Part shown: piece by piece, positions 1 through 51,717 of the stretch
How positions within the stretch are numbered: position 1 is the stretch's first letter
Layout of the letters: every line of letters starts with the position of its first letter
Virus record (IMG/VR): IMGVR_UViG_3300045988_038298
Length of the DNA: 51,717 nucleotides
Direction: 5' to 3' (one strand)
Source of the DNA: a virus
The notes under the pieces: model-generated
The model's input: only the letters and a program-made list of their open reading frames with translations
Told to the model about the DNA's origin: nothing
The model's database searches: none
Position numbers and translations under genes: made by a program

Positions 1-99
1 ATTTTTTTGTTGTACCCATCTTTGATTATTTCTCTACATTTTCTCAGAATTAATTCTTTGTTGCTTTCACAATCACTACTTTGTTTTCTTTGATCGTTA
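1..99. repeat. 99-bp terminal direct repeat, identical to 51619-51717 (circular-closure overlap)
   Basis: Read directly; atttttttgttgtacccatc...ctttgatcgtta is present at both ends. Confidence 0.95.
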
Positions 100-250
100 A
101 CATTACCGACCTATCGTCCGGTGTAACTCCGAGTGCTTTGATCGCATCCATTGGGAGTGAGATTCTGCAAGTGTATGCATTCTTGCTTGCGTTTCCGCCA
201 GCCTTTGCAAACATGATGTTTCTTTCGATTTCTTTCATGGTATCATTCAC
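50..250 (-). CDS. AbrB/SpoVT-fold DNA-binding protein (66 aa)
   Basis: ORF; CRISLPMDAIKALGVTPDDRSVMLTIKENKVVIV resembles a SpoVT-AbrB swapped-hairpin motif; GGAG just upstream. Confidence 0.55.
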   Translation of the reverse strand: MNDTMKEIERNIMFAKAGGNASKNAYTCRISLPMDAIKALGVTPDDRSVMLTIKENKVVIVKATKN

Positions 251-255
251 TCCTA

Positions 256-483
256 TTAACCTCTTGTCTCTTCGTGCGTTCCATCATCATAGAAGAAGAT
301 TTGACAGTGCTGAAGCTGTTCCCAATCTTCGCCAGTAGAATTTCCGAATGGATCTTGACTCTTTCTTGATACTGTTCTTTCTAATCTCACTTCTCCGATT
401 CCATCCTTGCGATCATCTGCTACTACTTCCCATCCAATTTCTTTTAATTTGTTTAATCTTTCGATTCCTGTGTTCGCCTTCAT
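256..483 (-). CDS. hypothetical protein (75 aa)
   Basis: ORF tightly packed in the - strand operon. Confidence 0.5.
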   Translation of the reverse strand: MKANTGIERLNKLKEIGWEVVADDRKDGIGEVRLERTVSRKSQDPFGNSTGEDWEQLQHCQIFFYDDGTHEETRG

Positions 484-486
484 AAT

Positions 487-1113
487 TCATGCCTCCTCGT
501 CCTTTTTTATTTTTGTTCTATATTCATTTCTTTCTTCTATCAGCTTTTCGATATTTGAGTTAATTCCACGTTTTATTTCCGCTCTGTACTCAATTATTTT
601 CGTATTTTTCTTTCGGCAATAATCGGAACATGTGTTTGTTGCTGTATTAGAAGAAAAAACACGTCCGCAATATACGCAGATTTTCTTTTTCTCTTTTCTT
701 CGTTCTGCTTTTTTTATGTCTTGTCCAGATGCCTTGCCATATCCTTTTTTGTGTTCTCGTTGCCATGCAAGTACCGCTTCTCTTTGGCACTCGTCCGAAC
801 AATATTTTTGCCTTCCGGAATTAACAACATATTCAGCTCCACACAATTTGCACTTGTCGATACTTCCGATTGGCCTAGTTGCACCTCCTCTTTTTCTTGC
901 TCTTTCGCTCGCTTCTCTTTGCCTTATTCTGCGACAGTTCGGACAATAGGATGCACGTGGACCTCCCAAAAATTCAGCTCCGCACGATTTACACGTTCTT
1001 GTACGCATAACATTACTTTTTATAGCTTTCGCACACTCATCGCAATATGTTTTGTCCGTTCCTCCGTAAAAAAGCTTTCCGCATTTTATACAAGCCCTTT
1101 TTGTCCTTCTCAT
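487..1113 (-). CDS. protein with four tandem zinc-ribbon repeats (CxxCG-x8-10-YC-x2-C)
   Basis: Start moved to MRRTKR after RBS aaaggag; repeats CIKCGKLF..YCDEC, CKSCGAEF..YCPNC, CKLCGAEY..YCSDEC, CVYCGRVF..CSDYC. Confidence 0.6.
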   Translation of the reverse strand: MRRTKRACIKCGKLFYGGTDKTYCDECAKAIKSNVMRTRTCKSCGAEFLGGPRASYCPNCRRIRQREASERARKRGGATRPIGSIDKCKLCGAEYVVNSGRQKYCSDECQREAVLAWQREHKKGYGKASGQDIKKAERRKEKKKICVYCGRVFSSNTATNTCSDYCRKKNTKIIEYRAEIKRGINSNIEKLIEERNEYRTKIKKDEEA

Positions 1114-1126
1114 TTTTTCTCCTTTA

Positions 1127-1510
1127 TTACAATACCGCAATCACTTCTGCGTTTCTAATAATGATTTCGTCTACATCATTTCCGTATTCCATTGTGTTTC
1201 CACCGATTAAGTAAATTTTTTCTCCGTATGATTTTACAGTTTCAATCATTTCTTCGATGTTATTCTCAGATACTTCGAGTGCACATGTTCCGTCAAGTTC
1301 TCCACCGTCATAGAATCCAGCATAAGAACCTTCTGAAATGTATGGATATAACAACTCTGTACATTCAAAGTCTGTATACTGAGGATCCTGAAAAAGCTGG
1401 TGTGAGTTATCCATTACTTCACCAATCTGATAATCTCTGCTGTCTGCTCTGATTCCAATGTAATCATATTCTGCTTTCTCAATGATATTTCTGATTTCTT
1501 CGATTGTCAT
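1127..1510 (-). CDS. strongly acidic hypothetical protein (127 aa), first gene after a consensus promoter
   Basis: Start MTIEEIRN after RBS caaggagg; very high D/E and low K/R content. Confidence 0.6.
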   Translation of the reverse strand: MTIEEIRNIIEKAEYDYIGIRADSRDYQIGEVMDNSHQLFQDPQYTDFECTELLYPYISEGSYAGFYDGGELDGTCALEVSENNIEEMIETVKSYGEKIYLIGGNTMEYGNDVDEIIIRNAEVIAVL

Positions 1511-1553
1511 TTTCCATACCTCCTTGAATTTGCTGTCTTCTTTAACTGTCTTT

Positions 1554-1582
1554 ATTATAACGTATTGGACACCAATAGTCAA
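1554..1582 (-). promoter_or_regulatory. sigma70-type promoter TTGACT-17-TATAAT
   Basis: - strand reads ttgactattggtgtccaatacgttataat; -35 at 1577-1582, -10 at 1554-1559. Confidence 0.7.
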
Positions 1583-1603
1583 CACTTTTTCTCAAATTTT
1601 TTC

Positions 1604-1634
1604 AATAAAAAAGACTACGCTTTTACACGTAGCC
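1604..1634 (-). terminator. intrinsic terminator downstream of CDS 1683..2039
   Basis: - strand GGCUACG-UGUAAAAG-CGUAGUC followed by UUUUUUAUU. Confidence 0.65.
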
Positions 1635-1682
1635 TTTCTAGTCTTACCACATCTGTCTATATCCGCCACTTGGGAACCACCT

Positions 1683-2039
1683 TTAGATTATCGCTCTTCC
1701 AAGTAATGTCATTAATCTGTTGTACTCTTCAATCACTTTCCGTCTGTATCCCTGGAAATCCTTTCTCTGCATCGGAATGTATTCCCTTTTGCAGATATTA
1801 TCGTATCCAAGTCCTGTTGTCAGATTAATGAAGAGGAAATTTGCTATCTCCGGCTTTACGTTCTGGCAGCTTTGAAGAAGAAGGACTTGCTCATATCCAG
1901 TGGCTTTCCGGCAGTAGTCAATTATCTTCTTCCCTTGCTCATGAGTGATGCCGTAATCACTCAGGTATGTTTCTCTCACACTCAATGGTATCCACCTCCC
2001 ACGCATGCTTTTATATCTATCCCAACTCTTGTCAGTCAT
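1683..2039 (-). CDS. hypothetical protein (118 aa), last gene of the long early operon
   Basis: ORF; overlaps upstream stop by 4 nt. Confidence 0.55.
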   Translation of the reverse strand: MTDKSWDRYKSMRGRWIPLSVRETYLSDYGITHEQGKKIIDYCRKATGYEQVLLLQSCQNVKPEIANFLFINLTTGLGYDNICKREYIPMQRKDFQGYRRKVIEEYNRLMTLLGRAII

Positions 2040-2224
2040 TCATTCGGATCTTCTTGCAAATAATCACCTTGTGTCCTTATCAGCTTCCTTGCCTGATATG
2101 CCGGACGGTTAAACTCTTCGCTTGCTTTCTTGTCTACCGGTCTTTCTGCCATTCCACCATAATGCTGTTGCAGATTCGCCTTGATCTCTGCCGGGCATCT
2201 TCTTGTCTCTGTACTTCTTTTCAC
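2036..2224 (-). CDS. hypothetical basic protein (62 aa)
   Basis: ORF in operon context. Confidence 0.45.
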   Translation of the reverse strand: MKRSTETRRCPAEIKANLQQHYGGMAERPVDKKASEEFNRPAYQARKLIRTQGDYLQEDPNE

Positions 2225-2230
2225 TGTTCA

Positions 2231-2683
2231 TCACTCCATTAACTCAAATCTGTATTTCTGCTTCACATCTGGGTATTTCACGTGGTCAACCTCGCTCACG
2301 AACATTCCATAAGGTCTGCTCCAAATAGCTCCGTCCTCACATTCATAAACCACATAAAACTGTCCCGGTGCTTCTGTATCCTGGCTGATATGCAAAACCT
2401 TAACTGTATGCCCTTTGAAATGTCTATAAACTTGTCCAGACATAACATTTCTGTCGTTATCTACTGGAACTTTTCTCTTGAAATATTTCTCACAATCTGC
2501 AAGGTCACAGTTGTCGTAATTCAAAGGGCTTTCGTCGTTCCACCTTCCAATGTCAGCTTCTTCCACATGAAGATGATGCGAAAATAAATCTTCAAGCGAT
2601 TCCAATTTGCCCTCAAATTTTTCTTTATCAACCACGCCATCTGCATCCACAAAATATCCACTTACCTTAAATATCTTTGCCAT
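2231..2683 (-). CDS. DUF1653-like protein
   Basis: YRHFKGHTVKVLHISQDTE...FYVVYECEDG..WSRPYGMF matches the DUF1653 signature as recalled. Confidence 0.6.
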   Translation of the reverse strand: MAKIFKVSGYFVDADGVVDKEKFEGKLESLEDLFSHHLHVEEADIGRWNDESPLNYDNCDLADCEKYFKRKVPVDNDRNVMSGQVYRHFKGHTVKVLHISQDTEAPGQFYVVYECEDGAIWSRPYGMFVSEVDHVKYPDVKQKYRFELME

Positions 2684-2685
2684 TG

Positions 2686-3087
2686 TTATTTATCTCCTTT
2701 CGCTTTCTCCAATAATTCCGGGTTGTCAAATATGTTGCCGACAACACGAACATTGCTCAAATATGCCCAGTATGCTAAATCGTGTCTGAGAAATTCTGAA
2801 GCTTTCGTATTCCACTTAATTATAAATGCACCTTCTTCATACTTAATCACTCCGTAATAGTGTCCGCATTGCACAATATCGTTTTCCCAAAATTCCTCGC
2901 CTAATTCATTTGTTAATTCTGTATACTGGCAAATCGTATTTTCATCAATCAGAAATTCACCCTCAAGGCTTTTGCCGTAGATATAATTCTCGTCACTAAG
3001 ATAGCCGTATACCCATGTTCCATTAAGATGCTCGTTACTATCCATTGCATGGATATGTTTCCCTCTAAAAAGTATTTCTCTATTCAT
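2686..3087 (-). CDS. YopX family protein
   Basis: MNREILFRGK...WVYGY...ICQYTEL..ENDIV pattern; RBS ggagg. Confidence 0.7.
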   Translation of the reverse strand: MNREILFRGKHIHAMDSNEHLNGTWVYGYLSDENYIYGKSLEGEFLIDENTICQYTELTNELGEEFWENDIVQCGHYYGVIKYEEGAFIIKWNTKASEFLRHDLAYWAYLSNVRVVGNIFDNPELLEKAKGDK

Positions 3088-3535
3088 AACTGTCAACTAC
3101 CTCCAACTTTTTCAGATCCTCGATAAGCCACGGTTTTTCGTCCGACCATTTGACCATTGGAAAATCTACATTGTATTTTAGATGCAAACAAGAACAATTA
3201 CGCCCTATCCAATTCAGAAGGCCTTCTTCTTTATACGGCGTTAATCGGTATAAAAACAACTCACCGTTCTTATCTCTTGCGATACACTTATATTCTTCTT
3301 TAACATACTCCAAAAAAGCTTTATCTTTTTTGGAAATCACCGGCTTTTCTATGTACTCGGATTCTGCCCATTCTTTCAACGCTATCTTGCATCCACCTTT
3401 ATTACTCAACGTGCAATCAATACATACGATATTATTGCAACTGACTGGATTTCCAGTAGCTTTATCAACCGCAACGCAACTTCCATCGCACACGATCTCC
3501 GCAATCTCTTTTGCAAACTTCTCTTTATTTTTCAT
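3080..3535 (-). CDS. hypothetical Cys-containing protein (151 aa)
   Basis: Start MKNKEK after RBS ggagtggag. Confidence 0.55.
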   Translation of the reverse strand: MKNKEKFAKEIAEIVCDGSCVAVDKATGNPVSCNNIVCIDCTLSNKGGCKIALKEWAESEYIEKPVISKKDKAFLEYVKEEYKCIARDKNGELFLYRLTPYKEEGLLNWIGRNCSCLHLKYNVDFPMVKWSDEKPWLIEDLKKLEVVDSYE

Positions 3536-3539
3536 AGTA

Positions 3540-3782
3540 TTATCTCCACTCCCCCAAATGTTCAAAACATTCTTTTTTAAATTTTTCTAATACATCTATT
3601 AGGTTGTCTATTTCGTAAGAATCCTGAAATATTATCTCGATTGTTTCAGGATTAGATGTGTCAATATCATTACAGTAGGGAAATGGTTTCATAAAACAAT
3701 TAAATCTAGCATTTATACCTTTATGTGTTAATGATATTTGATTAACACTTTCTTTATTTCCAATAATCTTCATCTCTTCCAC
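3540..3782 (-). CDS. hypothetical protein (80 aa)
   Basis: ORF in operon. Confidence 0.5.
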   Translation of the reverse strand: MEEMKIIGNKESVNQISLTHKGINARFNCFMKPFPYCNDIDTSNPETIEIIFQDSYEIDNLIDVLEKFKKECFEHLGEWR

Positions 3783-3785
3783 CTA

Positions 3786-4046
3786 TCAAAGTTTATCTAT
3801 TGCTTCATGACTCAAATTCTTGATTCTCTTTTTCTTTCCGCATTTACGACATTTCAATAATGCATCTCTACGGAATGTATTTACAAATTCGAAATCATAT
3901 TCGTGTTTGCATAAACACTTGATTTTACAACCATTTTTTCTCCAACTCTTGATTTTTTCTTCAAGTCCAGTTAAAAAACATGCAACTACAAGAGCAACTG
4001 TTGCACTTCCAACTACCATCAAAATTTCTTTTATAACTTCAATCAT
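3786..4046 (-). CDS. membrane-anchored protein with C-terminal CxC/CxxC cluster
   Basis: Hydrophobic segment MVVGSATVALVVACFL followed by CKIKCLCK...CRKCGKK. Confidence 0.5.
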   Translation of the reverse strand: MIEVIKEILMVVGSATVALVVACFLTGLEEKIKSWRKNGCKIKCLCKHEYDFEFVNTFRRDALLKCRKCGKKKRIKNLSHEAIDKL

Positions 4047-4428
4047 TTCTTCCGCCTCGCTTAACAATTTTAATGGCTTCAATAAACGCTTCATATCTTC
4101 CCTGACTCACTCCGTCATTGTATTGACTTTCGCCATCGCCATTACCTAATTCGTCACACATATCACCTGTGTGGAGTTCTACTTCTCGGAGATTTTCTAG
4201 TTCTTCAACAACTTTCTCCACATCAAACGCTGTTTTGTAATTCCTTAATGTTCTGATTTCAACTCTACAGTCAGTTCTGTTATTTTGTAATTCTTGAATT
4301 TTTGCATCTATATCATATAGTGTGCTTTCTTCAAATTTTCTCGCTTGCCATCTCACTATTGCTTTTGTCAATTTCATTATCTCTTCTTCAATTCTTGCGA
4401 TTTCTGCATCTACATCAATTAGTCTCAT
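4039..4428 (-). CDS. coiled-coil hypothetical protein
   Basis: Start MRLIDVDAEI after RBS ggagtgag. Confidence 0.5.
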   Translation of the reverse strand: MRLIDVDAEIARIEEEIMKLTKAIVRWQARKFEESTLYDIDAKIQELQNNRTDCRVEIRTLRNYKTAFDVEKVVEELENLREVELHTGDMCDELGNGDGESQYNDGVSQGRYEAFIEAIKIVKRGGRND

Positions 4429-4702
4429 CAATCTCACTCCAATCAAATTTACAACCACATTCGCCACAATAGTTGTTTCTGCTCTCTGCATCTGACATTA
4501 CCTGTTTGCCACACAATGGACATCCGTAGTCGATATCTCCGTTCAGTTCGTCTAAGATAATCGGCTTTACTGGAATCTGCTTTTTCAATGCAACGAGAGC
4601 CATTCGCACAGCTGCATCATGCTTTCTTGCACTGATAGCTGCTTTCGGAACTTCTGTATGTATGTCTTTCTCCAATATCTCCATAGCTTCTTTAATTTCC
4701 AT
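4415..4702 (-). CDS. zinc-ribbon protein, paralog of 10106..10354
   Basis: ALKKQIPVKPI...CPLCG...YCGECGCKFDW; same architecture as the other copy. Confidence 0.55.
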   Translation of the reverse strand: MEIKEAMEILEKDIHTEVPKAAISARKHDAAVRMALVALKKQIPVKPIILDELNGDIDYGCPLCGKQVMSDAESRNNYCGECGCKFDWSEIDETN

Positions 4703-4713
4703 CTTTTTCTCCT

Positions 4714-5010
4714 TTATCTCAACTGATTCTTTTGTATTTCTTCGAAGATTTTCTTGCAACCTTTCTGTTGATCGAGTTCTTTCAGATGCTCAACACGGTT
4801 ATTCCATATCTCAATAGCTTCCTCTTTGGAATTCGCTCCGTGTATCGCATAGCAATCTTCCTCGGATGTATCTATTGTTGTTCCATGTATTCCATCGTAG
4901 TGGCAGTATCTCGGACAGCCAGCCGACCATCCGAAATAAAATCCGTCTACTACATCTCTTGAAAGATATGCTTTCGTTCCACATCTAGGACATGGTTTTA
5001 ATTCACTCAT
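4714..5010 (-). CDS. Lar-like restriction-alleviation family protein (tentative)
   Basis: N-terminus MSELKPCPRCG resembles the Lar family start LKPCPFCG; RBS aaaggag. Confidence 0.45.
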   Translation of the reverse strand: MSELKPCPRCGTKAYLSRDVVDGFYFGWSAGCPRYCHYDGIHGTTIDTSEEDCYAIHGANSKEEAIEIWNNRVEHLKELDQQKGCKKIFEEIQKNQLR

Positions 5011-5011
5011 A

Positions 5012-5362
5012 TCATTCTCCTTTATAGGGTTCCGGTAACGGCATCCAGGCAACAATTGTTTTTGCCGTGTGTTCATAGATTCCTTGAAAGTTTCCGTTTT
5101 CCCAATATCTCATTTCTGTTACTATTCCGCTGTAAAAACATACAATTACATCCGTGTTATCCTCCGGCAACCTCTCGCTGCATGGAATCCACTTCTGACT
5201 TTGCAGTGCAATAGCAATTTTCGCAAGTTCGATAGCATCAAGCCATTCTCCACATTTTTCTTTTTCCTCAAACTCAGCTAACTTCTCAATAGCTTCTGAC
5301 AGCTTGTTCTTGTCCTTAATCACTGCTTTCCCACAGTGGTAGGTTGTTAATCTCTCTTTCAT
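5012..5362 (-). CDS. DUF551-like protein
   Basis: KWIPCSERLPEDNTDVIV...AWMPLPEPYKG. Confidence 0.6.
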   Translation of the reverse strand: MKERLTTYHCGKAVIKDKNKLSEAIEKLAEFEEKEKCGEWLDAIELAKIAIALQSQKWIPCSERLPEDNTDVIVCFYSGIVTEMRYWENGNFQGIYEHTAKTIVAWMPLPEPYKGE

Positions 5363-5637
5363 TCCCTCACCTCTTCCAGCAAGCCATTCACAACCAATTC
5401 ACACTCGATCTCGGTTGCTGTCCGCTTGTCACTGAATTTACAGTTTGGATTCTTGTGGATCCTAGCATCTTTGATCGGCCATTCAGTTTCAGTAAAATGC
5501 TTACTGTCCACAAACATCACTCTGTGTCCGTTCTTCACGCAGAGATAGTAACTCTCTGCGCTTTTCGGAAACCCTCTGCATCGCTTGAACCCGAACCGCA
5601 TAAACTCACTTGCTTTTACCTTTGGTCTTAATCTCAC
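5359..5637 (-). CDS. hypothetical protein (92 aa)
   Basis: ORF; 4-nt overlap with the next gene. Confidence 0.5.
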   Translation of the reverse strand: MRLRPKVKASEFMRFGFKRCRGFPKSAESYYLCVKNGHRVMFVDSKHFTETEWPIKDARIHKNPNCKFSDKRTATEIECELVVNGLLEEVRE

Positions 5638-5935
5638 GATATCTCACTCCTTTTTCATACTTTGTACATTCCGACGGATCACAACCACGTTCATGGTCAG
5701 TGATTAAAATATAGTCGCAGCCTTTTCTTGCGTCAGATGCTCTGTATTTACACGTCTTGCAAAGATGTCTGTCTCCGTTGAAGCTATATGCTTCTCTTTC
5801 TTTCCTTCTAATTTGACCGGCGTATATACTAATAGTGCTATAGGAAATTCCAGTCTCTTCCGAAATCTGCTTATATGTCTTCCCATCTTTCATCATCTTT
5901 TTGATGATCGCTTTCTTTTCGCTTGGCTCTTTCAT
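5606..5935 (-). CDS. HTH protein with C-terminal Cys cluster (candidate regulator)
   Basis: GKTYKQISEETGISYSTISIY looks like an HTH; followed by CKTCKY...C...C...C. Confidence 0.5.
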   Translation of the reverse strand: MKEPSEKKAIIKKMMKDGKTYKQISEETGISYSTISIYAGQIRRKEREAYSFNGDRHLCKTCKYRASDARKGCDYILITDHERGCDPSECTKYEKGVRYREIKTKGKSK

Positions 5936-5949
5936 TTCCTCCTCACTTT

Positions 5950-6291
5950 CTATATCTCATCATCTGCTGGAAACTGGAATAAATACTTTTCGGCAAGTTG
6001 TTTTCTAACATCATCGATAACGGAAACGGATATTTTCGACAAAGTGTCAGCCACTTTCTGAATCATATCTTTGTTAAGTTCACTCTGTGCATACTGTTCT
6101 CTGCACATTTCCATAGCTTTGATTGCTTTTTCTTCGGTGGAATATTCAGCTAAAATATAAACTCTATCCCCTTTGCCGATGTCATTCCCCGGAAACGTTC
6201 CAACGATTGTTGCCATATTTTTTGAATATGGGGATATTGCAATTAATTCATAAGGCGCATCCAGTAATCCATTCTGACTAATGATTCTCAT
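5950..6291 (-). CDS. hypothetical protein (113 aa)
   Basis: ORF in operon. Confidence 0.5.
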   Translation of the reverse strand: MRIISQNGLLDAPYELIAISPYSKNMATIVGTFPGNDIGKGDRVYILAEYSTEEKAIKAMEMCREQYAQSELNKDMIQKVADTLSKISVSVIDDVRKQLAEKYLFQFPADDEI

Positions 6292-6842
6292 TATCTTCCA
6301 CTCCTTAACATACAGAATAGTAATTCTGTCATAGATCTTTTTCTTAGTCCCATTCTACAAGGCTTTACTACCTTTAATTCCCACCCCATCACATTTGCAT
6401 CATCTATCGGCGTTGGATTTTGGAATTCATCTTCTGGCTCTTTCATGTACGGGACAGCTACCATAATTCCCCAATATTTAGATGATTCCGGGTTGCATTG
6501 GTGTAAGTGTTCATCGAACTTACCGTTTTGCAAATCTGGTATCAAGTCTTTGTAGCACTCCATCGTAGTTACTATATAGTTCTTTTCTCCATAGAAATTC
6601 AGTCCATTCCCGCTATAAACATCTTCCTTGCAGCTTTTAATTTCGTAACAAGTAAATATTCCTTTTTCCACCCCGGATATAGACATTTGATCTCCGGGTG
6701 AAAACTGCATATAATCCACGCGTTTCGCCTTAGATGTCCACGGGTCAATACTCACTTCTTTTGCATAATGTTTTCCAAAAACGTTTAGTTTGGTGCGTTC
6801 AAGTGTATGTGACAGGAAAAGTGTAATTTCTTTTCTATTCAT
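6291..6842 (-). CDS. PD-(D/E)XK nuclease-like protein (MmcB-like)
   Basis: RVDYMQF ... CYEIKSCKED is compatible with a D...ExK motif. Confidence 0.5.
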   Translation of the reverse strand: MNRKEITLFLSHTLERTKLNVFGKHYAKEVSIDPWTSKAKRVDYMQFSPGDQMSISGVEKGIFTCYEIKSCKEDVYSGNGLNFYGEKNYIVTTMECYKDLIPDLQNGKFDEHLHQCNPESSKYWGIMVAVPYMKEPEDEFQNPTPIDDANVMGWELKVVKPCRMGLRKRSMTELLFCMLRSGR

Positions 6843-6987
6843 TTTTATCCTCCTTTACATAATACGGGCACTCTACCGCATATTCGTAGCTATCTATATC
6901 ATCGCACTGAATATTGCATTGGTCTTTTATCTGACATTCCAAACAACACGCATTCTGTCCATACAAGCAATAATTCTTGCATCCCAT
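6835..6987 (-). CDS. small Cys-rich protein (50 aa, below the ORF-track cut-off)
   Basis: Hand translation MGCKNYCLYGQNACCLECQIKDQCNIQCDD...; starts directly after the upstream stop and overlaps the next ATG. Confidence 0.4.
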   Translation of the reverse strand: MGCKNYCLYGQNACCLECQIKDQCNIQCDDIDSYEYAVECPYYVKEDKNE

Positions 6988-7689
6988 TTACTGTTCCTCT
7001 CCATATTTGAATTCGCACTTAATCTGTCTAGCTGAAACAATCATATTCACGAAATCAGCTGCATGGTTGATTTCAATATTTGCCGGAATTCCACAGTCAT
7101 CAAACATCTTAATTTCATAATGCTCGTCTACTAATTCCAAAACATCAGCGAAATCATTGTCCTCGTCTGGAAATCCATCGAGAATATCTCTGATTTCATC
7201 TTCGATGTTTGACAGTAATGAAATCATCGGAACATTGACTGTTCTCTGCGGAATTGCAAGTCTTCTGGTTGCCTCTCCGCAAGTCAGAAGTAGCTCATAT
7301 TCGCACTCGTAATATCCTTCTGTCAGATAAGCGTTTTCCGGGAATTCGTCCGTCACCGTCGGTTTGTTTTTACTGCTTTCTTTGATGTCATACGGCACAT
7401 AGTAGTCAATTACATGCTTTTCTTCCAATGTATCTTGGCAAAAGAAGACGATATGCTCTTTTTCTAACAATGTGACGTTCTCCCGGAATCTGTCAAATTC
7501 CGCTGTATTGCCTTTCTCAGCATCAACCTTGAAGAATGATTCGAATTCTCCGGTATCAACATTCTTTCTGCCGATTATACTCGCATAAATGTCCGGAATT
7601 GCTGTTCCTCTGCATTTAAGTTCAATTTTGTTTTCAAGAATCAACCCTTTTGCTTCTAAATCTTCTCTTGCTATTGCTGTTAATTTCAT
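6988..7689 (-). CDS. hypothetical protein (233 aa)
   Basis: Start MKLTAIARED in ATGA overlap with the upstream stop. Confidence 0.55.
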   Translation of the reverse strand: MKLTAIAREDLEAKGLILENKIELKCRGTAIPDIYASIIGRKNVDTGEFESFFKVDAEKGNTAEFDRFRENVTLLEKEHIVFFCQDTLEEKHVIDYYVPYDIKESSKNKPTVTDEFPENAYLTEGYYECEYELLLTCGEATRRLAIPQRTVNVPMISLLSNIEDEIRDILDGFPDEDNDFADVLELVDEHYEIKMFDDCGIPANIEINHAADFVNMIVSARQIKCEFKYGEEQ

Positions 7690-8042
7690 AATTCGTGTTC
7701 CTCTTTCCATTTCTTCTCACTGAATTCATCCGGTTCCATATATGTGTTTCCATCACACTCAACAACTCCACGTCCGTATCTGTAAGCACATTGTCTACAG
7801 AGTGGTCTGAATGCTATAAATCCTCTATCTCTTCCCTTAGATATTTGAAACCTTGCTGTGTATGGCATGATTTTGATTCCCGGAACATGAGATTTCATAT
7901 CTCTGCCACAACACCAGCATTTATATTCGCATCCAGTTATCTCATGGATTTCTTTACTGTAATCTTTTAAAATCCCACCATATCGAAAAGGCTTATCTTT
8001 CAGTGTATTCTTCCCTTTCATGTGATTTCTCCTTTTCTTCAT
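7686..8042 (-). CDS. Cys-rich hypothetical protein
   Basis: CEYKCWCC...CRQC; alternative start at 8021 after RBS aaggag. Confidence 0.5.
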   Translation of the reverse strand: MKKRRNHMKGKNTLKDKPFRYGGILKDYSKEIHEITGCEYKCWCCGRDMKSHVPGIKIMPYTARFQISKGRDRGFIAFRPLCRQCAYRYGRGVVECDGNTYMEPDEFSEKKWKEEHEL

Positions 8043-8779
8043 CAGCTCCAGGATGCTTCCGGTTCAGCTTCGACCTCAACATCATCATCGTGCATCTCCA
8101 TAATATCTGTGATATCGCAGAATGCTCGATCTAACCGCATCATGAAAATGTCAAATTCATCTACGTATCTTAATGAATTGATATCAAGTTCGCTTTTGAA
8201 TCCTGTGATACGGAATCTATTACTTCTTGATTCATATAAATGGATTTTCTTTGTCAGCTTCTCATCCTCTACACATTTAAAAACTAAATCGCAAAATCTT
8301 CCTCCGAACATACTATTTCTTATATCCACGCTTACTCTTACTTCCACATTTTGGTAACTCGGTCCATCGCCTGTGCAGATTTTAAGTTTAGATGTATCAA
8401 CATTCTTGCTGACATATTCCTTGTATTTCTCGAATACGTCTTTTAAGCTGCTTACATCTTTATCCGGCTCTGTCATAAGGCTTTTGAAGTTTCCTAAGAT
8501 TTCCTTGTTGTCAACTAAATTCGTGCTGTTAATAATTTCTGTGAGAATTGCATCAAGTTTTACCACATAATCATCCAAACTTACTCTTTCGATTGCCGGT
8601 GTCATTACTTCTTTTACTTTCTCATCAATAACCTTTCTTGCATCACCATTCCATCCGAACTGTTCTTCGATACTACTTTTCAGTGCTTTGGTCACGGCAT
8701 CAGATACAAGTTCCTCAACTGTGCCATCATTCAATTTATCTGTTACTGCCTTTGCTATTCTTTCTTCAAATGTACTCAT
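8042..8779 (-). CDS. hypothetical protein (245 aa)
   Basis: Long ORF in operon. Confidence 0.55.
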   Translation of the reverse strand: MSTFEERIAKAVTDKLNDGTVEELVSDAVTKALKSSIEEQFGWNGDARKVIDEKVKEVMTPAIERVSLDDYVVKLDAILTEIINSTNLVDNKEILGNFKSLMTEPDKDVSSLKDVFEKYKEYVSKNVDTSKLKICTGDGPSYQNVEVRVSVDIRNSMFGGRFCDLVFKCVEDEKLTKKIHLYESRSNRFRITGFKSELDINSLRYVDEFDIFMMRLDRAFCDITDIMEMHDDDVEVEAEPEASWS

Positions 8780-8796
8780 AATTCGTTCCTTTCTCC

Positions 8797-9150
8797 CTAT
8801 TCAATCTCTGATATATACCTGTCTACCAATTCACCATTTACGTATTTATTGGTTATTTCAACTCTTATCGAATCCCCCTCTTGACTATCTGCAAAACTTG
8901 GGCCGTTCATTCCACCGCTCGCATAATCGGCTTCTTCATAAGTCATGCCATCATATTCAACTTCTATTTCCCACTCCCATCGTGGACAAATAGTGAACCA
9001 TTTCTGCATATCTATGTAAGTGATGGTTGCATCCACATCTTCGTAGGTATATGTGATTTCCTCTTGTGGCTCACGGTTATTGTCTGAAACTTCGTCAGAA
9101 CAACCAACCAAGAAAATGCAAATTAGAATTAAACATAATATTTTCTTCAT
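8797..9150 (-). CDS. putative lipoprotein
   Basis: MKKILCLILICIFLVGCSDE is a signal peptide with lipobox LVGC; RBS aagagg. Confidence 0.65.
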   Translation of the reverse strand: MKKILCLILICIFLVGCSDEVSDNNREPQEEITYTYEDVDATITYIDMQKWFTICPRWEWEIEVEYDGMTYEEADYASGGMNGPSFADSQEGDSIRVEITNKYVNGELVDRYISEIE

Positions 9151-9179
9151 TTCCTTACCTCTTCTCCTTAAAAATGCGT

Positions 9180-9215
9180 AAAAAAATACCAACCACCGAA
9201 TATTGATGGTTGGTA
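9180..9215 (-). terminator. intrinsic terminator
   Basis: - strand UACCAACCAU-loop-GUGGUUGGUA followed by U7. Confidence 0.75.
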
Positions 9216-9224
9216 AAAGAATAT

Positions 9225-9482
9225 TTATTTTATTTTTGAACTTATTTCCATTCCAAGAATCTCTTCATTACTTGGCTTTCCTTCTTGGATTTTGTTTAGC
9301 AAATCAGTAATCATTTTTTCAAGTTGATCTACGTTATGCGCTAAGCTTCCATCCATTTGAGCTCCGTTTATTCCGATAACACGACCACTTCTTATTTGTT
9401 CAAGTTTGGTGCTTATTTCAAGTAGCTCTGATGAATATTTTTCACTGATTTTATACTCCAATTTCTTTTCACTCATTGGCAT
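9225..9482 (-). CDS. hypothetical coiled-coil protein (85 aa) in a moron-like unit
   Basis: ORF flanked by its own promoter and terminator. Confidence 0.55.
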   Translation of the reverse strand: MPMSEKKLEYKISEKYSSELLEISTKLEQIRSGRVIGINGAQMDGSLAHNVDQLEKMITDLLNKIQEGKPSNEEILGMEISSKIK

Positions 9483-9511
9483 TTCCTCCCGTACATTTAA
9501 TTTATACAGGA

Positions 9512-9540
9512 ATTATACCATTCCAACCATCAATATTCAA
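9512..9540 (-). promoter_or_regulatory. extended -10 promoter (TTGAAT-17-TGgTATAAT)
   Basis: - strand ttgaatattgatggttggaatggtataat. Confidence 0.6.
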
Positions 9541-9573
9541 TTGTCAAGGTGCTTTCATGATTTTTCTCCACGT

Positions 9574-9711
9574 TTACAAATATCTAAAGCACAATGCATA
9601 CATCTTTTGCTCCCAGTCGCACCGAGATAAAAGCTCGTCAAAATCCTTTTCCGGCATGAACTTTATCCCGTAATGCAATCTGGATATGAATTTATATAAT
9701 TCTTCAAACAT
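9574..9711 (-). CDS. small hypothetical protein (45 aa)
   Basis: Hand translation MFEELYKFISRLHYG...; AAGGAG 5 nt upstream of the ATG. Confidence 0.4.
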   Translation of the reverse strand: MFEELYKFISRLHYGIKFMPEKDFDELLSRCDWEQKMYALCFRYL

Positions 9712-9713
9712 TG

Positions 9714-10106
9714 CTACTCCTTGTATTTCTCCATAATCTCCATAATTGCTTTCATGTGTTCCGCTACTTCCGGCAAATCTTCATCACTGATTCTTCCGAT
9801 GCGATCATTTCTTTTCAATTCGGTTAACTCAAATATTCCGTTTTTAATAGAACAAAATGCCTTAGCAAGAAAAGTTTCTTTCTCAGCTTCACTATCACAC
9901 TCATAAAATACTTCTCTTTTGTCATGTTCTCCAAACTTATCCGTAAAGAATTTGGTTCGCTTTGGAGTGATTCTTGTAATTTGTGCCGGAAAAATCAGTT
10001 TATGCCGGAATGATAAACCCCATCCGTAGCTTACTTCTCTTGCAATACCTACCACATCTCCAACTTTCAATGTGTCTTTGTCTATCTCTTTTAATTCAAT
10101 GTTCAT
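9714..10106 (-). CDS. hypothetical protein (130 aa)
   Basis: ORF in operon. Confidence 0.55.
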   Translation of the reverse strand: MNIELKEIDKDTLKVGDVVGIAREVSYGWGLSFRHKLIFPAQITRITPKRTKFFTDKFGEHDKREVFYECDSEAEKETFLAKAFCSIKNGIFELTELKRNDRIGRISDEDLPEVAEHMKAIMEIMEKYKE

Positions 10107-10354
10107 TATTCATCTCTCCAATCAAATGCTTTTCCGCATTTAGGGCAATAATATATATCTGTCCCGTCAAGCACTCCCGGTTTATGTGTTGTTGTAAATC
10201 TTCTTTTACACTGCGGGCATTCCCACAACGAACAAGTATCGCTCCTGTTATGTAAAAAAATTGGTTTTTCCGGAATCTGTTTGCGGAGTGCCGCATCTAC
10301 CTCACTTGAATCGAATTGAATTTTATTTACTATTGCATCTGGTCTTTTAGCCAT
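10106..10354 (-). CDS. zinc-ribbon protein, paralog of 4415..4702
   Basis: ALRKQIPEKPI...CPQCKRRF...YCPKCGKAFDW. Confidence 0.55.
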   Translation of the reverse strand: MAKRPDAIVNKIQFDSSEVDAALRKQIPEKPIFLHNRSDTCSLWECPQCKRRFTTTHKPGVLDGTDIYYCPKCGKAFDWRDE

Positions 10355-10367
10355 ATTTTTCACCTTT

Positions 10368-11735
10368 CTACGCAAACCTTAATTGTTCTTCTGTATCATC
10401 AATTATCATGTTCGGCATTCGTTCACCGACTTTCAGATACGGACAGTTTGCTTCTACAAGCTTTTCTGCCATGATCGGCACAACACTGTTCCCAATTCTT
10501 GCAACTTGCTTTGCTATCGGATATTTCTTCCAGTTATAATCCCGGTCTATAATGTAATCTTTCGGAAATCCTTGCATCAGTTTTAGTTCTTCCGGTTTCA
10601 GCATCCTCAAAAAGATATCAGATATGATGTATTTCTCGCCCTTGATATCCAGGATTACATTCACCAGTCCAAAACGGTCTTTTGTTGTGATCGTATCAAG
10701 CGGTCTATCCAGTGTCTGTCCGCACCCACCGCCGTAATACTTAATCAGAAATGCTGATACCAATCCGAAATGCCCCGGAGATGTCGTAATTGTATGTAAT
10801 GGTTCATCACAGCCCTGTCCAATCCCCGTCTTGTAATACTTCGTGATAAATGCTGTCACAAGTCCGTATCTATTCGATGTATCAATCGTCTTGATCGGTT
10901 CTGTTAAACGCTGTCCTCTTGAATCACCGGCTCTCGTCTCTCCGTGATATTGAATGATATATGCCAGTGCTTCTCCACTCCTCACGATATAAGGAGATTC
11001 TGCATCGATAATATATTTCTTAATGCCGTTCGCAATTCTCTTCTGTGTAGCTTCTGCAAGTGGCTTCTTGCGGTCAAATATTGAACTGCCAAGATCTGAC
11101 CAGTCAATGTAATCTCCACAAGGTTTCCACTTCTTAAAGCCAATGCCGTCAGCACTGTGCGTTTGCTCTGGCCATCTGATTTCTTTTCCATCTCTACGGA
11201 ATACAGCGTACCATCTCTTTCTTGTAGTCGGTGCTCCGTAGTCCGCAGCTACCAATTCTCTACTACCGAAACGGTACCCGAGGCTCTTCATTGCTGTAAT
11301 GAATTTTTTATAATCCTCACCTTTCTTCTCCGGTATTGGATAACCTTTTTCATCTAACGGACCCCACTGTTGTATTTCCTCCACATTTTCCATCAACACC
11401 ACGTCTGGAAGAATCTCCTTTGCGTGTTTGTATACCGCCCACGGAAGAATCCGAAGTCCTTTTTCTCTTGGCTTGCCACCCTTTGCTTTGGAGTGGCTTG
11501 TACAATCTGGACTCGCCCACATAAGAGCCACATGCTGTCCTTTTACGTATTTCTTTAAGTTGACATTGAAAATATCCTCAGTCAGATGAAGTGTGTCCGG
11601 GTGGTTGGTCTTATGCATCAGAATAGCATCTGGATCATGGTTAATGGCTATGTCTACCGGTCTGCCGAGTACCATTTCTATTCCTACGGATGCACCACCG
11701 CCACCGGCAAAGGCGTCTATAATTAAATCTTTCAT
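10368..11735 (-). CDS. DNA (cytosine-5)-methyltransferase
   Basis: Motifs DAFAGGGG (I), SPDCTSHS (IV, catalytic Cys), MENVEE (VI), TTRKRWY (VIII), IGNSVVP (X). Confidence 0.85.
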   Translation of the reverse strand: MKDLIIDAFAGGGGASVGIEMVLGRPVDIAINHDPDAILMHKTNHPDTLHLTEDIFNVNLKKYVKGQHVALMWASPDCTSHSKAKGGKPREKGLRILPWAVYKHAKEILPDVVLMENVEEIQQWGPLDEKGYPIPEKKGEDYKKFITAMKSLGYRFGSRELVAADYGAPTTRKRWYAVFRRDGKEIRWPEQTHSADGIGFKKWKPCGDYIDWSDLGSSIFDRKKPLAEATQKRIANGIKKYIIDAESPYIVRSGEALAYIIQYHGETRAGDSRGQRLTEPIKTIDTSNRYGLVTAFITKYYKTGIGQGCDEPLHTITTSPGHFGLVSAFLIKYYGGGCGQTLDRPLDTITTKDRFGLVNVILDIKGEKYIISDIFLRMLKPEELKLMQGFPKDYIIDRDYNWKKYPIAKQVARIGNSVVPIMAEKLVEANCPYLKVGERMPNMIIDDTEEQLRFA

Positions 11736-12856
11736 TTCGGCATTACCTCCAGGAAATCACTGATACTCATTTGTCCTTTAATATGTCCTACACCAGACTT
11801 TTCCTCTTCCATTCGTTTCTTCTTGTACTCATTATATTTCTTTCTGTACTCATAACTCCTGCCGAAAATGTTCCATGCTGCTTTTACTACATTCGGTTCA
11901 TAAGGTCTGATTTTCTCCAAATCATCCACAGCTTTGTATGATATAGGGCAACCGCAACATCCTGTTCTTGTCAGTCCGTATACCTCATAAGCATCAGAAT
12001 ACTTGATTCCGTAATAGTTTTTGTACCATTCCTTATCTTTGTCAGATACATAATAAAGAGGTCTCAAACGATACTGTCCGCTTGCAGTCTCAGTGAAGCA
12101 CAATGCTGTATTATCCTTTCTTGGAACTGATCTCATTCCACCTTCATCTCTTCGTTCTCCGGTTATCACCATGTCGTATGATTTCTGAACCTTATGAGCA
12201 ATTTGCTTTTTGCAGTAGTCACAACATTTCGCACTTATCATAAAATCCGGTGGATATTCCTCAATAAAATCGCGCATATACTTTGAAGAGTTGATTACTA
12301 GTTGAATGTTCGGTCTTGGTTCTCCTTTAGAATTGCAGCAACAAAGAAAGTTGATTAAACTCTCACACTTCGGATATCTTTCTTTCAGTTCTTTTCTCTT
12401 TGCCGCTTTATCCTTTGCCTGGTCGTACTCTTGAGCAATAGACAGTGGAACTCCTTTTTTCTGCCAATCTGATAATCCTCCAGACATAATCTTTGATACA
12501 AATGGAATTCCATATTTTCTAGTGGATTGCACGATATTGATTTTCGGTCTTACTTCTTCAATCTCAACACCATATTTCTCAGCAACATCTTTCACATGGT
12601 CTTTTGTTGCTTTCATTTCCAATCCAGTGTTGAAAAACACATATTTGATTGGTGGAAGTTCAAATATCCGTCTCGTCCTTTCAATCAGGTCAATCATAAT
12701 GTCACTATCAGCACCGCCAGAGTAGGAACAAATAGCATTAGGATGTTCCCTCAATCTTTTTGCGATAATACTCTTAATTGCTTCAAATTTTGCCGGAGAA
12801 TCAAAGTCTGCATAATCCGGTCTATCTGTGTATACTTTACTTACTCCTGTTTTCAT
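11732..12856 (-). CDS. PAPS-reductase-like PP-loop ATP pyrophosphatase with C-terminal Cys cluster (IbrA/DndC-like)
   Basis: SYSGGADSD PP-loop; CCGCP and CDYC clusters; ATGA overlap with the methyltransferase start. Confidence 0.7.
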   Translation of the reverse strand: MKTGVSKVYTDRPDYADFDSPAKFEAIKSIIAKRLREHPNAICSYSGGADSDIMIDLIERTRRIFELPPIKYVFFNTGLEMKATKDHVKDVAEKYGVEIEEVRPKINIVQSTRKYGIPFVSKIMSGGLSDWQKKGVPLSIAQEYDQAKDKAAKRKELKERYPKCESLINFLCCCNSKGEPRPNIQLVINSSKYMRDFIEEYPPDFMISAKCCDYCKKQIAHKVQKSYDMVITGERRDEGGMRSVPRKDNTALCFTETASGQYRLRPLYYVSDKDKEWYKNYYGIKYSDAYEVYGLTRTGCCGCPISYKAVDDLEKIRPYEPNVVKAAWNIFGRSYEYRKKYNEYKKKRMEEEKSGVGHIKGQMSISDFLEVMPK

Positions 12857-12921
12857 CTTCTCGAAAGGAGCCGATATATCTTTGCCCGGCCGGAGCTCCG
12901 TCTCCTTTCTGTAATTTAATG

Positions 12922-13080
12922 TTATTTATTGCAAAGCGTATCAACCAACTCTGCTACAAGATCTACACACTGTTCACTTATGCTATCTCGCTGCGTCACA
13001 TCTTCTGCACAATTAATATCGTTCGCTTCGATAAATTCATGCAGTTTGCAAAGCACCTGCTCTTCTCTTACTGTCATCAT
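12922..13080 (-). CDS. small acidic hypothetical protein (52 aa)
   Basis: Hand translation MMTVREEQVLCKLHEF...; start overlaps the upstream TGA. Confidence 0.4.
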   Translation of the reverse strand: MMTVREEQVLCKLHEFIEANDINCAEDVTQRDSISEQCVDLVAELVDTLCNK

Positions 13081-13295
13081 CACTTCACCTCATTTGCAAG
13101 CTGGAATCCCATTCTTGCCACATTCCTAAGATTGTCCTTAATCAGTGACTTATTCGGCTGTCTGTGGGAACACAACCATTGCATGTCTCGGTCATCCTCC
13201 CAGTCTTTGGCATTCCATTCGTCCAAATACTCATACTCAGCTTTCGCCACCTGTAAGCATTGAATCATGTAATCTATCTTTTCTCCTGTGTTCAT
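13080..13295 (-). CDS. hypothetical protein (71 aa)
   Basis: Start MNTGEK after RBS aaggag. Confidence 0.5.
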   Translation of the reverse strand: MNTGEKIDYMIQCLQVAKAEYEYLDEWNAKDWEDDRDMQWLCSHRQPNKSLIKDNLRNVARMGFQLANEVK

Positions 13296-13297
13296 GA

Positions 13298-13885
13298 CTA
13301 CTCCTTTACTACGCATCTGCGCTCGCTGATTGCATAATATTTTCCATCATGCTCTGAACAGTATTTCTTAAGGATTTCTGCCTTTTTCGCATCCACTGAT
13401 TTAATATAAGTTTCAACTTTTTCTTCGTGTTTCAAGATATGAGTATCAGCTTCGATAATCAGCACACACCACGTAAACTCCGTCTCAACATCTTTTTTCT
13501 CATGGTCTTGCTTCCACTGTTTGAGGATTTCAACAACTTGTTCAGGGTATTTTTTTAAAAATTTATTGCAGAAAATATCTTCACCATTATTAAGTCTACT
13601 GAACTTGCATTCAGAACATGAAATACTTTCACACATTTCACACTTAAGCCTAATTGTTTCTTCCGCTGTCAGTTCGTCCTCTACTAATCCTTCAAACATT
13701 TCGTCTGTCCAGTAATAGAGATTATCATTGATTTCGTATCGTTGCTTTTCGTTTTCTACTTTTTTAATCTCAACAATGCTTCCGTGCAGTTCTGCCATAT
13801 TTCTATTTGCGCCACACTTACCATATTGCCCGTATTCTTCCAAGTCTCTTCTAACTCTTACCTTGTCTCCAACTTTGTATTTCAT
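13298..13885 (-). CDS. hypothetical protein (195 aa)
   Basis: Start MKYKVGDK after RBS aagagagg; ATGA overlap with the upstream small ORF. Confidence 0.5.
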   Translation of the reverse strand: MKYKVGDKVRVRRDLEEYGQYGKCGANRNMAELHGSIVEIKKVENEKQRYEINDNLYYWTDEMFEGLVEDELTAEETIRLKCEMCESISCSECKFSRLNNGEDIFCNKFLKKYPEQVVEILKQWKQDHEKKDVETEFTWCVLIIEADTHILKHEEKVETYIKSVDAKKAEILKKYCSEHDGKYYAISERRCVVKE

Positions 13886-13998
13886 TTCGTGCCTCTCTTT
13901 CTCAGTTTTTCTAACAGATTCTTTCTCTTCTGTTTCTTCTCTTTCCATCGTCTCAGGTACTCAATCTGCGCCTGATCCTCTTTCTCTTGTCTATTCAT
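13882..13998 (-). CDS. small basic protein (38 aa)
   Basis: MNRQEKEDQAQIEYLRRWKEKKQKRK...; fills the gap between neighbouring genes. Confidence 0.35.
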   Translation of the reverse strand: MNRQEKEDQAQIEYLRRWKEKKQKRKNLLEKLRKRGTK

Positions 13999-14003
13999 GG
14001 TCT

Positions 14004-14447
14004 TTATCCCTTGTACAGTTTCGGAAGTGGCATCCATGCTGTCACCTTGTACAGTGAACAACCGCCATGTCCGTTTGAATATCTGTCCCACTCAAGGTAT
14101 CCATACTGTCTATCAAGCCAGTGCTTTTCCTCATCCTCATCAAATACCTTGATGTAACACCCAACGCTGTATTCTCTGTATCCGTTACCGCTCTTGGATG
14201 CGATTGTTGTAAGGACATCACTTTCATCTTCCGGGAGTCTTTCCGTTACTGGAATCCATCTACAATCCTCATCGGCATCATCAATCTTACACATCTTCTC
14301 GACATACTTTCTGACATTCTCTGTTGCCAGTAGGATTCCTTCATCCTTGCGATCAGGGTTCAGCTCATCCGCTCTTTCTCCCTTTAGTTCTTCCTCGGTT
14401 TCATTCAGCCATGAAAGAAATTCTTCTACATCAAGTGTCTTACCCAT
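14004..14447 (-). CDS. DUF551-like protein
   Basis: RWIPVTERLPEDESDVL...AWMPLPKLYKG; second DUF551-like paralog. Confidence 0.6.
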   Translation of the reverse strand: MGKTLDVEEFLSWLNETEEELKGERADELNPDRKDEGILLATENVRKYVEKMCKIDDADEDCRWIPVTERLPEDESDVLTTIASKSGNGYREYSVGCYIKVFDEDEEKHWLDRQYGYLEWDRYSNGHGGCSLYKVTAWMPLPKLYKG

Positions 14448-14775
14448 TGTTTCTCCTTCCGCCGGTTGCAACGTACTCTCCGTAACTCATTCCAAGCTTT
14501 CTTGCTTCTGCTGCAATCCTTGCTATCTCATTTTGGTACTTTGGCTCTCTTGCAGCCTTTTTCTTTTTCGACATGGCTCTCTTTCTCTTCTCCCATTCCG
14601 CTTTCTTCTGTTCGGCAGTTAATGCTCTGTATCTTGCCTTACCTCTCTCACAAGACTTTTTTCTACTGGCTTCTGCACAGCAAGCCTTGCTGCAATACTT
14701 CTTTCGATTGCCGACTATCTCAAATTCTTTTCCGCAGACTGAGCATACAGCCCAGCTGCTTTTTATCTCTGCCAT
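14440..14775 (-). CDS. basic zinc-ribbon protein (single CxxCG..YCSxxC unit)
   Basis: CSVCGKEFEIVGNRKKYCSKAC; same unit as the repeats in 487..1113. Confidence 0.55.
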   Translation of the reverse strand: MAEIKSSWAVCSVCGKEFEIVGNRKKYCSKACCAEASRKKSCERGKARYRALTAEQKKAEWEKRKRAMSKKKKAAREPKYQNEIARIAAEARKLGMSYGEYVATGGRRNNG

Positions 14776-14781
14776 TCTTAA

Positions 14782-15585
14782 TCACCTTCCTAGCAACTTA
14801 CTTTCCAGATCATCCATGTCATAATGCCGTCTCTCAAAGTTGTTATTGTTCTTCGTTGCTGGTTTCTTATCGTGCCGTTCATCATACTTTCCTTCAAGCA
14901 CCTTCACAAAGTTGTTCGGATTGATGAACCAATCGAAGTTCAGTGAGAACCTTGTATCTGTTTTTCCCTGAAGGAAGTCACTCTGTTTGACCTTATCAAC
15001 AGCTTGTATCACTTTCTCTTCTCCGAATTGCTCAAGTAAGGCAATCAGTGAAGTACATCTCTTAGAGCCTTGATTGATCCTGTAAATCATTTTGATACCG
15101 TAAGGCTCTAGCTGATTCCATGCATCGATGATGGATTGAATGCTATGCTGCTTTATAGATACGTTAGTATCTATATATTCTTTCTTTCTTCCTTTCTTCC
15201 CTTCTTCTATTGTTGTCACTTGCTTGTCACTTGCTTGTCGGTTGCTTGTCGGTTGCTTGTCACTTTGCGTGTCACTCGATTGATACGAACAGTAATTATT
15301 CACCGTAAATACGCTGAATTTGTTATATTTTTTGCTTGTCACTTCGCCTGTCGATTCTAGGTGTTTTATTGCTGTTCTTATCTCTCTAACTGAAAGGTTA
15401 GTTTCTTCAGATAATTTGGCTAAAGAAGATACGAATGACCCCCTTTTTATCTCAATTCCTAAGAAAAATCCGTCCTTCCAGTTCGCTTTTAAAAGCATGT
15501 GTATGAACAATCTGGAAGTGTTTTTGTCTTTGTACCACCCCCACTCGAGGAGTGACCGATTAATCTTTATGTAATCGCCTTTCAT
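14782..15585 (-). CDS. phage replisome organizer / replication initiator (conserved phage C-terminus type)
   Basis: N-terminal wHTH-like IKINRSLLEW...; C-terminal DAWNQL...FLQGK...FDWF..P.NF.KVLEGKY. Confidence 0.65.
   Translation of the reverse strand: MKGDYIKINRSLLEWGWYKDKNTSRLFIHMLLKANWKDGFFLGIEIKRGSFVSSLAKLSEETNLSVREIRTAIKHLESTGEVTSKKYNKFSVFTVNNYCSYQSSDTQSDKQPTSNRQASDKQVTTIEEGKKGRKKEYIDTNVSIKQHSIQSIIDAWNQLEPYGIKMIYRINQGSKRCTSLIALLEQFGEEKVIQAVDKVKQSDFLQGKTDTRFSLNFDWFINPNNFVKVLEGKYDERHDKKPATKNNNNFERRHYDMDDLESKLLGR
15213..15356. repeat. iteron array (candidate replication origin) inside the replisome organizer gene
   Basis: ttgtcacttgc x2, ttgtcggttgc x2, ttgtcactttgc and gtgtcactcg in tandem at 15213-15278; two more units at 15335-15356; AT-rich flanks. 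Confidence 0.6.
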
Positions 15586-15883
15586 ATAATTTCATCCAAT
15601 CTTCCATTGTCATTGTGACCAGCCAATCCTTGTGATTCTTCCGATGCATTACCGTAGGCATTTCGCCCTCTCTCGCATCGTTTATGGACTGTTCCACAGC
15701 TTCATAGATGTTAAGCTTCTCTACCCTCTTGCACTCAATATGGATGCCAGGAAGACCGACTACATCCGCATCTCCATTGGATCCACAGAACTGCTGCCCT
15801 CTCCGGCAATCATATCCATATCTGTCTTTAAGCAGATTTGCTAACTCTCTTTCTCCCTCTTTCCCTTTTCGGTTTGAGTTCAT
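15560..15883 (-). CDS. PD-(D/E)XK Holliday-junction-resolvase-like nuclease
   Basis: GKEGERELANLL...GDADVVGLPGIHIECK (D...ExK). Confidence 0.55.
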   Translation of the reverse strand: MNSNRKGKEGERELANLLKDRYGYDCRRGQQFCGSNGDADVVGLPGIHIECKRVEKLNIYEAVEQSINDAREGEMPTVMHRKNHKDWLVTMTMEDWMKLYERRLHKD

Positions 15884-16202
15884 CTGTGTCTACCTCCATG
15901 TTGCAATTCTTGGCTGTTCGCCTTGCTGTTTTTAGTGCCCAGCCGATACTCTTCAACCGGCTTTCTTCTTGTCTGATATACTTCATCAGCATCATTCTTT
16001 CTTCTAAGATATTCATGTCTGGAATGAAGTACCCTCTTCCATCTTGCATGTTGAGAATCGGTATATCTCGTCTTGCATAATGGATCATGTCTCTAATTGT
16101 TCTATCGTCTATTCCGGTCAGATCAGACAATTCAGCTCTCGTGATTGCTCTGTCATGTCCGGTTCTGATGTAATCTAATATGTCAATATCGTAAGTCTGC
16201 AT
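15828..16202 (-). CDS. winged-HTH-like DNA-binding protein
   Basis: RAITRAELSDLTGIDDRTIRDMIHYARR. Confidence 0.45.
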   Translation of the reverse strand: MQTYDIDILDYIRTGHDRAITRAELSDLTGIDDRTIRDMIHYARRDIPILNMQDGRGYFIPDMNILEERMMLMKYIRQEESRLKSIGWALKTARRTAKNCNMEVDTDELKPKRERGRKRVSKSA

Positions 16203-16331
16203 TGTTCTCCTTTCTCTCCCCGGACAAGCCGAGGAGACGAATCATCATGGCTCTGATTAAGGATTGTGACATGCTGTTCAGTCAGCCATTAGGAGTTCAT
16301 ATATCAACCTTATCCGCAAGGTTAATACCTG

Positions 16332-16640
16332 TTATAACCAAGACTTTCCGAACACCTCTCTGAACTCTTCTCTGCTGCATATATGCTCTTCGAAATATCG
16401 TTGAGCCATCTGCTTAAGCTCCAAGTCCAGTCCATGATTCGGATTGTCATGTACGCTCCCCTTTTGAAATTCATGGAGATACGGTGCAAGGGGAATCACA
16501 AATCCGTATCTCTCAGATATCTTTCTTCTGCTGCCACAAAAGATATGGTGTATGTGTGGATAAGGATATCCAGTGAAGAAGCAGTGGTCCATATCATCAG
16601 TGAACACACTTTTCAATCGTTTAGCCAATGTCCACACCAT
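16332..16640 (-). CDS. small HNH-like / His-Cys protein
   Basis: HCFFTG...HIHHIF...IPLAPYLH...H pattern. Confidence 0.4.
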   Translation of the reverse strand: MVWTLAKRLKSVFTDDMDHCFFTGYPYPHIHHIFCGSRRKISERYGFVIPLAPYLHEFQKGSVHDNPNHGLDLELKQMAQRYFEEHICSREEFREVFGKSWL

Positions 16641-17196
16641 ATCTTTCTTTCAGTAATCTCTTTTCATCCGGTGTAGCAATCGCAGCATCCGGCATTCCTA
16701 CTTCTTTGCAACTTGTAATCAGTCCGTCAATTAATCTTGCCATCTCCGCGCTATCATAAGTATGAGATCCTCTCAGAAGCTTATAGGTCCGATATGTAAT
16801 CCCATCATTTCCTTCTCTTATCTGGGAAGTTGGTTGTAAGTGATAATCCGTGGCATTCCTGACTTTTCTTTCAGCTTCTTCCGTATCTGGGATTGTCATA
16901 TATACCGCTTTTCCTTCGAATATCTCTGGCTGACCATACCGGCACAACATTAGATTATGTGCTTCTGGATTTGACAGGCTTATTGCTTTTGCAAACTTAC
17001 CGAGCAGCACCCAGTAGTAGGCATTCGCATCCAGACTCCTTTTCCTTCTGTATCGCTTGATTTCAAGGCTTAACTTTTCACAGTCTTTCAATTCCTCATA
17101 TGCCTGTGTAAAGTCTTCCTGCGGCTCAAATAGAATGGTCAGTCGCCGTGTAGCAAAGTCAATAATTGGCTCTTTTAACTTTCCGGTGAACTTCAT
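16621..17196 (-). CDS. NinB/Orf-like recombination protein (tentative)
   Basis: KRSLDANAYYWVLLGKFA resembles the NinB RSL.QN..W motif. Confidence 0.45.
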   Translation of the reverse strand: MKFTGKLKEPIIDFATRRLTILFEPQEDFTQAYEELKDCEKLSLEIKRYRRKRSLDANAYYWVLLGKFAKAISLSNPEAHNLMLCRYGQPEIFEGKAVYMTIPDTEEAERKVRNATDYHLQPTSQIREGNDGITYRTYKLLRGSHTYDSAEMARLIDGLITSCKEVGMPDAAIATPDEKRLLKERYGVDIG

Positions 17197-17826
17197 TTAT
17201 ACACTACAACTCTCCTTCAACTCTTTTACGTGATCAAAAGCATTCTTATACTGGTTAATCGTCAGCGCTTCTATTTTCTGCACTTTATACAATACAAGTA
17301 CTTTACTTTCATCAATTCCATTTTCAGTAAACAAACTCCGAAGAGAATTAATATGATTTTGATTAATCTTTATATTGCTGCTTGTACTCTTCCCATCTTT
17401 CTGATCAGACTTGTCTTGATTCTTCTGCTTTTCATATTCATCAGAATCAGGATCTTTCACATCATCCAAAAGAAACAAACCATTCAATGCGTATTTTCTT
17501 GCATAGCTGGATACTGATCCAGTAATCTGCGCTTCATCCATTCCTTTCTTTTCCTCTGATTCTCTCGCATAAGCAGTTACAGAAATCTCCTCATCTGATT
17601 CGCAATCAACCAAAGTTGCTGTGGCTTTTATATACACCTTCCCAGCAACTTCCACAATTTCGTCTTTCAGCGTCAGAAAGACCTTTAAATCCTTTTCATA
17701 TTTCTTGAATTCAGCAAGAATCGTCTCCGCATTTCGATAATAGAATTTACCAAATTTATTATATTGATCTTTGGGGACTTTCATATCCTGCTGCAGTTTG
17801 GATAACTTTTCTCCAATCTCCATCAA
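17197..17826 (-). CDS. ERF-family single-strand annealing protein
   Basis: FYYRNAETIL...ITGSVSSYARKYALNGLFLLDD. Confidence 0.7.
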   Translation of the reverse strand: MMEIGEKLSKLQQDMKVPKDQYNKFGKFYYRNAETILAEFKKYEKDLKVFLTLKDEIVEVAGKVYIKATATLVDCESDEEISVTAYARESEEKKGMDEAQITGSVSSYARKYALNGLFLLDDVKDPDSDEYEKQKNQDKSDQKDGKSTSSNIKINQNHINSLRSLFTENGIDESKVLVLYKVQKIEALTINQYKNAFDHVKELKESCSV

Positions 17827-18740
17827 ACATCCTTCCTTTCGAAATAAACACCAAAGCTTGTCATTGCCTGTTCAATATCTTTAAGTTCCTCTTCTGTAGC
17901 AACAACGGTGTAAATTACCTTCTTAGACTCTTCACTGCTCAAGAATCTTGCCTGTTCCTCATCTACTTCTTTCAGCTTTTCAACAGTTTCTTTCTCCGCT
18001 TTTCTTTTGATTTCCTCTTCTTCGAGGATTCTTCTACGTTCTTCAAGACGGATGCGTTCTCTTTCAGCTTCCAATTCTCTTTCTCTTCTGGCAGCTTCTT
18101 CTGCTTCTTTTCTCTTAAGGATCTCTGCTTTCTGAATTTCGTAATCACTAAGATACTTAATTGCTGATGCAAGGTTGTTGTTCTCCATGTAGAAGTTGAG
18201 AGCAGTTTCTTCTTTTTCTGATCTCATGGCTTTGATAGCATTGATATCAGCATTTGTAGTTGCAACTCTGCTAGTAAGTTCTTCTCTAATGTCTTTCATT
18301 TTTGTGCCGGCATTCGTCCACTTCTTTCCGTAGATACGCTCCAATGGAATGTAATCCTGTAATTCACCCGGTACAATTTCTTCATAAGCAAGCAAGATCT
18401 CTTCTTTACGTTCATTGATACGCTTCTCTTCGAATTCTTTTACCTTGTAATCAATTAGTGTGATTGGCTCATCGATTAATGTGATAAGTTCCTTTACCTT
18501 AGCTTCGAACTCATCATAAGGCTTCATATATTCTTTCTTTACTTCAATTCTTCTCTCGTTTACTGCTGCTTTTTTCTTTCTCAGCTCTGCGAGGTCTTTC
18601 TTCGCATCCTTTTTTGTATCTTCCGTAAACTCTTTACTTTTATATTTCTCAAGCTCCTGTGACACCTGGTTCTTAAATTCATCAAAGTTAGCTGTGATTT
18701 CTCCAATGCTCTGCACCACATTAAATTTCAGTTCGTTCAT
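17823..18740 (-). CDS. DUF1351-like protein (partner of the annealase)
   Basis: Position upstream of ERF; charged coiled-coil C-terminus; N-terminus typical of the family. Confidence 0.6.
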   Translation of the reverse strand: MNELKFNVVQSIGEITANFDEFKNQVSQELEKYKSKEFTEDTKKDAKKDLAELRKKKAAVNERRIEVKKEYMKPYDEFEAKVKELITLIDEPITLIDYKVKEFEEKRINERKEEILLAYEEIVPGELQDYIPLERIYGKKWTNAGTKMKDIREELTSRVATTNADINAIKAMRSEKEETALNFYMENNNLASAIKYLSDYEIQKAEILKRKEAEEAARRERELEAERERIRLEERRRILEEEEIKRKAEKETVEKLKEVDEEQARFLSSEESKKVIYTVVATEEELKDIEQAMTSFGVYFERKDV

Positions 18741-19014
18741 CTTTCATTTCCTCCGCATTGTAATTGTCTGCAAGTCTCTTATGCATCTTATGTTGTGTGA
18801 TTCCCAATTCATCAAAGGACAGTTCCTCATGCTCCCACACCGATGGTTCTTCGTGCTTGACCGGAAGTCCGATAATTGCTTTCACTGTGTCCAGTTTGAT
18901 ATATCCGTTTTCTTCATTGCTGATGTAAGCTTTGAGCGTTTCCATTCGTGCATCTGTTTTGCACAGCTCTTCAAATTTTGAAACGCTTACTTCAAGTGTT
19001 TTTTCTAACAACAT
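18721..19014 (-). CDS. hypothetical protein (97 aa)
   Basis: ORF in operon. Confidence 0.5.
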   Translation of the reverse strand: MLLEKTLEVSVSKFEELCKTDARMETLKAYISNEENGYIKLDTVKAIIGLPVKHEEPSVWEHEELSFDELGITQHKMHKRLADNYNAEEMKDERTEI

Positions 19015-19026
19015 TGCTTTCTCCTT

Positions 19027-19260
19027 TCACAATGGCAGTTCTTGTACTAATTGCAGAACAAGTGTGCTAATTGCAAGAAGTTTTTCGTCAACGTCTCTAT
19101 CTCCACGCACGTACCGTTCTACGTTTGCGAAAATGTATGCTGATGCTTTCATAATCAAATCTTCGTCTTTGACACCATTCATGTCACAAAACTCTGATGC
19201 AAATATTGGAATGATTGCGTTCAGCTTATCCAAAGTTATGGTAAAATTATCTTTTTTCAT
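19027..19260 (-). CDS. hypothetical protein (77 aa)
   Basis: ORF with RBS aaaggagaaag. Confidence 0.5.
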   Translation of the reverse strand: MKKDNFTITLDKLNAIIPIFASEFCDMNGVKDEDLIMKASAYIFANVERYVRGDRDVDEKLLAISTLVLQLVQELPL

Positions 19261-19345
19261 TGCTTTCTCCTTTTTGAATTGTTATTATTAAGTTGGTTAA
19301 TTACCTAAGCGCCTGAAGATTTGCCGTCTTTCCCGGGCGCTTATT

Positions 19346-19528
19346 TTAATATCCGAAGATAACCCATGTTGCGATTCCTAAGACAACTACCAATCCCATC
19401 GCAACTACTGTCATAACAGCAGACTTTTTTTCTTCTCTGTCATCATGCTCAATTCTTCTTGGCTTTCTCTTGATATCAACTATCTGGATTGCTCTTCTTT
19501 GGATGTCGATCATATCGATCTGATTCAT
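19346..19528 (-). CDS. small membrane protein (60 aa)
   Basis: C-terminal TM segment VMTVVAMGLVVVLGIATWVIFGY. Confidence 0.45.
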   Translation of the reverse strand: MNQIDMIDIQRRAIQIVDIKRKPRRIEHDDREEKKSAVMTVVAMGLVVVLGIATWVIFGY

Positions 19529-19599
19529 TTTTTCTACCTTCTTTCTTGTAAGATATACACGGATAACCTCTGCTTCTCTCTATGCAGTGTTTTCTTTTT

Positions 19600-19986
19600 C
19601 TACAGTTGCGACAGTTCATATTCTTCTCTGCCTTCCATTTTTCTTACTAACACCATTGCTTCTACCGGATCATATTCAGGCACATACTTTTTCGTAGCAC
19701 CTTCGAGATGTTTGAAGAACCGGTTGTAATCTGCGTAGACCGCTTTATCGATGTATCTGTCAATAATCGCATCTTTTGGATACCGACCTAGCTTGATCTG
19801 ATTCATGATTCCGTATTTCCGATTCTTAACAGTTCCCATTGATTGACCGTAAGCTTCTTTAAAGTAAGATGTCTTTGCGTATCTGTTCACTGGCTTTCGT
19901 TCTTCTTTGACAGCTTCAGCAATCAGAGGAAGCAATTCTTGGATACGTTCCAATTCTGCAACGGCTTGTGCTTTTGTCATCTGCAT
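19600..19986 (-). CDS. hypothetical early protein (128 aa)
   Basis: ORF directly downstream of the cro-like gene. Confidence 0.5.
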   Translation of the reverse strand: MQMTKAQAVAELERIQELLPLIAEAVKEERKPVNRYAKTSYFKEAYGQSMGTVKNRKYGIMNQIKLGRYPKDAIIDRYIDKAVYADYNRFFKHLEGATKKYVPEYDPVEAMVLVRKMEGREEYELSQL

Positions 19987-20001
19987 TTGCCATTTCCTTT
20001 C

Positions 20002-20211
20002 TTACTGCTTCTTTCTTGACTTCTTCTCGGAAATTAGATCATCAACTGTACAGCCCAAAATATCAGATACTTTTTTTATACTTTTTACTGTAGGGCTTAC
20101 GCTTTTTCCCCATTTGCAAATACTCCCTGTTGATAGTCCTGCTTTTTCTTCAAGCTTATTGATAGAGATTCCACGCTTTTTTGCCATTTTGCAAATATTT
20201 TCGTAAATCAA
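20002..20211 (-). CDS. Cro-like XRE-family HTH regulator
   Basis: ISINKLEEKAGLSTGSICKW HTH; proposed TTG start 5 nt after ggaggtg (the ORF could extend to 20259). Confidence 0.65.
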   Translation of the reverse strand: MIYENICKMAKKRGISINKLEEKAGLSTGSICKWGKSVSPTVKSIKKVSDILGCTVDDLISEKKSRKKQ

Positions 20212-20265
20212 ATTTTCACCTCCAATATTATTTTTTGTAAGTTCTGAAAATATCGCCAAATTCTA

Positions 20266-20294
20266 TTGACTATCTTCTGAAAATATCCTATAAT
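20266..20294 (+). promoter_or_regulatory. sigma70 promoter TTGACT-17-TATAAT reading toward the repressor gene
   Basis: ttgactatcttctgaaaatatcctataat; an operator copy fills the spacer. Confidence 0.65.
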
Positions 20295-20371
20295 TCGAAT
20301 TACCATAAACAAATAAATAGCACATTGACATTCCGATTTATTTTTGCGATTTTTTCAGAACTTATAATTTT

Positions 20372-20399
20372 ATTATACGCGATATATTCAGAATGTCAA
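20372..20399 (-). promoter_or_regulatory. sigma70 promoter TTGACA-16-TATAAT reading toward the cro-like gene
   Basis: - strand ttgacattctgaatatatcgcgtataat; an operator copy fills the spacer. Confidence 0.6.
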
Positions 20400-20437
20400 G
20401 AGGTTTTTGCGATTTTTTCAGAAAGGGATATAAAACT

Positions 20438-20854
20438 ATGAAAGAACGTATTAAAAGCTTGTGTAAGTCACATGACATATCAATGAACAAGCTAGAAGAA
20501 ACTCTTGGTTTTGGGAAGGGATATATTAGTAAACTGGGAAGCAGTACACCTAATACTGCTAAGATAAAACAGATTGCTGATTACTTTAATGTAACGGTCG
20601 ACTATCTGATGACTGGCGAAGAAAAGAAAGAGGATCCTTATGCAATTACTTCCAAAGACGAAAGAGACATTGCAAAGGATTTAGAGAATCTCCGTGGAAA
20701 ATTAATGAATGGTGCAGATGGTCCGCTCTCTTACGAGGGTGAACCTATTCCGGAAGAAGACACAGAACTGCTTCTTGGACAGATCGAATTAATGATGCGC
20801 CGGTTGAAACCTATCAATAAGGAAAAATACAATCCTAACAAGAACAAGAAGTAG
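20438..20854 (+). CDS. cI-like XRE-family HTH repressor
   Basis: ISMNKLEETLGFGKGYISKL HTH; divergent from cro-like; followed by ImmA. Confidence 0.8.
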   Translation: MKERIKSLCKSHDISMNKLEETLGFGKGYISKLGSSTPNTAKIKQIADYFNVTVDYLMTGEEKKEDPYAITSKDERDIAKDLENLRGKLMNGADGPLSYEGEPIPEEDTELLLGQIELMMRRLKPINKEKYNPNKNKK

Positions 20855-21295
20855 GTGTTGCAATTGAAAGCACATGATGTTAAGCGCTTAGTTGCTTATT
20901 ACGTCAAAAAGTATGATACTAGAAACCCTTTTAGGCTTGCAGAATATCTGAATGTTGAAGTTCAGACCGGTCCGCTTGGATCCCGCGCTGGATGCTATAT
21001 GTTCCTCAAGAACCATAAGTGCATCTTCCTTAACGAAGATTTAGAGGAACATGAAAGAACTCTTGTCATGGCTCACGAACTTGCTCATTCGATTATGCAC
21101 CGAAAGGAAAATTGTTATTTCATTAGAAACAAGACTCTTCTGCTGACTTCCAAGATGGAAATTGAAGCGAATACTTTTGCAGCAGAACTGTTGATACCAG
21201 ATGAACTGATCTATGAGAATCCTGGAATGCCCAGAGAACAAATAGCACGCTTGTCTGGATATAATGAAATGATTATGAAATTCAAAGAATTGTAA
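20855..21295 (+). CDS. ImmA/IrrE-family zinc metallopeptidase
   Basis: HELAHSIMH (HExxH), EIEANTFAAELLIP; GTG start abutting the repressor stop. Confidence 0.8.
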   Translation: MLQLKAHDVKRLVAYYVKKYDTRNPFRLAEYLNVEVQTGPLGSRAGCYMFLKNHKCIFLNEDLEEHERTLVMAHELAHSIMHRKENCYFIRNKTLLLTSKMEIEANTFAAELLIPDELIYENPGMPREQIARLSGYNEMIMKFKEL

Positions 21296-21310
21296 TTGCG
21301 AGGTTATTAT

Positions 21311-22129
21311 ATGAGGCCTAGCCAGTTTAATCTAATAAGAAGAATGTGCATCCGGATGTCTAGGCAACGATATTATGAAAAGGTTGCGAAAAAGAACAGG
21401 AAGAAGAAACAAAAACTTCTAAACAAACAGCAGAAACTTATTAACAAGCAAGAAAGAAAGAAACGTAGAGCTACAGAAAAAGAACAGGTGACGTTATACA
21501 AAAAGATGCATCCAACTCCGAAAGTTATCCGCACTTCTGCATTTTATAGGAATATAACTCTTGCTATATTTTTTGGATGGTTTATCCTTTGGTTTTGTGT
21601 GATAAGTATACCTACAAGACCATCTGATAGCTTTCTGGATTCATTGTTTCTTTTAATCGGATGGGGAATCCTTCTTCTGTATCCGATGATTCGATACATA
21701 GTACAGAAGAGAGATGAAACAGCAAAGCGAGATACGGCAGTCTGTCCTCTCTGCGGATCCACAATGGAAAATGGTTATAATTTCTGTACTTCTTGCGGTT
21801 TTTCACTAATTCCGCATCAACCCCAAAACGTTCCTCAAAAAGAGAAACGTTGTCCTTCTTGTGGAGCAATAGTAGACAAGAATTACAATTTTTGTACAGA
21901 GTGCGGATATTCTTTTTTACAGCAACCTAAAATTACCAAATTGTCAGCAGAAGAAAGAAAAGAACTCCGAGAACAATATAAAATGCAGCGTGAGATTGAT
22001 CAGCATTGGAAGTTTAGGCAAAAGCGGATTGAAGATGATACGCTTAGGAATATCAAGAGCCAGAATTACAAGCTAAAAAAGGAAGATGACAGGGAAAATC
22101 GTGACCAATATGATGAATTAACAAAATAA
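21311..22129 (+). CDS. membrane protein with double zinc-ribbon domain
   Basis: Basic N-terminus; TM segments (ITLAIFFGWFILWFCVISI, FLLIGWGILLLYPMI); CPLCG..FCTSCG and CPSCG..FCTECG. Confidence 0.6.
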   Translation: MRPSQFNLIRRMCIRMSRQRYYEKVAKKNRKKKQKLLNKQQKLINKQERKKRRATEKEQVTLYKKMHPTPKVIRTSAFYRNITLAIFFGWFILWFCVISIPTRPSDSFLDSLFLLIGWGILLLYPMIRYIVQKRDETAKRDTAVCPLCGSTMENGYNFCTSCGFSLIPHQPQNVPQKEKRCPSCGAIVDKNYNFCTECGYSFLQQPKITKLSAEERKELREQYKMQREIDQHWKFRQKRIEDDTLRNIKSQNYKLKKEDDRENRDQYDELTK

Positions 22130-22219
22130 GGATATAACTCCCGGAAGGGATTTATATAAAGCGTGTGGTGCGCTTAGCAAACAAGGCTATATCACTAAAA
22201 GAAAGAGAGGGAAACACGA

Positions 22220-22798
22220 ATGAAAAAGAAAGGCGGATGTTTAAAAACTGTATTAATTGTTATCGGCGTAATTATTATACTCGGTATCATAGGTTCTGTT
22301 ATTGGTGGAAAGGATGACGGACCTAAAAAGGTAAACAGCGACACTTCTACTGACGCAACGCAAGATGCTTCAAAGAATGAATCAGAGCCGGAACAGACTG
22401 TATTTAACGTTGGAGATACTGTGAATCTCAATGATGTTGAAATTACACTTGTGAACATCACCGAATCTGCCGGTGGGGAATATACTACCCCTGACGAAGG
22501 AAACGAGTTCTTAATCCTTGAGTTTGAGATTGCAAACAACTCATCAAAAGATATCAGCATCAGCTCCGTAATGAATTTCGAAGCCTATTGCGATGATTAC
22601 TCACTAACACAAGATCTTGTTGGACTTCAAGCCCCTGAAGCTAGTGGAAAGAATCAGCTTGATGGAAGTGTTGCTGCTGGAAAGAAGATGAACGGTGTGA
22701 TTGCATATCAGGTACCTACAACTTTCTCGAAATTCGAGGTTAGCGTTGCTCCTGATTTCTGGTCATCAAAAGATATTCAGTTTGTTTACAGTAAATAG
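22220..22798 (+). CDS. DUF4352-like secreted/membrane-anchored protein
   Basis: N-terminal TM/signal sequence; GDTVNLNDVEITLVN...NEFLILEFEIANNS.KDISI. Confidence 0.6.
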   Translation: MKKKGGCLKTVLIVIGVIIILGIIGSVIGGKDDGPKKVNSDTSTDATQDASKNESEPEQTVFNVGDTVNLNDVEITLVNITESAGGEYTTPDEGNEFLILEFEIANNSSKDISISSVMNFEAYCDDYSLTQDLVGLQAPEASGKNQLDGSVAAGKKMNGVIAYQVPTTFSKFEVSVAPDFWSSKDIQFVYSK

Positions 22799-22844
22799 TT
22801 AATTTGCGGTGTTTGGAACAAGGTTCATTTGCATGAGAGGAACC

Positions 22845-23018
22845 ATGAATATAAAAGAATACGTTTATGACAACAAACTTTCTTCCTTATCCGATACAGA
22901 ATTGAGAGCTTATGGAAGAGAACTACTGGCAAGACAATATGCCGGTGAAGAACTTACAGATGAGTTATATACAGAGTTGAGAGATGTATGTAGCGAATTT
23001 GTAAACAGGGATAATTAA
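22845..23018 (+). CDS. small hypothetical protein (57 aa)
   Basis: ORF upstream of the integrase; start MNIKEY after gagagg. Confidence 0.4.
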   Translation: MNIKEYVYDNKLSSLSDTELRAYGRELLARQYAGEELTDELYTELRDVCSEFVNRDN

Positions 23019-23195
23019 ATAAAATAAAACCGCTCCTGTTGGCGCAGGAACGGTTGACACACCAAACTCCGAAGAGCGGTGCAGATTATATGAAGCAATA
23101 ATATTGTATCATCTTCGGGGCAGTCATACAAGCAGAACTGTTGTTCTGTTGTGGGGCTGTTATTTTTGTACTCAAATATAGAAAGGAAGATGATT

Positions 23196-24299
23196 ATGTG
23201 GGTTGAAGAAAGAAAATCAGGATTTAAATTTATTGAACGCTATACAGATCCAATGACAGGAAAAGTTAAACGAGTCTCAATTTCCATGCCAAAAAATACT
23301 GCAAAGAATCGCAAGTTGGCAGCTGCTACACTCCAAGAGCGCATTGATCAGAAATTAAAGACAGCATCAACGCAGAAGAAAGACCTTGCCTTAAAGGAAC
23401 TCATAGAGCTATACAATGTGGAACAACTGAGGACAGTCAAGCAGTCTACGTACAACAGGAACTGTGGAGCGTGTAAGTCTATTGCAAAGATTCTCGGACC
23501 ATCTATCATTGCATCGAAGTTAAATGCGGGATATATCAGAGAACGTTTTCTCGCTACTGGCAGAGCTCCTGGAACGCTCAACGAATGGATGGTAAGGCTC
23601 AAGGCTCTGTTGAGATGGGGATACCGTAATGATTACATTGAAGATATCTCCTATCTCAACAAGATTGAACGGTTTAAAGATGTTTCTCACCGCAAGAAGA
23701 TTGAAGACAAATTTCTTGAGTCCAGCGAAGTGGAATTGTTGCTTGATGAGATGAAAGTGGAAAAATGGAAAGTGCTAACAGAATTCCTCGTCCTGTCTGG
23801 TCTCCGATTCGGCGAAGCAGCTGCGCTTGAGAAACCAGATGTTGATTTGAGAAAGCGTGTGATCCATGTCACGAAAACCTATGATGTCAACAATGACATT
23901 GTAACAACCCCAAAGACGGACTTTTCTATCCGAGACGTATATATTCAAGACGAACTGGCAAAAGTCTGTAGAAAGGCACTGAGAATGGCTCAGAACGACA
24001 ATGTGATACAGTTTAGCAACCTATTGTTCACTGGTACAGTTCGTGAGCACATTGACCACTTCGCTTACAACAAATACCTCAAGGAAAATTCCATGAAAGC
24101 TATCGGTAGAAGCATCACACCACACACGCTAAGACATACACACGCAAGTCTGCTAATGGAACAAGGAATTGATATCGACAGCATCTCAAAAAGACTTGGA
24201 CATAATGACAGTAAGGTCACAAGAGAAATTTATTTACACGTTACGCAGAAGTTGGAAAGTAAACGAAATGAGCAGTTGAAAGAATTGAAAATTTTATAG
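23196..24299 (+). CDS. int: tyrosine recombinase / phage integrase
   Basis: LSGLRFGEAAAL (Arg box), TPHTLRHTHASLL, LGHNDSKVTREIYLHV (catalytic Tyr). Confidence 0.9.
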   Translation: MWVEERKSGFKFIERYTDPMTGKVKRVSISMPKNTAKNRKLAAATLQERIDQKLKTASTQKKDLALKELIELYNVEQLRTVKQSTYNRNCGACKSIAKILGPSIIASKLNAGYIRERFLATGRAPGTLNEWMVRLKALLRWGYRNDYIEDISYLNKIERFKDVSHRKKIEDKFLESSEVELLLDEMKVEKWKVLTEFLVLSGLRFGEAAALEKPDVDLRKRVIHVTKTYDVNNDIVTTPKTDFSIRDVYIQDELAKVCRKALRMAQNDNVIQFSNLLFTGTVREHIDHFAYNKYLKENSMKAIGRSITPHTLRHTHASLLMEQGIDIDSISKRLGHNDSKVTREIYLHVTQKLESKRNEQLKELKIL

Positions 24300-24300
24300 C

Positions 24301-24320
24301 CTGCCCCCTTTTTGCCCCCT
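24301..24320. repeat. 20-bp direct repeat ctgccccctttttgccccct, copy 1
   Basis: Identical to 24496-24515; each copy holds two GCCCCCT half-sites. Confidence 0.85.
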
Positions 24321-24334
24321 TTTGGAATTTTTGC

Positions 24335-24379
24335 AAAAGAAAAACCCCGGAAGCACCGCATTCATGGGCGATTCCGGGG
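24335..24379 (-). terminator. intrinsic terminator ending the late/lysis operon
   Basis: - strand CCCCGGAA-loop-UUCCGGGG followed by UUUUUCUUUUG. Confidence 0.65.
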
Positions 24380-24403
24380 AAAAGTTCAAAGCTGTCTAGG
24401 GGA

Positions 24404-24427
24404 GTACCTGTATATATAAATAGGTAC
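24404..24427. other. candidate attP core: GTACCT-12 nt AT-rich-AGGTAC
   Basis: Perfect 6-bp inverted repeat around gtatatataaat, midway between the two 20-bp direct repeats. Confidence 0.35.
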
Positions 24428-24495
24428 AAACTACTGCGAAATATCGCACTTTAAGGCATTTTCAGCACTGAAACCGTACAACAAAGTACAATGTT

Positions 24496-24515
24496 CTGCC
24501 CCCTTTTTGCCCCCT
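24496..24515. repeat. 20-bp direct repeat, copy 2
   Basis: Identical to 24301-24320. Confidence 0.85.
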
Positions 24516-24565
24516 CACATGATACAATATTTACGCCCCAGAGTCAAATGCTCCGGGGCATATTT

Positions 24566-25636
24566 TTACTCAATCCAAGCCTGGAACTTGTCAATGAATC
24601 TGTATTTGTCTCCGGCGAATCCGTACATACCGCTTGCTTTCAGCGTATCGACCTGATCTGCATAGAAGTTCTTGTTGTTCTGAACAGAAACTCTGTAATG
24701 GACCATCTGGTACTCATATCCTTCCGGTGTGATGTAGTACAGTTCAACTGCAAGAATCTCTGAACCATCTCCGAGGATTCCATTCTTCTTATCATTCAGA
24801 TCATAGCTGTTTCCAAATGTCAAATATGGAAGCCATCCGTTAGCCTGTGTATAGACACGCGCCCTAATGCTTCCCTTGCTTACCTTAATAGCAAGCCATC
24901 TGATTGCAATGTTGTCTCTCGCTCCCGCCCAGTCAATCTTATTGACTACTGGTGGCCACCATCTGTCTGTGAAAGCCTGATATGTAATATCGACCTGTCC
25001 TAAGTCTTTCTTTTCTACCGGCTTAGATGGTGCTGACGGTGTAACAGGTGTAGCACTTCCACCAAATTCCATGTAGCAATGGTTCACATCTACTCTTCCA
25101 CTGACTCCATCTACCTGTCCATCAGAAGCGTACTGCCAGATAGCATACTGACCATTATATGTATCTTCCGGAAGATTCTTGTATCTTGCCATCCACTCAA
25201 TGTACTTGTCACGTACACTGCCAAGATGGTTGTTGAACCAACTAAGTGAAGCGTAGATTCCAGGAGTATATCCATTCGCCTTAAGTCCTTCGCATACAAT
25301 CTCACAGCATCTAGGAGCATAGTTCTGTGTTCCCGGCTCTTCCACATCAATGAAAATTGGTAACTGAAATGTATGCCCTTTAATCAATCTGAGAATATGC
25401 TCAAGCTCTGATTTCGACTGTCTGTCACAAGTAGCGTAGCTGTACAGATAGACTCCTACCGGAATTCCAAGTCTTTCACACTCTGCAAGGTTACGAATCC
25501 ACTGCTTATCGTCCTGTGATGTGATATCATCTCCATATCCGCATCTAAGAATAGCTCCGGCACAACCGGATGCTTTTACTTTTTCCCAATTTATCACTCC
25601 ATTATGATAGCTAACATCAATGATTAACTTACTCAT
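24566..25636 (-). CDS. endolysin: GH25 muramidase with C-terminal wall-binding region
   Basis: IIDVSYHNGVINWEKVKASGCAGAILRCGYG; follows the holin. Confidence 0.85.
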   Translation of the reverse strand: MSKLIIDVSYHNGVINWEKVKASGCAGAILRCGYGDDITSQDDKQWIRNLAECERLGIPVGVYLYSYATCDRQSKSELEHILRLIKGHTFQLPIFIDVEEPGTQNYAPRCCEIVCEGLKANGYTPGIYASLSWFNNHLGSVRDKYIEWMARYKNLPEDTYNGQYAIWQYASDGQVDGVSGRVDVNHCYMEFGGSATPVTPSAPSKPVEKKDLGQVDITYQAFTDRWWPPVVNKIDWAGARDNIAIRWLAIKVSKGSIRARVYTQANGWLPYLTFGNSYDLNDKKNGILGDGSEILAVELYYITPEGYEYQMVHYRVSVQNNKNFYADQVDTLKASGMYGFAGDKYRFIDKFQAWIE

Positions 25637-25808
25637 ACCAGCCACCTTCTTTCAGCTCTGCTTTCTTCTGCTCAATCTCCGCAGCATGTTCCTCTGCAAA
25701 CTTCTCCATAACTTCAAGTGATGTTCCTTCGTTGTCGGAGATTTCTTTTGCTGAAAGTCCGTAAGCGAAACTCTTAATGATTTCTTTTACTTCCTGTTCT
25801 GTCGTAAT
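25629..25808 (-). CDS. 59-codon open frame between holin and endolysin with no canonical start before codon 34
   Basis: Hand translation ITTEQEVKEIIKSFAYGLSAKEISDNEGTSLEVMEKFAEEHAAEIEQKKAELKEGGWYE; its stop overlaps the endolysin ATG. Confidence 0.3.
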   Translation of the reverse strand: MTTEQEVKEIIKSFAYGLSAKEISDNEGTSLEVMEKFAEEHAAEIEQKKAELKEGGWYE

Positions 25809-26101
25809 TACTCTTCCTTTCCATTCTGCTTAATCAACTGGTTGACATAATTACTTAATCCAGCCACTAAAATTCCCTGTACGATTGCGGTAAACATTGC
25901 CATTGCGATTTCCTGTCCAGTTCCGAGAGTACAAGTAGCAACCACATAGATACCGCAGATCACGATTCCTGCAATTCCTAAGATGCTAGGAATATACTTG
26001 TCTGCGATAGTCTCAGATTGCTTAATTGCCATGCCAATAAAGTACAGCGCGATAGCCACAACAATAAGTTCCGGTTTAATGTAATTGATAATCTGCTCCA
26101 T
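25808..26101 (-). CDS. holin (three predicted TM segments)
   Basis: 97 aa; TM stretches LIVVAIALYFIGMAI, ILGIAGIVICGIYVVA, AMFTAIVQGILVAGL; charged C-terminus. Confidence 0.7.
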   Translation of the reverse strand: MEQIINYIKPELIVVAIALYFIGMAIKQSETIADKYIPSILGIAGIVICGIYVVATCTLGTGQEIAMAMFTAIVQGILVAGLSNYVNQLIKQNGKEE

Positions 26102-26103
26102 GA

Positions 26104-26418
26104 TTATTCTCCTTTTTCTCTTAAGTGTAATTCTTCAATTTCGTGCATCATCTTTGTAATCATTCCATTGCCACCGAGTTTGTGATACGCATTATACATT
26201 TCACAGAAATTCTCGTAAGCATACGATGGGATTGAGCCAAGTCTCATATACTTATCATGGTATTCAATCAACTGGACTCTAAGTAAAAGCATCGTGCCTT
26301 TACTATTCGCATCCCTATCTTTCTTCTGATTTTTTAAAAGCCACACAACATAGCCCATGAGAGCTGTCAAGACGATTGGCAATGCTGTGACATAAGTTTG
26401 ATATAAAAAGTGCTCCAA
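26104..26418 (-). CDS. N-terminally anchored membrane protein of the lysis cassette
   Basis: TM segment ALPIVLTALMGYVVWLL; adjacent to the holin. Confidence 0.5.
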   Translation of the reverse strand: MEHFLYQTYVTALPIVLTALMGYVVWLLKNQKKDRDANSKGTMLLLRVQLIEYHDKYMRLGSIPSYAYENFCEMYNAYHKLGGNGMITKMMHEIEELHLREKGE

Positions 26419-26463
26419 CGGTTTCTGCCTCCCTATTCTCCGAATTGTTCCGATTTTTCTTTT

Positions 26464-27375
26464 TTAGCTTCCGATCGCAATCCAATTATAGGTAGCATTA
26501 TTCATGAATTTATATTCTTTCGTTGATTCTGTCCAAGAGAATGTACCACCAGACACGCTAAAACCAGACCTATCTGTGATTCCACAAGCTTTTGAATACA
26601 CGCTGTAATCACCACAGAATATCACCTTTGCTTTTCCTGCATCTGCGGAATACACAGCAGTAACAACACCTACTGATGTGATTTTATCAGCATAGATTAT
26701 CATCTTGTCAATCTTAGACAAGCCAGTATCGATAGTAGGAGATGATGTTGTTCCAGCTTTTACTTGTACACCGACAGAATCTCCACCAGATGCTTCCATT
26801 GTTCCGGTAGCAACACCATTCTTGGATGTGAACCTCTTACCTTTTCGCACATCTTCTGGCATTGCGTCACCAAAGAATGCACCTAGTGAACCATCGCCCC
26901 AAACTCTAATGTTGCCTCCCTTTTTTAGGTACGCAGATGCGTTGTCAAGAGAAACGCTGTTAAGAGTCATATAAAGATCTCCATTATATTTACTTATATT
27001 AACTCGTCCATTACCAACTGTAAGCTTGCTTCCCGTAAGCGATACCATACTTCCAGTGACTTTTTCTCCGTCAACATAAGCTGTCTTCCCTGATACAATG
27101 TCCTCTGATAATGCCGTAGCATCTGATGTGTCGATTCCGCTTGACTGTGTCATAGTTCCAACAATTCGCTGTCCGCTACTATCATGAGCTGTAGCACCAG
27201 CCAACAGATTTTCTGGTGTCACAGTATCTTCTGCAAAATTAATCAGCGCACCAACTATTTTTGCACCAGTTTTATCATGAGCCACAGTACCCTCTAAAAG
27301 TTTGTCTTCTGTAACTGTGTCCTCTGTCAAATCCAGTAATACACGTCCATCGTATTCGATTTTATTTACGTCCAT
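26464..27375 (-). CDS. tail-fibre-like protein with DTVT..LL.G.TAH repeats
   Basis: Three N-terminal repeats of about 30 aa; paralog of 27393..27968. Confidence 0.55.
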   Translation of the reverse strand: MDVNKIEYDGRVLLDLTEDTVTEDKLLEGTVAHDKTGAKIVGALINFAEDTVTPENLLAGATAHDSSGQRIVGTMTQSSGIDTSDATALSEDIVSGKTAYVDGEKVTGSMVSLTGSKLTVGNGRVNISKYNGDLYMTLNSVSLDNASAYLKKGGNIRVWGDGSLGAFFGDAMPEDVRKGKRFTSKNGVATGTMEASGGDSVGVQVKAGTTSSPTIDTGLSKIDKMIIYADKITSVGVVTAVYSADAGKAKVIFCGDYSVYSKACGITDRSGFSVSGGTFSWTESTKEYKFMNNATYNWIAIGS

Positions 27376-27392
27376 ATTTTGCTCCTCTCTAA

Positions 27393-27968
27393 CTAACCGA
27401 TTGTTACTGTAAGCCCACCTGCACTGTTTTCCGACTCAACATAAGGAATCTTCTCAACAATCACCTGTGAGAGACAATTATAACCTTCGTCCGGAAGAAT
27501 CGTCTGCTGTGTGCTATTTGGTGTTACTGTCTTTGATTGTGGCTTCATTCCTTCGCTACTGGACATCGAGCCTTTAACTCCCAAAATCGTGATTCCTTCT
27601 CGAATGTTTTTGGCGACAAGTTTTGCCTGTTCTTCGCTATCAATTGTTACATTTCCAGATCCGTCATGATAGCCTTGTGCAATTGCATAGCTTTCTGCCA
27701 GAGTCTTAATTGTTCCGGTTACAGCACCGTTATTCGGCATTGTTCCGACAATTTTTGCCCCTCTTGCATAAGCTGTTTTTCCTTTTAAAATCTCTGCTAC
27801 CGCCACAGTAGCATCATTAGAGTCCACGTCATACGTGCAAGTACCTGTGACTGCCCCACCGTCTTTTCCATGAGCCGTGATGCCTTTTAACAGCTTGTCC
27901 GCTGTCACTGTATCTCCCGTTAAATCAATCAGTGTATTTCCACCATATACTACTTTGTTAATTCCCAT
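27393..27968 (-). CDS. tail-fibre-like protein, paralog of 26464..27375
   Basis: MGINKVVYGGNTLIDLTGDTVTADKLLKGITAHGKDG. Confidence 0.55.
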   Translation of the reverse strand: MGINKVVYGGNTLIDLTGDTVTADKLLKGITAHGKDGGAVTGTCTYDVDSNDATVAVAEILKGKTAYARGAKIVGTMPNNGAVTGTIKTLAESYAIAQGYHDGSGNVTIDSEEQAKLVAKNIREGITILGVKGSMSSSEGMKPQSKTVTPNSTQQTILPDEGYNCLSQVIVEKIPYVESENSAGGLTVTIG

Positions 27969-27970
27969 CG

Positions 27971-28225
27971 TTATAATTCCTTTCCGATAATTACTGTCTG
28001 TCCGCCTTCGATATTGCTTACCTCGAAGAATGGAATTTCTTTAATTGTTACGTCTTCTGTCAGATATTTTTGATTTGTGGCAAGTATCTGTTCATGTGGT
28101 TTTGGTACTACAATATAATCGCCATCATAATAATCAACATCTTTGTTCCCTGACACCTGTTGAAAGCTCTGAAATTCAACATTCATTTTGCAATCCGATT
28201 CTTTAAATGCCACATCGATCTTCAT
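27971..28225 (-). CDS. hypothetical tail-associated protein sharing the C-terminal module of 27393..27968
   Basis: IKEIPFFEVSNIEGGQTVIIG versus VEKIPYVESENSAGGLTVTIG. Confidence 0.5.
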   Translation of the reverse strand: MKIDVAFKESDCKMNVEFQSFQQVSGNKDVDYYDGDYIVVPKPHEQILATNQKYLTEDVTIKEIPFFEVSNIEGGQTVIIGKEL

Positions 28226-28530
28226 TAAATAACGCCCTCTTTCAATATTCTTCCGACAAATACTCGGATAATGTTGGATGCCAATGCGTTACCATCCTTT
28301 GTACGGATGCGTATCTGAATTTCGGCAGTTTCTCTAGGATTTTGCTGAAATTTAAGCGTATCCTCTTGTGTAAGAGCAAGAGTTACTGCTGATCCTTGAC
28401 AATTACAATCGGCAATTGTTTTTTCAATTACGACTCTATTATTTTGCGAAATCGTAACATACATTTTTGCAATTAATAATGTATCGAACGGCAATTCAAA
28501 TTCTAATTTAGGTGTAGTACCTCTAATCAT
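28225..28530 (-). CDS. hypothetical tail-region protein (101 aa)
   Basis: ORF; ATGA-type junction. Confidence 0.5.
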   Translation of the reverse strand: MIRGTTPKLEFELPFDTLLIAKMYVTISQNNRVVIEKTIADCNCQGSAVTLALTQEDTLKFQQNPRETAEIQIRIRTKDGNALASNIIRVFVGRILKEGVI

Positions 28531-28583
28531 GTTATCACCTCTTTCTTTGGAATGAACCTTCTTCAGTTGTGCAGTCCGACCAT

Positions 28584-28832
28584 TTACTCATGTTCGTTTT
28601 CTTTATCCTTATTCTGAAGCTCTTCTACTATAGCATCTGTCTGCTCTGCCATATATGCTACCTGTTGTCTGTGTTCCTCTTCCAGTAAGGACTCCATAAT
28701 CAAGCTGATAACAGCACCGTCTAAACCATACTTAGCTGCTGCTGTGTTAATAGCCAGTCTCATGTAATTCCTGCACTGGTTGACTCGAAAGTTGAACGGT
28801 AATGCAACCTTTTCTTTCTTTTCTTCTTCCAT
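28584..28832 (-). CDS. hypothetical protein (82 aa)
   Basis: ORF in the late operon. Confidence 0.5.
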   Translation of the reverse strand: MEEEKKEKVALPFNFRVNQCRNYMRLAINTAAAKYGLDGAVISLIMESLLEEEHRQQVAYMAEQTDAIVEELQNKDKENEHE

Positions 28833-28844
28833 GATTACTCCTTT

Positions 28845-29144
28845 CTACAGAATCTCCCACAAATCCTCGGATTCCTCTGGCGAGTTGGCTTGTGTAGTGG
28901 TATGAGATTTCATACACTTACACAACACAAGCTCTTCTTGTAGATGTGGTTCTTCCTTTTCTAGTAACATTGTGGATACAGCATTAGATACACGTACCGC
29001 ATAGCGTTCTCCCTCTTTTACTTCCATGCCTTCTTTCCATACAGGAAAACAGCACGGCAAGGATGCTGCCTGTTCATCTGTAAGGTTACTGGCTGTCAGT
29101 TCGATAAGTTTTCTAATCTGTCTTGCAGCTTCTGTCATGCTCAT
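28845..29144 (-). CDS. hypothetical protein (99 aa)
   Basis: ORF in the late operon. Confidence 0.5.
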   Translation of the reverse strand: MSMTEAARQIRKLIELTASNLTDEQAASLPCCFPVWKEGMEVKEGERYAVRVSNAVSTMLLEKEEPHLQEELVLCKCMKSHTTTQANSPEESEDLWEIL

Positions 29145-29311
29145 GATTCTTCTCCCAGTATGATTTTTAGTGCCGTTTCTTCACTGCTTTCTATTCGTTC
29201 TATTACGTTCTTGCTTGGTTGCACTGTTTTTTCTGTTGATACTCCTTCTTCCAGTATGTATTCATCTATATTCCGTTTCTCCATATCAATTTTTTCTTCC
29301 GCCTGCTCCAT
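29141..29311 (-). CDS. small acidic protein (56 aa, below the ORF-track cut-off)
   Basis: Hand translation MEQAEEKIDMEKRNIDEYILEEG...; RBS aagaggtg; ATGA overlap with the next gene. Confidence 0.4.
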   Translation of the reverse strand: MEQAEEKIDMEKRNIDEYILEEGVSTEKTVQPSKNVIERIESSEETALKIILGEES

Positions 29312-29322
29312 GTTTGCACCTC

Positions 29323-31986
29323 TTACTTTTCGTAATAATTCAGATCAATCAGGATCCCGTTCTTAAATCCCATGCGTCCATTTGATCCCCACGTCTGAAG
29401 TGTACCATCTGAATTAACAGCTAATACCTGAACATAATTGATTGTTTTTGTAATCCCACCACCCTCAAATGACGGGTTTTTTAGCGTCCAATTATGCATA
29501 TCGATGTTGCATCCCATATTCACGGCATCTCCTGTGTAATTATCAAAGTCAGCACTTGCATAAGTCATCTTCATTAAATAAGATTTGTCATTCCTATTTT
29601 TCTTATATGACCATGACATATACCATCCATCGTACTCAAGGTCGAATACCAGTCCCTTTTTGTTCGCATCGCTTAGCAAGTAGTTTGTACCGATATTGCC
29701 TAGCTCTGTGTCTCCTAGATAATACCTCGTGGCACCGGATGACATCTCAGCCTTTCTATTTCCTAATACTGTTGTAACAATTCCGTTGATATTCGCACCC
29801 TGACAAGTGAGGACTCCATTTTCTGTCATACTGGAATAGGTTGACTTCCAACTAATCTCGTTTGCTTTCAAGCGGATAGAATCCGCTTTCTGCTCAATGA
29901 TTGACGCTACATCACCCGCTGTGACTTTCAGTTCTATCTTTCCAGCAAGGACTTCTATTTGTGCAATAGCTTTATCTGCGACAGTATCGTCTGTGTACTT
30001 TGTAGCAAGCACCCAGTCTGATGAGCGGTAATATCCAGTTTGTCTTGAGGTCTGGCACCGCATCAGGTCGCCTGTGCTTCCTTGCGTCCACAAATCTCCG
30101 ACATCATAAGGCGGAGTCGGTGTTGATGTGAACGCTCTTCTCTTTCCATCTGCGGTATCTTGAGCTTTTGATGCCTTTTGCATAGCAGACTCGATGTCCG
30201 CATCCTTAACTCTTACCCACTGGAAAGATGTATCAACTTTCATGTAGCGGTAGGTGAAACCTTTGCTCTTCCAAAAGAAGAGGTCACCAACGTGCTTCTG
30301 TCTCACGGATGCTGTAGTCCATTCTGATGCAGGAAGGTTGGAATTGCTTGGAGCGTAGTCGAAGTAGTAAGTGTCTATCTTTCCATCTATTTGTTTCTGT
30401 ACTGATTCCTGGTCCGACTTGTAAACATTGTTCACAAAGTTATCGACTTTTTCGCCAGCTATTTCACCAACAGACTTTCCGGTTATAGTTACTGATTCTG
30501 CGTTAATAACTACTCTTCCGGTTTCTGTATCAGCGTAAAAAGTGATATTTCCATTCTTATCTTTAACAATAATTGATCCTGAATTAATGTAATCTGCATT
30601 AATTCCTACAGTGTATAGAATCCTTGTAATCAGATCGCCAGTAAGAAATAATCCATAAGGATATGTCTTACCACCATCATTCGAGATACCAATAGCTTCA
30701 GATGTGATTTTAATTACATTCTTCGATTCTTCTACTGTTGGCTTATCATGAATATATGTTATCGTACTTCCGTCCGGTTGAGTAACTTCTGTAGCATACA
30801 TTCCAGATGCATTCTCAAGTGTCTTATTAAGGTTCTCGACAGCTTCTTCAAATTCTGTTTTGGTATTCTGTGCATCCTTTTTCACTTGTTCATATATCTT
30901 TGTAGCTTCGCTGTAGTATGTACTCTTCTGACGTTCCGGGTCTTTAATACCACATGATAATTGACTATTTCCAAGATAATTGAATTCATTGGATGTGACA
31001 AATGTTGGATATACTTTTTCTTTTCTATCCACAACGCACACAAGATCCATAAATTCAATCGTAGGATCCGGGAAGAATTCTCCACTAAACGACCGCAGGC
31101 GCGAACCAATCAGCACCTCACCAATCAGCTGTAGAGCTTCCTCCTCGTTCCCTTCAATAAGAGGATTCGTGATTTCCAATGCATAGTCCTCAGTACCTCT
31201 TAACAGTATTGTACTCTTGTTTTCTTCCTTCTTTGTGGTCGCAATTCCAGTGATTGTAACCGGGTCCGTTCCGATATTGGGATCCGTTGGATAATTCTCT
31301 AATATGCAGTATCCGACCCCTTCTTTTAAATCTGCTTTTTTCGTGATGTTTGCTATTGGTGAAAAATCATAGCTCTTGATCGTAAGTGTTCCATTCTGGA
31401 TAATCGCATTTCCAACAGCAATCTGTGCAATATATCCGATTACCTCTCGACAAGTTACCTTTTTCGGTGCGTTCTTGATAGAATAATCCTGATTCTTAAA
31501 TGTCGGACTTCCAAGAGATATGTCGCATGTGTTACATACTTCTCTTAAGAGTTGTCCGGCAGTAGTTGGATAAGATAGATTTGAACTGAAATCAATATCT
31601 GCTTTATGCATATCATCATATCCAACAAGCTCAATCGTGTCACCGACAGCAGTTGGTTCAAGGACTGTGAATGTTCCTTCTAAGAGCCTTTCTTTTCCGC
31701 TGCTTACGTCCGCTTCTGTATGCAGTGATATTTGTGCGTAGTAGAAATCATAATTAGAATATCTCTCATCCAGGTTATCAATAACCAATATGATAGATTT
31801 GGAGAGCGCGGATCCCAAAGGAAATCCGTTACCTCCATCTTCTGAATATCCATTTCCACTGATGAAAAAATCATTTTCTGAATCAAGGACTAACTTCTCA
31901 CCGTTTTTCAGTGTAATCGATGCGTAAGCATAGAACGGACCGCCTGACTTTATGATGTTTTTGAATTCGTTGCTTACATTCTTCAT
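29323..31986 (-). CDS. tail tip / minor structural protein (antireceptor-type, 887 aa)
   Basis: N-terminus MKNVSNEFKNIIKSGGPFYAYASITL typical of phage minor structural proteins; lies downstream of the tape measure. Confidence 0.7.
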   Translation of the reverse strand: MKNVSNEFKNIIKSGGPFYAYASITLKNGEKLVLDSENDFFISGNGYSEDGGNGFPLGSALSKSIILVIDNLDERYSNYDFYYAQISLHTEADVSSGKERLLEGTFTVLEPTAVGDTIELVGYDDMHKADIDFSSNLSYPTTAGQLLREVCNTCDISLGSPTFKNQDYSIKNAPKKVTCREVIGYIAQIAVGNAIIQNGTLTIKSYDFSPIANITKKADLKEGVGYCILENYPTDPNIGTDPVTITGIATTKKEENKSTILLRGTEDYALEITNPLIEGNEEEALQLIGEVLIGSRLRSFSGEFFPDPTIEFMDLVCVVDRKEKVYPTFVTSNEFNYLGNSQLSCGIKDPERQKSTYYSEATKIYEQVKKDAQNTKTEFEEAVENLNKTLENASGMYATEVTQPDGSTITYIHDKPTVEESKNVIKITSEAIGISNDGGKTYPYGLFLTGDLITRILYTVGINADYINSGSIIVKDKNGNITFYADTETGRVVINAESVTITGKSVGEIAGEKVDNFVNNVYKSDQESVQKQIDGKIDTYYFDYAPSNSNLPASEWTTASVRQKHVGDLFFWKSKGFTYRYMKVDTSFQWVRVKDADIESAMQKASKAQDTADGKRRAFTSTPTPPYDVGDLWTQGSTGDLMRCQTSRQTGYYRSSDWVLATKYTDDTVADKAIAQIEVLAGKIELKVTAGDVASIIEQKADSIRLKANEISWKSTYSSMTENGVLTCQGANINGIVTTVLGNRKAEMSSGATRYYLGDTELGNIGTNYLLSDANKKGLVFDLEYDGWYMSWSYKKNRNDKSYLMKMTYASADFDNYTGDAVNMGCNIDMHNWTLKNPSFEGGGITKTINYVQVLAVNSDGTLQTWGSNGRMGFKNGILIDLNYYEK

Positions 31987-32007
31987 AATCTACCTCTAAC
32001 TTTATAA

Positions 32008-32038
32008 GGTCAGCGATCATCTCTAAATGATGACCGGT
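32008..32038 (-). promoter_or_regulatory. conserved intercistronic stem-loop, copy ii
   Basis: - strand CCGGUCAUC-AUUUAGA-GAUGAUCG-CUGACC; see findings. Confidence 0.6.
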
Positions 32039-32043
32039 ATAAA

Positions 32044-32424
32044 CTACAATGGATTAACTGATGTGACCTGAAAGCTCAGTTCATCCAACTTTTCTTCTCC
32101 GACTACTAGACTGATACAAGGTGCGTTGAAATTTGCAGCATAGAACGGTGATGTTTCCCACACTCCCTTGTAAACGTTATAATGGAAGAAATCAAACTCC
32201 GCTTTGCCAAGTACCTGTTTCAAAATCTCTCCACCGGTCTTCGCCGGAAGGTCTGTCCATTTCAGTTCATAGGCTTCTACTGTGAAGAGAGGGGAATTCT
32301 TCATATTTCCCCTCATTGTTCTTCCAGAGTTCTCAGTGGAAGTAGTAGCCATTGATATCTGATATCCGTCTTCGTCCACTTCCGGTGCTGTGTACGAACC
32401 GAATTTTAAATGATTCTGTGCCAT
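32044..32424 (-). CDS. short distal-tail-like protein (126 aa)
   Basis: Position between the tape measure and the tail tip protein. Confidence 0.4.
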   Translation of the reverse strand: MAQNHLKFGSYTAPEVDEDGYQISMATTSTENSGRTMRGNMKNSPLFTVEAYELKWTDLPAKTGGEILKQVLGKAEFDFFHYNVYKGVWETSPFYAANFNAPCISLVVGEEKLDELSFQVTSVNPL

Positions 32425-32434
32425 GTTCTACCTC

Positions 32435-35400
32435 CTAAGCCATTTCAAACGGATTTCTTCCCGTCTGTGTTCTCATGTTCTTCCCTTCTTCAAGTACAGC
32501 CTTCGCAATCTGTCTACGGTTCAGATATACCGGTACTTCAATCTTGCGTGAGTTGTTTCCGGTCTCTTCTCTTACAATCTTGCGTATAAGGCTTTCAGGT
32601 GCTTCGATGTTGTTACCACTCTTCTGGTCACCAAGCACTGCCATGAACTCTTTGTTCGGCGGGATAACTGCTCCTTGTGCTAAATACGGAATCCGTGGAG
32701 TTGAAATATATCCAATGTTGAATCCGAAAGAAGAATATCCGGTTAAATCCTGTACCCACCCAGGAAGATCAATCGAAATCGCATTTAATGCATTTGCAAT
32801 TCCATGCTGCATGCGTTCCACTGCATAGAGTAACTGGTTGATGAATCCAATGATTGCATTAATCGGAGATTTCACAATACCAGCAAAAGCTCCCCATACT
32901 CCACTGAAGATTTCTTTCACTCCGTTCCATGCTTGACTCCAATTCGAGCTGAAGACGCCAGTAACGAAATCAATAATTCCCTGGAATACTTGTTTCACGG
33001 AATTAACAATATCTTTCAGTGTTTTTCCCCAAGATTCCATGTACATTCCGACCAATCCGAATGTCTTTTCGAAATTCACGCGGAATACTTTTTCAAGGAA
33101 GTCGCTGAATGGCGTCAGGATATTATCCTTGATGAATGTGAATACTGCAACAATTGCTTCTTTCAATCCTTCTGCGATAGCTTTTAATCCCTCGGTTACA
33201 AGTGTGGTATCGTCAGTAAATACTCCTTTGAAGAAATCTAAGAAGCCATTCAGTACTTCAAGGATTCCAGCTGTAATCTGCGCTACTGTTCCGAACAAAT
33301 TGATAAATGTCGTAGCAAGCCACTCAAATATAGGAGCTAAAACCGGTATGATTGTTTCTATCAGCCAGCTTATGAATGGCGCAAGAATGCTTTCCCATAA
33401 AATGCCAAGAATATCTATCACTTTTCCGATTAATGTGAGTGCCTGTCCTATGGCATCACTGACCGGACCATTCAGAACTTCTGATACTAGTGTTGCAATA
33501 TTCGAAAGAACTGGTGCAATGTAATTATTGAATACATCAAGCAAAGCTCCAACAATCATGCTGAATCCATTCGTCAGTTTTTGGAAGTATGGGGCAATGT
33601 GGTTGTCGTATAAATCCGTCACACCATCTGCGACATTATGAAGAAAAGTTTCTATTCCTTGTGTTATTGTTTCAATCGGAGCAAGCAGTTCATTGATTGC
33701 AGTAATGATTTTTTGCTTATTATCAACAATCGGCTGTACGATAAAATTAATCAAATCTCTTGCGAAAGATGCTACTAATTCAGAAACTAATCCAAACGCT
33801 GTGGCGAATATTCCTATAATATTTCCAGTGATATTCTGCGCTGTCTGTGAACCGAATGTCTGAGCAAAAATTTCTGCGATTGTAGCTGCAAGAGTGCCAA
33901 TCAAATCCATGATTTCAGCACCTATATCAAACATTCTGATAAGATAACGTTTTATCCTGTCTACATTCTCGGCAAGATAGCTTTCGATTCCACCTACTAT
34001 ATTCACTGCTATGGTCAGCCCTATGCTCACAAATGCTCCGGCAATCTTCCCTAGATTGTAAATGAATTTTCTAGCAAAATTCTTCGCTGCTGCTTGAACA
34101 TCTTTATCAGTAAATATGTCTCTGATGTATCCGCTGATAGAATTTAAGTCCTTCTTGAGTTCTTCGATCAGTGGCTTGTAATCTCCGAGTCCATCCCAGA
34201 ATCCACTCATGAAGATATCTCTGATCTGCTTCAACTTGTCCAGTACGGATTCAAGCAAGGATGCAAACTTATTGTCAATCGGTACTTCTTCGAACAATGG
34301 TCCGGAACCACTACCGCCACCGGCACCACCTCCACCACCACCGGATCCACCAGAACCGTTTCCTGAGTCTTGCTTATCCATTTTATTGATATCATCAAGT
34401 GGCGATAAGTACTCTTCCGCAGCTTCCGTAGCTTCTTTTGTTCCGTCCGCTGCATCTTTCGCACCGTTTGCCGTATCCTTAAGGCTTCCGGCATAATCTT
34501 TCTGTACTGCGATTGCCTTCGTGTACGTACTCTTTCCAGACAAGAATGAGAAGAACATACTTACATAGCTTGCAGCTGTTGAAAGCATATCAATGAATTT
34601 GCTAAGAATCGGTGCTACTATATTTAAAATTGGTGCAAACGCTGTTGCAAGGCTGTTTTTAAGTGTCTCAAGACTTCCCCACAGCATTGATATACTGCTG
34701 TTTGTGCTACTTGAGTACTGTGCAAGGTTTGTGAATCCATCCTTGATAGCGTTGATTGCCACTGAGAACGCTCTAAATGCTATGCTCATTAATAGTGACA
34801 TTCCAAGCATTCTTCCAATGCCGAATCTCGCACCCGTCGCAGCTTTCCCAGTTTTTGCGATAGACCTTGATGCCTTCTCACTTGCGCTTGCTAACTTCTG
34901 CTGTGCCGGTGCTGCACTCATCAACTTCTGCTTGTATTCGTCCACACTTCCTTTTACAGAATTGTACGATGTGTGAAGTCTGTTATTCATGTCCGCAAGC
35001 TTTCTCTCTTCTGCTTGCAATGCACGCATGCTGGCTGCTGCTTCCTGTGTCTTTGATCCAAGCGTAAATGCTCCGCCTGATGCTTCTAATTCTGCTAATT
35101 CTGCTTTAGCATATTTAATTTCATTCTCAAGCTCTTCTATGTCATACTGCATCTTCTTAAAAGACGAGCTGTTCTTTCTGCCACCAGTAGAAAGGAATTT
35201 ATCCTGTGCAGCTTTCAGTGAATTCAGTTTTTGAGTAGCCTGTGAAATCTGTGTTTGTATCTCTCTGTATTCGTCTGTTGGTACTTTCTGTTCACCGTAC
35301 TCAGCAATCTTTTTCTTCAGTTCAGATACCTTACGCTCCTGTGCAGCGTATTCATTGTTCAGCTTAGCGAATGCATCTGCTTGTTTGTTGAGAGCTGTCT

Positions 35401-35533
35401 GCGCTTTGTTCCCCATGTCATTTACAGAGTTTGCCATTCTTCTGACAGCTGCTTCAACTTCTCTGCTTCCGGCTTTCATGCCGTCAGCGTTAATCTCTGT
35501 GTCAATTATGATATAGCCGTCGGCTTGTGCCAT
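32435..35533 (-). CDS. tail tape measure protein
   Basis: 1032 aa; N-terminal coiled coil, Gly-rich GSGGSGGGGGGAGGGSGSG, hydrophobic repeats; canonical position. Confidence 0.9.
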   Translation of the reverse strand: MAQADGYIIIDTEINADGMKAGSREVEAAVRRMANSVNDMGNKAQTALNKQADAFAKLNNEYAAQERKVSELKKKIAEYGEQKVPTDEYREIQTQISQATQKLNSLKAAQDKFLSTGGRKNSSSFKKMQYDIEELENEIKYAKAELAELEASGGAFTLGSKTQEAAASMRALQAEERKLADMNNRLHTSYNSVKGSVDEYKQKLMSAAPAQQKLASASEKASRSIAKTGKAATGARFGIGRMLGMSLLMSIAFRAFSVAINAIKDGFTNLAQYSSSTNSSISMLWGSLETLKNSLATAFAPILNIVAPILSKFIDMLSTAASYVSMFFSFLSGKSTYTKAIAVQKDYAGSLKDTANGAKDAADGTKEATEAAEEYLSPLDDINKMDKQDSGNGSGGSGGGGGGAGGGSGSGPLFEEVPIDNKFASLLESVLDKLKQIRDIFMSGFWDGLGDYKPLIEELKKDLNSISGYIRDIFTDKDVQAAAKNFARKFIYNLGKIAGAFVSIGLTIAVNIVGGIESYLAENVDRIKRYLIRMFDIGAEIMDLIGTLAATIAEIFAQTFGSQTAQNITGNIIGIFATAFGLVSELVASFARDLINFIVQPIVDNKQKIITAINELLAPIETITQGIETFLHNVADGVTDLYDNHIAPYFQKLTNGFSMIVGALLDVFNNYIAPVLSNIATLVSEVLNGPVSDAIGQALTLIGKVIDILGILWESILAPFISWLIETIIPVLAPIFEWLATTFINLFGTVAQITAGILEVLNGFLDFFKGVFTDDTTLVTEGLKAIAEGLKEAIVAVFTFIKDNILTPFSDFLEKVFRVNFEKTFGLVGMYMESWGKTLKDIVNSVKQVFQGIIDFVTGVFSSNWSQAWNGVKEIFSGVWGAFAGIVKSPINAIIGFINQLLYAVERMQHGIANALNAISIDLPGWVQDLTGYSSFGFNIGYISTPRIPYLAQGAVIPPNKEFMAVLGDQKSGNNIEAPESLIRKIVREETGNNSRKIEVPVYLNRRQIAKAVLEEGKNMRTQTGRNPFEMA

Positions 35534-35563
35534 TTCTAATCCTTTCCACCGCTAATTATCTGC

Positions 35564-35594
35564 GGTCAGCGAATATCTCTATGCGATATCCGGT
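35564..35594 (-). promoter_or_regulatory. conserved intercistronic stem-loop, copy iii
   Basis: - strand CCGGAUAUC-GCAUAGA-GAUAUUCG-CUGACC. Confidence 0.6.
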
Positions 35595-36190
35595 TATTTA
35601 TTCAATCCGAAGAGTTCTCGGAGTTCAGCTTTCTCTTCGTCACTTCTCTCTGTACTCTTCTGATGCAAGTCTACGATAGACTTATTGTTTTTGTAATATT
35701 CCTGTTCCCACTTCTCTAACTTCTTACCTTTTCTCTTCTTGTCTCGGATGCTGACTACAGTTGAGAAGGTACTTTCTCCAATCTCCATATAGAGTCCGAA
35801 GAACGTCCACCAGTGCATATAGTCTGTAGCTCGCACATCAGCATTATTCACCTTATTCACAGCCGGTATGATGATTGGTGCATCCTGTTCCCAGTCCATT
35901 GTTCTAGGTCTTGATTTGCCATCATTCTTGATACCGCAATCGATGAACTCACACGCTTTCTGACAGGCTTCTTGCCAATCCTTAGGTGGCATGGAATCAA
36001 AGTCCACATAGAGGATTCTAAGCATCGTGAGTGTTTTCTCCTGTTGTTTCTCTTCTTCTGTCATGCCAGGCTCGAAGATATCCGGATCATTCATAGCAGA
36101 AAGAATATCCAATATCACTCTAAAATCAGAGCGTATCGAATATTCTTTTCCATTAACGTCTAAAGATGTGGGAAGTTTCCACGGATCCAT
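35594..36190 (-). CDS. Gp15-like tail assembly protein
   Basis: MDPWKLPTSLDVNGKEYSIRSDFRVILDIL; position upstream of the tape measure. Confidence 0.5.
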   Translation of the reverse strand: MDPWKLPTSLDVNGKEYSIRSDFRVILDILSAMNDPDIFEPGMTEEEKQQEKTLTMLRILYVDFDSMPPKDWQEACQKACEFIDCGIKNDGKSRPRTMDWEQDAPIIIPAVNKVNNADVRATDYMHWWTFFGLYMEIGESTFSTVVSIRDKKRKGKKLEKWEQEYYKNNKSIVDLHQKSTERSDEEKAELRELFGLNK

Positions 36191-36624
36191 TAATTATGGT
36201 ACTTAGCCACATACTTATTCATGCGACTCTGTACCTTCTTTGTGCGGATATTCATTTCCTTTTCAATCACTTTTGCGATAGAGGACAGAACATTCTCCAT
36301 ATACAGTTCTCCATTCGCCAGTGGTGAGAATGCTCCGAGGATAGAGAAGAATGTCTCTTTTGCATCTTCTCCGATAAGATAAGAGATTCTCTCTGTAATA
36401 TCTTCCTCAGCTCTTCTCATATCCGCTTCACTTGGATTCTCTGGTAGCTGATATGAATTGTAGTATTCAACTACTTCCTCATATCTCTTCACGATATTTG
36501 TATCTGTAGGTCTGAACTCGAACTTGCCGAGTACCTTTCCTCTTTTGTTCTCAATCGTGTAGACTTTGCTACCATCATCAACTACGATCTTGTTTCCAAT
36601 TGGTTTAACTAATTTGTTTGCCAT
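36190..36624 (-). CDS. tail assembly chaperone-like protein
   Basis: Position between the tail tube and Gp15-like genes. Confidence 0.45.
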   Translation of the reverse strand: MANKLVKPIGNKIVVDDGSKVYTIENKRGKVLGKFEFRPTDTNIVKRYEEVVEYYNSYQLPENPSEADMRRAEEDITERISYLIGEDAKETFFSILGAFSPLANGELYMENVLSSIAKVIEKEMNIRTKKVQSRMNKYVAKYHN

Positions 36625-36694
36625 CGTATTGTCCTTTCTGCTCTAAGCCTAATACTTCTTTATGCTCTTCATCGTATACTGAAAGTTCTTCAGT

Positions 36695-37207
36695 TCAAGC
36701 TGCTACGATTTCTCCCTCTGTGAACTCTGGTTTACCTGTCTTAAGAGAAGCAGCCGTAACATAGCCTTTTGTTCTCTTTCCATCATCAGATACATCGAAT
36801 GGAATGTTGATTCCTGCTGTGTCTCCACCGTAGGACTGTGGTTTAACCATTACTTCCTGTACATAAGCAAGGTGCTTCTCCGCTGCTGTATCCTCTACAA
36901 TAACCTCAAGCATAAGTGTTCTACACTCATCACCCTTCTGTCTGTTCAATGCGATATCTCTAAGCTTTGTGTACAGTTTAGAAGACGGATCCGCATAGAA
37001 TGGATCAGCTGACATGGAAGGTGTGTATCCATTGTCAGTCGTCTTTGTGTTACCGAGAATGTTTTTCTTCTGTTCTGTATCAGGATTCAGTTCTACAGAC
37101 ATTTCCTCGATATCATCACCGAGAATCACCCAGTCTGCTGTATCTGCTGCCATCTTGAATGTTGAATCAAGATAGTGCATTAATGCTTCACGCTCTAATT
37201 TAGCCAT
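36695..37207 (-). CDS. major tail (tube) protein
   Basis: 170 aa; position; strong RBS ggaggataac. Confidence 0.6.
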   Translation of the reverse strand: MAKLEREALMHYLDSTFKMAADTADWVILGDDIEEMSVELNPDTEQKKNILGNTKTTDNGYTPSMSADPFYADPSSKLYTKLRDIALNRQKGDECRTLMLEVIVEDTAAEKHLAYVQEVMVKPQSYGGDTAGINIPFDVSDDGKRTKGYVTAASLKTGKPEFTEGEIVAA

Positions 37208-37222
37208 GATTGTTATCCTCCG

Positions 37223-37735
37223 TTATTTCTTGTAGAATATGTTTCTGTATTTCAAGGAGATACTGATTGCCCAGTCTTGGACATTACCATCACTCACATT
37301 ATCTAAGTGAGCCGGTGTAAGCCTTATGATCTCCTCTATTTTTCTCTCTTCTGTAAGCACTGGATATTCTTCCAGTTTTACTTGTTCTCCATTTATTACA
37401 ACCGTCTGCTGTTCAAGCCACTTTCCAAGAGTGTCAAGGAATTCTTTGATACTGGCCTTAATCTTTGGAGAGTCGATTGAAGACCGGTAAATCACATAAA
37501 AAGGATAGTTGCACAACTGGTCTACTTTTCCAGTTACGCTCTTCTTTTCCAGTACAATCACCGCTCCTGTCACTGGATAGAAGGCAATACCGCCATCTTC
37601 GTCTAGTGTGGAGAATCTTATCTTTTCGTCTTCCTCTAATCCTGGAAAACTATTGAGAAGAGAAACGAGTGCATCAGTTACAGCTTCGTAACCGTCTACA
37701 TCGTACATGACCGGTTTCTTACTTTCCTCCGGCAA
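37223..37735 (-). CDS. head-tail joining / tail terminator-like protein
   Basis: Position only. Confidence 0.45.
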   Translation of the reverse strand: MPEESKKPVMYDVDGYEAVTDALVSLLNSFPGLEEDEKIRFSTLDEDGGIAFYPVTGAVIVLEKKSVTGKVDQLCNYPFYVIYRSSIDSPKIKASIKEFLDTLGKWLEQQTVVINGEQVKLEEYPVLTEERKIEEIIRLTPAHLDNVSDGNVQDWAISISLKYRNIFYKK

Positions 37736-38171
37736 TTCGTTTCACTCCTTTCACCCAAGACTTCACATTCTCTGTCTTCGCAGCATCAAACCAATGGTCT
37801 GTTGCTCTAGGATGTGCTGTCTTATCAAATACAAGGTCTCTGTCTGTTACTACCTTCTTCGCTCCGGCTCTTGCCCACGGTGAACCTGTGGCAGGATCCA
37901 CCATGACTTTTCCTTCATAGAGGAATCGTCCGTAGGGTGGAGCGCCGGCAATAACCCGTCCACTGCCTTGCATGGATCTGCTCATAATTGCAGACACGTT
38001 TCTCATGTTGCCATCACGAAAAGGCATATACTTTTCCATATCAGTAAACACTTGACCGTCTAACCAGTTCTGTGCTTCCTGGAACTGCTTTTCAAATCTG
38101 TTCAAGCTAATGTTCACTGTGATGTCACCGGCTACCATCGAAAAGCTTGGAAAATGAAATGTCTTACTCAT
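37719..38171 (-). CDS. head-tail joining protein (minor capsid-like)
   Basis: Start MSKTFHF one nt after the upstream stop. Confidence 0.45.
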   Translation of the reverse strand: MSKTFHFPSFSMVAGDITVNISLNRFEKQFQEAQNWLDGQVFTDMEKYMPFRDGNMRNVSAIMSRSMQGSGRVIAGAPPYGRFLYEGKVMVDPATGSPWARAGAKKVVTDRDLVFDKTAHPRATDHWFDAAKTENVKSWVKGVKRIAGGK

Positions 38172-38172
38172 A

Positions 38173-38619
38173 TTACTTACCACCAATCTCGAAATGAGGA
38201 ATCAGCGTGTAAGAGCCTACACTTGTGATTAGGAAGACGCTATCCATCTTCTTGTTCAGATAATCGTAAAATCCTTTGTTGGTACGTGACGTATAGTCTT
38301 CATCGGCAATTACCGTTTCCGGATATTTGCCTTCCATGAAGATGTCACCTGTCGAAAATGTGATTGAACTCTCTTTGTTTTCCTCAGTTTTCCACACTTT
38401 CGGAGTGAGATAGGAAAGATTGCACACTGTCCTTTCTCCTTCACGTACCACAAAAGGCACATGGAGTTTCGCTGTATCAGCATTTTCCAAACCGGTCTTG
38501 GCAACGTTTGCAGCCTTATCCGTAATAAGTGTGACTCCGGATAAAACATGAGGATACCAAAATATGGCATCACTCTTGTCAATGTATTTGTTAAATACAG
38601 TCACAGTCTTGTCATACAT
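38173..38619 (-). CDS. head-tail adaptor-like protein
   Basis: Start MYDKTVTVFNKY after RBS aaggagg. Confidence 0.45.
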   Translation of the reverse strand: MYDKTVTVFNKYIDKSDAIFWYPHVLSGVTLITDKAANVAKTGLENADTAKLHVPFVVREGERTVCNLSYLTPKVWKTEENKESSITFSTGDIFMEGKYPETVIADEDYTSRTNKGFYDYLNKKMDSVFLITSVGSYTLIPHFEIGGK

Positions 38620-38765
38620 CGGTATCCCCTCCTTAATAGAATTCTTTTCCACATTCCTTGCACTTCCACACATGATGAGTCTTGTACTCATGGTCTCCGA
38701 CCTCATCGAGGAAAGTTGAAGAATATGTCAATTTTTTATGTCGGCACATTAACCGCTTAAGCCAT

Positions 38766-39242
38766 CTAAACACCAGCATAGAGTAGGCACACTCCTTCCT
38801 TATCTACAACTCCTTGCAGATACTCAGAAGCCACCTGCCGAATCAGAATAGCTTCCACTTTCTTATCCATTGACGCTCGTGCATAGATGCTGTCGGATGC
38901 TCCGCTAGTCCCAGTTGCAAAGCTGATGCTTTCAGCACCTGACGTAATGGACGATACTTGCTTCTTGCTCACTGTACCGTCAGCGTGTTTAATCACACCT
39001 ACAGTGTCCAGTGATGCTTTTCTGATTGAGTCGATCTGGTACAGAGTTTCTGCAATCTCACAGACAGCTTTCTGAACCTTTGCATTAGATTTCTCGTCTT
39101 CCGGAAGACCATCTTTTAATCTGCCAAAGGTGATTCTGTCCAAGCGTTCGCTTGCTCGTTCTGCATACTTAGGAAACTCTTCCTCTTTCACGACATCTCC
39201 AAAATATTTAGTTGTATAGAACTGAGAGTCTGTGTATGCCAT
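38766..39242 (-). CDS. head-tail connector (gp6-like) protein
   Basis: Position after the capsid gene; MAYTDSQFYTTKYFGD...AERASERLDRITFGRL. Confidence 0.5.
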   Translation of the reverse strand: MAYTDSQFYTTKYFGDVVKEEEFPKYAERASERLDRITFGRLKDGLPEDEKSNAKVQKAVCEIAETLYQIDSIRKASLDTVGVIKHADGTVSKKQVSSITSGAESISFATGTSGASDSIYARASMDKKVEAILIRQVASEYLQGVVDKEGVCLLYAGV

Positions 39243-39253
39243 GTGAATCTCCT

Positions 39254-39397
39254 TTACTCAGCTTTTTTTCTTGTCTGCTGTTTCTTCTGTGTAAGCTTAA
39301 CTTCTTCGTACTTATCTGGATTGCTCTGCATACTGGCAATACTCTCGGCATTGTCAGTAGACAGATACAGTCCAGTTTCTTTGTCTAAGAACTTCAT
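39254..39397 (-). CDS. small protein (47 aa) downstream of the capsid gene
   Basis: Hand translation MKFLDKETGLYLSTDNAESIASMQSNPDKYEEVKL... Confidence 0.4.
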   Translation of the reverse strand: MKFLDKETGLYLSTDNAESIASMQSNPDKYEEVKLTQKKQQTRKKAE

Positions 39398-39402
39398 CTT
39401 AA

Positions 39403-40254
39403 TCAACCACCAATTTTCTTATTCTTGAAGATAAGGTCCGGTGTAACAGATTTTGTTCCGAAGTGGTAGAACAGTTCGATTCCGTAAGCGTTTGAAAGCG
39501 GAATCTTCTCTGCATTGTACGGATCAGACATTACTGGCTGCGCAATTGCACCGTCAACCATAACGAGAACCTTAACGTCTGTTGGAAGATGTACGCAAGA
39601 GTATGTCTTAACACCGTGGAAAGCGTAGAACTCTTCGTCAGCTGCTCCAACACCAGGAACTGTTACCTTGTCAAGGTATGTTCTGATTTTTCCGTAGTAG
39701 TCCGGATCCAGTACCATGTGCATCATTGATCTTGGAACTCCGTCCACGTACTCATTCTTTGTTGTCTCACACTGCTGAATCATTTTCTCTGCAATCTCTT
39801 CAATTGCTGTGATTCCTGTCAGATCTACTTCTGTAGCATCTGTACCAGCTACTTCGAAGAACTTTGTATCAAGCTCTGCTGCCATTCTAAGCGCATGGTT
39901 TGCTGTTCTCTTAGCAATAAATCCTTCAACTCCAAGAAGAGAAACATCTTTCTGCTCTACTTCTTCTACGATCTCTCTGTCCTGATCAATCGGAATTGTT
40001 ACCGGTTTACCTTTAACACCGTCACCCTTTGCAGCTGTTCTAGCTGTTCCGTAGTTCTTCGGTGTTGCGTTTGCAAATCTCTTCGCTTCTACTGTTCCGG
40101 CATGAGGATCACCAGAAAGCTCTGTGTTCTTCATTGCTCCGGAAATTGTAAGTTTCTGTACGTTCTCGATTACCTTTCCGTATTCCTCTGCAAGGAACAT
40201 CTTTCCAGATGGATCGAGAAGCATGTTTAATGACTGAATTCTTGTATCTGCCAT
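39403..40254 (-). CDS. major capsid protein
   Basis: 283 aa following the scaffold gene; strong RBS aaaggagaa. Confidence 0.75.
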   Translation of the reverse strand: MADTRIQSLNMLLDPSGKMFLAEEYGKVIENVQKLTISGAMKNTELSGDPHAGTVEAKRFANATPKNYGTARTAAKGDGVKGKPVTIPIDQDREIVEEVEQKDVSLLGVEGFIAKRTANHALRMAAELDTKFFEVAGTDATEVDLTGITAIEEIAEKMIQQCETTKNEYVDGVPRSMMHMVLDPDYYGKIRTYLDKVTVPGVGAADEEFYAFHGVKTYSCVHLPTDVKVLVMVDGAIAQPVMSDPYNAEKIPLSNAYGIELFYHFGTKSVTPDLIFKNKKIGG

Positions 40255-40280
40255 GTTTGTATTCTCCTTTAACTTTTTAA

Positions 40281-40311
40281 GGTCAACGATTATCTCTGAT
40301 TGATAACCGTT
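40281..40311 (-). promoter_or_regulatory. conserved intercistronic stem-loop, copy i
   Basis: - strand AACGGUUAUC-AAUCAGA-GAUAAUCGUU-GACC. Confidence 0.6.
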
Positions 40312-40322
40312 CTATCGCATGA

Positions 40323-40934
40323 CTACCATACTGCCGGTGGTGTGTACACTGGATCCTTGCCGTCTCCTCCGCCTTTGGTTGTAGGTGCTGTGAAAGTTGG
40401 CACATTCGGAGCATCTGTTGGAGCAAATGCATCTTTCTGTGACTCTCTCAGCTCGTTCATGTAATCATCGAGTCCGAGGATTTTTTCACCTTCACGTTTC
40501 AGCCCTTTCTCTTTGATCATGCTGATAATTCCTGTCTTAGCAAACTCAGATGTGAATTTCTCACCTGACAGTGCCTTAATCAGTGCATCATTGAAGTCTC
40601 TCTCTTCAATCTTTGCTGCATAATCTTTCTCGCTGTCCGCAAGTTTTGTCTGCCACTCTTTCTCTGCGGTCTCTGCTTTGGTTTTCCACTCATCACGTTC
40701 TTTTGTGATAGCATCAAAGTCTTTGCCCTCAAATCCTTCAAGTGTAGACTTGGCTGTGTCATACTGTGTTTTAATGTTGTCTCTTTCCTGTGTGACTGTC
40801 TCAAGCTTTCTGCCCTGTTTCTCAAACTCAGCAAGAGTCTTGTAATTCTCATTCACACTGGTTTCGATTGTTTTCTTCTGCTCATCTGTAATCTCAAGAC
40901 CAGCATCGGAAAGAATCTGAATAATGTTTTTCAT
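40323..40934 (-). CDS. scaffolding protein
   Basis: Charged coiled-coil protein of 203 aa upstream of the capsid gene. Confidence 0.7.
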   Translation of the reverse strand: MKNIIQILSDAGLEITDEQKKTIETSVNENYKTLAEFEKQGRKLETVTQERDNIKTQYDTAKSTLEGFEGKDFDAITKERDEWKTKAETAEKEWQTKLADSEKDYAAKIEERDFNDALIKALSGEKFTSEFAKTGIISMIKEKGLKREGEKILGLDDYMNELRESQKDAFAPTDAPNVPTFTAPTTKGGGDGKDPVYTPPAVW

Positions 40935-41208
40935 GTTTCATATCCTCCTCAACGTATTTTATTAACCGTTTCGTCCACGGTAGGGATTCAGACAGATAAA
41001 CCTCTGTCAGGGTAATCGTGGTTGAGGGAGTTGAACCCCCATAGCCATTACCACGCAAGAACAGATGCTATAGAAAGGCAGATTCACATCTGTCCCCAGC
41101 TCCCTTAGGAGCAAAGCCTACCGAGATGTGCGATACCTCTTAACAGGATTCCCCTAGTAGGCTATCTTTCAAAAAAGGAGGCGCAAAAATACGATATATT
41201 CTTCACCC
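40935..41208 (-). ncRNA. structured 5' leader of about 270 nt containing a tRNA-like acceptor/T-arm minihelix (41016-41055)
   Basis: ORF-free; nested helices (41115-41121/41157-41163, 41061-41067/41087-41093); GGGGG-UUCAACU-CCCUC T-arm-like hairpin closed by CGUGGU/ACCACG. Confidence 0.5.
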
Positions 41209-41215
41209 AATACCC

Positions 41216-41250
41216 ATTATGAATGTTTTTGATTACTTCGTTGTACCCAT
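41216..41250 (-). promoter_or_regulatory. phage-specific promoter-like motif, copy b (ATGGGTACAAC-N18-CATAAT)
   Basis: The 11-mer is identical in all three copies with identical 18-nt spacing to a -10-like hexamer. Confidence 0.55.
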
Positions 41251-41252
41251 CT

Positions 41253-42479
41253 TTAACTCTTTTTCGCACTTTCGTATCTTCTTGCAGCAGCTGCACTCTT
41301 CATAGCTTGCTTTCTGTCCCACCGTGCGACTTTCAATCGTTCTGCATACTCTCTTAGGTCATTCTCTTCACAAAATGCACTGTACCGCTTGTTCTGAAGC
41401 TTCAATGTGTGAGCCTTGCGGTCCAACATATTCTGCAATTCAAACCTTGCCTTATCATCCTTACAGTTATCAACAGCTGTCTGCAAGTTCTGTATCTTCC
41501 GCTTGGTGTCACGGATCCTACGCTCCTGTGCTCTCTGTTTCTTCTGCAATTCCTCAACCTTATGGTTATCAGCAAGAGTTATCTTCTTATCCTCATAAGG
41601 ATTGTTCACTCCGTCACCACTTCCAAATGAGTGCCTACAGTTCCAACCGCACAAGCCTTCACCAGTTCCGAAACCAGTTGTCTTAACGAAGTCCGGGAAT
41701 CTCTTATCCTTTCCACTTCGTGAGTAGAACCGTCCTTGCCACCACAAGTGATTGCCAGGATTCATTCCACCGTTTCCGGTACGTGCTCCTAAGTGAGCAG
41801 ACACAAGAACAGTATCCCAGTTCATTTCTTCCATTCTCTTCATGGAGATGTCGGCAGCTGCTTGTCCCACTCCTGTCCTCACGATCATCATCGTTGCTGA
41901 CTCAATGCTCATTCTGTACCCAGTAGGATAGTTCACTTTGAGTCCTACTTCTGTGATATTGTTAATTACATCTCTGACCGCTTGTGTGTACGATACAGCA
42001 CCAGTAGATACAAGATGGTATGCATTGTCCATCTGATTGATGAAAGTCTTCTGTGCATCCAGTGCTGTGGTCCGTGTGAAGTTGTTCCATTCTCCGGCAG
42101 TAGCAAGGTAATCTCTCTCGAGGATCCTGAGCATGGTTGGAGATTGCATCAGTGCTGTTGGAGTGAGTCCGGCTGCAATATACACAGCATCATCCCATTT
42201 CAACGAAGTGATACCAGCATCAATGAAAGCATCCTTGATTTCTTTCTGCTGTAACTTTGTCTTGTCCGCTATTTCCTTCTGGATATCCTCTAGCAGTTCA
42301 CCAGACTCTTGAAGCACTTGTATCTGCCATCGGTCTGTCTGTGTCAACAGATAGTCCTCACCTCTGCCGAGTCTCTTCATGATTCTCTCGATGATCATGT
42401 CCATAATAGTGCGATGAAGGGACGAAGATATCTCCTCCGCCCCTTCTGTTATTCTTTGTAAGTATTCAGGTGTTAGCAT
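41253..42479 (-). CDS. minor head / head morphogenesis protein (SPP1 gp7 / Mu F-like)
   Basis: 408 aa; GWNCRHSF motif; basic coiled-coil C-terminus. Confidence 0.7.
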   Translation of the reverse strand: MLTPEYLQRITEGAEEISSSLHRTIMDMIIERIMKRLGRGEDYLLTQTDRWQIQVLQESGELLEDIQKEIADKTKLQQKEIKDAFIDAGITSLKWDDAVYIAAGLTPTALMQSPTMLRILERDYLATAGEWNNFTRTTALDAQKTFINQMDNAYHLVSTGAVSYTQAVRDVINNITEVGLKVNYPTGYRMSIESATMMIVRTGVGQAAADISMKRMEEMNWDTVLVSAHLGARTGNGGMNPGNHLWWQGRFYSRSGKDKRFPDFVKTTGFGTGEGLCGWNCRHSFGSGDGVNNPYEDKKITLADNHKVEELQKKQRAQERRIRDTKRKIQNLQTAVDNCKDDKARFELQNMLDRKAHTLKLQNKRYSAFCEENDLREYAERLKVARWDRKQAMKSAAAARRYESAKKS

Positions 42480-42580
42480 TATTCCTCACCGTCTTTGTCA
42501 TTTTTATCATCCTTTGTAATGATTGCAAAAAGCAAAATTGTTACGCAAATGATAAGAATATTCATAGTTGATACCGCCAT
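42479..42580 (-). CDS. small membrane peptide (33 aa)
   Basis: MAVSTMNILIICVTILLFAIITKDDKND...; TAATG overlap with the next gene. Confidence 0.35.
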   Translation of the reverse strand: MAVSTMNILIICVTILLFAIITKDDKNDKDGEE

Positions 42581-42653
42581 ATTGTCACCGCCTTGTTTAC
42601 TCCTCTGTATGACAGGTGTTTGTCAGTTTCTTGTACACATCTTCATACAACTC

Positions 42654-43055
42654 CTACTTTTCGTTCTTTCCAAGAACATTTCTTTCAATGCGATCTTCTA
42701 CTCTACGGTTCATCCACATGAGTGCTTCCTCAATATGAGTAAGTGCACAAGCATTTTCTCTTGACGAAAACGGTCCTGCCTGAAAAGCCTTTAAGCGATC
42801 ACGGACAATTTCCAGTAAATCTGTGTCGATTACACCGTGAAGCGAATCTTTTTCTTTTCGTGGTCCGCACTGCATCTGTAATGTAAGAAGCAGATTCTCC
42901 GGTTCCGCTCTTAACGATGTATCATCATCTTCAAGCGTTGCTGTTCCAGCCTTGTACACACAATATAAGTGATTAGCACCACCTGGACCGATTTCATCTA
43001 CGGCAAATACATCATTTAATTTTTCTCTTTTCTGAATTGTTGATAACTGTTTCAT
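42654..43055 (-). CDS. hypothetical protein (133 aa)
   Basis: Start MKQLSTIQ after RBS ggaaggagg. Confidence 0.5.
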
Positions 43056-43057
43056 TT

Positions 43058-43186
43058 CTAATCCTCCTTCCGTGGCTGTACATTTCCGCAGCCACGGCAA
43101 TATGTTTTTCCATTAACTTCTTTTGTACACATGCAGTTGTGTACTTCATCACATTTCGTTTCATTTACTTCTACATAATCTTTCAT
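43058..43186 (-). CDS. small Cys-rich protein (42 aa)
   Basis: [35 protein letters not shown]... Confidence 0.4.
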
Positions 43187-43192
43187 AATTTT

Positions 43193-43519
43193 CTACTCCT
43201 CATAAATAATATCCAAACCATAAGCAACCGCAGTATCATGCTCGATCTTGCATCCTCTTGCATTCTCCCAGCCCTTGCAGAAGTATGCTGCATGGCACAG
43301 CGACATATTCTCTAACGTCTTAGCAAGATAACATATCGGAATCTGAACTACACCACGTTCTTTCATTGCATCGGCACTGTACCACTCATCTGTGAAAAGA
43401 GTATTTACAACCTCATATCCTTTTTCTTCAAGAACCTTAATTGCTTTCTCTCTTGTTGCTACGATTTCTTCATCAGTCTTTCCAGCCATTGGCTGACTTA
43501 ACATTGCTTTCTTCATCAT
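43193..43519 (-). CDS. DUF4406-like (nucleoside 2-deoxyribosyltransferase-like fold) protein
   Basis: MMKKAMLSQPMAGKTDEEI...; RBS caggagg. Confidence 0.55.
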   Translation of the reverse strand: MMKKAMLSQPMAGKTDEEIVATREKAIKVLEEKGYEVVNTLFTDEWYSADAMKERGVVQIPICYLAKTLENMSLCHAAYFCKGWENARGCKIEHDTAVAYGLDIIYEE

Positions 43520-43818
43520 TAATCCTCCTGTTCGCCAGGACGTTTGCTTATTGGCTCTACTCCAATCAAGCACCCATTTCCGGCATATGCTATAAATTCA
43601 AATTTATTATTCACAACAACCTTTGATGTTTCGCTGAAAGGCTCTATCAGTTGATATGTCTCAAATATTGGCAGATACAGTGCTTTTGGTGTTTGCCAGT
43701 ACAGTTTCCTTTTACCATCAAGTTTCCATCCGGCATCCGTAGTAATTGTCTCAAACCTTAAAATTCCAATAACTTCCTGCCCCGTTGTTTCAATATGTGC
43801 AATTGCTTTTTGTATCAT
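43519..43818 (-). CDS. hypothetical protein (99 aa)
   Basis: ATGA overlap with the upstream gene. Confidence 0.5.
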   Translation of the reverse strand: MIQKAIAHIETTGQEVIGILRFETITTDAGWKLDGKRKLYWQTPKALYLPIFETYQLIEPFSETSKVVVNNKFEFIAYAGNGCLIGVEPISKRPGEQED

Positions 43819-44309
43819 TCCGCAAACAACCAATCTTCAGCAAGCATATCCGCCTGAGAAGCGAGCCATCCCATCTGTACTCCTGATGTTCCGACAAATG
43901 CAATAGCCATGTTTCCGATAGTATCATGTTCACAGTTTACAATTTCTCCATCTGCTGTCTTATAAGAAATACCAGTAGCAAGCTGAATGTACTGCTTCTT
44001 ACCATTCCAACCTTCACGAGCTACTTTACGTCCTTTCTTTAATTGCTTAATAGCTTCACTGAAAGAAAAAGTTGCTTCGCCACCAAGTGCCGGACAGTTC
44101 GTGTCATTCGCAAAAATCCATTCATCGGAGCAAATATTGGTAAATGTGTAATCCACACACTCGGTGCTACGGACATCAATGTCATTACCATCTTTTGTAT
44201 GCATCAGAATTGACTGTGCCGGAATACACCAGAACCAATATCCGGCCCATGATGGAAGTTTTACCTTTGCTCCATGCTTCATTGCTTCAAATGCTTCTTT
44301 AAATGTCAT
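43815..44309 (-). CDS. tandem DUF2829 (Tad2-like) protein
   Basis: Two modules: MTFKEAFEAMKHGAKVKLPSW... and FSFSEAIKQLKKGRKVAREGWNGKKQYI...GWLASQADMLAEDWLF. Confidence 0.65.
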   Translation of the reverse strand: MTFKEAFEAMKHGAKVKLPSWAGYWFWCIPAQSILMHTKDGNDIDVRSTECVDYTFTNICSDEWIFANDTNCPALGGEATFSFSEAIKQLKKGRKVAREGWNGKKQYIQLATGISYKTADGEIVNCEHDTIGNMAIAFVGTSGVQMGWLASQADMLAEDWLFAE

Positions 44310-44324
44310 CGTTCATTTCTCCTT

Positions 44325-44771
44325 TCATTTCATCATCGGAACCATACACGTTTCTTCTATTCTTTCATATTTCCGTTCTAGCTCAAGTTCGTATTTTTTA
44401 ATTTTATAATCGATATTCCCAATTACGTCGTTCTTTTTCTTGTATTCACCAATAACGTGATTTACAAAACAATTGAATTCTTCTCGATTCTGCTCTTCCG
44501 CATTATCGTACAGTTCATCGCCACAAAGCGGTAAGCAATTTTCTCCGGTTACTACGGACAGTAGCAAGATTCCATATGTCTCTTCCGGCAAGTATCTTTC
44601 CTCATGCTTAACAATTATATCTCCCGTCTTAGATACTCCATTTGGTAATGCAGAAAAGCCTACTGCATAACTGCCTGGAATCATTATCCGAAACATCACG
44701 TACTGCGTAATCGAAGTGATTATTGTTCTTTTTTCTTCCTTGTAACGTGGGAATATCGGCATTGTAAACAT
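44325..44771 (-). CDS. hypothetical protein (148 aa)
   Basis: RBS aaaaggag. Confidence 0.5.
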   Translation of the reverse strand: MFTMPIFPRYKEEKRTIITSITQYVMFRIMIPGSYAVGFSALPNGVSKTGDIIVKHEERYLPEETYGILLLSVVTGENCLPLCGDELYDNAEEQNREEFNCFVNHVIGEYKKKNDVIGNIDYKIKKYELELERKYERIEETCMVPMMK

Positions 44772-44795
44772 CTTACAGTCTCCTTTTTTCTGCTT

Positions 44796-45116
44796 CTACA
44801 ACGAACCTACACTCTTAAATGCTTCCTCTATCTTTGGATACTGGATAGCAAACCAGTCCACTATTGTTTCCTCGTGTCCAAACTGTTTGTAATGTTCAAA
44901 GTTCGGTCCTAATCCGCTTTCGTAAAGAAAAGCATGTATGATTTCGTGACGTAACTGTTTCTTCATCAAACAGTCGAAATCACCTAACTTGTTCACGTTA
45001 TCAGTTCTCAATTTGATGATTTTAGATGTATAGTCGCAGTATCCGTCATATTCTGCATCTTTCATCTCTTCACGGATAATTTTATATTCAGTTCCTAATA
45101 CGTTTACTTTTTCCAT
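44796..45116 (-). CDS. small HExxH metallopeptidase-like protein (SprT-like)
   Basis: Start MEKVNVLG after RBS agaggag (the longer track ORF would run into the tRNA-like gene); QLRHEIIHAFLYESG. Confidence 0.55.
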   Translation of the reverse strand: MEKVNVLGTEYKIIREEMKDAEYDGYCDYTSKIIKLRTDNVNKLGDFDCLMKKQLRHEIIHAFLYESGLGPNFEHYKQFGHEETIVDWFAIQYPKIEEAFKSVGSL

Positions 45117-45135
45117 TGCTACTCCTCTCTTAAAA

Positions 45136-45206
45136 ACGAAATAGGAGGGCTCGAACCTCCATCTCCAACTCTCGCGCTGGTGCTTTACCAATTAAGCTAC
45201 ATTTCG
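45136..45206 (-). tRNA. tRNA-like gene with non-canonical anticodon loop (6 nt, or 8 nt if the closing pair opens; no U33)
   Basis: - strand CGAAATG TA GCTT AATTGGTA AAGC A CCAGC GCGAGA GTTGG AGAT GGAGG TTCGAGC CCTCC TATTTCG T. Confidence 0.6.
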
Positions 45207-45922
45207 TGAGCAGGTGGACAGTAATAAAACCACCTCTGCTACGGTTCTTTATACAGTACGAAGAAAATAGTAAACATTGTGACTATCGTGCAAAAATGTG
45301 AATATTAAATCTTTGACGGAACTCCGCAGCTAAAATCCGTCTGTTACATAAATTTCAAACATAATTAGGTCTTCACCTTATTCAATCATGGTAAAAGTCA
45401 TATTCTGCCACTGTGATGATAGGTCTGAGCTTCCGAGAGCGACTCTTGGCTTCCTATCACTGTCTAAGCACACATGGGATTGATACCCACAAATTTCACG
45501 GTTCTTTCAGAATGTTTTGCATAATGTTTTTTCTTATCCTCTTAAAACATTTTTTGAAAATTAAGAACTTGCCATACCGCTACTTTAACAAACCTCTTGT
45601 GTTATACTCCGATTTCTCAGATTCAAGGCAAATCAGCTTATTGAGAATTTCCAGTTAGTCCGTAGCCTCTCACACCACTCACATCACTGGATTATTTCTG
45701 CACCGCAGACGTCTATTAATCACTGACCACAAGGATTCTGCATTTAACTTCTCTATGATGATACACTGCAAGGCATTGTTGATGGTTTCCATCTCCATCA
45801 CCAGAATCACTCCCAGTGGAAAGAATCAGCTTATCCAATATTTCGAATAAGCCTATCTCGTCACCATTGCATCTCGGCATGACTGAAAAATCACTCTTCA
45901 CCGAGGTAATCATATTTGAAAA

Positions 45923-46001
45923 TAGCCGTATAAGGATTCGAACCTCAATCTTTCACTTTGGTAGGGGTAGAATGAACGCTTTACCATTAAGCTATACGGC
46001 T
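45923..46001 (-). tRNA. tRNA-like gene with a 15-nt anticodon loop
   Basis: - strand AGCCGTA TA GCTT AATGGTA AAGC G TTCAT TCTACCCCTACCAAA GTGAA AGAT TGAGG TTCGAAT CCTTA TACGGCT A. Confidence 0.55.
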
Positions 46002-46061
46002 TCCAACTACACTGTAGTAAGGAAAAGTTATGAAAAAGTTTTTTCTCCGAAACTCGGAGAG

Positions 46062-46135
46062 AGCTACCGTTCGGATTCGAACCGAAAACCTGTTGATTCG
46101 TAATCAACTGCTCTATCCATTTGAGCTATGATAGC
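46062..46135 (-). tRNA. tRNA-Arg (anticodon ACG)
   Basis: - strand GCTATCA TA GCTC AAATGGATA GAGC A GTTGA TTACGAA TCAAC AGGTT TTCGG TTCGAAT CCGAA CGGTAGC T; canonical cloverleaf except an A7:C66 mismatch. Confidence 0.85.
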
Positions 46136-46139
46136 TTAA

Positions 46140-46174
46140 GCATCGAGCGTGAACCAAGAAAAACCGCTCGATGC
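46140..46174 (-). other. 10-bp perfect hairpin immediately 5' of tRNA-Arg
   Basis: gcatcgagcg-15 nt-cgctcgatgc. Confidence 0.7.
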
Positions 46175-46297
46175 ATTATTTTAGGTGTTCCCGGGGAGAT
46201 GACAAGAAACCGGGAATAGGCCTGTCCCGGTTATGCTCCGAGTCTGCGTCCTACTAAGGAACAAGCCTTAACCGCCATCTGACGGTTAGTAGCAATA

Positions 46298-46325
46298 TTT
46301 ATAGTGCTGTACATTGCACTGTCAA
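46298..46325 (-). promoter_or_regulatory. sigma70 promoter TTGACA-16-TATAAA upstream of the tRNA cluster
   Basis: - strand ttgacagtgcaatgtacagcactataaa. Confidence 0.6.
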
Positions 46326-46400
46326 GGAATGAAAAACGAATGAACTTTTCGTCCTCAAGTACATAGTACCGTATTCGCTTGCTTTCATTGTCCCCATAAT

Positions 46401-47798
46401 TTACTCATCTTGGAATTTATCAAAGAGAGTTTCGCCTTTGTCACTGGCTTCTTCAATCATTGCTTTCGCTTCTGGCTCTGTCATCCCTTCAAACTTCACG
46501 AAGTACATCCATGCCGGTACTTTTCCCTGTACTACATAATTCCACCAACGAGCACGATCATCTTCAAGGTTGTACACAAGATCTTCAAATTCACATGCCG
46601 TCTGATATCCGGATGCCGTGATCGTTCCATTAGCTGTTCCAGTAGCGTAGAGAATGTATAAGATTCTGTGGATAACTCCATCATGGTTCTTTCCATCAAG
46701 GATTGTTCTGAATGCTTCAATTGTATGTAGCGTTCTTCTATCATCCGATTCAACCTGTGTTGCTGTCTGAATTCCTCTGGTCTCGTCAAACGAGAAGTAA
46801 CCATTTGAGAATCCGCACTTGTATCCGATGATAGACAGATAGAAGTTGATGGCAGCAGTTCTTTCAGCTACCAACATTGTCGGTACGTGTTCTTGAATCG
46901 TGCTGTCTGCATCAATTCCCATTTCAATTCCTCGGACGAATCTAGGAAGTTTGATTCCGTTCTGGCTTGCATACTGAATTGCTGACTGTGACACGAATGT
47001 GATGTGCTGACTATCTTCCTGTTCGTCACCCATCTTGTTTAGCGTGATGTCAAGCCATCTTAACTCTTCAATACATTCAGCGAACACTGGCACTGTAAGA
47101 GGAGATTCCTTATCAATCGCATTCGCATAAGGATTTCTCCAATACACGAACAGCGGATATTCCAATCCTCTTACTTCCACTTCCGGAAGTATGTCTTTCC
47201 ACTCATCTACTTTTTCCAGTGAGATTTCCGAGCCGATACGGTTCTTATCTTCACTCTTGAATGCTTTTGATGAAATCTTATAGACTCTTTCACCATTCAC
47301 ATCCTCAAATCTGTGATATTCTGCTTTTGTGTAGTACCTGTTTCCCTTTTTGATGTATGAGAAGAACACTGCTGCAAGTGCATCACCGTTAGTGTTGGTA
47401 TCTGTGATGATGAAATAATCCGGATCCAGGAACTCAATTCCCTGTCCATCCGTCTTGATCATCATTCCGCAAGTAGCACAGCTTTCTTCCTGTTTCTCCT
47501 GTAAAGTATTCAGCACCTCATCAAATTTCTTCTTGAGTGCATCGTTACCGTCAATCTCTACATTGACATTAAACAGCGTCAAGTTTGCAATCTCACGGCA
47601 AATGACATTAGAGAACCTTGTCGGTCTTATTGTTCCGTCCATGCTCCAAGTAGGAATGCCAGACCTCATGCTCTTATACAAATCTAAGGCAGTCTGCATT
47701 TCAGAAGAGCGACTAACCTCTATTCCAAATATATCTTTTACTTCATTAACTCCAAACATTCTGTTAAATACCGCCTTAATTTTTTGTATTAGTCCCAT
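46401..47798 (-). CDS. portal protein (SPP1 gp6-like)
   Basis: 465 aa directly after TerL with a TAATG overlap. Confidence 0.8.
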   Translation of the reverse strand: MGLIQKIKAVFNRMFGVNEVKDIFGIEVSRSSEMQTALDLYKSMRSGIPTWSMDGTIRPTRFSNVICREIANLTLFNVNVEIDGNDALKKKFDEVLNTLQEKQEESCATCGMMIKTDGQGIEFLDPDYFIITDTNTNGDALAAVFFSYIKKGNRYYTKAEYHRFEDVNGERVYKISSKAFKSEDKNRIGSEISLEKVDEWKDILPEVEVRGLEYPLFVYWRNPYANAIDKESPLTVPVFAECIEELRWLDITLNKMGDEQEDSQHITFVSQSAIQYASQNGIKLPRFVRGIEMGIDADSTIQEHVPTMLVAERTAAINFYLSIIGYKCGFSNGYFSFDETRGIQTATQVESDDRRTLHTIEAFRTILDGKNHDGVIHRILYILYATGTANGTITASGYQTACEFEDLVYNLEDDRARWWNYVVQGKVPAWMYFVKFEGMTEPEAKAMIEEASDKGETLFDKFQDE

Positions 47799-49123
47799 TA
47801 GTATTTCCACCTTAACCGCCTACGCAAGAATGTGTAGACATAATATCTTGTATCGTCCATCGCATGGTCATTCTCTTTGATAACCGTATCATTGTTCTTT
47901 TCCTCATCCCAACAGTACAGACCAAACTCATTGATACAGCTTGTACAATCCTTATATATCTTTAGGAGTCCTTTATTCAGCATCGTTGTGACTACTCGGA
48001 TTCCGTCCAGTACATCATTGTCGGCTTTCTTCACTGTGTACTCTCCGTACTTCTTAATTACCTCAATGAACGATGCAGCAGACGGATCTATGATGATACA
48101 GGATATTTTTCTGTCTCCGATCAGTTCCTTTAGCATCTTGTAATAGGCTTCATCATCTACACGCTTGCCGGCTTCTCTACTGTTGTAATACAATTCTGCT
48201 TCACGCTGTGAGTTCTTCCCATCGAATGCCCACAGACCGGCTGAGAATGGATTGACCGTACCATAGTCGATTGACACGATGTATTCCAGTGCTCCACTCA
48301 TGTGTTCGTCAGAAACATGCTTTTCTTCATCGAACATGGAATAGACAAGTCCTTCAGCCACACACCACAGTCCTAAGATATACCGCTTAAAGAAGACACC
48401 TACATACATGCTCCGGTATCTTTCCTTAATCTGCTCAGACAGTGAAAGATTATCGTCCATAGTGAAATGCAGATAGATGATGCGTTTCTCGTCACACTTA
48501 TCTATCCAATTAACCTTGAACCAATGTCTTGGACTGTTCGGATTGCAGTTAAACCAAAACTTAGAACCAGTAACGGAACATCGTCCTGTTGCCTGGTTCA
48601 CAAATGACTCTGGCATCAGTGCAACCTCATCAAAGAACATACCGGCAAGAGTGATACCCTGAATCAGATCCTGTGACCTTTCATCCTTACCGCCGAAGAT
48701 GTAGAAGAAATTCTGTGTATCTCCTTTGCTTACCACGATTAAGTTGTCTGATCTATGGTCCACAACTTGATATCCTCGGCTTTTCAGCATCAATTTCAAC
48801 CAAAACAATACGTTTCTTCGGAATGATCCGATTGTCTTTCCAGCCATACCGAAGTTCTGTTGGTTGAAACTTTCCATTGCCCACAGCACGTAGGACAGTG
48901 ACATGCACAGTGTCTTACCACTTCGGATTGCTCCGTCCGCTATGATTCCATCTTTGTCCTTTACCGGACTGCTAGGACACCACCATGTCAGCACCTGTTT
49001 CTGCTTTCTTGAGAAAGGCTTGAACTCAAATCCTTGTTTCTTAGCTTTCTCTTTCATGGCAGCAGCGCGTTTCATGATTCCTTTCCGGACAGAAGCTAAT
49101 CTTTCCTCAAAGTTATTCATCAT
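47798..49123 (-). CDS. terL: terminase large subunit
   Basis: Walker A DGAIRSGKT; acidic nuclease-domain residues; overlaps the TerS stop. Confidence 0.9.
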   Translation of the reverse strand: MMNNFEERLASVRKGIMKRAAAMKEKAKKQGFEFKPFSRKQKQVLTWWCPSSPVKDKDGIIADGAIRSGKTLCMSLSYVLWAMESFNQQNFGMAGKTIGSFRRNVLFWLKLMLKSRGYQVVDHRSDNLIVVSKGDTQNFFYIFGGKDERSQDLIQGITLAGMFFDEVALMPESFVNQATGRCSVTGSKFWFNCNPNSPRHWFKVNWIDKCDEKRIIYLHFTMDDNLSLSEQIKERYRSMYVGVFFKRYILGLWCVAEGLVYSMFDEEKHVSDEHMSGALEYIVSIDYGTVNPFSAGLWAFDGKNSQREAELYYNSREAGKRVDDEAYYKMLKELIGDRKISCIIIDPSAASFIEVIKKYGEYTVKKADNDVLDGIRVVTTMLNKGLLKIYKDCTSCINEFGLYCWDEEKNNDTVIKENDHAMDDTRYYVYTFLRRRLRWKY

Positions 49124-49580
49124 CTGTCCACACCTCACTCGCTGTGGAATTCAGTGCATCCATGAAGTTGTCTTTTGCATCTTCATCAGATCCATTGTCT
49201 TTGAACTGTGCTTCCAGTTTCGCAAGCTCAAGGTTCATCTTCCTATCGTCAACGTTACGTTTCAGAAGTTCCTGTGCTGCTTTGGTTCGTTCAGACAATG
49301 ATGCATCTAGGTCGAACTGATCTTTGATTTTCCCTCGCATGACATCAGTTAGATACTTCATGATTTCCTCAATATCTGCTATGTCTTTACTTGCGATTTG
49401 CTCCTGTCTAGCGTTGATATAGTCCAAAATATGAGGAACTTTGAGGTTATCAGCTCCAGTTCTATATGCTGTCTTTTCACTGTATCCTGCATTCTTCGCT
49501 GCCTGTGTTGCGTTTCCTAGCTTTAGGTACTCATCACAGAACTTTTTCTGCTTAGGTGTTAGCTTATCCTTCTTCCCCAT
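49113..49580 (-). CDS. terS: terminase small subunit
   Basis: LTPKQKKFCDEYLKLGNATQAAKNAGYSEKTAY HTH signature. Confidence 0.8.
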   Translation of the reverse strand: MGKKDKLTPKQKKFCDEYLKLGNATQAAKNAGYSEKTAYRTGADNLKVPHILDYINARQEQIASKDIADIEEIMKYLTDVMRGKIKDQFDLDASLSERTKAAQELLKRNVDDRKMNLELAKLEAQFKDNGSDEDAKDNFMDALNSTASEVWTDDE

Positions 49581-49856
49581 CTAACTACCTTCTTCCACAT
49601 ACTCATCGGTTTTCGAAAAACATTTCCTTACAAGATCCGCACTAATCACAATAATCTGTCCGATAGTGTACTTTCCTTTTCTTCTTACAACCTTTGCGAG
49701 TAATACATTCCCATCTTTTGGAATCTCTATTGGTGCAACGTACACCTCATTTATTCTGCATTCATGCTGTTCACCTAATGTTTCACAATTGTCGAGTATG
49801 TTGCACTTCTTTGTGTTGGAATGGCATCTTAAAAACTGTACGTCCAAATTAACCAC
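49581..49856 (-). CDS. hypothetical protein (about 90 aa; GTG or TTG start)
   Basis: ORF abutting terS. Confidence 0.45.
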   Translation of the reverse strand: MVNLDVQFLRCHSNTKKCNILDNCETLGEQHECRINEVYVAPIEIPKDGNVLLAKVVRRKGKYTIGQIIVISADLVRKCFSKTDEYVEEGS

Positions 49857-50028
49857 CGCCCTTTTCTTTACTGTCTCTTTTCTCCCTGTGTTCCATTTGA
49901 CACTTAATCATCTGTAGTACATTTGTCCTCTCTGTATGTATCCCATGTCCTTGACGGAATAGTTCACACTGCAAGATGTTCCCACAGTGCGTGCATTCAT
50001 CTGTTATTTCTCTGTTGGCAATCCTCAT
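49849..50028 (-). CDS. small Cys/His protein (59 aa, below the ORF-track cut-off)
   Basis: Hand translation MRIANREITDECTHCGNILQCELFRQGHG...; ATGA overlap with the upstream gene. Confidence 0.4.
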   Translation of the reverse strand: MRIANREITDECTHCGNILQCELFRQGHGIHTERTNVLQMIKCQMEHREKRDSKEKGGG

Positions 50029-50279
50029 GGTTTCACCTCATCCCATATATCCTTTAGGCAATTCACTATCTCAAGCTGTGATGTTGTTCTGATCAGTTCT
50101 AGATCTTTCTCTTTCCACTCTCCATGCCTGTCTCTTCCAAGTATCGGAGTAGATAGGATGTAGATGTTGATGAGTCTGTTTTGCTCAGCTGAGTAGAATT
50201 GCCTTTGGCTGTACTTGATGATTAAGCCAGTCTGTAATATTGCTCTTTGTAGCTTCTTGGATATTCCGTTGAGATTCAC
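50025..50279 (-). CDS. hypothetical protein (84 aa from a GTG start)
   Basis: GTG preceded by ggaggg; the ATG at 50315 lacks an RBS. Confidence 0.45.
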   Translation of the reverse strand: MNLNGISKKLQRAILQTGLIIKYSQRQFYSAEQNRLINIYILSTPILGRDRHGEWKEKDLELIRTTSQLEIVNCLKDIWDEVKP

Positions 50280-50335
50280 CTTTCTGTCCCTCCAAAATAA
50301 AAAGATTCCATGCATGATACAATGTCTCTTATACC

Positions 50336-50370
50336 ATTGTAACTGAATGAAATCTTTTCGTTGTACCCAT
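50336..50370 (-). promoter_or_regulatory. phage-specific promoter-like motif, copy c (ATGGGTACAAC-N18-TACAAT)
   Basis: Same 11-mer and spacing as copies a and b; heads the packaging operon. Confidence 0.55.
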
Positions 50371-50389
50371 ATTTATGAATTTTTGTACA

Positions 50390-50416
50390 TGAAAAAGACA
50401 GCCCATTAGGACTGCC
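50390..50416 (-). terminator. intrinsic terminator
   Basis: - strand GGCAGUCC-UAAU-GGGCUGUC followed by UUUUU. Confidence 0.65.
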
Positions 50417-50463
50417 TTAATATCTTTTATTTAATTACGTAAAAATAATAATCTGTTTTCTAG

Positions 50464-50495
50464 GCAAAAAGGGAACCCCATTTCTAGGATTCCCT
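50464..50495 (-). terminator. intrinsic terminator (first of a tandem pair)
   Basis: - strand GGGAAUCC-UAGAAAU-GGGGUUCCC followed by UUUUUG. Confidence 0.65.
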
Positions 50496-50554
50496 CAACA
50501 GGTGTCCGGATTGACCACCGGAGCCTCGTATTTCTACGTGTTCTCCTTCCTAAA

Positions 50555-50944
50555 CTACTCCCTGTTATTATGATAGTACCACGCTTTTTTTACTCTATCA
50601 ATCATTTTTCTTTCCTTTGGGCTCACATCATATGTTCCTTTTTCATCATGTATATATCCTTTGTGAGTATGCGGATCTTTCTTTTCGCCATTAACTTTAT
50701 GTTCATGTCCGATATCAATTTGTTTAAAATGCTTATTATGTTTATCGTAATAAGTTATGCTTTTAATTTTGTCCCGAGCATTGACAGTGACATATACACG
50801 GCCATTGGTCATCGTCTCTGCTGGTGTTGTTGCTGCTCCGTTTTTATATCTGACAAATTTAATGTTTCCTGACTGATAAAGTGTTTCATATTCTGTTCCA
50901 TATGGTTTATCACTCATCCCACTGGAACTACCTCTACCGCCCAT
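50555..50944 (-). CDS. hypothetical His-rich protein (129 aa)
   Basis: MGGRGSSSG...IDIGHEHKVNG..DPHTHKGYIHDE. Confidence 0.5.
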   Translation of the reverse strand: MGGRGSSSGMSDKPYGTEYETLYQSGNIKFVRYKNGAATTPAETMTNGRVYVTVNARDKIKSITYYDKHNKHFKQIDIGHEHKVNGEKKDPHTHKGYIHDEKGTYDVSPKERKMIDRVKKAWYYHNNRE

Positions 50945-51566
50945 TTATCTTCCTTTCCGTCAATGCTTCTCCGAATGACTTTATCTTTACAATGTTGCCA
51001 CGGCACTCATCCGGTATCATTCCGTAAAAGATGATTGTTTCTGGCTGAAGCCTTGACATCATTTCATTGTATCCATCAAGAAACAGTTTCTTTCTCTCTT
51101 TGCTGTTCATTACACCGACACTGGATACTGCAACAGTTCCACCAACCGGTTCACCATCAAAGCACCAGGAGAATGATTCCTTATCACTCCAACTGATTGT
51201 AGGTATCACATCAATCCCGTTCATCTGCATATAAGCACCAATCCAGTGCTTTCTAAAGTGGTTGTACAACTGTAACGCTTTAGGAAAATCTGTATACGTG
51301 CTGAAGTCAGGACTCATTACACACTTAAAGTCTTGTAACATGTTGATGTAGGTATCTGGCTGCGTCCATAATCTGTTAAACTGATAATCATCAATGAAGA
51401 AGTGTACTCCATGATCTGCTCTATCTTTACAGCTTTTCGCATAGTTGAATGATAGGAATTCGCATGGATTGTATGATGTAGGCTCTATCTGTGGTATTCC
51501 ATATTCGCCAACACCATCAAATAGCATCTTCTGTTGATTTTCGTAGTTCTGTGTACTTCTATACAT
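50934..51566 (-). CDS. DUF4417-like protein
   Basis: HFFIDDYQFNRLW..P..Y...L....CVMSPDFSTYTDFP...QLYN..R..W.G...Q..GI.VIPT..W. Confidence 0.65.
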   Translation of the reverse strand: MYRSTQNYENQQKMLFDGVGEYGIPQIEPTSYNPCEFLSFNYAKSCKDRADHGVHFFIDDYQFNRLWTQPDTYINMLQDFKCVMSPDFSTYTDFPKALQLYNHFRKHWIGAYMQMNGIDVIPTISWSDKESFSWCFDGEPVGGTVAVSSVGVMNSKERKKLFLDGYNEMMSRLQPETIIFYGMIPDECRGNIVKIKSFGEALTERKINGR

Positions 51567-51602
51567 AGAAAAATCCTCACATTCTACATAGTCTTTATAA
51601 CT

Positions 51603-51637
51603 ATTGTAAATTATGAGGATTTTTTTGTTGTACCCAT
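51603..51637 (-). promoter_or_regulatory. phage-specific promoter-like motif, copy a (ATGGGTACAAC-N18-TACAAT)
   Basis: The 11-mer lies in the terminal overlap (also at 9-19); about 65 nt upstream of the DUF4417 start. Confidence 0.55.
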
Positions 51638-51717
51638 CTTTGATTATTTCTCTACATTTTCTCAGAATTAATTCTTTGTTGCTTTCACAATCACTACTTT
51701 GTTTTCTTTGATCGTTA
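51619..51717. repeat. Second copy of the 99-bp terminal overlap
   Basis: Identical to bases 1-99. Confidence 0.95.

What the first reader, a model, noticed from the sequence alone, without database searches (positions are those of the whole stretch)
40935..41215. Structured leader of about 270 nt with a tRNA-like acceptor/T-arm minihelix ahead of the scaffold-capsid operon
The 318-bp gap between the minor head gene and the scaffold gene has no ORF but is rich in nested helices. On the - strand RNA, 41055 down to 41016 reads CGUGGUAAUGGCUAUGGGGGUUCAACUCCCUCAACCACGA. This is a 6-bp acceptor-like stem stacked on a GGGGG/CCCUC stem with the 7-nt loop UUCAACU, which matches the T-loop consensus including G53-C61. 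D and anticodon arms are absent. Other helices are AGCCUAC/GUAGGCU and ACAGAUG/CAUCUGU. The element starts just downstream of promoter-like motif copy b. It could be an RNase P/Z processing or stabilising handle, an antitermination or regulatory RNA, or a tRNA relic.
Basis: seen in the sequence. Interest (0 to 1): 0.65.

Follow-up and report, generated by a model that had tools for sequence, protein, structure and literature searches.

The report
Truncated tRNA inside scaffold-gene leader

Summary
On the - strand, 41055-41016 forms a 6-bp acceptor-like stem stacked on a 5-bp stem with a consensus T-loop. That pattern occurs four times in the window (three tRNAs plus this) against 0.03 expected per shuffle.

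It is tRNA-derived. At the same position, with flanks that align on both sides, relatives carry one of these:
- a full tRNA-Ile(UAU);
- a tRNA lacking only the anticodon arm;
- a tRNA-like RNA with a 20-27-nt anticodon loop;
- nothing at all.

Every occupant keeps the 12-bp acceptor/T helix, an unencoded CCA, and a discriminator followed by UU(U)ACCC.

The leader is a mosaic:
- a promoter-like box;
- a new three-way junction (41163-41115, 10 of 15 pairs compensatory), replaced by RAGATH-21 in other relatives;
- two hairpins;
- the minihelix;
- a strongly conserved two-hairpin module next to the Shine-Dalgarno sequence, replaced by Rfam GP20-b in other relatives.

Most likely function, inferred and not shown: a t-element-like RNase P/RNase Z processing signal that sets the 5' end of the scaffold-capsid mRNA. 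An inert relic is the main rival, because some relatives lack any tRNA-like piece. I rate it a new variant of known kinds, of moderate interest.

The parts
41240..41252 (-). Conserved box AGATGGGTACAAC directly after the minor-head stop codon. With CATAAT (41221-41216) 18 nt downstream it forms a promoter-like pair; a start near 41209 is inferred.
   Evidence: The same architecture, TACAAC-N18-(T/C)A(C/T)AAT, occurs at 50372 and at 51639 (the latter lies in the 99-nt terminal repeat, so it is the same copy as position 21). The box is kept in L044, L060 and L188. The generic sigma-70 scan did not call it. Function not shown.
41171..41208 (-). 5' hairpin followed by CCUCCUUUUUU, which includes an anti-Shine-Dalgarno-like CCUCCUU at 41181-41175.
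   Evidence: Hairpin in the MFE fold. (A)CCUCCUUUC precedes the 5' module in most relatives whichever module follows. This stretch diverges at a near-neutral rate between subgroups and is partly deleted in the L051/L030 subgroup.
41115..41163 (-). Three-way junction: P1 AGCCUAC/GUAGGCU, P2 AGG-GGAAU-CCU, J23 GUUAA, P3 GAGGU-AUCGCAC-AUCUC.
   Evidence: 15 variants give 93.7% paired cells and 10 of 15 pairs with compensatory changes; slid controls give 34-45% paired. Model R1 finds one copy in the window (71.6 bits) and copies in the L188, L194, L189 and L104 types. No Rfam hit.
41099..41112 (-). Short hairpin GCUCC-UAAG-GGAGC.
   Evidence: It differs at 3-5 of 14 positions from the second subgroup, with the stem kept. 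Any relation to a D arm is conjecture.
41057..41097 (-). Long hairpin GGGGACAGAUG-(19-nt loop)-CAUCUGUUCUU, the likely homologue of a loop-expanded anticodon arm.
   Evidence: It differs at only 2-4 of 41 positions from the second subgroup, against about 33% at adjacent fourfold sites. It shares CAGAUGU, CUUUC and AUAGCAUCUG, in order, with the anticodon arm of the L194-type tRNA-like RNA.
41016..41055 (-). tRNA-derived minihelix: acceptor 5' 41055-41049, linker 41048-41041, T arm 41040-41024, acceptor 3' 41023-41017, discriminator A 41016. No encoded CCA.
   Evidence: It is in register with full tRNA-Ile(UAU) in L060 and L185-187 and with other tRNA-like occupants. In 12 variants, 2 of 22 stem positions vary (both keep the pair) against 8 of 18 non-stem positions; Fisher p = 0.013.
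40943..41015 (-). Constant 3' module: UUACCCU, hp1 GACAGA-GGUUUA-UCUGUC (41008-40991), UGAAUCCCU, hp2 ACCGU-GGACGAA-ACGGU (40981-40965), UAAUAAAAUACGUU, and the Shine-Dalgarno GAGGAGGA (40950-40943).
   Evidence: It differs at 0-4 of 81 positions from the second subgroup, against about 33% at scaffold fourfold sites. It was found in more than 119 IMG/VR stretches. 99% of cells are paired with 3 compensatory pairs. Dulem virus 35 has hp1 as GGUGCA/UGCGCC. It occupies the place of Rfam GP20-b in L044, L056 and L087 but does not score as GP20-a or GP20-b.
40323..40934 (-). Scaffold gene (PF06810, the 'GP20' family) served by the leader. The major head gene follows at 40254-39403.
   Evidence: Pfam PF06810 at 74.6 bits; phrog_194 and phrog_267.
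41253..42479 (-). Upstream minor head gene (PF06152).

Best explanation
The 40-nt minihelix is what remains of a tRNA or tRNA-like cassette. In this family of temperate Lachnospiraceae-type gut phages the cassette sits inside the 5' leader of the scaffold-capsid mRNA. It lies between a 5' structured module (here a new three-way junction, RAGATH-21 in other relatives) and a conserved two-hairpin module next to the ribosome-binding site (here a GP20-b-like variant).

Shown:
- It is tRNA-derived and in register with intact tRNA-Ile(UAU) genes of relatives.
- Its acceptor/T-arm helix is under structural constraint.
- Every occupant of the site ends with a discriminator, no CCA, and UU(U)ACCC.

Inferred:
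- It has lost decoding but is kept as a t-element-like processing signal.
- Host RNase P cuts 5' of C41055.
- RNase Z cuts after A41016.
- This detaches the promoter-proximal part of the leader (5' hairpin, anti-SD-like CCUCC, three-way junction, hairpins).
- The scaffold-capsid mRNA is left starting at UUACCC followed by two hairpins, a form expected to be stable and translatable.

The adjacent 3' module is most likely a cis-regulatory operator for scaffold synthesis. Its effector is unknown.
For: Ancestry and register:
- L060 and L185-187 have an ARAGORN/Rfam tRNA-Ile(UAU) whose 3' end abuts the same (U)UUACCCC-hp1-hp2-SD module and whose 5' side follows the same three-way junction.
- Other occupants of the site are the L205 and L192 tRNA-Ile types, the L188 type (tRNA model 53.1 bits, 20-27-nt anticodon loop), L194, L189, and the L044 and L055 types (tRNA minus the anticodon arm; L044 scores 41.8 bits).

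Structure kept:
- Across 14 distinct occupants the 12-bp acceptor/T helix is 94% paired, 11 of 12 pairs carry compensatory changes, and G53-C61 and U54 U55 C56 A58 are invariant.
- Within the window type, 12 variants vary at 2 of 22 stem positions (both keep the pair) against 8 of 18 non-stem positions, p = 0.013.
- Stem change against the second subgroup is 1 of 22, where adjacent fourfold sites differ by 16-33%.
- In the L188 type, variation sits almost wholly in the anticodon loop while the cloverleaf stems are kept. That fits recognition by shape and not decoding.

Enzymology and precedent:
- In Firmicutes, RNase Z cuts CCA-less precursors 3' of the discriminator, and type B RNase P processes CCA-less precursors with long 5' leaders first (PMC1874595).
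- Plant mitochondrial t-elements, found with the same GGTTCRANYCC motif, set mRNA ends through RNase P and RNase Z (PMC1920247).

Chance is excluded.
Against: - There are no transcript data, so the promoter, co-transcription and cleavage are all unverified.
- Relatives with 78-90% identical minor head proteins (L181-L184), as well as L268, L273, L087 and Dulem virus 35, have no tRNA-like piece between the 5' module and the 3' module. The cassette is therefore not required for leader function.
- The window form has an 8-nt bulge between the acceptor and the T stem and an A.A mismatch at 7-66. Neither has been tested as an RNase P or RNase Z substrate.
- The constraint statistics are modest and rest on closely related, mosaic sequences.
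- The 14-occupant comparison mixes tRNAs that may not be orthologous, so it shows that the site is always filled by a tRNA shape, not descent.
Confidence: 0.5

Rival explanations
1. Inert relic. A phage tRNA gene once carried in the highly transcribed leader lost its D and anticodon parts, and the remaining minihelix has no present function.
For: The cassette is absent without replacement in L181-L184, L268, L273, L087 and Dulem virus 35. Neither ARAGORN nor the Rfam tRNA model calls the window's copy. Its divergence from the second subgroup (5 of 40) is no lower than fourfold sites of the minor head gene (about 16%).
Against: All stem changes in 12 variants keep the pairs, and variation concentrates in the linker and at T-loop positions 57 and 59. 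At least three different non-decoding forms (minihelix, anticodon-arm-less, loop-expanded) all keep the acceptor and T arms across many contigs. Acceptor stems differ completely between the L044 and L055 types yet still pair.
Confidence: 0.27
2. Cis-acting translational switch. The 3' strand of the minihelix (CCUCAAC, 41027-41021) or the upstream CCUCCUU (41181-41175) pairs with GUUGAGGAGG at the ribosome-binding site, so that folding of the minihelix decides whether the scaffold gene is translated.
For: In a 128-nt fragment the MFE pairs CCCUCAAC with GUUGAGG instead of forming the minihelix. In the tRNA-less leaders L181 and L184 the MFE closes the whole leader by pairing CACCUCCUUU with AGGAGG. 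(A)CCUCCUUUC is conserved 5' of both the three-way junction and RAGATH-21.
Against: In the full-length fold the minihelix forms and the Shine-Dalgarno sequence is not paired with it. The complementarity to the T-arm strand is specific to this lineage, because the L188 type has the same ribosome-binding site but a different T arm. The upstream CCUCC is deleted in the L051/L030 subgroup. A 7-nt match to a purine-rich site is not rare.
Confidence: 0.1
3. Released trans-acting small RNA. After RNase P/Z processing and CCA addition, the tRNA-shaped piece acts on its own, for example as a decoy or competitor for host or defence factors that recognise the tRNA elbow or acceptor end.
For: Non-decoding tRNA shapes are maintained at this site in many phages. 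The same genome has other odd tRNA-like genes next to a ROOL RNA. A catalogue of phage structured RNAs reports highly expressed small RNAs in Lachnospiraceae phages, but no link to this locus could be checked (PMC10690425).
Against: No target or partner was identified. The position is fixed next to the scaffold leader, which argues for a cis role. Loss in close relatives argues against an essential trans role.
Confidence: 0.1
4. attP core, meaning the 3' end of a host tRNA gene kept for site-specific integration.
For: Phage attachment sites often contain the T-arm and 3' acceptor end of a tRNA gene (general knowledge).
Against: The integrase is at 23151-24299, about 17 kb away and next to the endolysin. 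The element lies inside the head operon, carries its own complementary 5' acceptor strand, and in relatives is replaced by complete tRNAs in the same operon.
Confidence: 0.01

Closest known systems
t-elements of plant mitochondria (tRNA-like processing signals; Forner et al. 2007, PMC1920247)
   Same: Non-canonical tRNA-like fold that keeps the GGTTCRANYCC T arm and an acceptor stem. It lies in an mRNA leader or trailer, and in plants its ends define mRNA ends through RNase P and RNase Z. The window element matches the motif and lies in an mRNA leader.
   Different: Different domain of life and enzymes (bacterial RNA-based type B RNase P expected). No end mapping here. The window form is more reduced, with no D or anticodon arm inside the acceptor helix. 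This is an analogy of mechanism, not common descent.
GP20-b and GP20-a RNA motifs (Rfam RF03003, RF02991) and the six further candidate RNAs reported directly upstream of GP20 genes (PMC10690425)
   Same: Cis-located structured RNA immediately upstream of a PF06810 (GP20/scaffold) gene. GP20-b itself occupies this place in L044, L056 and L087, directly after the tRNA-like piece or RAGATH-21. The layout is shared: two hairpins, an A-rich tail, then the Shine-Dalgarno sequence. ACCGU-loop-ACGGUUA resembles ACCG-loop-CGGUUA in L044.
   Different: The window's 3' module gets no hit from either model at E <= 10, and the GGUG/CACC helix of GP20-b cannot form. No function is known for any of them.
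RAGATH-21 RNA (Rfam RF03097)
   Same: It occupies the same slot as the window's three-way junction. It sits 5' of the tRNA(-like) piece or of the 3' module, after (A)CCUCCUUUC, in L205, L268, L259, L273, L087 and Dulem virus 35.
   Different: No sequence or fold similarity to the three-way junction, and no hit in the window. The function of RAGATH-21 is unknown; RAGATH motifs are defined by gene neighbourhood with twister and hammerhead ribozymes (PMC11061315).
Phage-encoded tRNA genes, here tRNA-Ile(UAU)
   Same: It sits in register with genuine tRNA-Ile(UAU) genes of relatives. T-loop consensus, 7+5 stacked helix, discriminator A, CCA not encoded.
   Different: No D arm and no anticodon arm, so it cannot decode. 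Not called by ARAGORN or by RF00005.
mascRNA/MALAT1-type tRNA-like processing elements (from my own knowledge)
   Same: A tRNA-like structure embedded in a longer transcript, cut by RNase P and RNase Z, with CCA addition to the released piece.
   Different: Eukaryotic, sets a 3' end, and has a full cloverleaf-like fold. This is only a mechanistic analogy.

Membership tests
tRNA (RF00005 / ARAGORN) | T arm with consensus loop and G53-C61, stacked on a 7-bp acceptor stem | tested here: met
   GGGGG-UUCAACU-CCCUC, then AACCACG paired with CGUGGU(A).
tRNA (RF00005 / ARAGORN) | D arm and anticodon arm with a 7-nt loop inside the acceptor helix | tested here: not met
   Only an 8-nt linker lies between positions 7 and 49.
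tRNA (RF00005 / ARAGORN) | Covariance-model score at or above gathering (29 bits), or an ARAGORN call | tested here: not met
   No tRNA hit in 40800-41400 at E <= 10. ARAGORN finds none there. Relatives do score: L044 41.8, L188 53.1, L194 37.2 and L060 60.3 bits.
t-element (plant mitochondria; functional class) | Non-canonical tRNA-like fold containing GGTTCRANYCC | tested here: met
   GGTTCAACTCC at 41037-41027; definition from PMC1920247.
t-element (plant mitochondria; functional class) | Ends of the element coincide with mapped mRNA ends; cleaved by RNase P and RNase Z | not testable with these tools
   No transcript or enzymatic data are available.
GP20-b / GP20-a (RF03003 / RF02991) | Located directly upstream of a PF06810 (GP20) gene | tested here: met
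   The scaffold gene is PF06810 at 74.6 bits. The module ends at the Shine-Dalgarno sequence, 8 nt before the start codon.
GP20-b / GP20-a (RF03003 / RF02991) | Covariance-model score at or above gathering (36.2 bits for GP20-b) | tested here: not met
   No hit at E <= 10 in the window or at E <= 1 in L188, which shares the module. L044 (45.6), L087 (40.9) and L056 (39.7) do hit.
RAGATH-21 (RF03097) | Covariance-model match | tested here: not met
   No hit in the window. It is present in relatives at the slot held here by the three-way junction.
tmRNA tRNA-like domain | Acceptor stem formed by the distant 5' and 3' ends, plus a tag reading frame | tested here: not met
   ARAGORN finds no tmRNA, and the acceptor stem here is local.
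attP tRNA-gene fragment | Adjacent to the integrase and outside operons | tested here: not met
   The integrase is at 23151-24299, while the element lies inside the head operon.

The most novel reading that the evidence does not exclude
Phage 'tRNA punctuation'. Non-decoding tRNA shapes (minihelix, anticodon-arm-less, loop-expanded) are maintained in scaffold-gene leaders only as host RNase P/RNase Z cleavage signals. Cleavage would remove an upstream regulatory block, made of an anti-Shine-Dalgarno tract plus either the new three-way junction or RAGATH-21. It would leave a stable, translatable scaffold-capsid mRNA that starts at the conserved GP20-type module. The three-way junction would then be a new RNA class functionally interchangeable with RAGATH-21, which would give a first functional handle on both RAGATH-21 and the GP20 motifs.
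Probability: 0.3. Interest if true: 0.7.

Novelty: new variant of a known kind. Interest (0 to 1): 0.55.

Why it matters
Scaffold and capsid proteins are needed in far larger amounts than the portal and minor head proteins encoded just upstream, and how tailed phages set that ratio after transcription is poorly known.

This locus shows that many uncultured gut phages build the scaffold-gene leader from interchangeable RNA modules. In relatives, two of these slots are filled by orphan Rfam motifs (RAGATH-21 and GP20-b). A tRNA-shaped cassette, with or without decoding ability, is repeatedly placed at one exact junction.

If that cassette is a cleavage signal, it would be a bacterial-virus counterpart of organellar tRNA punctuation and t-elements, and it would give testable functions to the neighbouring orphan motifs. 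It also warns annotators that such leaders get called as small hypothetical proteins, as in GenBank PP511522.1.

Tried and rejected
- Rfam on the window, at gathering thresholds and at E <= 10 on 40800-41400, gave nothing in the gap except a chance SNORD75 match.
- The exact 24-mer of the minihelix has no match in IMG/VR, because the window carries a minority G50/A57 variant.
- Hammerhead reading of the three-way junction: by inspection, CUGAU(A)AA lacks G8 and there is no GAAA after P3. Rejected.
- The three-way junction as a T-armless tRNA: the P3 loop is 7 nt with U33/A37 in some variants but 6-8 nt in others, and 5 nt separate P2 from P3. Rejected.
- tmRNA and attP readings were rejected.
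- Coding potential of the gap was rejected because of a frameshifting indel.
- The generic sigma-70 and terminator scan found nothing on the - strand in the gap.
- A long-range GGGUA/UACCC helix seen in the MFE is not conserved in L060 or L181 on inspection.
- Anchoring a metagenome scan on a 17-mer gave mostly chance hits. Only 17 true loci were usable.
- No supplement text is held for PMC10690425, so identity with its catalogued motifs could not be checked.
- The only GenBank phage with similarity is Dulem virus 35.

Full report
**Setting.** The window is a complete, circularly assembled genome: a 99-nt terminal repeat, 40% G+C. It belongs to a temperate tailed phage. On the - strand it encodes terminase (49138-47798), portal (47810-46401), a tRNA/ROOL RNA cluster (46135-45136), minor head protein PF06152 (42479-41253), scaffold PF06810 (40934-40323) and major head protein (40254-39403). 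The endolysin and the integrase lie near 24-25 kb. Relatives are gut-metagenome phages and prophages of Lachnospiraceae such as Coprococcus comes and Enterocloster. The finding lies in the 318-nt gap between the minor head and scaffold genes.

**Observation.** The sequence and helices are exactly as described. The minihelix comprises:
- acceptor CGUGGU/ACCACG;
- an 8-nt linker;
- T stem GGGGG/CCCUC with G53-C61;
- loop UUCAACU;
- discriminator A.

A scan for a consensus T arm with a directly stacked acceptor stem of at least 6 bp finds four sites in the whole window: the three tRNAs and this one. Dinucleotide shuffles give 0.03 per window. ARAGORN and Rfam do not call it, and nothing else in Rfam matches the gap.

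**What it is.** The gap is 96-98% identical in about 36 IMG/VR loci and 82-84% identical in a second subgroup. More distant relatives settle the question.
- L060 and L185-187 (minor head 72-73% identical) have, at the same place, a complete tRNA-Ile(UAU). It is called by ARAGORN and scores 60.3 bits with the Rfam tRNA model. Its flanks align with the window on both sides. In that register the window keeps positions 1-7, 49-65, 66-72 and 73, and replaces everything between with 8 nt.
- I then anchored a scan on the conserved module downstream. It returned more than 119 IMG/VR stretches.

Counts below are loci, and some contigs were fetched twice. What lies immediately 5' of UUACCC is one of the following:

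| Occupant of the site | Loci or examples |
|---|---|
| Window-type minihelix | 88 loci |
| tRNA-like with normal acceptor, D and T arms and a 20-27-nt anticodon loop (L188 type; Rfam tRNA 53.1 bits, ARAGORN negative) | 56 loci |
| Full tRNA-Ile(UAU) of three sequence types | 17 loci |
| Other loop-expanded forms | L194, L189 |
| tRNA-Met(CAU) | L259 |
| tRNA lacking only the anticodon arm, in GP20-b-type leaders | L043/L044 (41.8 bits), L055/L056 |
| Nothing | L181-L184 (minor head 78-90% identical), L268, L273, L087, Dulem virus 35 |

Across 14 distinct occupants the 12-bp acceptor/T helix is 94% paired. Eleven of 12 pairs carry compensatory changes, and the T-loop invariants are kept. The discriminator is followed by UU in nearly all, and none encodes CCA.

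The long hairpin just upstream in the window (41097-41057) shares CAGAUGU, CUUUC and AUAGCAUCUG, in order, with the expanded anticodon arm of the L194 type. The window element therefore looks like a rearranged derivative of such a tRNA-like RNA and not a simple deletion.

**The leader is a mosaic.**
- *Start of the gap.* A box ATGGGTACAAC, followed 18 nt later by CATAAT, sits directly after the minor-head stop codon. The same architecture occurs at two other places in the genome and in relatives. This is a candidate promoter and is not verified.
- *5' module.* A three-way junction at 41163-41115 has 93.7% paired cells and compensatory changes in 10 of 15 pairs. All three helices covary, and controls give 34-45% paired. 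The L188 type adds further compensatory changes in P1 and P2.
- *Where else the junction occurs.* A covariance model finds it once in the window. It also finds it in the L188, L194 and L189 leaders, and in about 25 larger phages where it lies between tRNA-Gly and tRNA-Met in a tRNA array. It has no Rfam match.
- *Replacement of the 5' module.* In other leaders the same slot holds RAGATH-21.
- *3' module.* UUACCC, hp1, UGAAUCC, hp2, an A-rich tail and the Shine-Dalgarno sequence form the most conserved part. It differs at 0-4 of 81 positions from the second subgroup, while fourfold sites of the adjacent scaffold gene differ by about 33%. Its hairpins covary (Dulem virus 35).
- *Replacement of the 3' module.* In L044, L056 and L087 this slot holds Rfam GP20-b. 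The window's version has a similar layout but does not score as GP20-a or GP20-b.
- *What is already known.* Structured RNAs upstream of GP20 genes are a described class of unknown function (PMC10690425).
- *Pyrimidine tract.* (A)CCUCCUUUC, identical to the 3' end of 16S rRNA (my own knowledge), precedes the 5' module in most leader types. In the tRNA-less leaders L181 and L184 it is predicted to pair with the Shine-Dalgarno sequence.

**Is the minihelix still constrained?** Twelve variants are known.
- Two of 22 stem positions vary, and both changes keep the pair: C1 to U gives U.G, and G50 to A turns G.U into A-U.
- Eight of 18 non-stem positions vary: five linker positions (the linker also carries one indel), T-loop positions 57 (A or G) and 59, and the unpaired position 66.
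- Fisher p = 0.013.
- Against the second subgroup, 1 of 22 stem positions differs, where 16-33% would be expected from neighbouring fourfold sites (p between 0.11 and 0.002 depending on the baseline).
- In the L188 type, length and sequence changes sit in the anticodon loop while the stems are kept.

This supports selection on the tRNA shape. It does not prove it.

**Mechanism.**
- *Shown:* tRNA ancestry, the register, the conserved helix, the fixed 3' boundary, and the modular context.
- *Inferred:* the element works as a processing signal. In Firmicutes, RNase Z cleaves CCA-less precursors 3' of the discriminator, and type B RNase P processes CCA-less precursors with long 5' leaders first (PMC1874595). 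From my own knowledge, acceptor/T-arm minihelices are model substrates of bacterial RNase P. Plant mitochondrial t-elements, found with the same motif, set mRNA ends in this way (PMC1920247).

Cleavage at 41055 and 41016 would free the scaffold-capsid mRNA from the upstream modules and start it at the conserved 3' module. In relatives with an intact gene, the same cuts would also deliver tRNA-Ile(UAU) from a strongly transcribed late message.

The 3' module may be an operator for post-transcriptional control of scaffold synthesis. Such autoregulation is described for P22 (references cited in PMC5529062). This last point is conjecture.

**Against this reading.** Several relatives lack any tRNA-like piece, so it is dispensable for the leader. 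There are no transcript data. The bulged, mismatched window form is untested as a substrate. The main rival is an inert relic. Lesser rivals are a switch that sequesters the Shine-Dalgarno sequence and a released trans-acting small RNA. The attP, tmRNA, coding and terminator readings are excluded.

**Novelty and verdict.** Counterparts of its modules belong to known orphan families (tRNA, GP20-b, RAGATH-21). As far as I could find, three things are not described:
- the recurrent placement of tRNA and non-decoding tRNA shapes at one junction of these leaders;
- the minihelix form itself;
- the three-way junction.

I rate it a new variant of known kinds, interest 0.55.

**Caveats.**
- The alignments of the junction and the minihelix were assembled by hand from extracted segments.
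- The 14-occupant comparison may mix non-orthologous tRNAs.

Noticed in passing
window 45347-45929 (-), with tRNAs at 45136-45206, 45923-46001 and 46062-46135 (-): A full-length ROOL RNA (RF03087, 363 bits) lies between the portal and minor head genes. It is flanked by three tRNA genes, and one tRNA overlaps its 5' end by a few bases.
   Followed up: partly
window 45923-46001 (-) and 45136-45206 (-): Two odd tRNA genes. One has the anticodon stem UUCAU/GUGAA with a 15-nt loop UCUACCCCUACCAAA; Rfam calls it a tRNA at 56.9 bits and ARAGORN misses it. The other has a 6-nt anticodon loop, which ARAGORN reports as a 2-nt anticodon. Loop-expanded tRNA-like genes recur in this phage group (the L188, L194 and L189 types).
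   Followed up: partly
window 41240-41252, 50361-50372, 51628-51639 (the last is the same copy as 10-21) (-): The box ATGGGTACAAC is followed 18 nt later by (T/C)A(C/T)AAT at three places in the genome. This is a candidate phage-specific promoter class. At the other two sites an inverted repeat spans the spacer and the downstream sequence.
   Followed up: partly
window 1-99 and 51619-51717: The two ends are an identical 99-nt direct repeat, so the window is a circularly closed assembly of about 51.6 kb.
   Followed up: yes
window 41175-41181 (-); L181, L060, L188, L205, L268, L273, L044, L055, L395: (A)CCUCCUUUC, the same as the 3' end of 16S rRNA (anti-Shine-Dalgarno), is conserved just 5' of the first structured module whether that module is the three-way junction or RAGATH-21. 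It is predicted to pair with the scaffold Shine-Dalgarno sequence in the tRNA-less leaders.
   Followed up: partly
L104 4300-5400 (-) and about 25 similar IMG/VR loci (L097, L101, L110, L122 and others): The same three-way junction plus hairpins lies between tRNA-Gly(UCC) and tRNA-Met(CAU) in a tRNA array of larger (about 50-55 kb) phages, away from any scaffold gene. The junction is therefore linked to tRNAs as well as to GP20 leaders.
   Followed up: partly
L395 (GenBank PP511522.1, Dulem virus 35) 1424-1555: An annotated 'hypothetical protein' CDS (XCD05100.1) overlaps a RAGATH-21 RNA and the conserved 3' leader module upstream of the scaffold gene. This is probably a miscalled ORF.
   Followed up: partly
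window 42654-43100 (-); L181, L183, L184 upstream of the minor head gene: The 148-aa ORF upstream of the minor head gene has an Acb2/Tad1 hairpin domain (PF24729, 34.8 bits). Relatives carry Tad2-like and Acb2/Tad1 genes at the same place, so candidate anti-defence sponge genes sit inside the head-gene block.
   Followed up: no
L055 and L056 4685-4781 (+): A skipping-rope RNA (RF02924, 53.5 bits) lies just downstream of the minor head gene in these prophage-like loci.
   Followed up: no
L060 1163-1240 (+): ARAGORN calls a tRNA with a 4-nt anticodon (gcaa) in a tRNA cluster upstream of the head genes. Rfam scores the same site as a tRNA at 39.1 bits.
   Followed up: no
L181 3775-3909, L183 3703-3837, L184 3774-3908: A called 44-aa gene lies between the minor head gene and the leader in the tRNA-less relatives. 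A sub-threshold gut-2 RNA match (RF02990, 32.1 bits against 39.8) lies at L181 3898-3943.
   Followed up: no

What the first reader, a model, noticed from the sequence alone, without database searches (positions are those of the whole stretch)
45136..46135. tRNA cluster in which two of three members have aberrant anticodon loops
All three elements have good acceptor, D and T arms. Only the Arg(ACG) tRNA at 46062-46135 has a normal 7-nt anticodon loop. The element at 45136-45206 has stem CCAGC/GTTGG closing a 6-nt loop GCGAGA, or an 8-nt loop if the closing C-G pair opens, and no U33. The element at 45923-46001 has stem TTCAT/GTGAA closing a 15-nt loop TCTACCCCTACCAAA. Possible explanations are decayed pseudogenes, frameshift or suppressor-type tRNAs, decoys or anticodon-nuclease-resistant variants (phage tRNAs have been reported to escape host anticodon nucleases through loop changes), or tRNA-like handles of the adjacent long RNA.
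Basis: seen in the sequence. Interest (0 to 1): 0.65.

Follow-up and report, generated by a model that had tools for sequence, protein, structure and literature searches.

The report
tRNA-shaped, non-decoding modules flanking ROOL RNA
The two odd "tRNAs" are real, conserved tRNA-shaped RNAs that have lost a usable anticodon loop and bracket a ROOL nanocage RNA in a gut-phage accessory cassette, where they most likely act as cutting signals for host tRNA-processing enzymes rather than as decoders.

Summary
On the minus strand lie a normal tRNA-Arg(ACG) (46135-46062), a tRNA body with a 15-nt G-free loop (46001-45923) and a tRNA body with a 6-nt loop (45206-45136). The "adjacent long RNA" is a full-length ROOL RNA (Rfam RF03087, 363 bits, 45929-45347). 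Element #2 ends exactly where ROOL's closing helix begins. Element #3 lies 140 nt after ROOL and 19 nt before the next gene.

Neither oddity is private to this phage. The 15-nt-loop family occurs in about 60 IMG/VR contigs and the 6-nt-loop family in about 21. Both cloverleaves hold (96-97 % of cells paired, 9 compensatory pairs each). In 111 non-redundant ROOL loci a tRNA or tRNA-like body abuts the ROOL 5' end in about 92 of 101 scorable cases; CCA is never encoded.

Best reading: non-decoding tRNA-shaped punctuation that makes RNase P and RNase Z release ROOL and separate it from its neighbours. The window's loop motif recurs on an unrelated scaffold, and many other loop-substituted tRNA bodies populate these arrays, so the loops may have a function of their own. 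The cassette sits in an anti-defence island (Tad2-like, Acb2/Tad1-like genes). Frameshift tRNAs and plain pseudogenes are disfavoured. No processing was shown directly.

The parts
46178..46205 (-). Promoter-like site TTGTCA-N16-TAAAAT at the head of the RNA cassette, inside a conserved leader of about 130 nt
   Evidence: best match in the region (10 of 12), although the number of sites does not exceed shuffles; same sequence and spacing in many window-type loci.
46140..46175 (-). Leader hairpin GCATCGAGCG...CGCTCGATGC just upstream of tRNA-Arg
   Evidence: Read from the sequence. Conserved in relatives, with an A/G-T/C change on both arms in L026.
46062..46135 (-). Canonical tRNA-Arg(ACG), 7-nt loop, no encoded CCA
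   Evidence: In relatives the same scaffold carries Lys(UUU) or His(AUG) anticodons.
46002..46061 (-). Spacer A, with a conserved small hairpin ACUAC-AGU-GUAGU (46006-46018)
   Evidence: the variant GCUAC...GUAGC keeps the pairing. No Rfam match.
45923..46001 (-). tRNA-like element #2: intact acceptor, D and T arms; anticodon stem closing a 15-nt G-free loop (45957-45971) that reads roughly as two copies of CUACCC; discriminator A45923 is the first paired base of ROOL P1
   Evidence: Family alignment A2. Pair counts: 96.8 % paired, 9 pairs with double changes. About 60 contigs.
45347..45929 (-). ROOL RNA, full length. Its predicted mature 5' end is at 45922 if RNase Z cuts after the discriminator of #2
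   Evidence: RF03087, 363.3 bits, E = 1.9e-83, model 1-574. Junction geometry.
45207..45346 (-). Spacer B: a 140-nt conserved, structured stretch (closing stem GCUGCGG/CCGUAGC, then hairpin AGAGGUGG...CCACCUGCU) between ROOL and #3
   Evidence: MFE -27.2 kcal/mol; not tested against shuffles. 87 % identity among 12 loci. No Rfam match.
45136..45206 (-). tRNA-like element #3: intact acceptor (an eighth pair A-1:U73 is possible), D and T arms; anticodon stem closing the 6-nt loop GCGAGA (45170-45175). It is a paralogue of #2: D arm identical apart from one extra U, variable region AGAU identical
   Evidence: Alignment A3. Pair counts: 96.1 % paired, 9 pairs with double changes. About 21 contigs.
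44796..45116 (-). First gene after the cassette: a small HExxH-motif protein (HEIIH). Its Shine-Dalgarno GAGAGGAG and ATG begin 19 nt after #3
   Evidence: phrog_1233, function unknown. A homologous domain lies next to ROOL cassettes in 39 loci. No match in Pfam, NCBIfam or PDB.
43815..44309 (-). Tad2-like protein (Thoeris anti-defence 2 domain)
   Evidence: PF11195, E = 2.4e-26. A homologous cluster lies next to the cassette in 48 loci.
42654..43055 (-). Protein with an Acb2/Tad1 hairpin domain (cyclic-nucleotide sponge family)
   Evidence: PF24729, E = 1.6e-8, above the curated cut-off.

Best explanation
Elements #2 and #3 are non-decoding, tRNA-shaped RNA modules. They belong to a conserved, probably self-transcribed cassette: leader, tRNA-Arg, #2, ROOL, spacer B, #3. 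The cassette is carried by phages and prophages of gut Clostridia.

Selection keeps the parts of a tRNA that the host processing enzymes read: the 7-bp acceptor stem, the T arm with its GTTCGA loop, and the D loop with GG that forms the elbow. The anticodon loop has been released from decoding.

Proposed mechanism (inferred, not shown):
- The cassette is transcribed as one precursor.
- RNase P cuts at the 5' end of each tRNA body.
- RNase Z cuts after each discriminator, because no CCA is encoded and a U-rich trailer follows.
- The RNase Z cut after #2 creates the ROOL 5' end flush with helix P1.
- The RNase P cut before #3 frees ROOL plus spacer B.
- The RNase Z cut after #3 leaves the downstream mRNA with a 19-nt leader that contains its Shine-Dalgarno sequence.

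The released 79-nt and 71-nt tRNA-shaped RNAs may have a further role through their loops.
For: Shown:
(1) All three are tRNA bodies by two covariance models.
(2) #2 directly abuts a full-length ROOL. Rfam pairs discriminator A45923 as the first base of P1.
(3) In 47 loci with an ARAGORN-callable junction tRNA, P1 starts within a few nt of the discriminator. CCA is never encoded, and T follows the discriminator in 45 of 47.
(4) Among 111 non-redundant ROOL loci, 101 could be scored at the 5' junction. The slot holds a canonical tRNA in 50, an aberrant tRNA-like body in about 42, and nothing in 9. The first slot 3' of ROOL holds a tRNA or tRNA-like body in 101 of 104. Where the junction tRNA is canonical (Trp, Met, Asn, Ile, Arg), it can only mature if it is cut at exactly the ROOL 5' end. 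The cut is therefore obligatory there, and #2 occupies the homologous place.
(5) The cloverleaf is under selection in both aberrant families: 96.8 % and 96.1 % of cells paired against 31-53 % when the partners are slid, and 9 pairs with double-sided changes in each.
(6) The anticodon arm is the dispensable part. In the same junction slot it has a 9, 10, 11, 12, 14 or 15-nt loop, is deleted altogether (61-nt element in L022 and L105), is reduced to a three-armed element (L024, L030), or carries an insert of about 80 nt (149-nt element in L038, L058, L094, L098).
(7) Aberrant bodies are enriched at the ROOL 5' junction: about 46 % against 15 % at non-adjacent array positions. One search gives an odds ratio of 3.8 before the hand correction. 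The loci are related, so the p-value is only indicative.

Established knowledge, recalled from memory: RNase P and RNase Z recognise the acceptor/T-arm domain and elbow, not the anticodon. In Bacillus, CCA-less precursors are matured by RNase Z. MALAT1-mascRNA is the precedent for a long RNA's end being made by RNase P at a tRNA-like element (PMC8457004, PMC11693755; listing abstracts only).
Against: - No transcript-end data exist for this cassette, so every cleavage step is inferred.
- 47 aberrant tRNA-like bodies lie at array positions not adjacent to ROOL. ROOL-end formation therefore cannot be the whole story.
- Nine ROOL loci have no tRNA body at the 5' junction, and the RACE-mapped L. 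salivarius ROOL paper contains no mention of flanking tRNAs. ROOL does not strictly need one.
- The loop motif ATCCTACCCCTAC is shared with an unrelated Met-like scaffold. Junction-slot loops are consistently C-rich and G-poor: by my hand count from the sequences G and 42 C in 86 nt over six subfamilies. This hints that the loops are selected, which pure punctuation does not predict.
- Derivatives that have lost ROOL still carry a largely intact #2.
- In some variants the top one or two acceptor pairs are mismatched.
Confidence: 0.55

Rival explanations
1. Natural tRNA scaffolds. The functional part is the loop insert: a C-rich, G-free single strand in #2 and the RCRAGA hexaloop in #3. The tRNA body only provides processing, folding and stability, in the way engineered tRNA scaffolds do. 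The loops would bind an RNA (for example a G-rich or Shine-Dalgarno-like site) or a protein. This does not exclude the best explanation.
For: - The 13-mer ATCCTACCCCTAC occurs both in the #2 scaffold (L026, L055) and in a 96-nt element built on a Met-like scaffold at -711..-616, not adjacent to ROOL (L059, L084, L087 and others).
- A second arm, GGUCAG-AAGCGCGCGAYAAYA..-CUGAC, sits on three different acceptor scaffolds.
- The junction-slot loops of six subfamilies are C-rich and almost free of G (sequences; hand count).
- The same scaffold carries an Ile(UAU) arm, a Lys(UUU) arm or the 6-nt-loop arm, so the arms behave as exchangeable modules.
- 47 loop-substituted bodies lie away from ROOL.
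Against: - No complementary target was found. The best antisense match in the window (GGTAGAGGTAG at 50938, one mismatch) is at chance level, and RNAduplex finds nothing in the cassette.
- Within the close family the loop is no better conserved than the stems.
- Loop length varies from 9 to 15 nt.
- The motif is seen on only two scaffolds. Recombination between related arrays could explain that without any selection.
Confidence: 0.25
2. Decoys or competitive inhibitors of tRNA-targeting immune nucleases (anticodon nucleases, PARIS AriB, retron effectors, OLD, Schlafen-type, Cas13/Cas12a3-type). The enzyme binds the tRNA-shaped body but cannot cleave it productively, because the anticodon loop is absent or altered.
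For: - The cassette lies in an island with recognised anti-defence genes (Tad2-like, Acb2/Tad1-hairpin).
- A Tad2-like gene neighbours the cassette in 48 loci.
- The arrays are rich in isoacceptors that I recall as nuclease targets (Lys-UUU, Arg-ACG, Tyr, Asn, Gln, Ser, Met, Trp).
- Phage tRNAs as counter-defence is an established idea (listing abstracts of PMC11464382, PMC11555353, PMC12445682 and PMC12803027).
- #3 shares its scaffold with tRNA-Lys(UUU) and tRNA-Ile(UAU).
Against: - The support is guilt by association only.
- Anticodon nucleases generally read the anticodon loop, which these elements lack, so binding is doubtful.
- No tRNA-targeting system or tRNA-repair gene was identified in the window, though only the ten proteins nearest the cassette and two ORFs near its upstream end were scanned.
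- Published escape tRNAs keep a normal, decoding loop (recalled from memory).
Confidence: 0.12
3. Plain pseudogenes: dead tRNA copies that hitch-hike with a mobile ROOL cassette and have not yet decayed.
For: - Canonical tRNAs occupy the same slots in related loci.
- The whole cassette is 87-96 % identical among the 12 closest loci, so some of the conservation is simply recent ancestry.
- The 15-nt loop looks like a tandem duplication of CTACCC; a one-unit version exists (L148), and 14-nt versions too.
- #2 persists after ROOL deletion.
Against: - Compensatory double changes occur in all four helices between sublineages that all have aberrant loops.
- U8, A14, the GG of the D loop and the GTTCGA T loop stay invariant.
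- The T arm of #3 is fully re-paired in the L017/L101 lineage (UCAGG/CCUGA against GGAGG/CCUCC), with the 6-nt loop retained.
- Decay would hit the acceptor and T arms as readily as the loop. It does not.
Confidence: 0.08
4. Working decoders with unusual loops: doublet, quadruplet or frameshift-suppressor tRNAs.
For: ARAGORN can force anticodons onto relatives: (ga), (aa), (cccc), Gly(ccc), Gly(acc) and Lys(ctt).
Against: - There is no U33 or purine-37 frame.
- Loop lengths are 6, 9-15 and 26 nt, and in some relatives the arm is missing altogether.
- The window copies lack the identity elements of anticodon-independent synthetases: no G3:U70, no long variable arm, no G-1 (identity rules recalled from memory).
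- Loop length varies among close relatives, which a decoder would not tolerate.
Confidence: 0.03

Closest known systems
ROOL RNA (Rfam RF03087) and GOLLD RNA in phage and prophage tRNA islands
   Same: The window's long RNA is a full-length ROOL. The literature states that ROOL and GOLLD are often near tRNAs and in prophages, suggests co-transcription, and reports tRNAs embedded in some GOLLD RNAs (PMC5737381, PMC12286853, PMC12990946).
   Different: Those papers treat the neighbours as ordinary tRNAs. I found no description of three things seen here: the flush tRNA-ROOL junction, the conserved families of loop-substituted tRNA bodies in the flanking slots, or the anti-defence gene neighbourhood. 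The searchable library is incomplete.
MALAT1-mascRNA and MEN-beta-menRNA (a tRNA-like element that sets the end of a long non-coding RNA)
   Same: A tRNA-shaped element without a decoding anticodon loop is attached to a long structured RNA. RNase P, and then RNase Z, cut there and so define the long RNA's end (PMC8457004, PMC11693755; listing abstracts). Works like: yes, by inference.
   Different: That system is eukaryotic and nuclear, has a single 3' element, and is not homologous. Here there are two elements, one on each side, in a phage polycistronic tRNA array. Cleavage has not been shown here.
Engineered tRNA scaffolds for RNA expression (anticodon arm replaced by a cargo RNA)
   Same: The architecture is the same: intact acceptor, D and T arms with the anticodon loop replaced by an insert of 6-80 nt.
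   Different: The scaffolds are a laboratory design, recalled from memory. Here the pattern is natural, and the cargo's function, if any, is unknown.
Phage tRNAs that evade or neutralise tRNA-cleaving defences (T5 tRNA-Lys against PARIS, retron evasion, mycobacteriophage anticodon-loop variants)
   Same: They are encoded in phage tRNA clusters with a counter-defence rationale, and the anticodon loop is the part that differs from host tRNAs (PMC11464382, PMC11555353; listing abstracts).
   Different: As I recall that literature, those are functional decoders with 7-nt loops and point substitutions. #2 and #3 cannot decode.
Small stable RNAs co-transcribed with the phage T4 tRNA cluster, and the 3'ETS(leuZ) sponge RNA of E. 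coli (recalled from memory)
   Same: Non-tRNA RNAs are released from tRNA precursors by the tRNA-processing machinery.
   Different: They are unrelated in sequence, and they are not tRNA bodies with substituted loops.

Membership tests
tRNA (Rfam RF00005), structural membership | Cloverleaf with a 7-bp acceptor stem and D and T arms, scoring above the family's gathering threshold | tested here: met
   56.9 and 51.6 bits against a gathering score of 29. U8, A14, the D-loop GG and the GTTCGA T loop are invariant. Covariation.
Decoding tRNA (functional membership) | 7-nt anticodon loop with U33 and a purine at position 37 | tested here: not met
   The loops are GCGAGA (6 nt) and TCTACCCCTACCAAA (15 nt). 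ARAGORN gives no isotype for #3 and does not call #2.
Decoding tRNA (functional membership) | Aminoacylation by a synthetase | not testable with these tools
   Indirect only: the window copies have no G3:U70, no long variable arm and no G-1.
ROOL RNA (RF03087), for the adjacent long RNA | Full-length match to the covariance model above the gathering score | tested here: met
   363.3 bits against 99.1, model positions 1-574.
tRNA-like end-forming elements (mascRNA type) | tRNA-shaped fold without a conserved anticodon loop, placed at the end of a long non-coding RNA | tested here: met
   #2 abuts the ROOL 5' end. #3 follows ROOL after 140 nt. The anticodon arm varies or is absent in the same slot.
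tRNA-like end-forming elements (mascRNA type) | Actual cleavage by RNase P and RNase Z, and CCA addition | not testable with these tools
   Supporting only: no encoded CCA, and a U follows the discriminator in 45 of 47 junctions.
Frameshift-suppressor or quadruplet-decoding tRNAs | 8-nt (rarely 9-nt) loop that keeps U33 and an extended anticodon | tested here: not met
   The window loops are 6 and 15 nt. Only one relative (L065) is called with an 8-nt loop, and my own parse of the same sequence gives a 4-bp stem with a 12-nt loop.
tRNA pseudogene | Relaxed constraint over the whole molecule (broken helices, lost tertiary nucleotides) and no conservation of the defect | tested here: not met
   96-97 % of cells paired, with 9 compensatory pairs per family. 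The defects are conserved in about 60 and about 21 contigs.
Anticodon-nuclease-escape phage tRNAs | Functional decoder with substitutions in an otherwise normal 7-nt loop | tested here: not met
   The loop lengths are not 7 nt.
CRISPR-repeat mimics or any other curated RNA family in the spacers | A match to an Rfam model | tested here: not met
   A permissive scan (E up to 5) of 44900-46450 returned only ROOL, the three tRNA hits and two noise hits.

The most novel reading that the evidence does not exclude
The ROOL-linked tRNA arrays of gut Clostridia phages encode a whole repertoire of natural tRNA scaffolds: tRNA bodies whose anticodon arm is replaced by exchangeable RNA modules. Examples are the C-rich (CUACCC)n loop, the RCRAGA hexaloop, an arm with a palindromic GCGCGC loop, and structured inserts of about 80 nt. 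Together with the ROOL nanocage they would form an RNA-based arm of phage counter-defence, acting as decoys, sponges or adaptors for tRNA-directed immune nucleases or for ROOL cargo, and expressed from the same islands as Tad2 and Acb2/Tad1 protein sponges.
Probability: 0.2. Interest if true: 0.85.

Novelty: new variant of a known kind. Interest (0 to 1): 0.6.

Why it matters
ROOL and GOLLD have atomic structures (RNA-only nanocages) but no known function and no defined biogenesis.

If flanking tRNA-shaped modules set ROOL's ends, its maturation becomes directly testable with RNase P/Z assays and end mapping. The natural termini would also then be known for structural and functional work.

The recurring link with Tad2-like and Acb2/Tad1-like genes gives a concrete hypothesis for ROOL's role, counter-defence, that can be tested in laboratory strains.

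Conserved tRNA bodies with substituted anticodon arms would be a natural counterpart of engineered tRNA scaffolds. They are also a class of elements that standard tRNA finders miss (#2) or label 'undetermined' (#3).

If instead they are only processing punctuation, the result is modest: a tidy bacterial-virus analogue of MALAT1-mascRNA.

Tried and rejected
- **Cultured relatives.** A blastn search of 45100-46200 against 50,697 phage records found only 57-nt tRNA-Arg matches in two Rhodococcus phages, so no annotated relative exists.
- **Antisense target for the #2 loop.** Apart from the loop's own complementary strand at 45960, the only near-match in the window (50938, one mismatch) is at chance level by my estimate (about 0.8 expected). 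RNAduplex found nothing in the cassette.
- **Loop to D-loop pairing.** This appears in the MFE of #2. I rejected it because D-loop variants (GGCA, GGAA) are not matched by changes in the loop.
- **Sarcin-ricin-loop mimicry by #3 (ACGAGAG).** Rejected: the GCAAGA variants lack it.
- **CRISPR-repeat mimicry.** I considered the spacer-A hairpin (resemblance to a Cas12a handle) and the #2 loop (resemblance to a Cas13a repeat), both from memory. No CRISPR-DR or other Rfam hit appeared even at E up to 5, and the second half of a repeat hairpin is absent. Not pursued further.
- **Wider search for the loop motifs.** ATCCTACCCCTACNC and GGTCAGNAGCGCGCGA gave 120+ and 81 stretches, almost all chance. 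Among the newly fetched loci, only 2 of 91 and 5 of 63 distinct contexts lie in a tRNA context, all from the same phage group.
- **Experimental ROOL ends.** The L. salivarius ROOL paper has RACE-mapped ends but contains no mention of flanking tRNAs, so it is uninformative on processing.
- **HExxH protein.** No match in Pfam, NCBIfam or PDB. I did not model its structure because it is tangential.
- **Slot statistics.** The first version mis-parsed several loci. I corrected it and then reclassified eight further loci by hand.
Full report
**1. What is there**

All features lie on the minus strand. Rfam at gathering thresholds finds four RNAs in the window:
- a tRNA at 46135-46062 (57.2 bits);
- a tRNA at 46001-45923 (56.9 bits);
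- a full-length ROOL RNA (RF03087) at 45929-45347 (363.3 bits, model 1-574);
- a tRNA at 45206-45136 (51.6 bits).

ARAGORN calls the first tRNA-Arg(ACG). It calls the last 'tRNA-???' with a two-base anticodon, and it misses the middle one.
- #2 has stem TTCAT/GTGAA around TCTACCCCTACCAAA (45971-45957);
- #3 has stem CCAGC/GTTGG around GCGAGA (45175-45170).

A tRNA model that I built from 33 canonical tRNAs of related loci scores the three at 71.0, 54.4 and 52.3 bits.

**2. Anatomy of the locus**

The gene order is TerS, TerL, portal, then the RNA cassette, then five small genes, then minor head protein, scaffold and major head protein.
- The cassette starts with a conserved leader of about 130 nt. 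It contains a promoter-like TTGTCA-N16-TAAAAT (46205-46178) and a hairpin.
- Discriminator A45923 of #2 is the first paired nucleotide of ROOL helix P1 in the Rfam alignment.
- ROOL is followed by a structured 140-nt spacer, and then by #3.
- #3 ends 19 nt before the ATG (45116) of a small HExxH protein. That stretch contains the Shine-Dalgarno sequence GAGAGGAG.
- No intrinsic terminator separates these parts. The only terminator-like call in that stretch is the T arm of #3 itself.
- #2 and #3 are paralogues. The D arm UAGCUUAAU(U)GGUAAAGC is identical apart from one extra U, and the variable region AGAU is identical.

**3. Relatives**

No cultured phage carries the cassette. An exact ROOL motif retrieved 114 IMG/VR loci and 8 genome contigs. 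The genome contigs come from gut Clostridia: Clostridium spp., Dorea, Roseburia, Lachnospiraceae and Ruminococcaceae. Signature searches found the #2 family in 60 contigs and the #3 family in 21.

Relative to the ROOL motif, a tRNA almost always ends at -286 to -293, that is, at the ROOL 5' end, and another follows ROOL. In 47 loci with an ARAGORN-callable junction tRNA, P1 begins within a few nucleotides of the discriminator. None encodes CCA, and a T follows the discriminator in 45.

Counts among 111 non-redundant loci (plus hand correction of eight loci):

| Position | Canonical tRNA | Aberrant tRNA-like | None |
|---|---|---|---|
| ROOL 5' junction (101 scorable) | 50 (Trp, Met, Asn, Ile, Arg) | about 42 | 9 |
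| First slot 3' of ROOL (104 scorable) | 82 | 19 | 3 |
| Non-adjacent array positions | 260 | 47 | not scored |

**4. The aberrant loops are conserved types, not private lesions**

In the junction slot the anticodon arm appears in these forms:
- TTCAT-TCTACCCCTACC(A/C)AA-GTGAA;
- 14-nt versions (TCTACCCTACCCAA, ...TATCC..., ...TACTC...);
- TTCGT-TCTTACCCTACCCGG-ACGAA, with a compensated stem;
- a one-unit version, TCTTACCCCA (L148);
- GTGT-TACTCCCCC(C)TT-ACGC;
- TAAAAG-GATCCCTCT-CTTTTA;
- complete loss of the arm (61-nt elements);
- a three-armed element;
- an Arg-type scaffold with a structured insert of about 80 nt (149 nt in total).

The #3 loop is RCRAGA (GCGAGA, GCAAGA, ACGAGA, ACAAGA) in 13 distinct sequences. 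Two of them have a fully re-paired T arm. The same acceptor and T-arm scaffold carries a normal tRNA-Ile(UAU) or tRNA-Lys(UUU) anticodon arm in other loci.

Pair counts on the named cloverleaf:

| Family | Cells paired | Paired when partners are slid | Pairs with changes on both sides | Shuffles reaching the observed value |
|---|---|---|---|---|
| #2 | 96.8 % | 31-52 % | 9 | 0 of 500 |
| #3 | 96.1 % | 35-53 % | 9 | 0 of 500 |

U8, A14, the D-loop GG and the T-loop GTTCGA are invariant or nearly so. So the tRNA body is under selection, and the anticodon arm is the part that has been freed.

One caveat. The 12 closest loci are 87-96 % identical across the whole cassette, and within that group the loops are no more variable than the stems. 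The evidence about the loops therefore comes from comparisons between subfamilies.

**5. ROOL is dispensable, and the repeats mediate its loss**

Several contigs carry deletion derivatives:
- L150-152 hold a chimera in which the 5' half of #2 is joined to the 3' half of #3 in their shared D arm. ROOL is excised and the acceptor stem no longer pairs.
- L118-type loci join ROOL nucleotide ~142 to the T arm of #3 through the microhomology TGGAGATGGA.
- L115-type loci keep only the P1 stem.

The published finding that ROOL is non-essential in L. salivarius fits this (PMC12286853).

**6. A wider phenomenon**

The covariance model found many further tRNA bodies that ARAGORN rejects. All are on the ROOL strand, and they fall into distinct families:
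- 83-84-nt elements with the arm GGUCAG-AAGCGCGCGAYAAYA..-CUGAC, on three different acceptor scaffolds;
- 68-, 62-, 58- and 47-nt mini-elements;
- 81- and 83-nt elements with other inserts;
- a 96-nt element on a Met-like scaffold. Its loop contains ATCCTACCCCTAC, the same 13-mer as the L026/L055 variant of #2.

By my hand count, junction-slot loops from six subfamilies hold 5 G and 42 C in 86 nt. Motif scans of IMG/VR gave mostly chance hits; copies in a tRNA context occur only in this phage group. These facts suggest that the arms are exchangeable modules and may be selected for themselves. I found no target for them.

**7. Context**

Of the five genes between the cassette and the head genes:
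- one has Tad2-like domains (PF11195, 2.4e-26);
- one has an Acb2/Tad1 hairpin domain (PF24729, 1.6e-8);
- one is DUF4406, similar to nucleoside 2-deoxyribosyltransferases;
- two are unknown, including the HExxH protein.

Across ROOL loci the commonest neighbours on the same strand are a Tad2-like protein (48 loci), the HExxH domain (39), DUF4406 (37) and DUF6275 (33). The cassette is therefore part of an anti-defence accessory island. Among the 12 closest loci the downstream CDS averages only about 67 % identity, and in other ROOL loci different genes, such as a terminase, follow the cassette. I found no paper that links ROOL or GOLLD with anti-defence genes.

**8. Interpretation**

The best-supported mechanism is tRNA-type punctuation. 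Host RNase P and RNase Z recognise the acceptor/T-arm domain and the elbow of each body and cut the precursor. This gives ROOL a 5' end flush with P1, frees it from the tRNAs, and separates it from the downstream mRNA.

The key argument is homology of position. Where the junction element is a canonical tRNA, the cut at the ROOL 5' end is obligatory for that tRNA to function, and #2 sits in exactly that place. The closest mechanistic precedent is MALAT1-mascRNA (PMC8457004, PMC11693755).

What is shown: the structures, the junction geometry, the conservation and covariation, and the slot statistics. What is inferred: every cleavage step, the lack of aminoacylation, and co-transcription.

Punctuation alone leaves three things unexplained: the shared loop motif, the C-rich composition of the loops, and the 47 aberrant bodies away from ROOL. 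I therefore keep 'natural tRNA scaffold with a functional loop' and 'decoy for tRNA-directed immunity' as live rivals. Decoding and plain decay I rate as unlikely.

**9. Novelty and score**

The proximity of ROOL to tRNAs is published (PMC5737381, PMC12286853). I did not find three things in the searchable literature: the flush junction, the conserved non-decoding tRNA-shaped families that flank ROOL, and the anti-defence neighbourhood.

I file the finding as a new variant of a known kind (tRNA-like processing elements attached to a long non-coding RNA). Interest is 0.6. It gives ROOL a testable biogenesis and a testable functional context, but no function is demonstrated.

Noticed in passing
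window 42654-45116 (minus strand): An accessory island sits between the portal and minor-head genes. It holds a Tad2-like protein (43815-44309), a DUF4406/nucleoside-deoxyribosyltransferase-like protein (43193-43513), an Acb2/Tad1-hairpin protein (42654-43055), a small HExxH protein (44796-45116) and an ORF with no match (44325-44771). Tad2-like, HExxH, DUF4406 and DUF6275 genes recur next to ROOL cassettes in 33-48 loci.
   Followed up: partly
L004, L018, L042, L051, L054, L079, L082, L096, L153, L154 (for example L004 9690-9772): 83-84-nt tRNA bodies whose anticodon arm is GGUCAG-AAGCGCGCGAYAAYA..-CUGAC. The loop contains a palindromic GCGCGC, which from memory resembles kissing-dimer loops. 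The arm sits on three different acceptor scaffolds, usually at the start of the array.
   Followed up: partly
L038 7100-7248, L058 454-602, L094 3995-4143, L098 2326-2474: A 149-nt Arg-type tRNA scaffold abutting ROOL, with a structured insert of about 80 nt between the anticodon-stem strands GUUGC/GCAAC. It looks like a natural 'tRNA scaffold with cargo'.
   Followed up: no
L059 6094-6189 and about 95 nt downstream; also L084, L087, L175, L239: A 96-nt element on a Met-like scaffold carries the loop motif of #2 (ATCCTACCCCTAC). A second copy of the motif (CCTACCCTAC) lies downstream, in a hairpin whose 3' strand CCGGTAGGG is complementary to it.
   Followed up: partly
ROOL loci generally (for example L007, L044, L098 compared with the window's 46062-46135): Anticodon switching on constant scaffolds. 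The Arg(ACG) scaffold also appears as Lys(UUU) and His(AUG). The Ile(UAU) scaffold also appears as Lys(UUU). This suggests rapid re-assignment of the tRNAs in these arrays.
   Followed up: no
L150-L152, L118/119/121/128/134/144, L115/120/126/132/133/136/145, L124, L127: Repeated independent deletions of ROOL. One route is recombination between the D arms of #2 and #3, which leaves a chimeric, non-pairing tRNA-like scar. Another uses a 10-nt microhomology.
   Followed up: yes
window 45207-45346 (minus strand): Spacer B between ROOL and #3 is conserved (87 % among 12 loci) and is predicted to be structured (-27.2 kcal/mol; closing stem GCUGCGG/CCGUAGC). It may be an extra domain of this ROOL subtype or a separate small RNA. 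It has no Rfam match.
   Followed up: partly
window 46006-46018 (minus strand): A conserved small hairpin ACUAC-AGU-GUAGU lies between tRNA-Arg and #2, with a compensated GCUAC/GUAGC variant in relatives. From memory it resembles a Cas12a repeat handle. No Rfam CRISPR-DR hit.
   Followed up: partly
L041 and L084, downstream of the cassette: Large-terminase genes of 912 and 927 aa follow the ROOL cassette in other phage lineages. From their length and from sequence motifs read by eye they appear to contain an intein; I did not scan them against any library.
   Followed up: no
window 50934-51566 and 50555-50944 (minus strand): A DUF4417 protein (PF14386, 5e-62) lies next to a small protein with no family match, upstream of the terminase genes.
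   Followed up: no

Follow-up and report, generated by a model that had tools for sequence, protein, structure and literature searches.

A full-length ROOL RNA between two tRNA-like genes of a temperate siphovirus-like phage

A temperate siphovirus-like phage carries, on the minus strand of the 716-nt gap that separates two of its tRNA-like genes, what we take with a probability of roughly 95% to be an intact ROOL RNA (Rfam RF03087). The phage is represented by the window, i.e. the whole stretch of viral DNA that was analysed (51,717 nucleotides). Membership in the family is established for this RNA, as are its full length, its compensated helices, its hypervariable linker and its phage and tRNA context; the RNA belongs to a family already described, of which it is a typical representative, and is nothing categorically new. 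The ROOL family was described by Weinberg et al. (2017; PMC5737381), and its members form protein-free homo-octameric cages of ~28 nm, with kissing loops and A-minor contacts and with a disordered linker inside (PMC12286853). Octamers have been solved for the env-120 ROOL (Kretsch et al., 2025; PMC12286853) and, as relayed in PMC12515178, for the ROOLs of E. faecalis and Firmicutes CAG:227 (Ling et al., 2025).

Results

The gap matches the ROOL family over the full length of the model

An earlier note, made from the letters of the DNA, had proposed that the minus strand of the gap encodes a large structured RNA, with ROOL and GOLLD as candidates, beside tRNA genes of a Firmicutes-type phage, and had recommended covariance-model searches together with a look at conservation and covariation among homologous phages. 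The first of these settled the identity in favor of ROOL: RF03087 matches 45347-45929 on the minus strand with 363.3 bits (E 1.9e-83; the gathering score is 99.1 bits), and the match runs through model positions 1-574 of 574. The copy measures 583 nt, compared to a mean family length of 581 nt. It is identical to the consensus at 160 of the 191 highly conserved (upper-case) positions (84%), and the conserved motifs GUGAAGA, AAUAGACG, UUUGCCUUGAA, GUAUAACACAAG, AGUAGC, UUCUGAA, GUGAAA, CUCAGAC and CAGUGGCAGAAUA can all be found in it. Differences from the model consist of 18 deleted positions, including one small hairpin of the 3' domain, and of 27 inserted nucleotides, mostly within the linker. 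The surroundings are those typical of the family, with phage structural and integrase genes and three same-strand tRNA genes within 800 nt.

The limits of the gap had been given exactly, since the two Rfam tRNAs on its sides flank 45207-45922. Calling these genes tRNA-like was also fair: ARAGORN with default settings missed the upstream one and named the downstream one 'tRNA-???'. The ROOL match occupies the upstream part of the gap (~80% of it) and overlaps the upstream tRNA by 7 nt. The rest is a spacer between the 3' end of ROOL and the next tRNA (Table 1). Its folding is no better than that of shuffled sequences (z -0.77), a consensus scan of its minus strand gave no terminator-like site, and it shows indels among relatives. 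The proposal that the whole gap is a structured RNA therefore holds for 45347-45922 and fails for the last 140 nt (45207-45346).

Table 1. Coordinates of the ROOL cassette and of neighboring features in the window.
Feature	Position	Strand	Remarks
Tad2-like (Thoeris anti-defence 2) gene	43815-44309	minus	PF11195, 92.5 bits
phrog_1233 protein, 106 aa	44796-45116	minus	HExxH motif (LRHEIIHAF); directly downstream of the tRNA-ROOL cassette
tRNA-like gene (downstream)	45136-45206	minus	Rfam tRNA 51.6 bits; ARAGORN 'tRNA-???(ga)'
Spacer, ROOL 3' end to next tRNA	45207-45346	minus	140 nt
Closing helix P1	45921-45907 with 45367-45353	minus	15 bp; ROOL nt 9-23 with 563-577
Hypervariable A/U-rich linker in ROOL	45513-45568	minus	~ROOL nt 362-417; long hairpin-loop region of the Rfam model
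Loop UGAGAG and single-stranded UUCUCA	45642-45672 (45672-45667 and 45647-45642)	minus	6 nt complementary
tRNA-like gene, Gly(ACC) type (upstream)	45923-46001	minus	Rfam tRNA 56.9 bits
tRNA-Arg(ACG), canonical	46061-46135	minus	ARAGORN; Rfam tRNA 57.2 bits (46062-46135)
Leader upstream of tRNA-Arg	46136-46297	minus	162 nt; three strong hairpins
Second promoter-like site	46205-46178	minus	TTGTCA, 16 nt, TAAAAT (consensus scan)

Covariation supports the ROOL fold

Homologues were collected through a pattern search with a core ROOL motif, which retrieved 114 IMG/VR contigs, and through a portal protein search, which gave 80 related loci out of 403 matches; 150 of the retrieved loci contain a blastn match to the window ROOL, at 72-96% identity. 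To the window copy we aligned 101 distinct homologues of full length, taken from contigs of viral metagenomes and 72-95% identical. The resulting alignment of 102 sequences has 647 columns and a mean column identity of 77%, and, coming largely from one human-gut virome dataset and one pattern search, it is a set of related sequences and not a sample of the whole family.

The Rfam consensus structure was projected on the 102 aligned sequences by way of the CM alignment of the window copy and kept as an independent test. In the projected structure 76.9% of cells are paired, compared to 32.7-51.5% when the 3' partners are slid by 1-3 columns; 61 pairs show changes on both sides (15-27 when slid), and there are 1008 compensatory cells (67-311 when slid). 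None of 500 shuffles reached the observed values. An independent prediction with RNAalifold gave 122 pairs, and compensatory changes are seen in 57 of these. Homologous phages show conservation as well as abundant covariation. In the window itself, 118 of the 154 projected pairs are canonical. Six of the 31 projected helices, P1 among them, are off register by 1 nt in the window's CM alignment, and in-register helices were accordingly taken from RNAalifold and from a separate helix scan, not from the CM projection. Most of the out-of-register helices have in-register covarying versions, as is the case for P1 at ROOL nt 16-23/563-570; an in-register covarying helix is also found at ROOL nt 470-477/507-514.

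Three helices had been picked out by eye in the earlier note. CCGAGAG/CTCTTGG at 45433-45449 is indeed a ROOL hairpin, and the other two needed correction. GATAGG is correctly placed at 45418-45423, but its partner CCTATC lies at 45453-45458 and not at 45463-45468, a shift of 10 nt; for the corrected helix, RNAalifold and the separate scan show 47 and 50 compensatory cells. GACGGA/TCCGTC (45315-20/45336-41) is present, but outside the RNA, in the spacer.

The linker (alignment columns ~390-480) is the only block of the alignment that varies freely in both length and sequence. Another element, outside it, bears on assembly. The covarying tertiary contact of the family, annotated as a 'pseudoknot', is an inter-chain kissing loop, B4, in cryo-EM structures (PMC12286853). 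At this position the window has UGAGAG/UUCUCA, the Rfam consensus UGGCA/UGCCA and env-120 GGUA/UACC. The pair in the window thus represents a compensatory difference from both, yet it lies 1 nt off the CM register and is nearly invariant in the alignment. Because of this shifted register, we regard the pair as consistent with an equivalent of B4, rather than as proven to be one.

ROOL lies in an accessory slot of the phage and has been lost repeatedly in close relatives

The minus strand of the window carries the genes for TerS, TerL, portal (46401-47810), minor capsid protein (41253-42479) and tape measure, and an integrase gene is found on the plus strand; the window is a temperate siphovirus-like phage. 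When the whole cassette was compared to the isolate phages of INPHARED (blastn, 'distant' mode), only the tRNA-Arg segment matched, in Rhodococcus phages, and hence the phage has no cultured relative in this collection. No identical portal protein was on record, and a scan of GTDB species genomes with the portal gave no close prophage: the best match (79%) was in an unclassified MAG, and others (33-40%) were mostly in Clostridia MAGs. For this reason we can only infer the host, which is probably a member of the gut Clostridia.

ROOL and the three tRNA genes lie between the portal and the minor-capsid genes (slot 42479-46401). This interval measures 3.9 kb in the window and 0.37-3.3 kb in relatives (L115-L194), a variation in length that identifies it as a hot spot for accessory content. 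It is 368-396 nt long in some of the relatives whose portal is 77% identical, and in others it spans 2.1-3.3 kb with different content. Within the slot, the Tad2-like gene has homologues (37-97% amino acid identity) in 50 of the 114 pattern-derived ROOL loci (L001-L114), mostly 0.2-1.1 kb downstream of ROOL and on the same strand. The gene is often retained in relatives from which ROOL is deleted. As for the phrog_1233 gene, the mechanical ORF call extends into the tRNA; its start is probably the ATG at 45116, after GAGAGGAG.

Loss of ROOL was analyzed in close relatives, defined as the 39 loci with a 91-98% identical portal. A full-length ROOL is present in 24 of them and two are cut by contig ends, while 13 are devoid of all or most of it; since the contigs were assembled from metagenomes and many come from one dataset, artefacts and shared ancestry may contribute to this pattern. 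Eight of the 13 losses are due to a common 620-bp deletion that joins 45788 to 45167 across a 10-nt microhomology, TGGAGATGGA (L118, L122, L123, L127, L134, L137, L143 and L149); what remains of ROOL, nt 1-142, then runs directly into the T-arm of the downstream tRNA. In another three (L139-L141) the flanking tRNA genes have recombined with each other into a hybrid tRNA, and the last two (L138 and L119) have other breakpoints. With 13 of 39 close relatives having lost all or most of it, ROOL appears dispensable for phage viability, and its benefit to the phage may be conditional.

A constant tRNA-P1 junction suggests how the RNA matures

Both tRNA-like genes that flank ROOL are abnormal in the anticodon loop, and tRNA-Arg(ACG) is normal. 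The upstream, Gly-type gene has a 13-nt anticodon loop, produced by a 6-nt tandem duplication, and is detected by ARAGORN only if a 6-nt 'intron' is allowed; it does not encode CCA, and its discriminator, A45923, sits 2 nt before ROOL P1. The downstream gene has a 6-nt anticodon loop and is a tRNA-Ile(TAT) in some relatives. In relatives (L115-L153 and others) the same two genes show either 7-nt loops (Gly-CCC, Ile-TAT) or variants with +5, +6 or +8 nt. The anticodon loop is therefore hypervariable, with the rest of the tRNA retained.

The junction between the upstream tRNA and ROOL is constant. In 84 of 99 evaluable loci the end of the tRNA reaches 7-10 nt into ROOL as delimited by the CM, i.e. 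it lies 1-2 nt before P1, and this holds over 11 nominal tRNA identities (including Gly, Trp, Met, Lys, Asn, Ile, Glu, Asp, Ser and Arg). All of these tRNAs lack an encoded CCA and have a U right after the discriminator. Firmicute RNase Z is said, in work by Pellegrini et al. from 2003 and 2012, to cut CCA-less precursors right after the discriminator and to be stimulated by downstream uridines. A constant junction with CCA-less tRNAs suggests that RNase Z makes the 5' end of ROOL. To our knowledge, the exact tRNA-P1 junction has not been described in detail as a maturation device. The proximity of ROOL to tRNAs is stated qualitatively in the literature (PMC5737381). On the other side, a downstream tRNA directly adjoins ROOL in 30 of the 99 loci, and in 94 the distance is at most 220 nt; the 140 nt that separate the two in the window leave the 3' end of this copy less well defined. 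The mature ROOL core is likely to extend from 45922 to ~45353.

The earlier note had described a sigma70-type promoter site at 46298-46325, and the sequence is as described (TTGACA 46325-46320, 16 nt, TATAAA 46303-46298, minus strand). Our consensus scan does not list it because its -10 hexamer lacks the final T. The site is invariant in 16 near-identical relatives, an observation that is uninformative since the available relatives are ~95% identical there. It lies downstream of the portal stop at 46401 and may be where the tRNA-ROOL transcript begins. Between that stop codon and the promoter-like site, immediately upstream of the latter, the minus strand has a weak hairpin, ACGAA-aaguuca-UUCGU, with UUUUUC behind it (46340-46375); it resembles a terminator but falls short of the scan criteria. 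The leader that follows is predicted to fold strongly (MFE -57.5 kcal/mol, z -3.96, with none of 200 shuffles folding as well) and gave no Rfam match at E<=1. It contains a 10-bp stem, GCAUCGAGCG/CGCUCGAUGC, located 4 nt before tRNA-Arg.

From these elements, we consider it probable that ROOL is co-transcribed with its flanking tRNAs, its 5' end being made by RNase Z and its 3' end by trimming or by RNase P. Transcription of ROOL and the flanking tRNAs would proceed from the promoter-like site behind the portal gene, through read-through of the late operon, or both. Cleavage by RNase Z after A45923 would then release a 5' end 1-2 nt before P1, and the 3' end would arise either by trimming back towards P1 or by RNase P cleavage at the next tRNA.

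Competing readings of the gap

One could suspect that the copy in the window is a decaying, non-functional relic, still recognizable in sequence but no longer able to fold or assemble. The repeated deletion of ROOL in close relatives (through the 620-bp microhomology deletion, tRNA x tRNA recombination and other events) would fit such decay, as would the aberrant anticodon loops of both flanking tRNA-like genes, the 18 deleted model positions and the several helices that are out of register with the model. Against this, the match is full length and far over the threshold, 84% of the conserved positions are retained, and so are the covarying helices, including a perfect 15-bp P1. Moreover, the full-length copies kept by 24 of the 39 close relatives are 90-95% identical, and their substitutions cluster in compensatory pairs and in the linker. 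We consequently hold a relic to be very improbable.

A different class of large RNA (GOLLD, HEARO, OLE or raiA), or an unclassified one, could have been expected from the setting, given that GOLLD also occurs in phages and tRNA islands (PMC5737381, PMC12286853). But GOLLD, HEARO, raiA and OLE gave no match at E<=1 on either strand of 44900-46500, even with permissive filters, and none reached the gathering threshold anywhere in the window. All that Rfam yields at E<=1 in 44900-46500 is ROOL, three tRNAs and a Ysr35 fragment of 18.7 bits, which is a chance match considering that its gathering score is 428. Such a reading is refuted for practical purposes.

The earlier note had seen no credible ORF in the gap, and this was borne out: ORFs of 25-81 aa are present, yet none is conserved among homologues. 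That the gap would code for one or more small proteins, the RNA signal being incidental, is effectively refuted and was rejected, since the two ORFs that could be invoked do exist (65 aa, minus strand, 45716-45913; 81 aa, plus strand, 45413-45658) but are intact in only 52 and ~15 of the 102 homologues respectively, i.e. interrupted in about half and in ~85% of them, while substitutions in helices are compensatory instead of codon-like and the covariance-model match to ROOL is overwhelming.

Discussion

An intact ROOL RNA in a temperate phage of this kind can be found with a standard Rfam scan, and the value of the present one lies in the material that it provides on what ROOL cages do. By homology to the three solved members of the family, we find it likely that eight copies of the window ROOL assemble without protein into a hollow cage of ~28 nm, with the variable linker inside.

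Our best guess at its role is that the cage is an accessory factor which the phage can dispense with, encoded in a variable cargo slot, and that it would act, in the course of infection, on components of host tRNA, translation or defence. A more specific version, in which ROOL is counter-defence or host-takeover cargo and its cage a decoy or sponge for host factors that target tRNAs or for other defence factors, seems to us unlikely, albeit worth stating. Under such a scenario ROOL would travel with the Tad2-like anti-Thoeris gene, flanked by tRNA-like genes with hypervariable anticodon loops; the cage would perhaps still display or enclose tRNA-like parts, and the exact tRNA-P1 junction would be a conserved RNase Z maturation device.

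Several testable leads come out of this work. Within the phage lineage, natural variants that are near-isogenic differ in the presence of ROOL; the constant tRNA-to-P1 junction, over many tRNA identities, predicts how ROOL matures; and the recurring Tad2-like neighborhood in an accessory hot spot is a lead towards ROOL function.

The window copy resembles known ROOLs in its conserved core motifs, its multi-stem architecture, its variable internal linker and its phage context beside tRNA genes. It departs from the Rfam model in the absence of one small hairpin of the 3' domain and in the 1-nt shift of some helices. Its linker corresponds to the disordered linker inside the cage of the solved ROOLs (PMC12286853). 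Identity to env-120 is ~50%, and, as the env-120 sequence that we used has 650 nt and not 659, which offsets numbering by up to 10, the comparison is made at the level of motifs only. At this level, the GC of the symmetric loop (L18) of env-120, G565/C566, has its counterpart in an invariant GUCGC of the window's alignment. GOLLD is similar in being a large RNA of phages and prophages, near tRNA islands, and in assembling into a hollow cage made of RNA alone (a 14-mer nanocage; PMC12286853), but its sequence and secondary structure are unrelated, in line with the lack of a match here at E<=1. The ROOL of Ligilactobacillus salivarius belongs to the same family in another host lineage. It is abundant and non-essential according to Cousin et al. 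(2017), as cited in PMC12286853 and PMC5737381, and this dispensability agrees with the natural deletion variants that we have described here.
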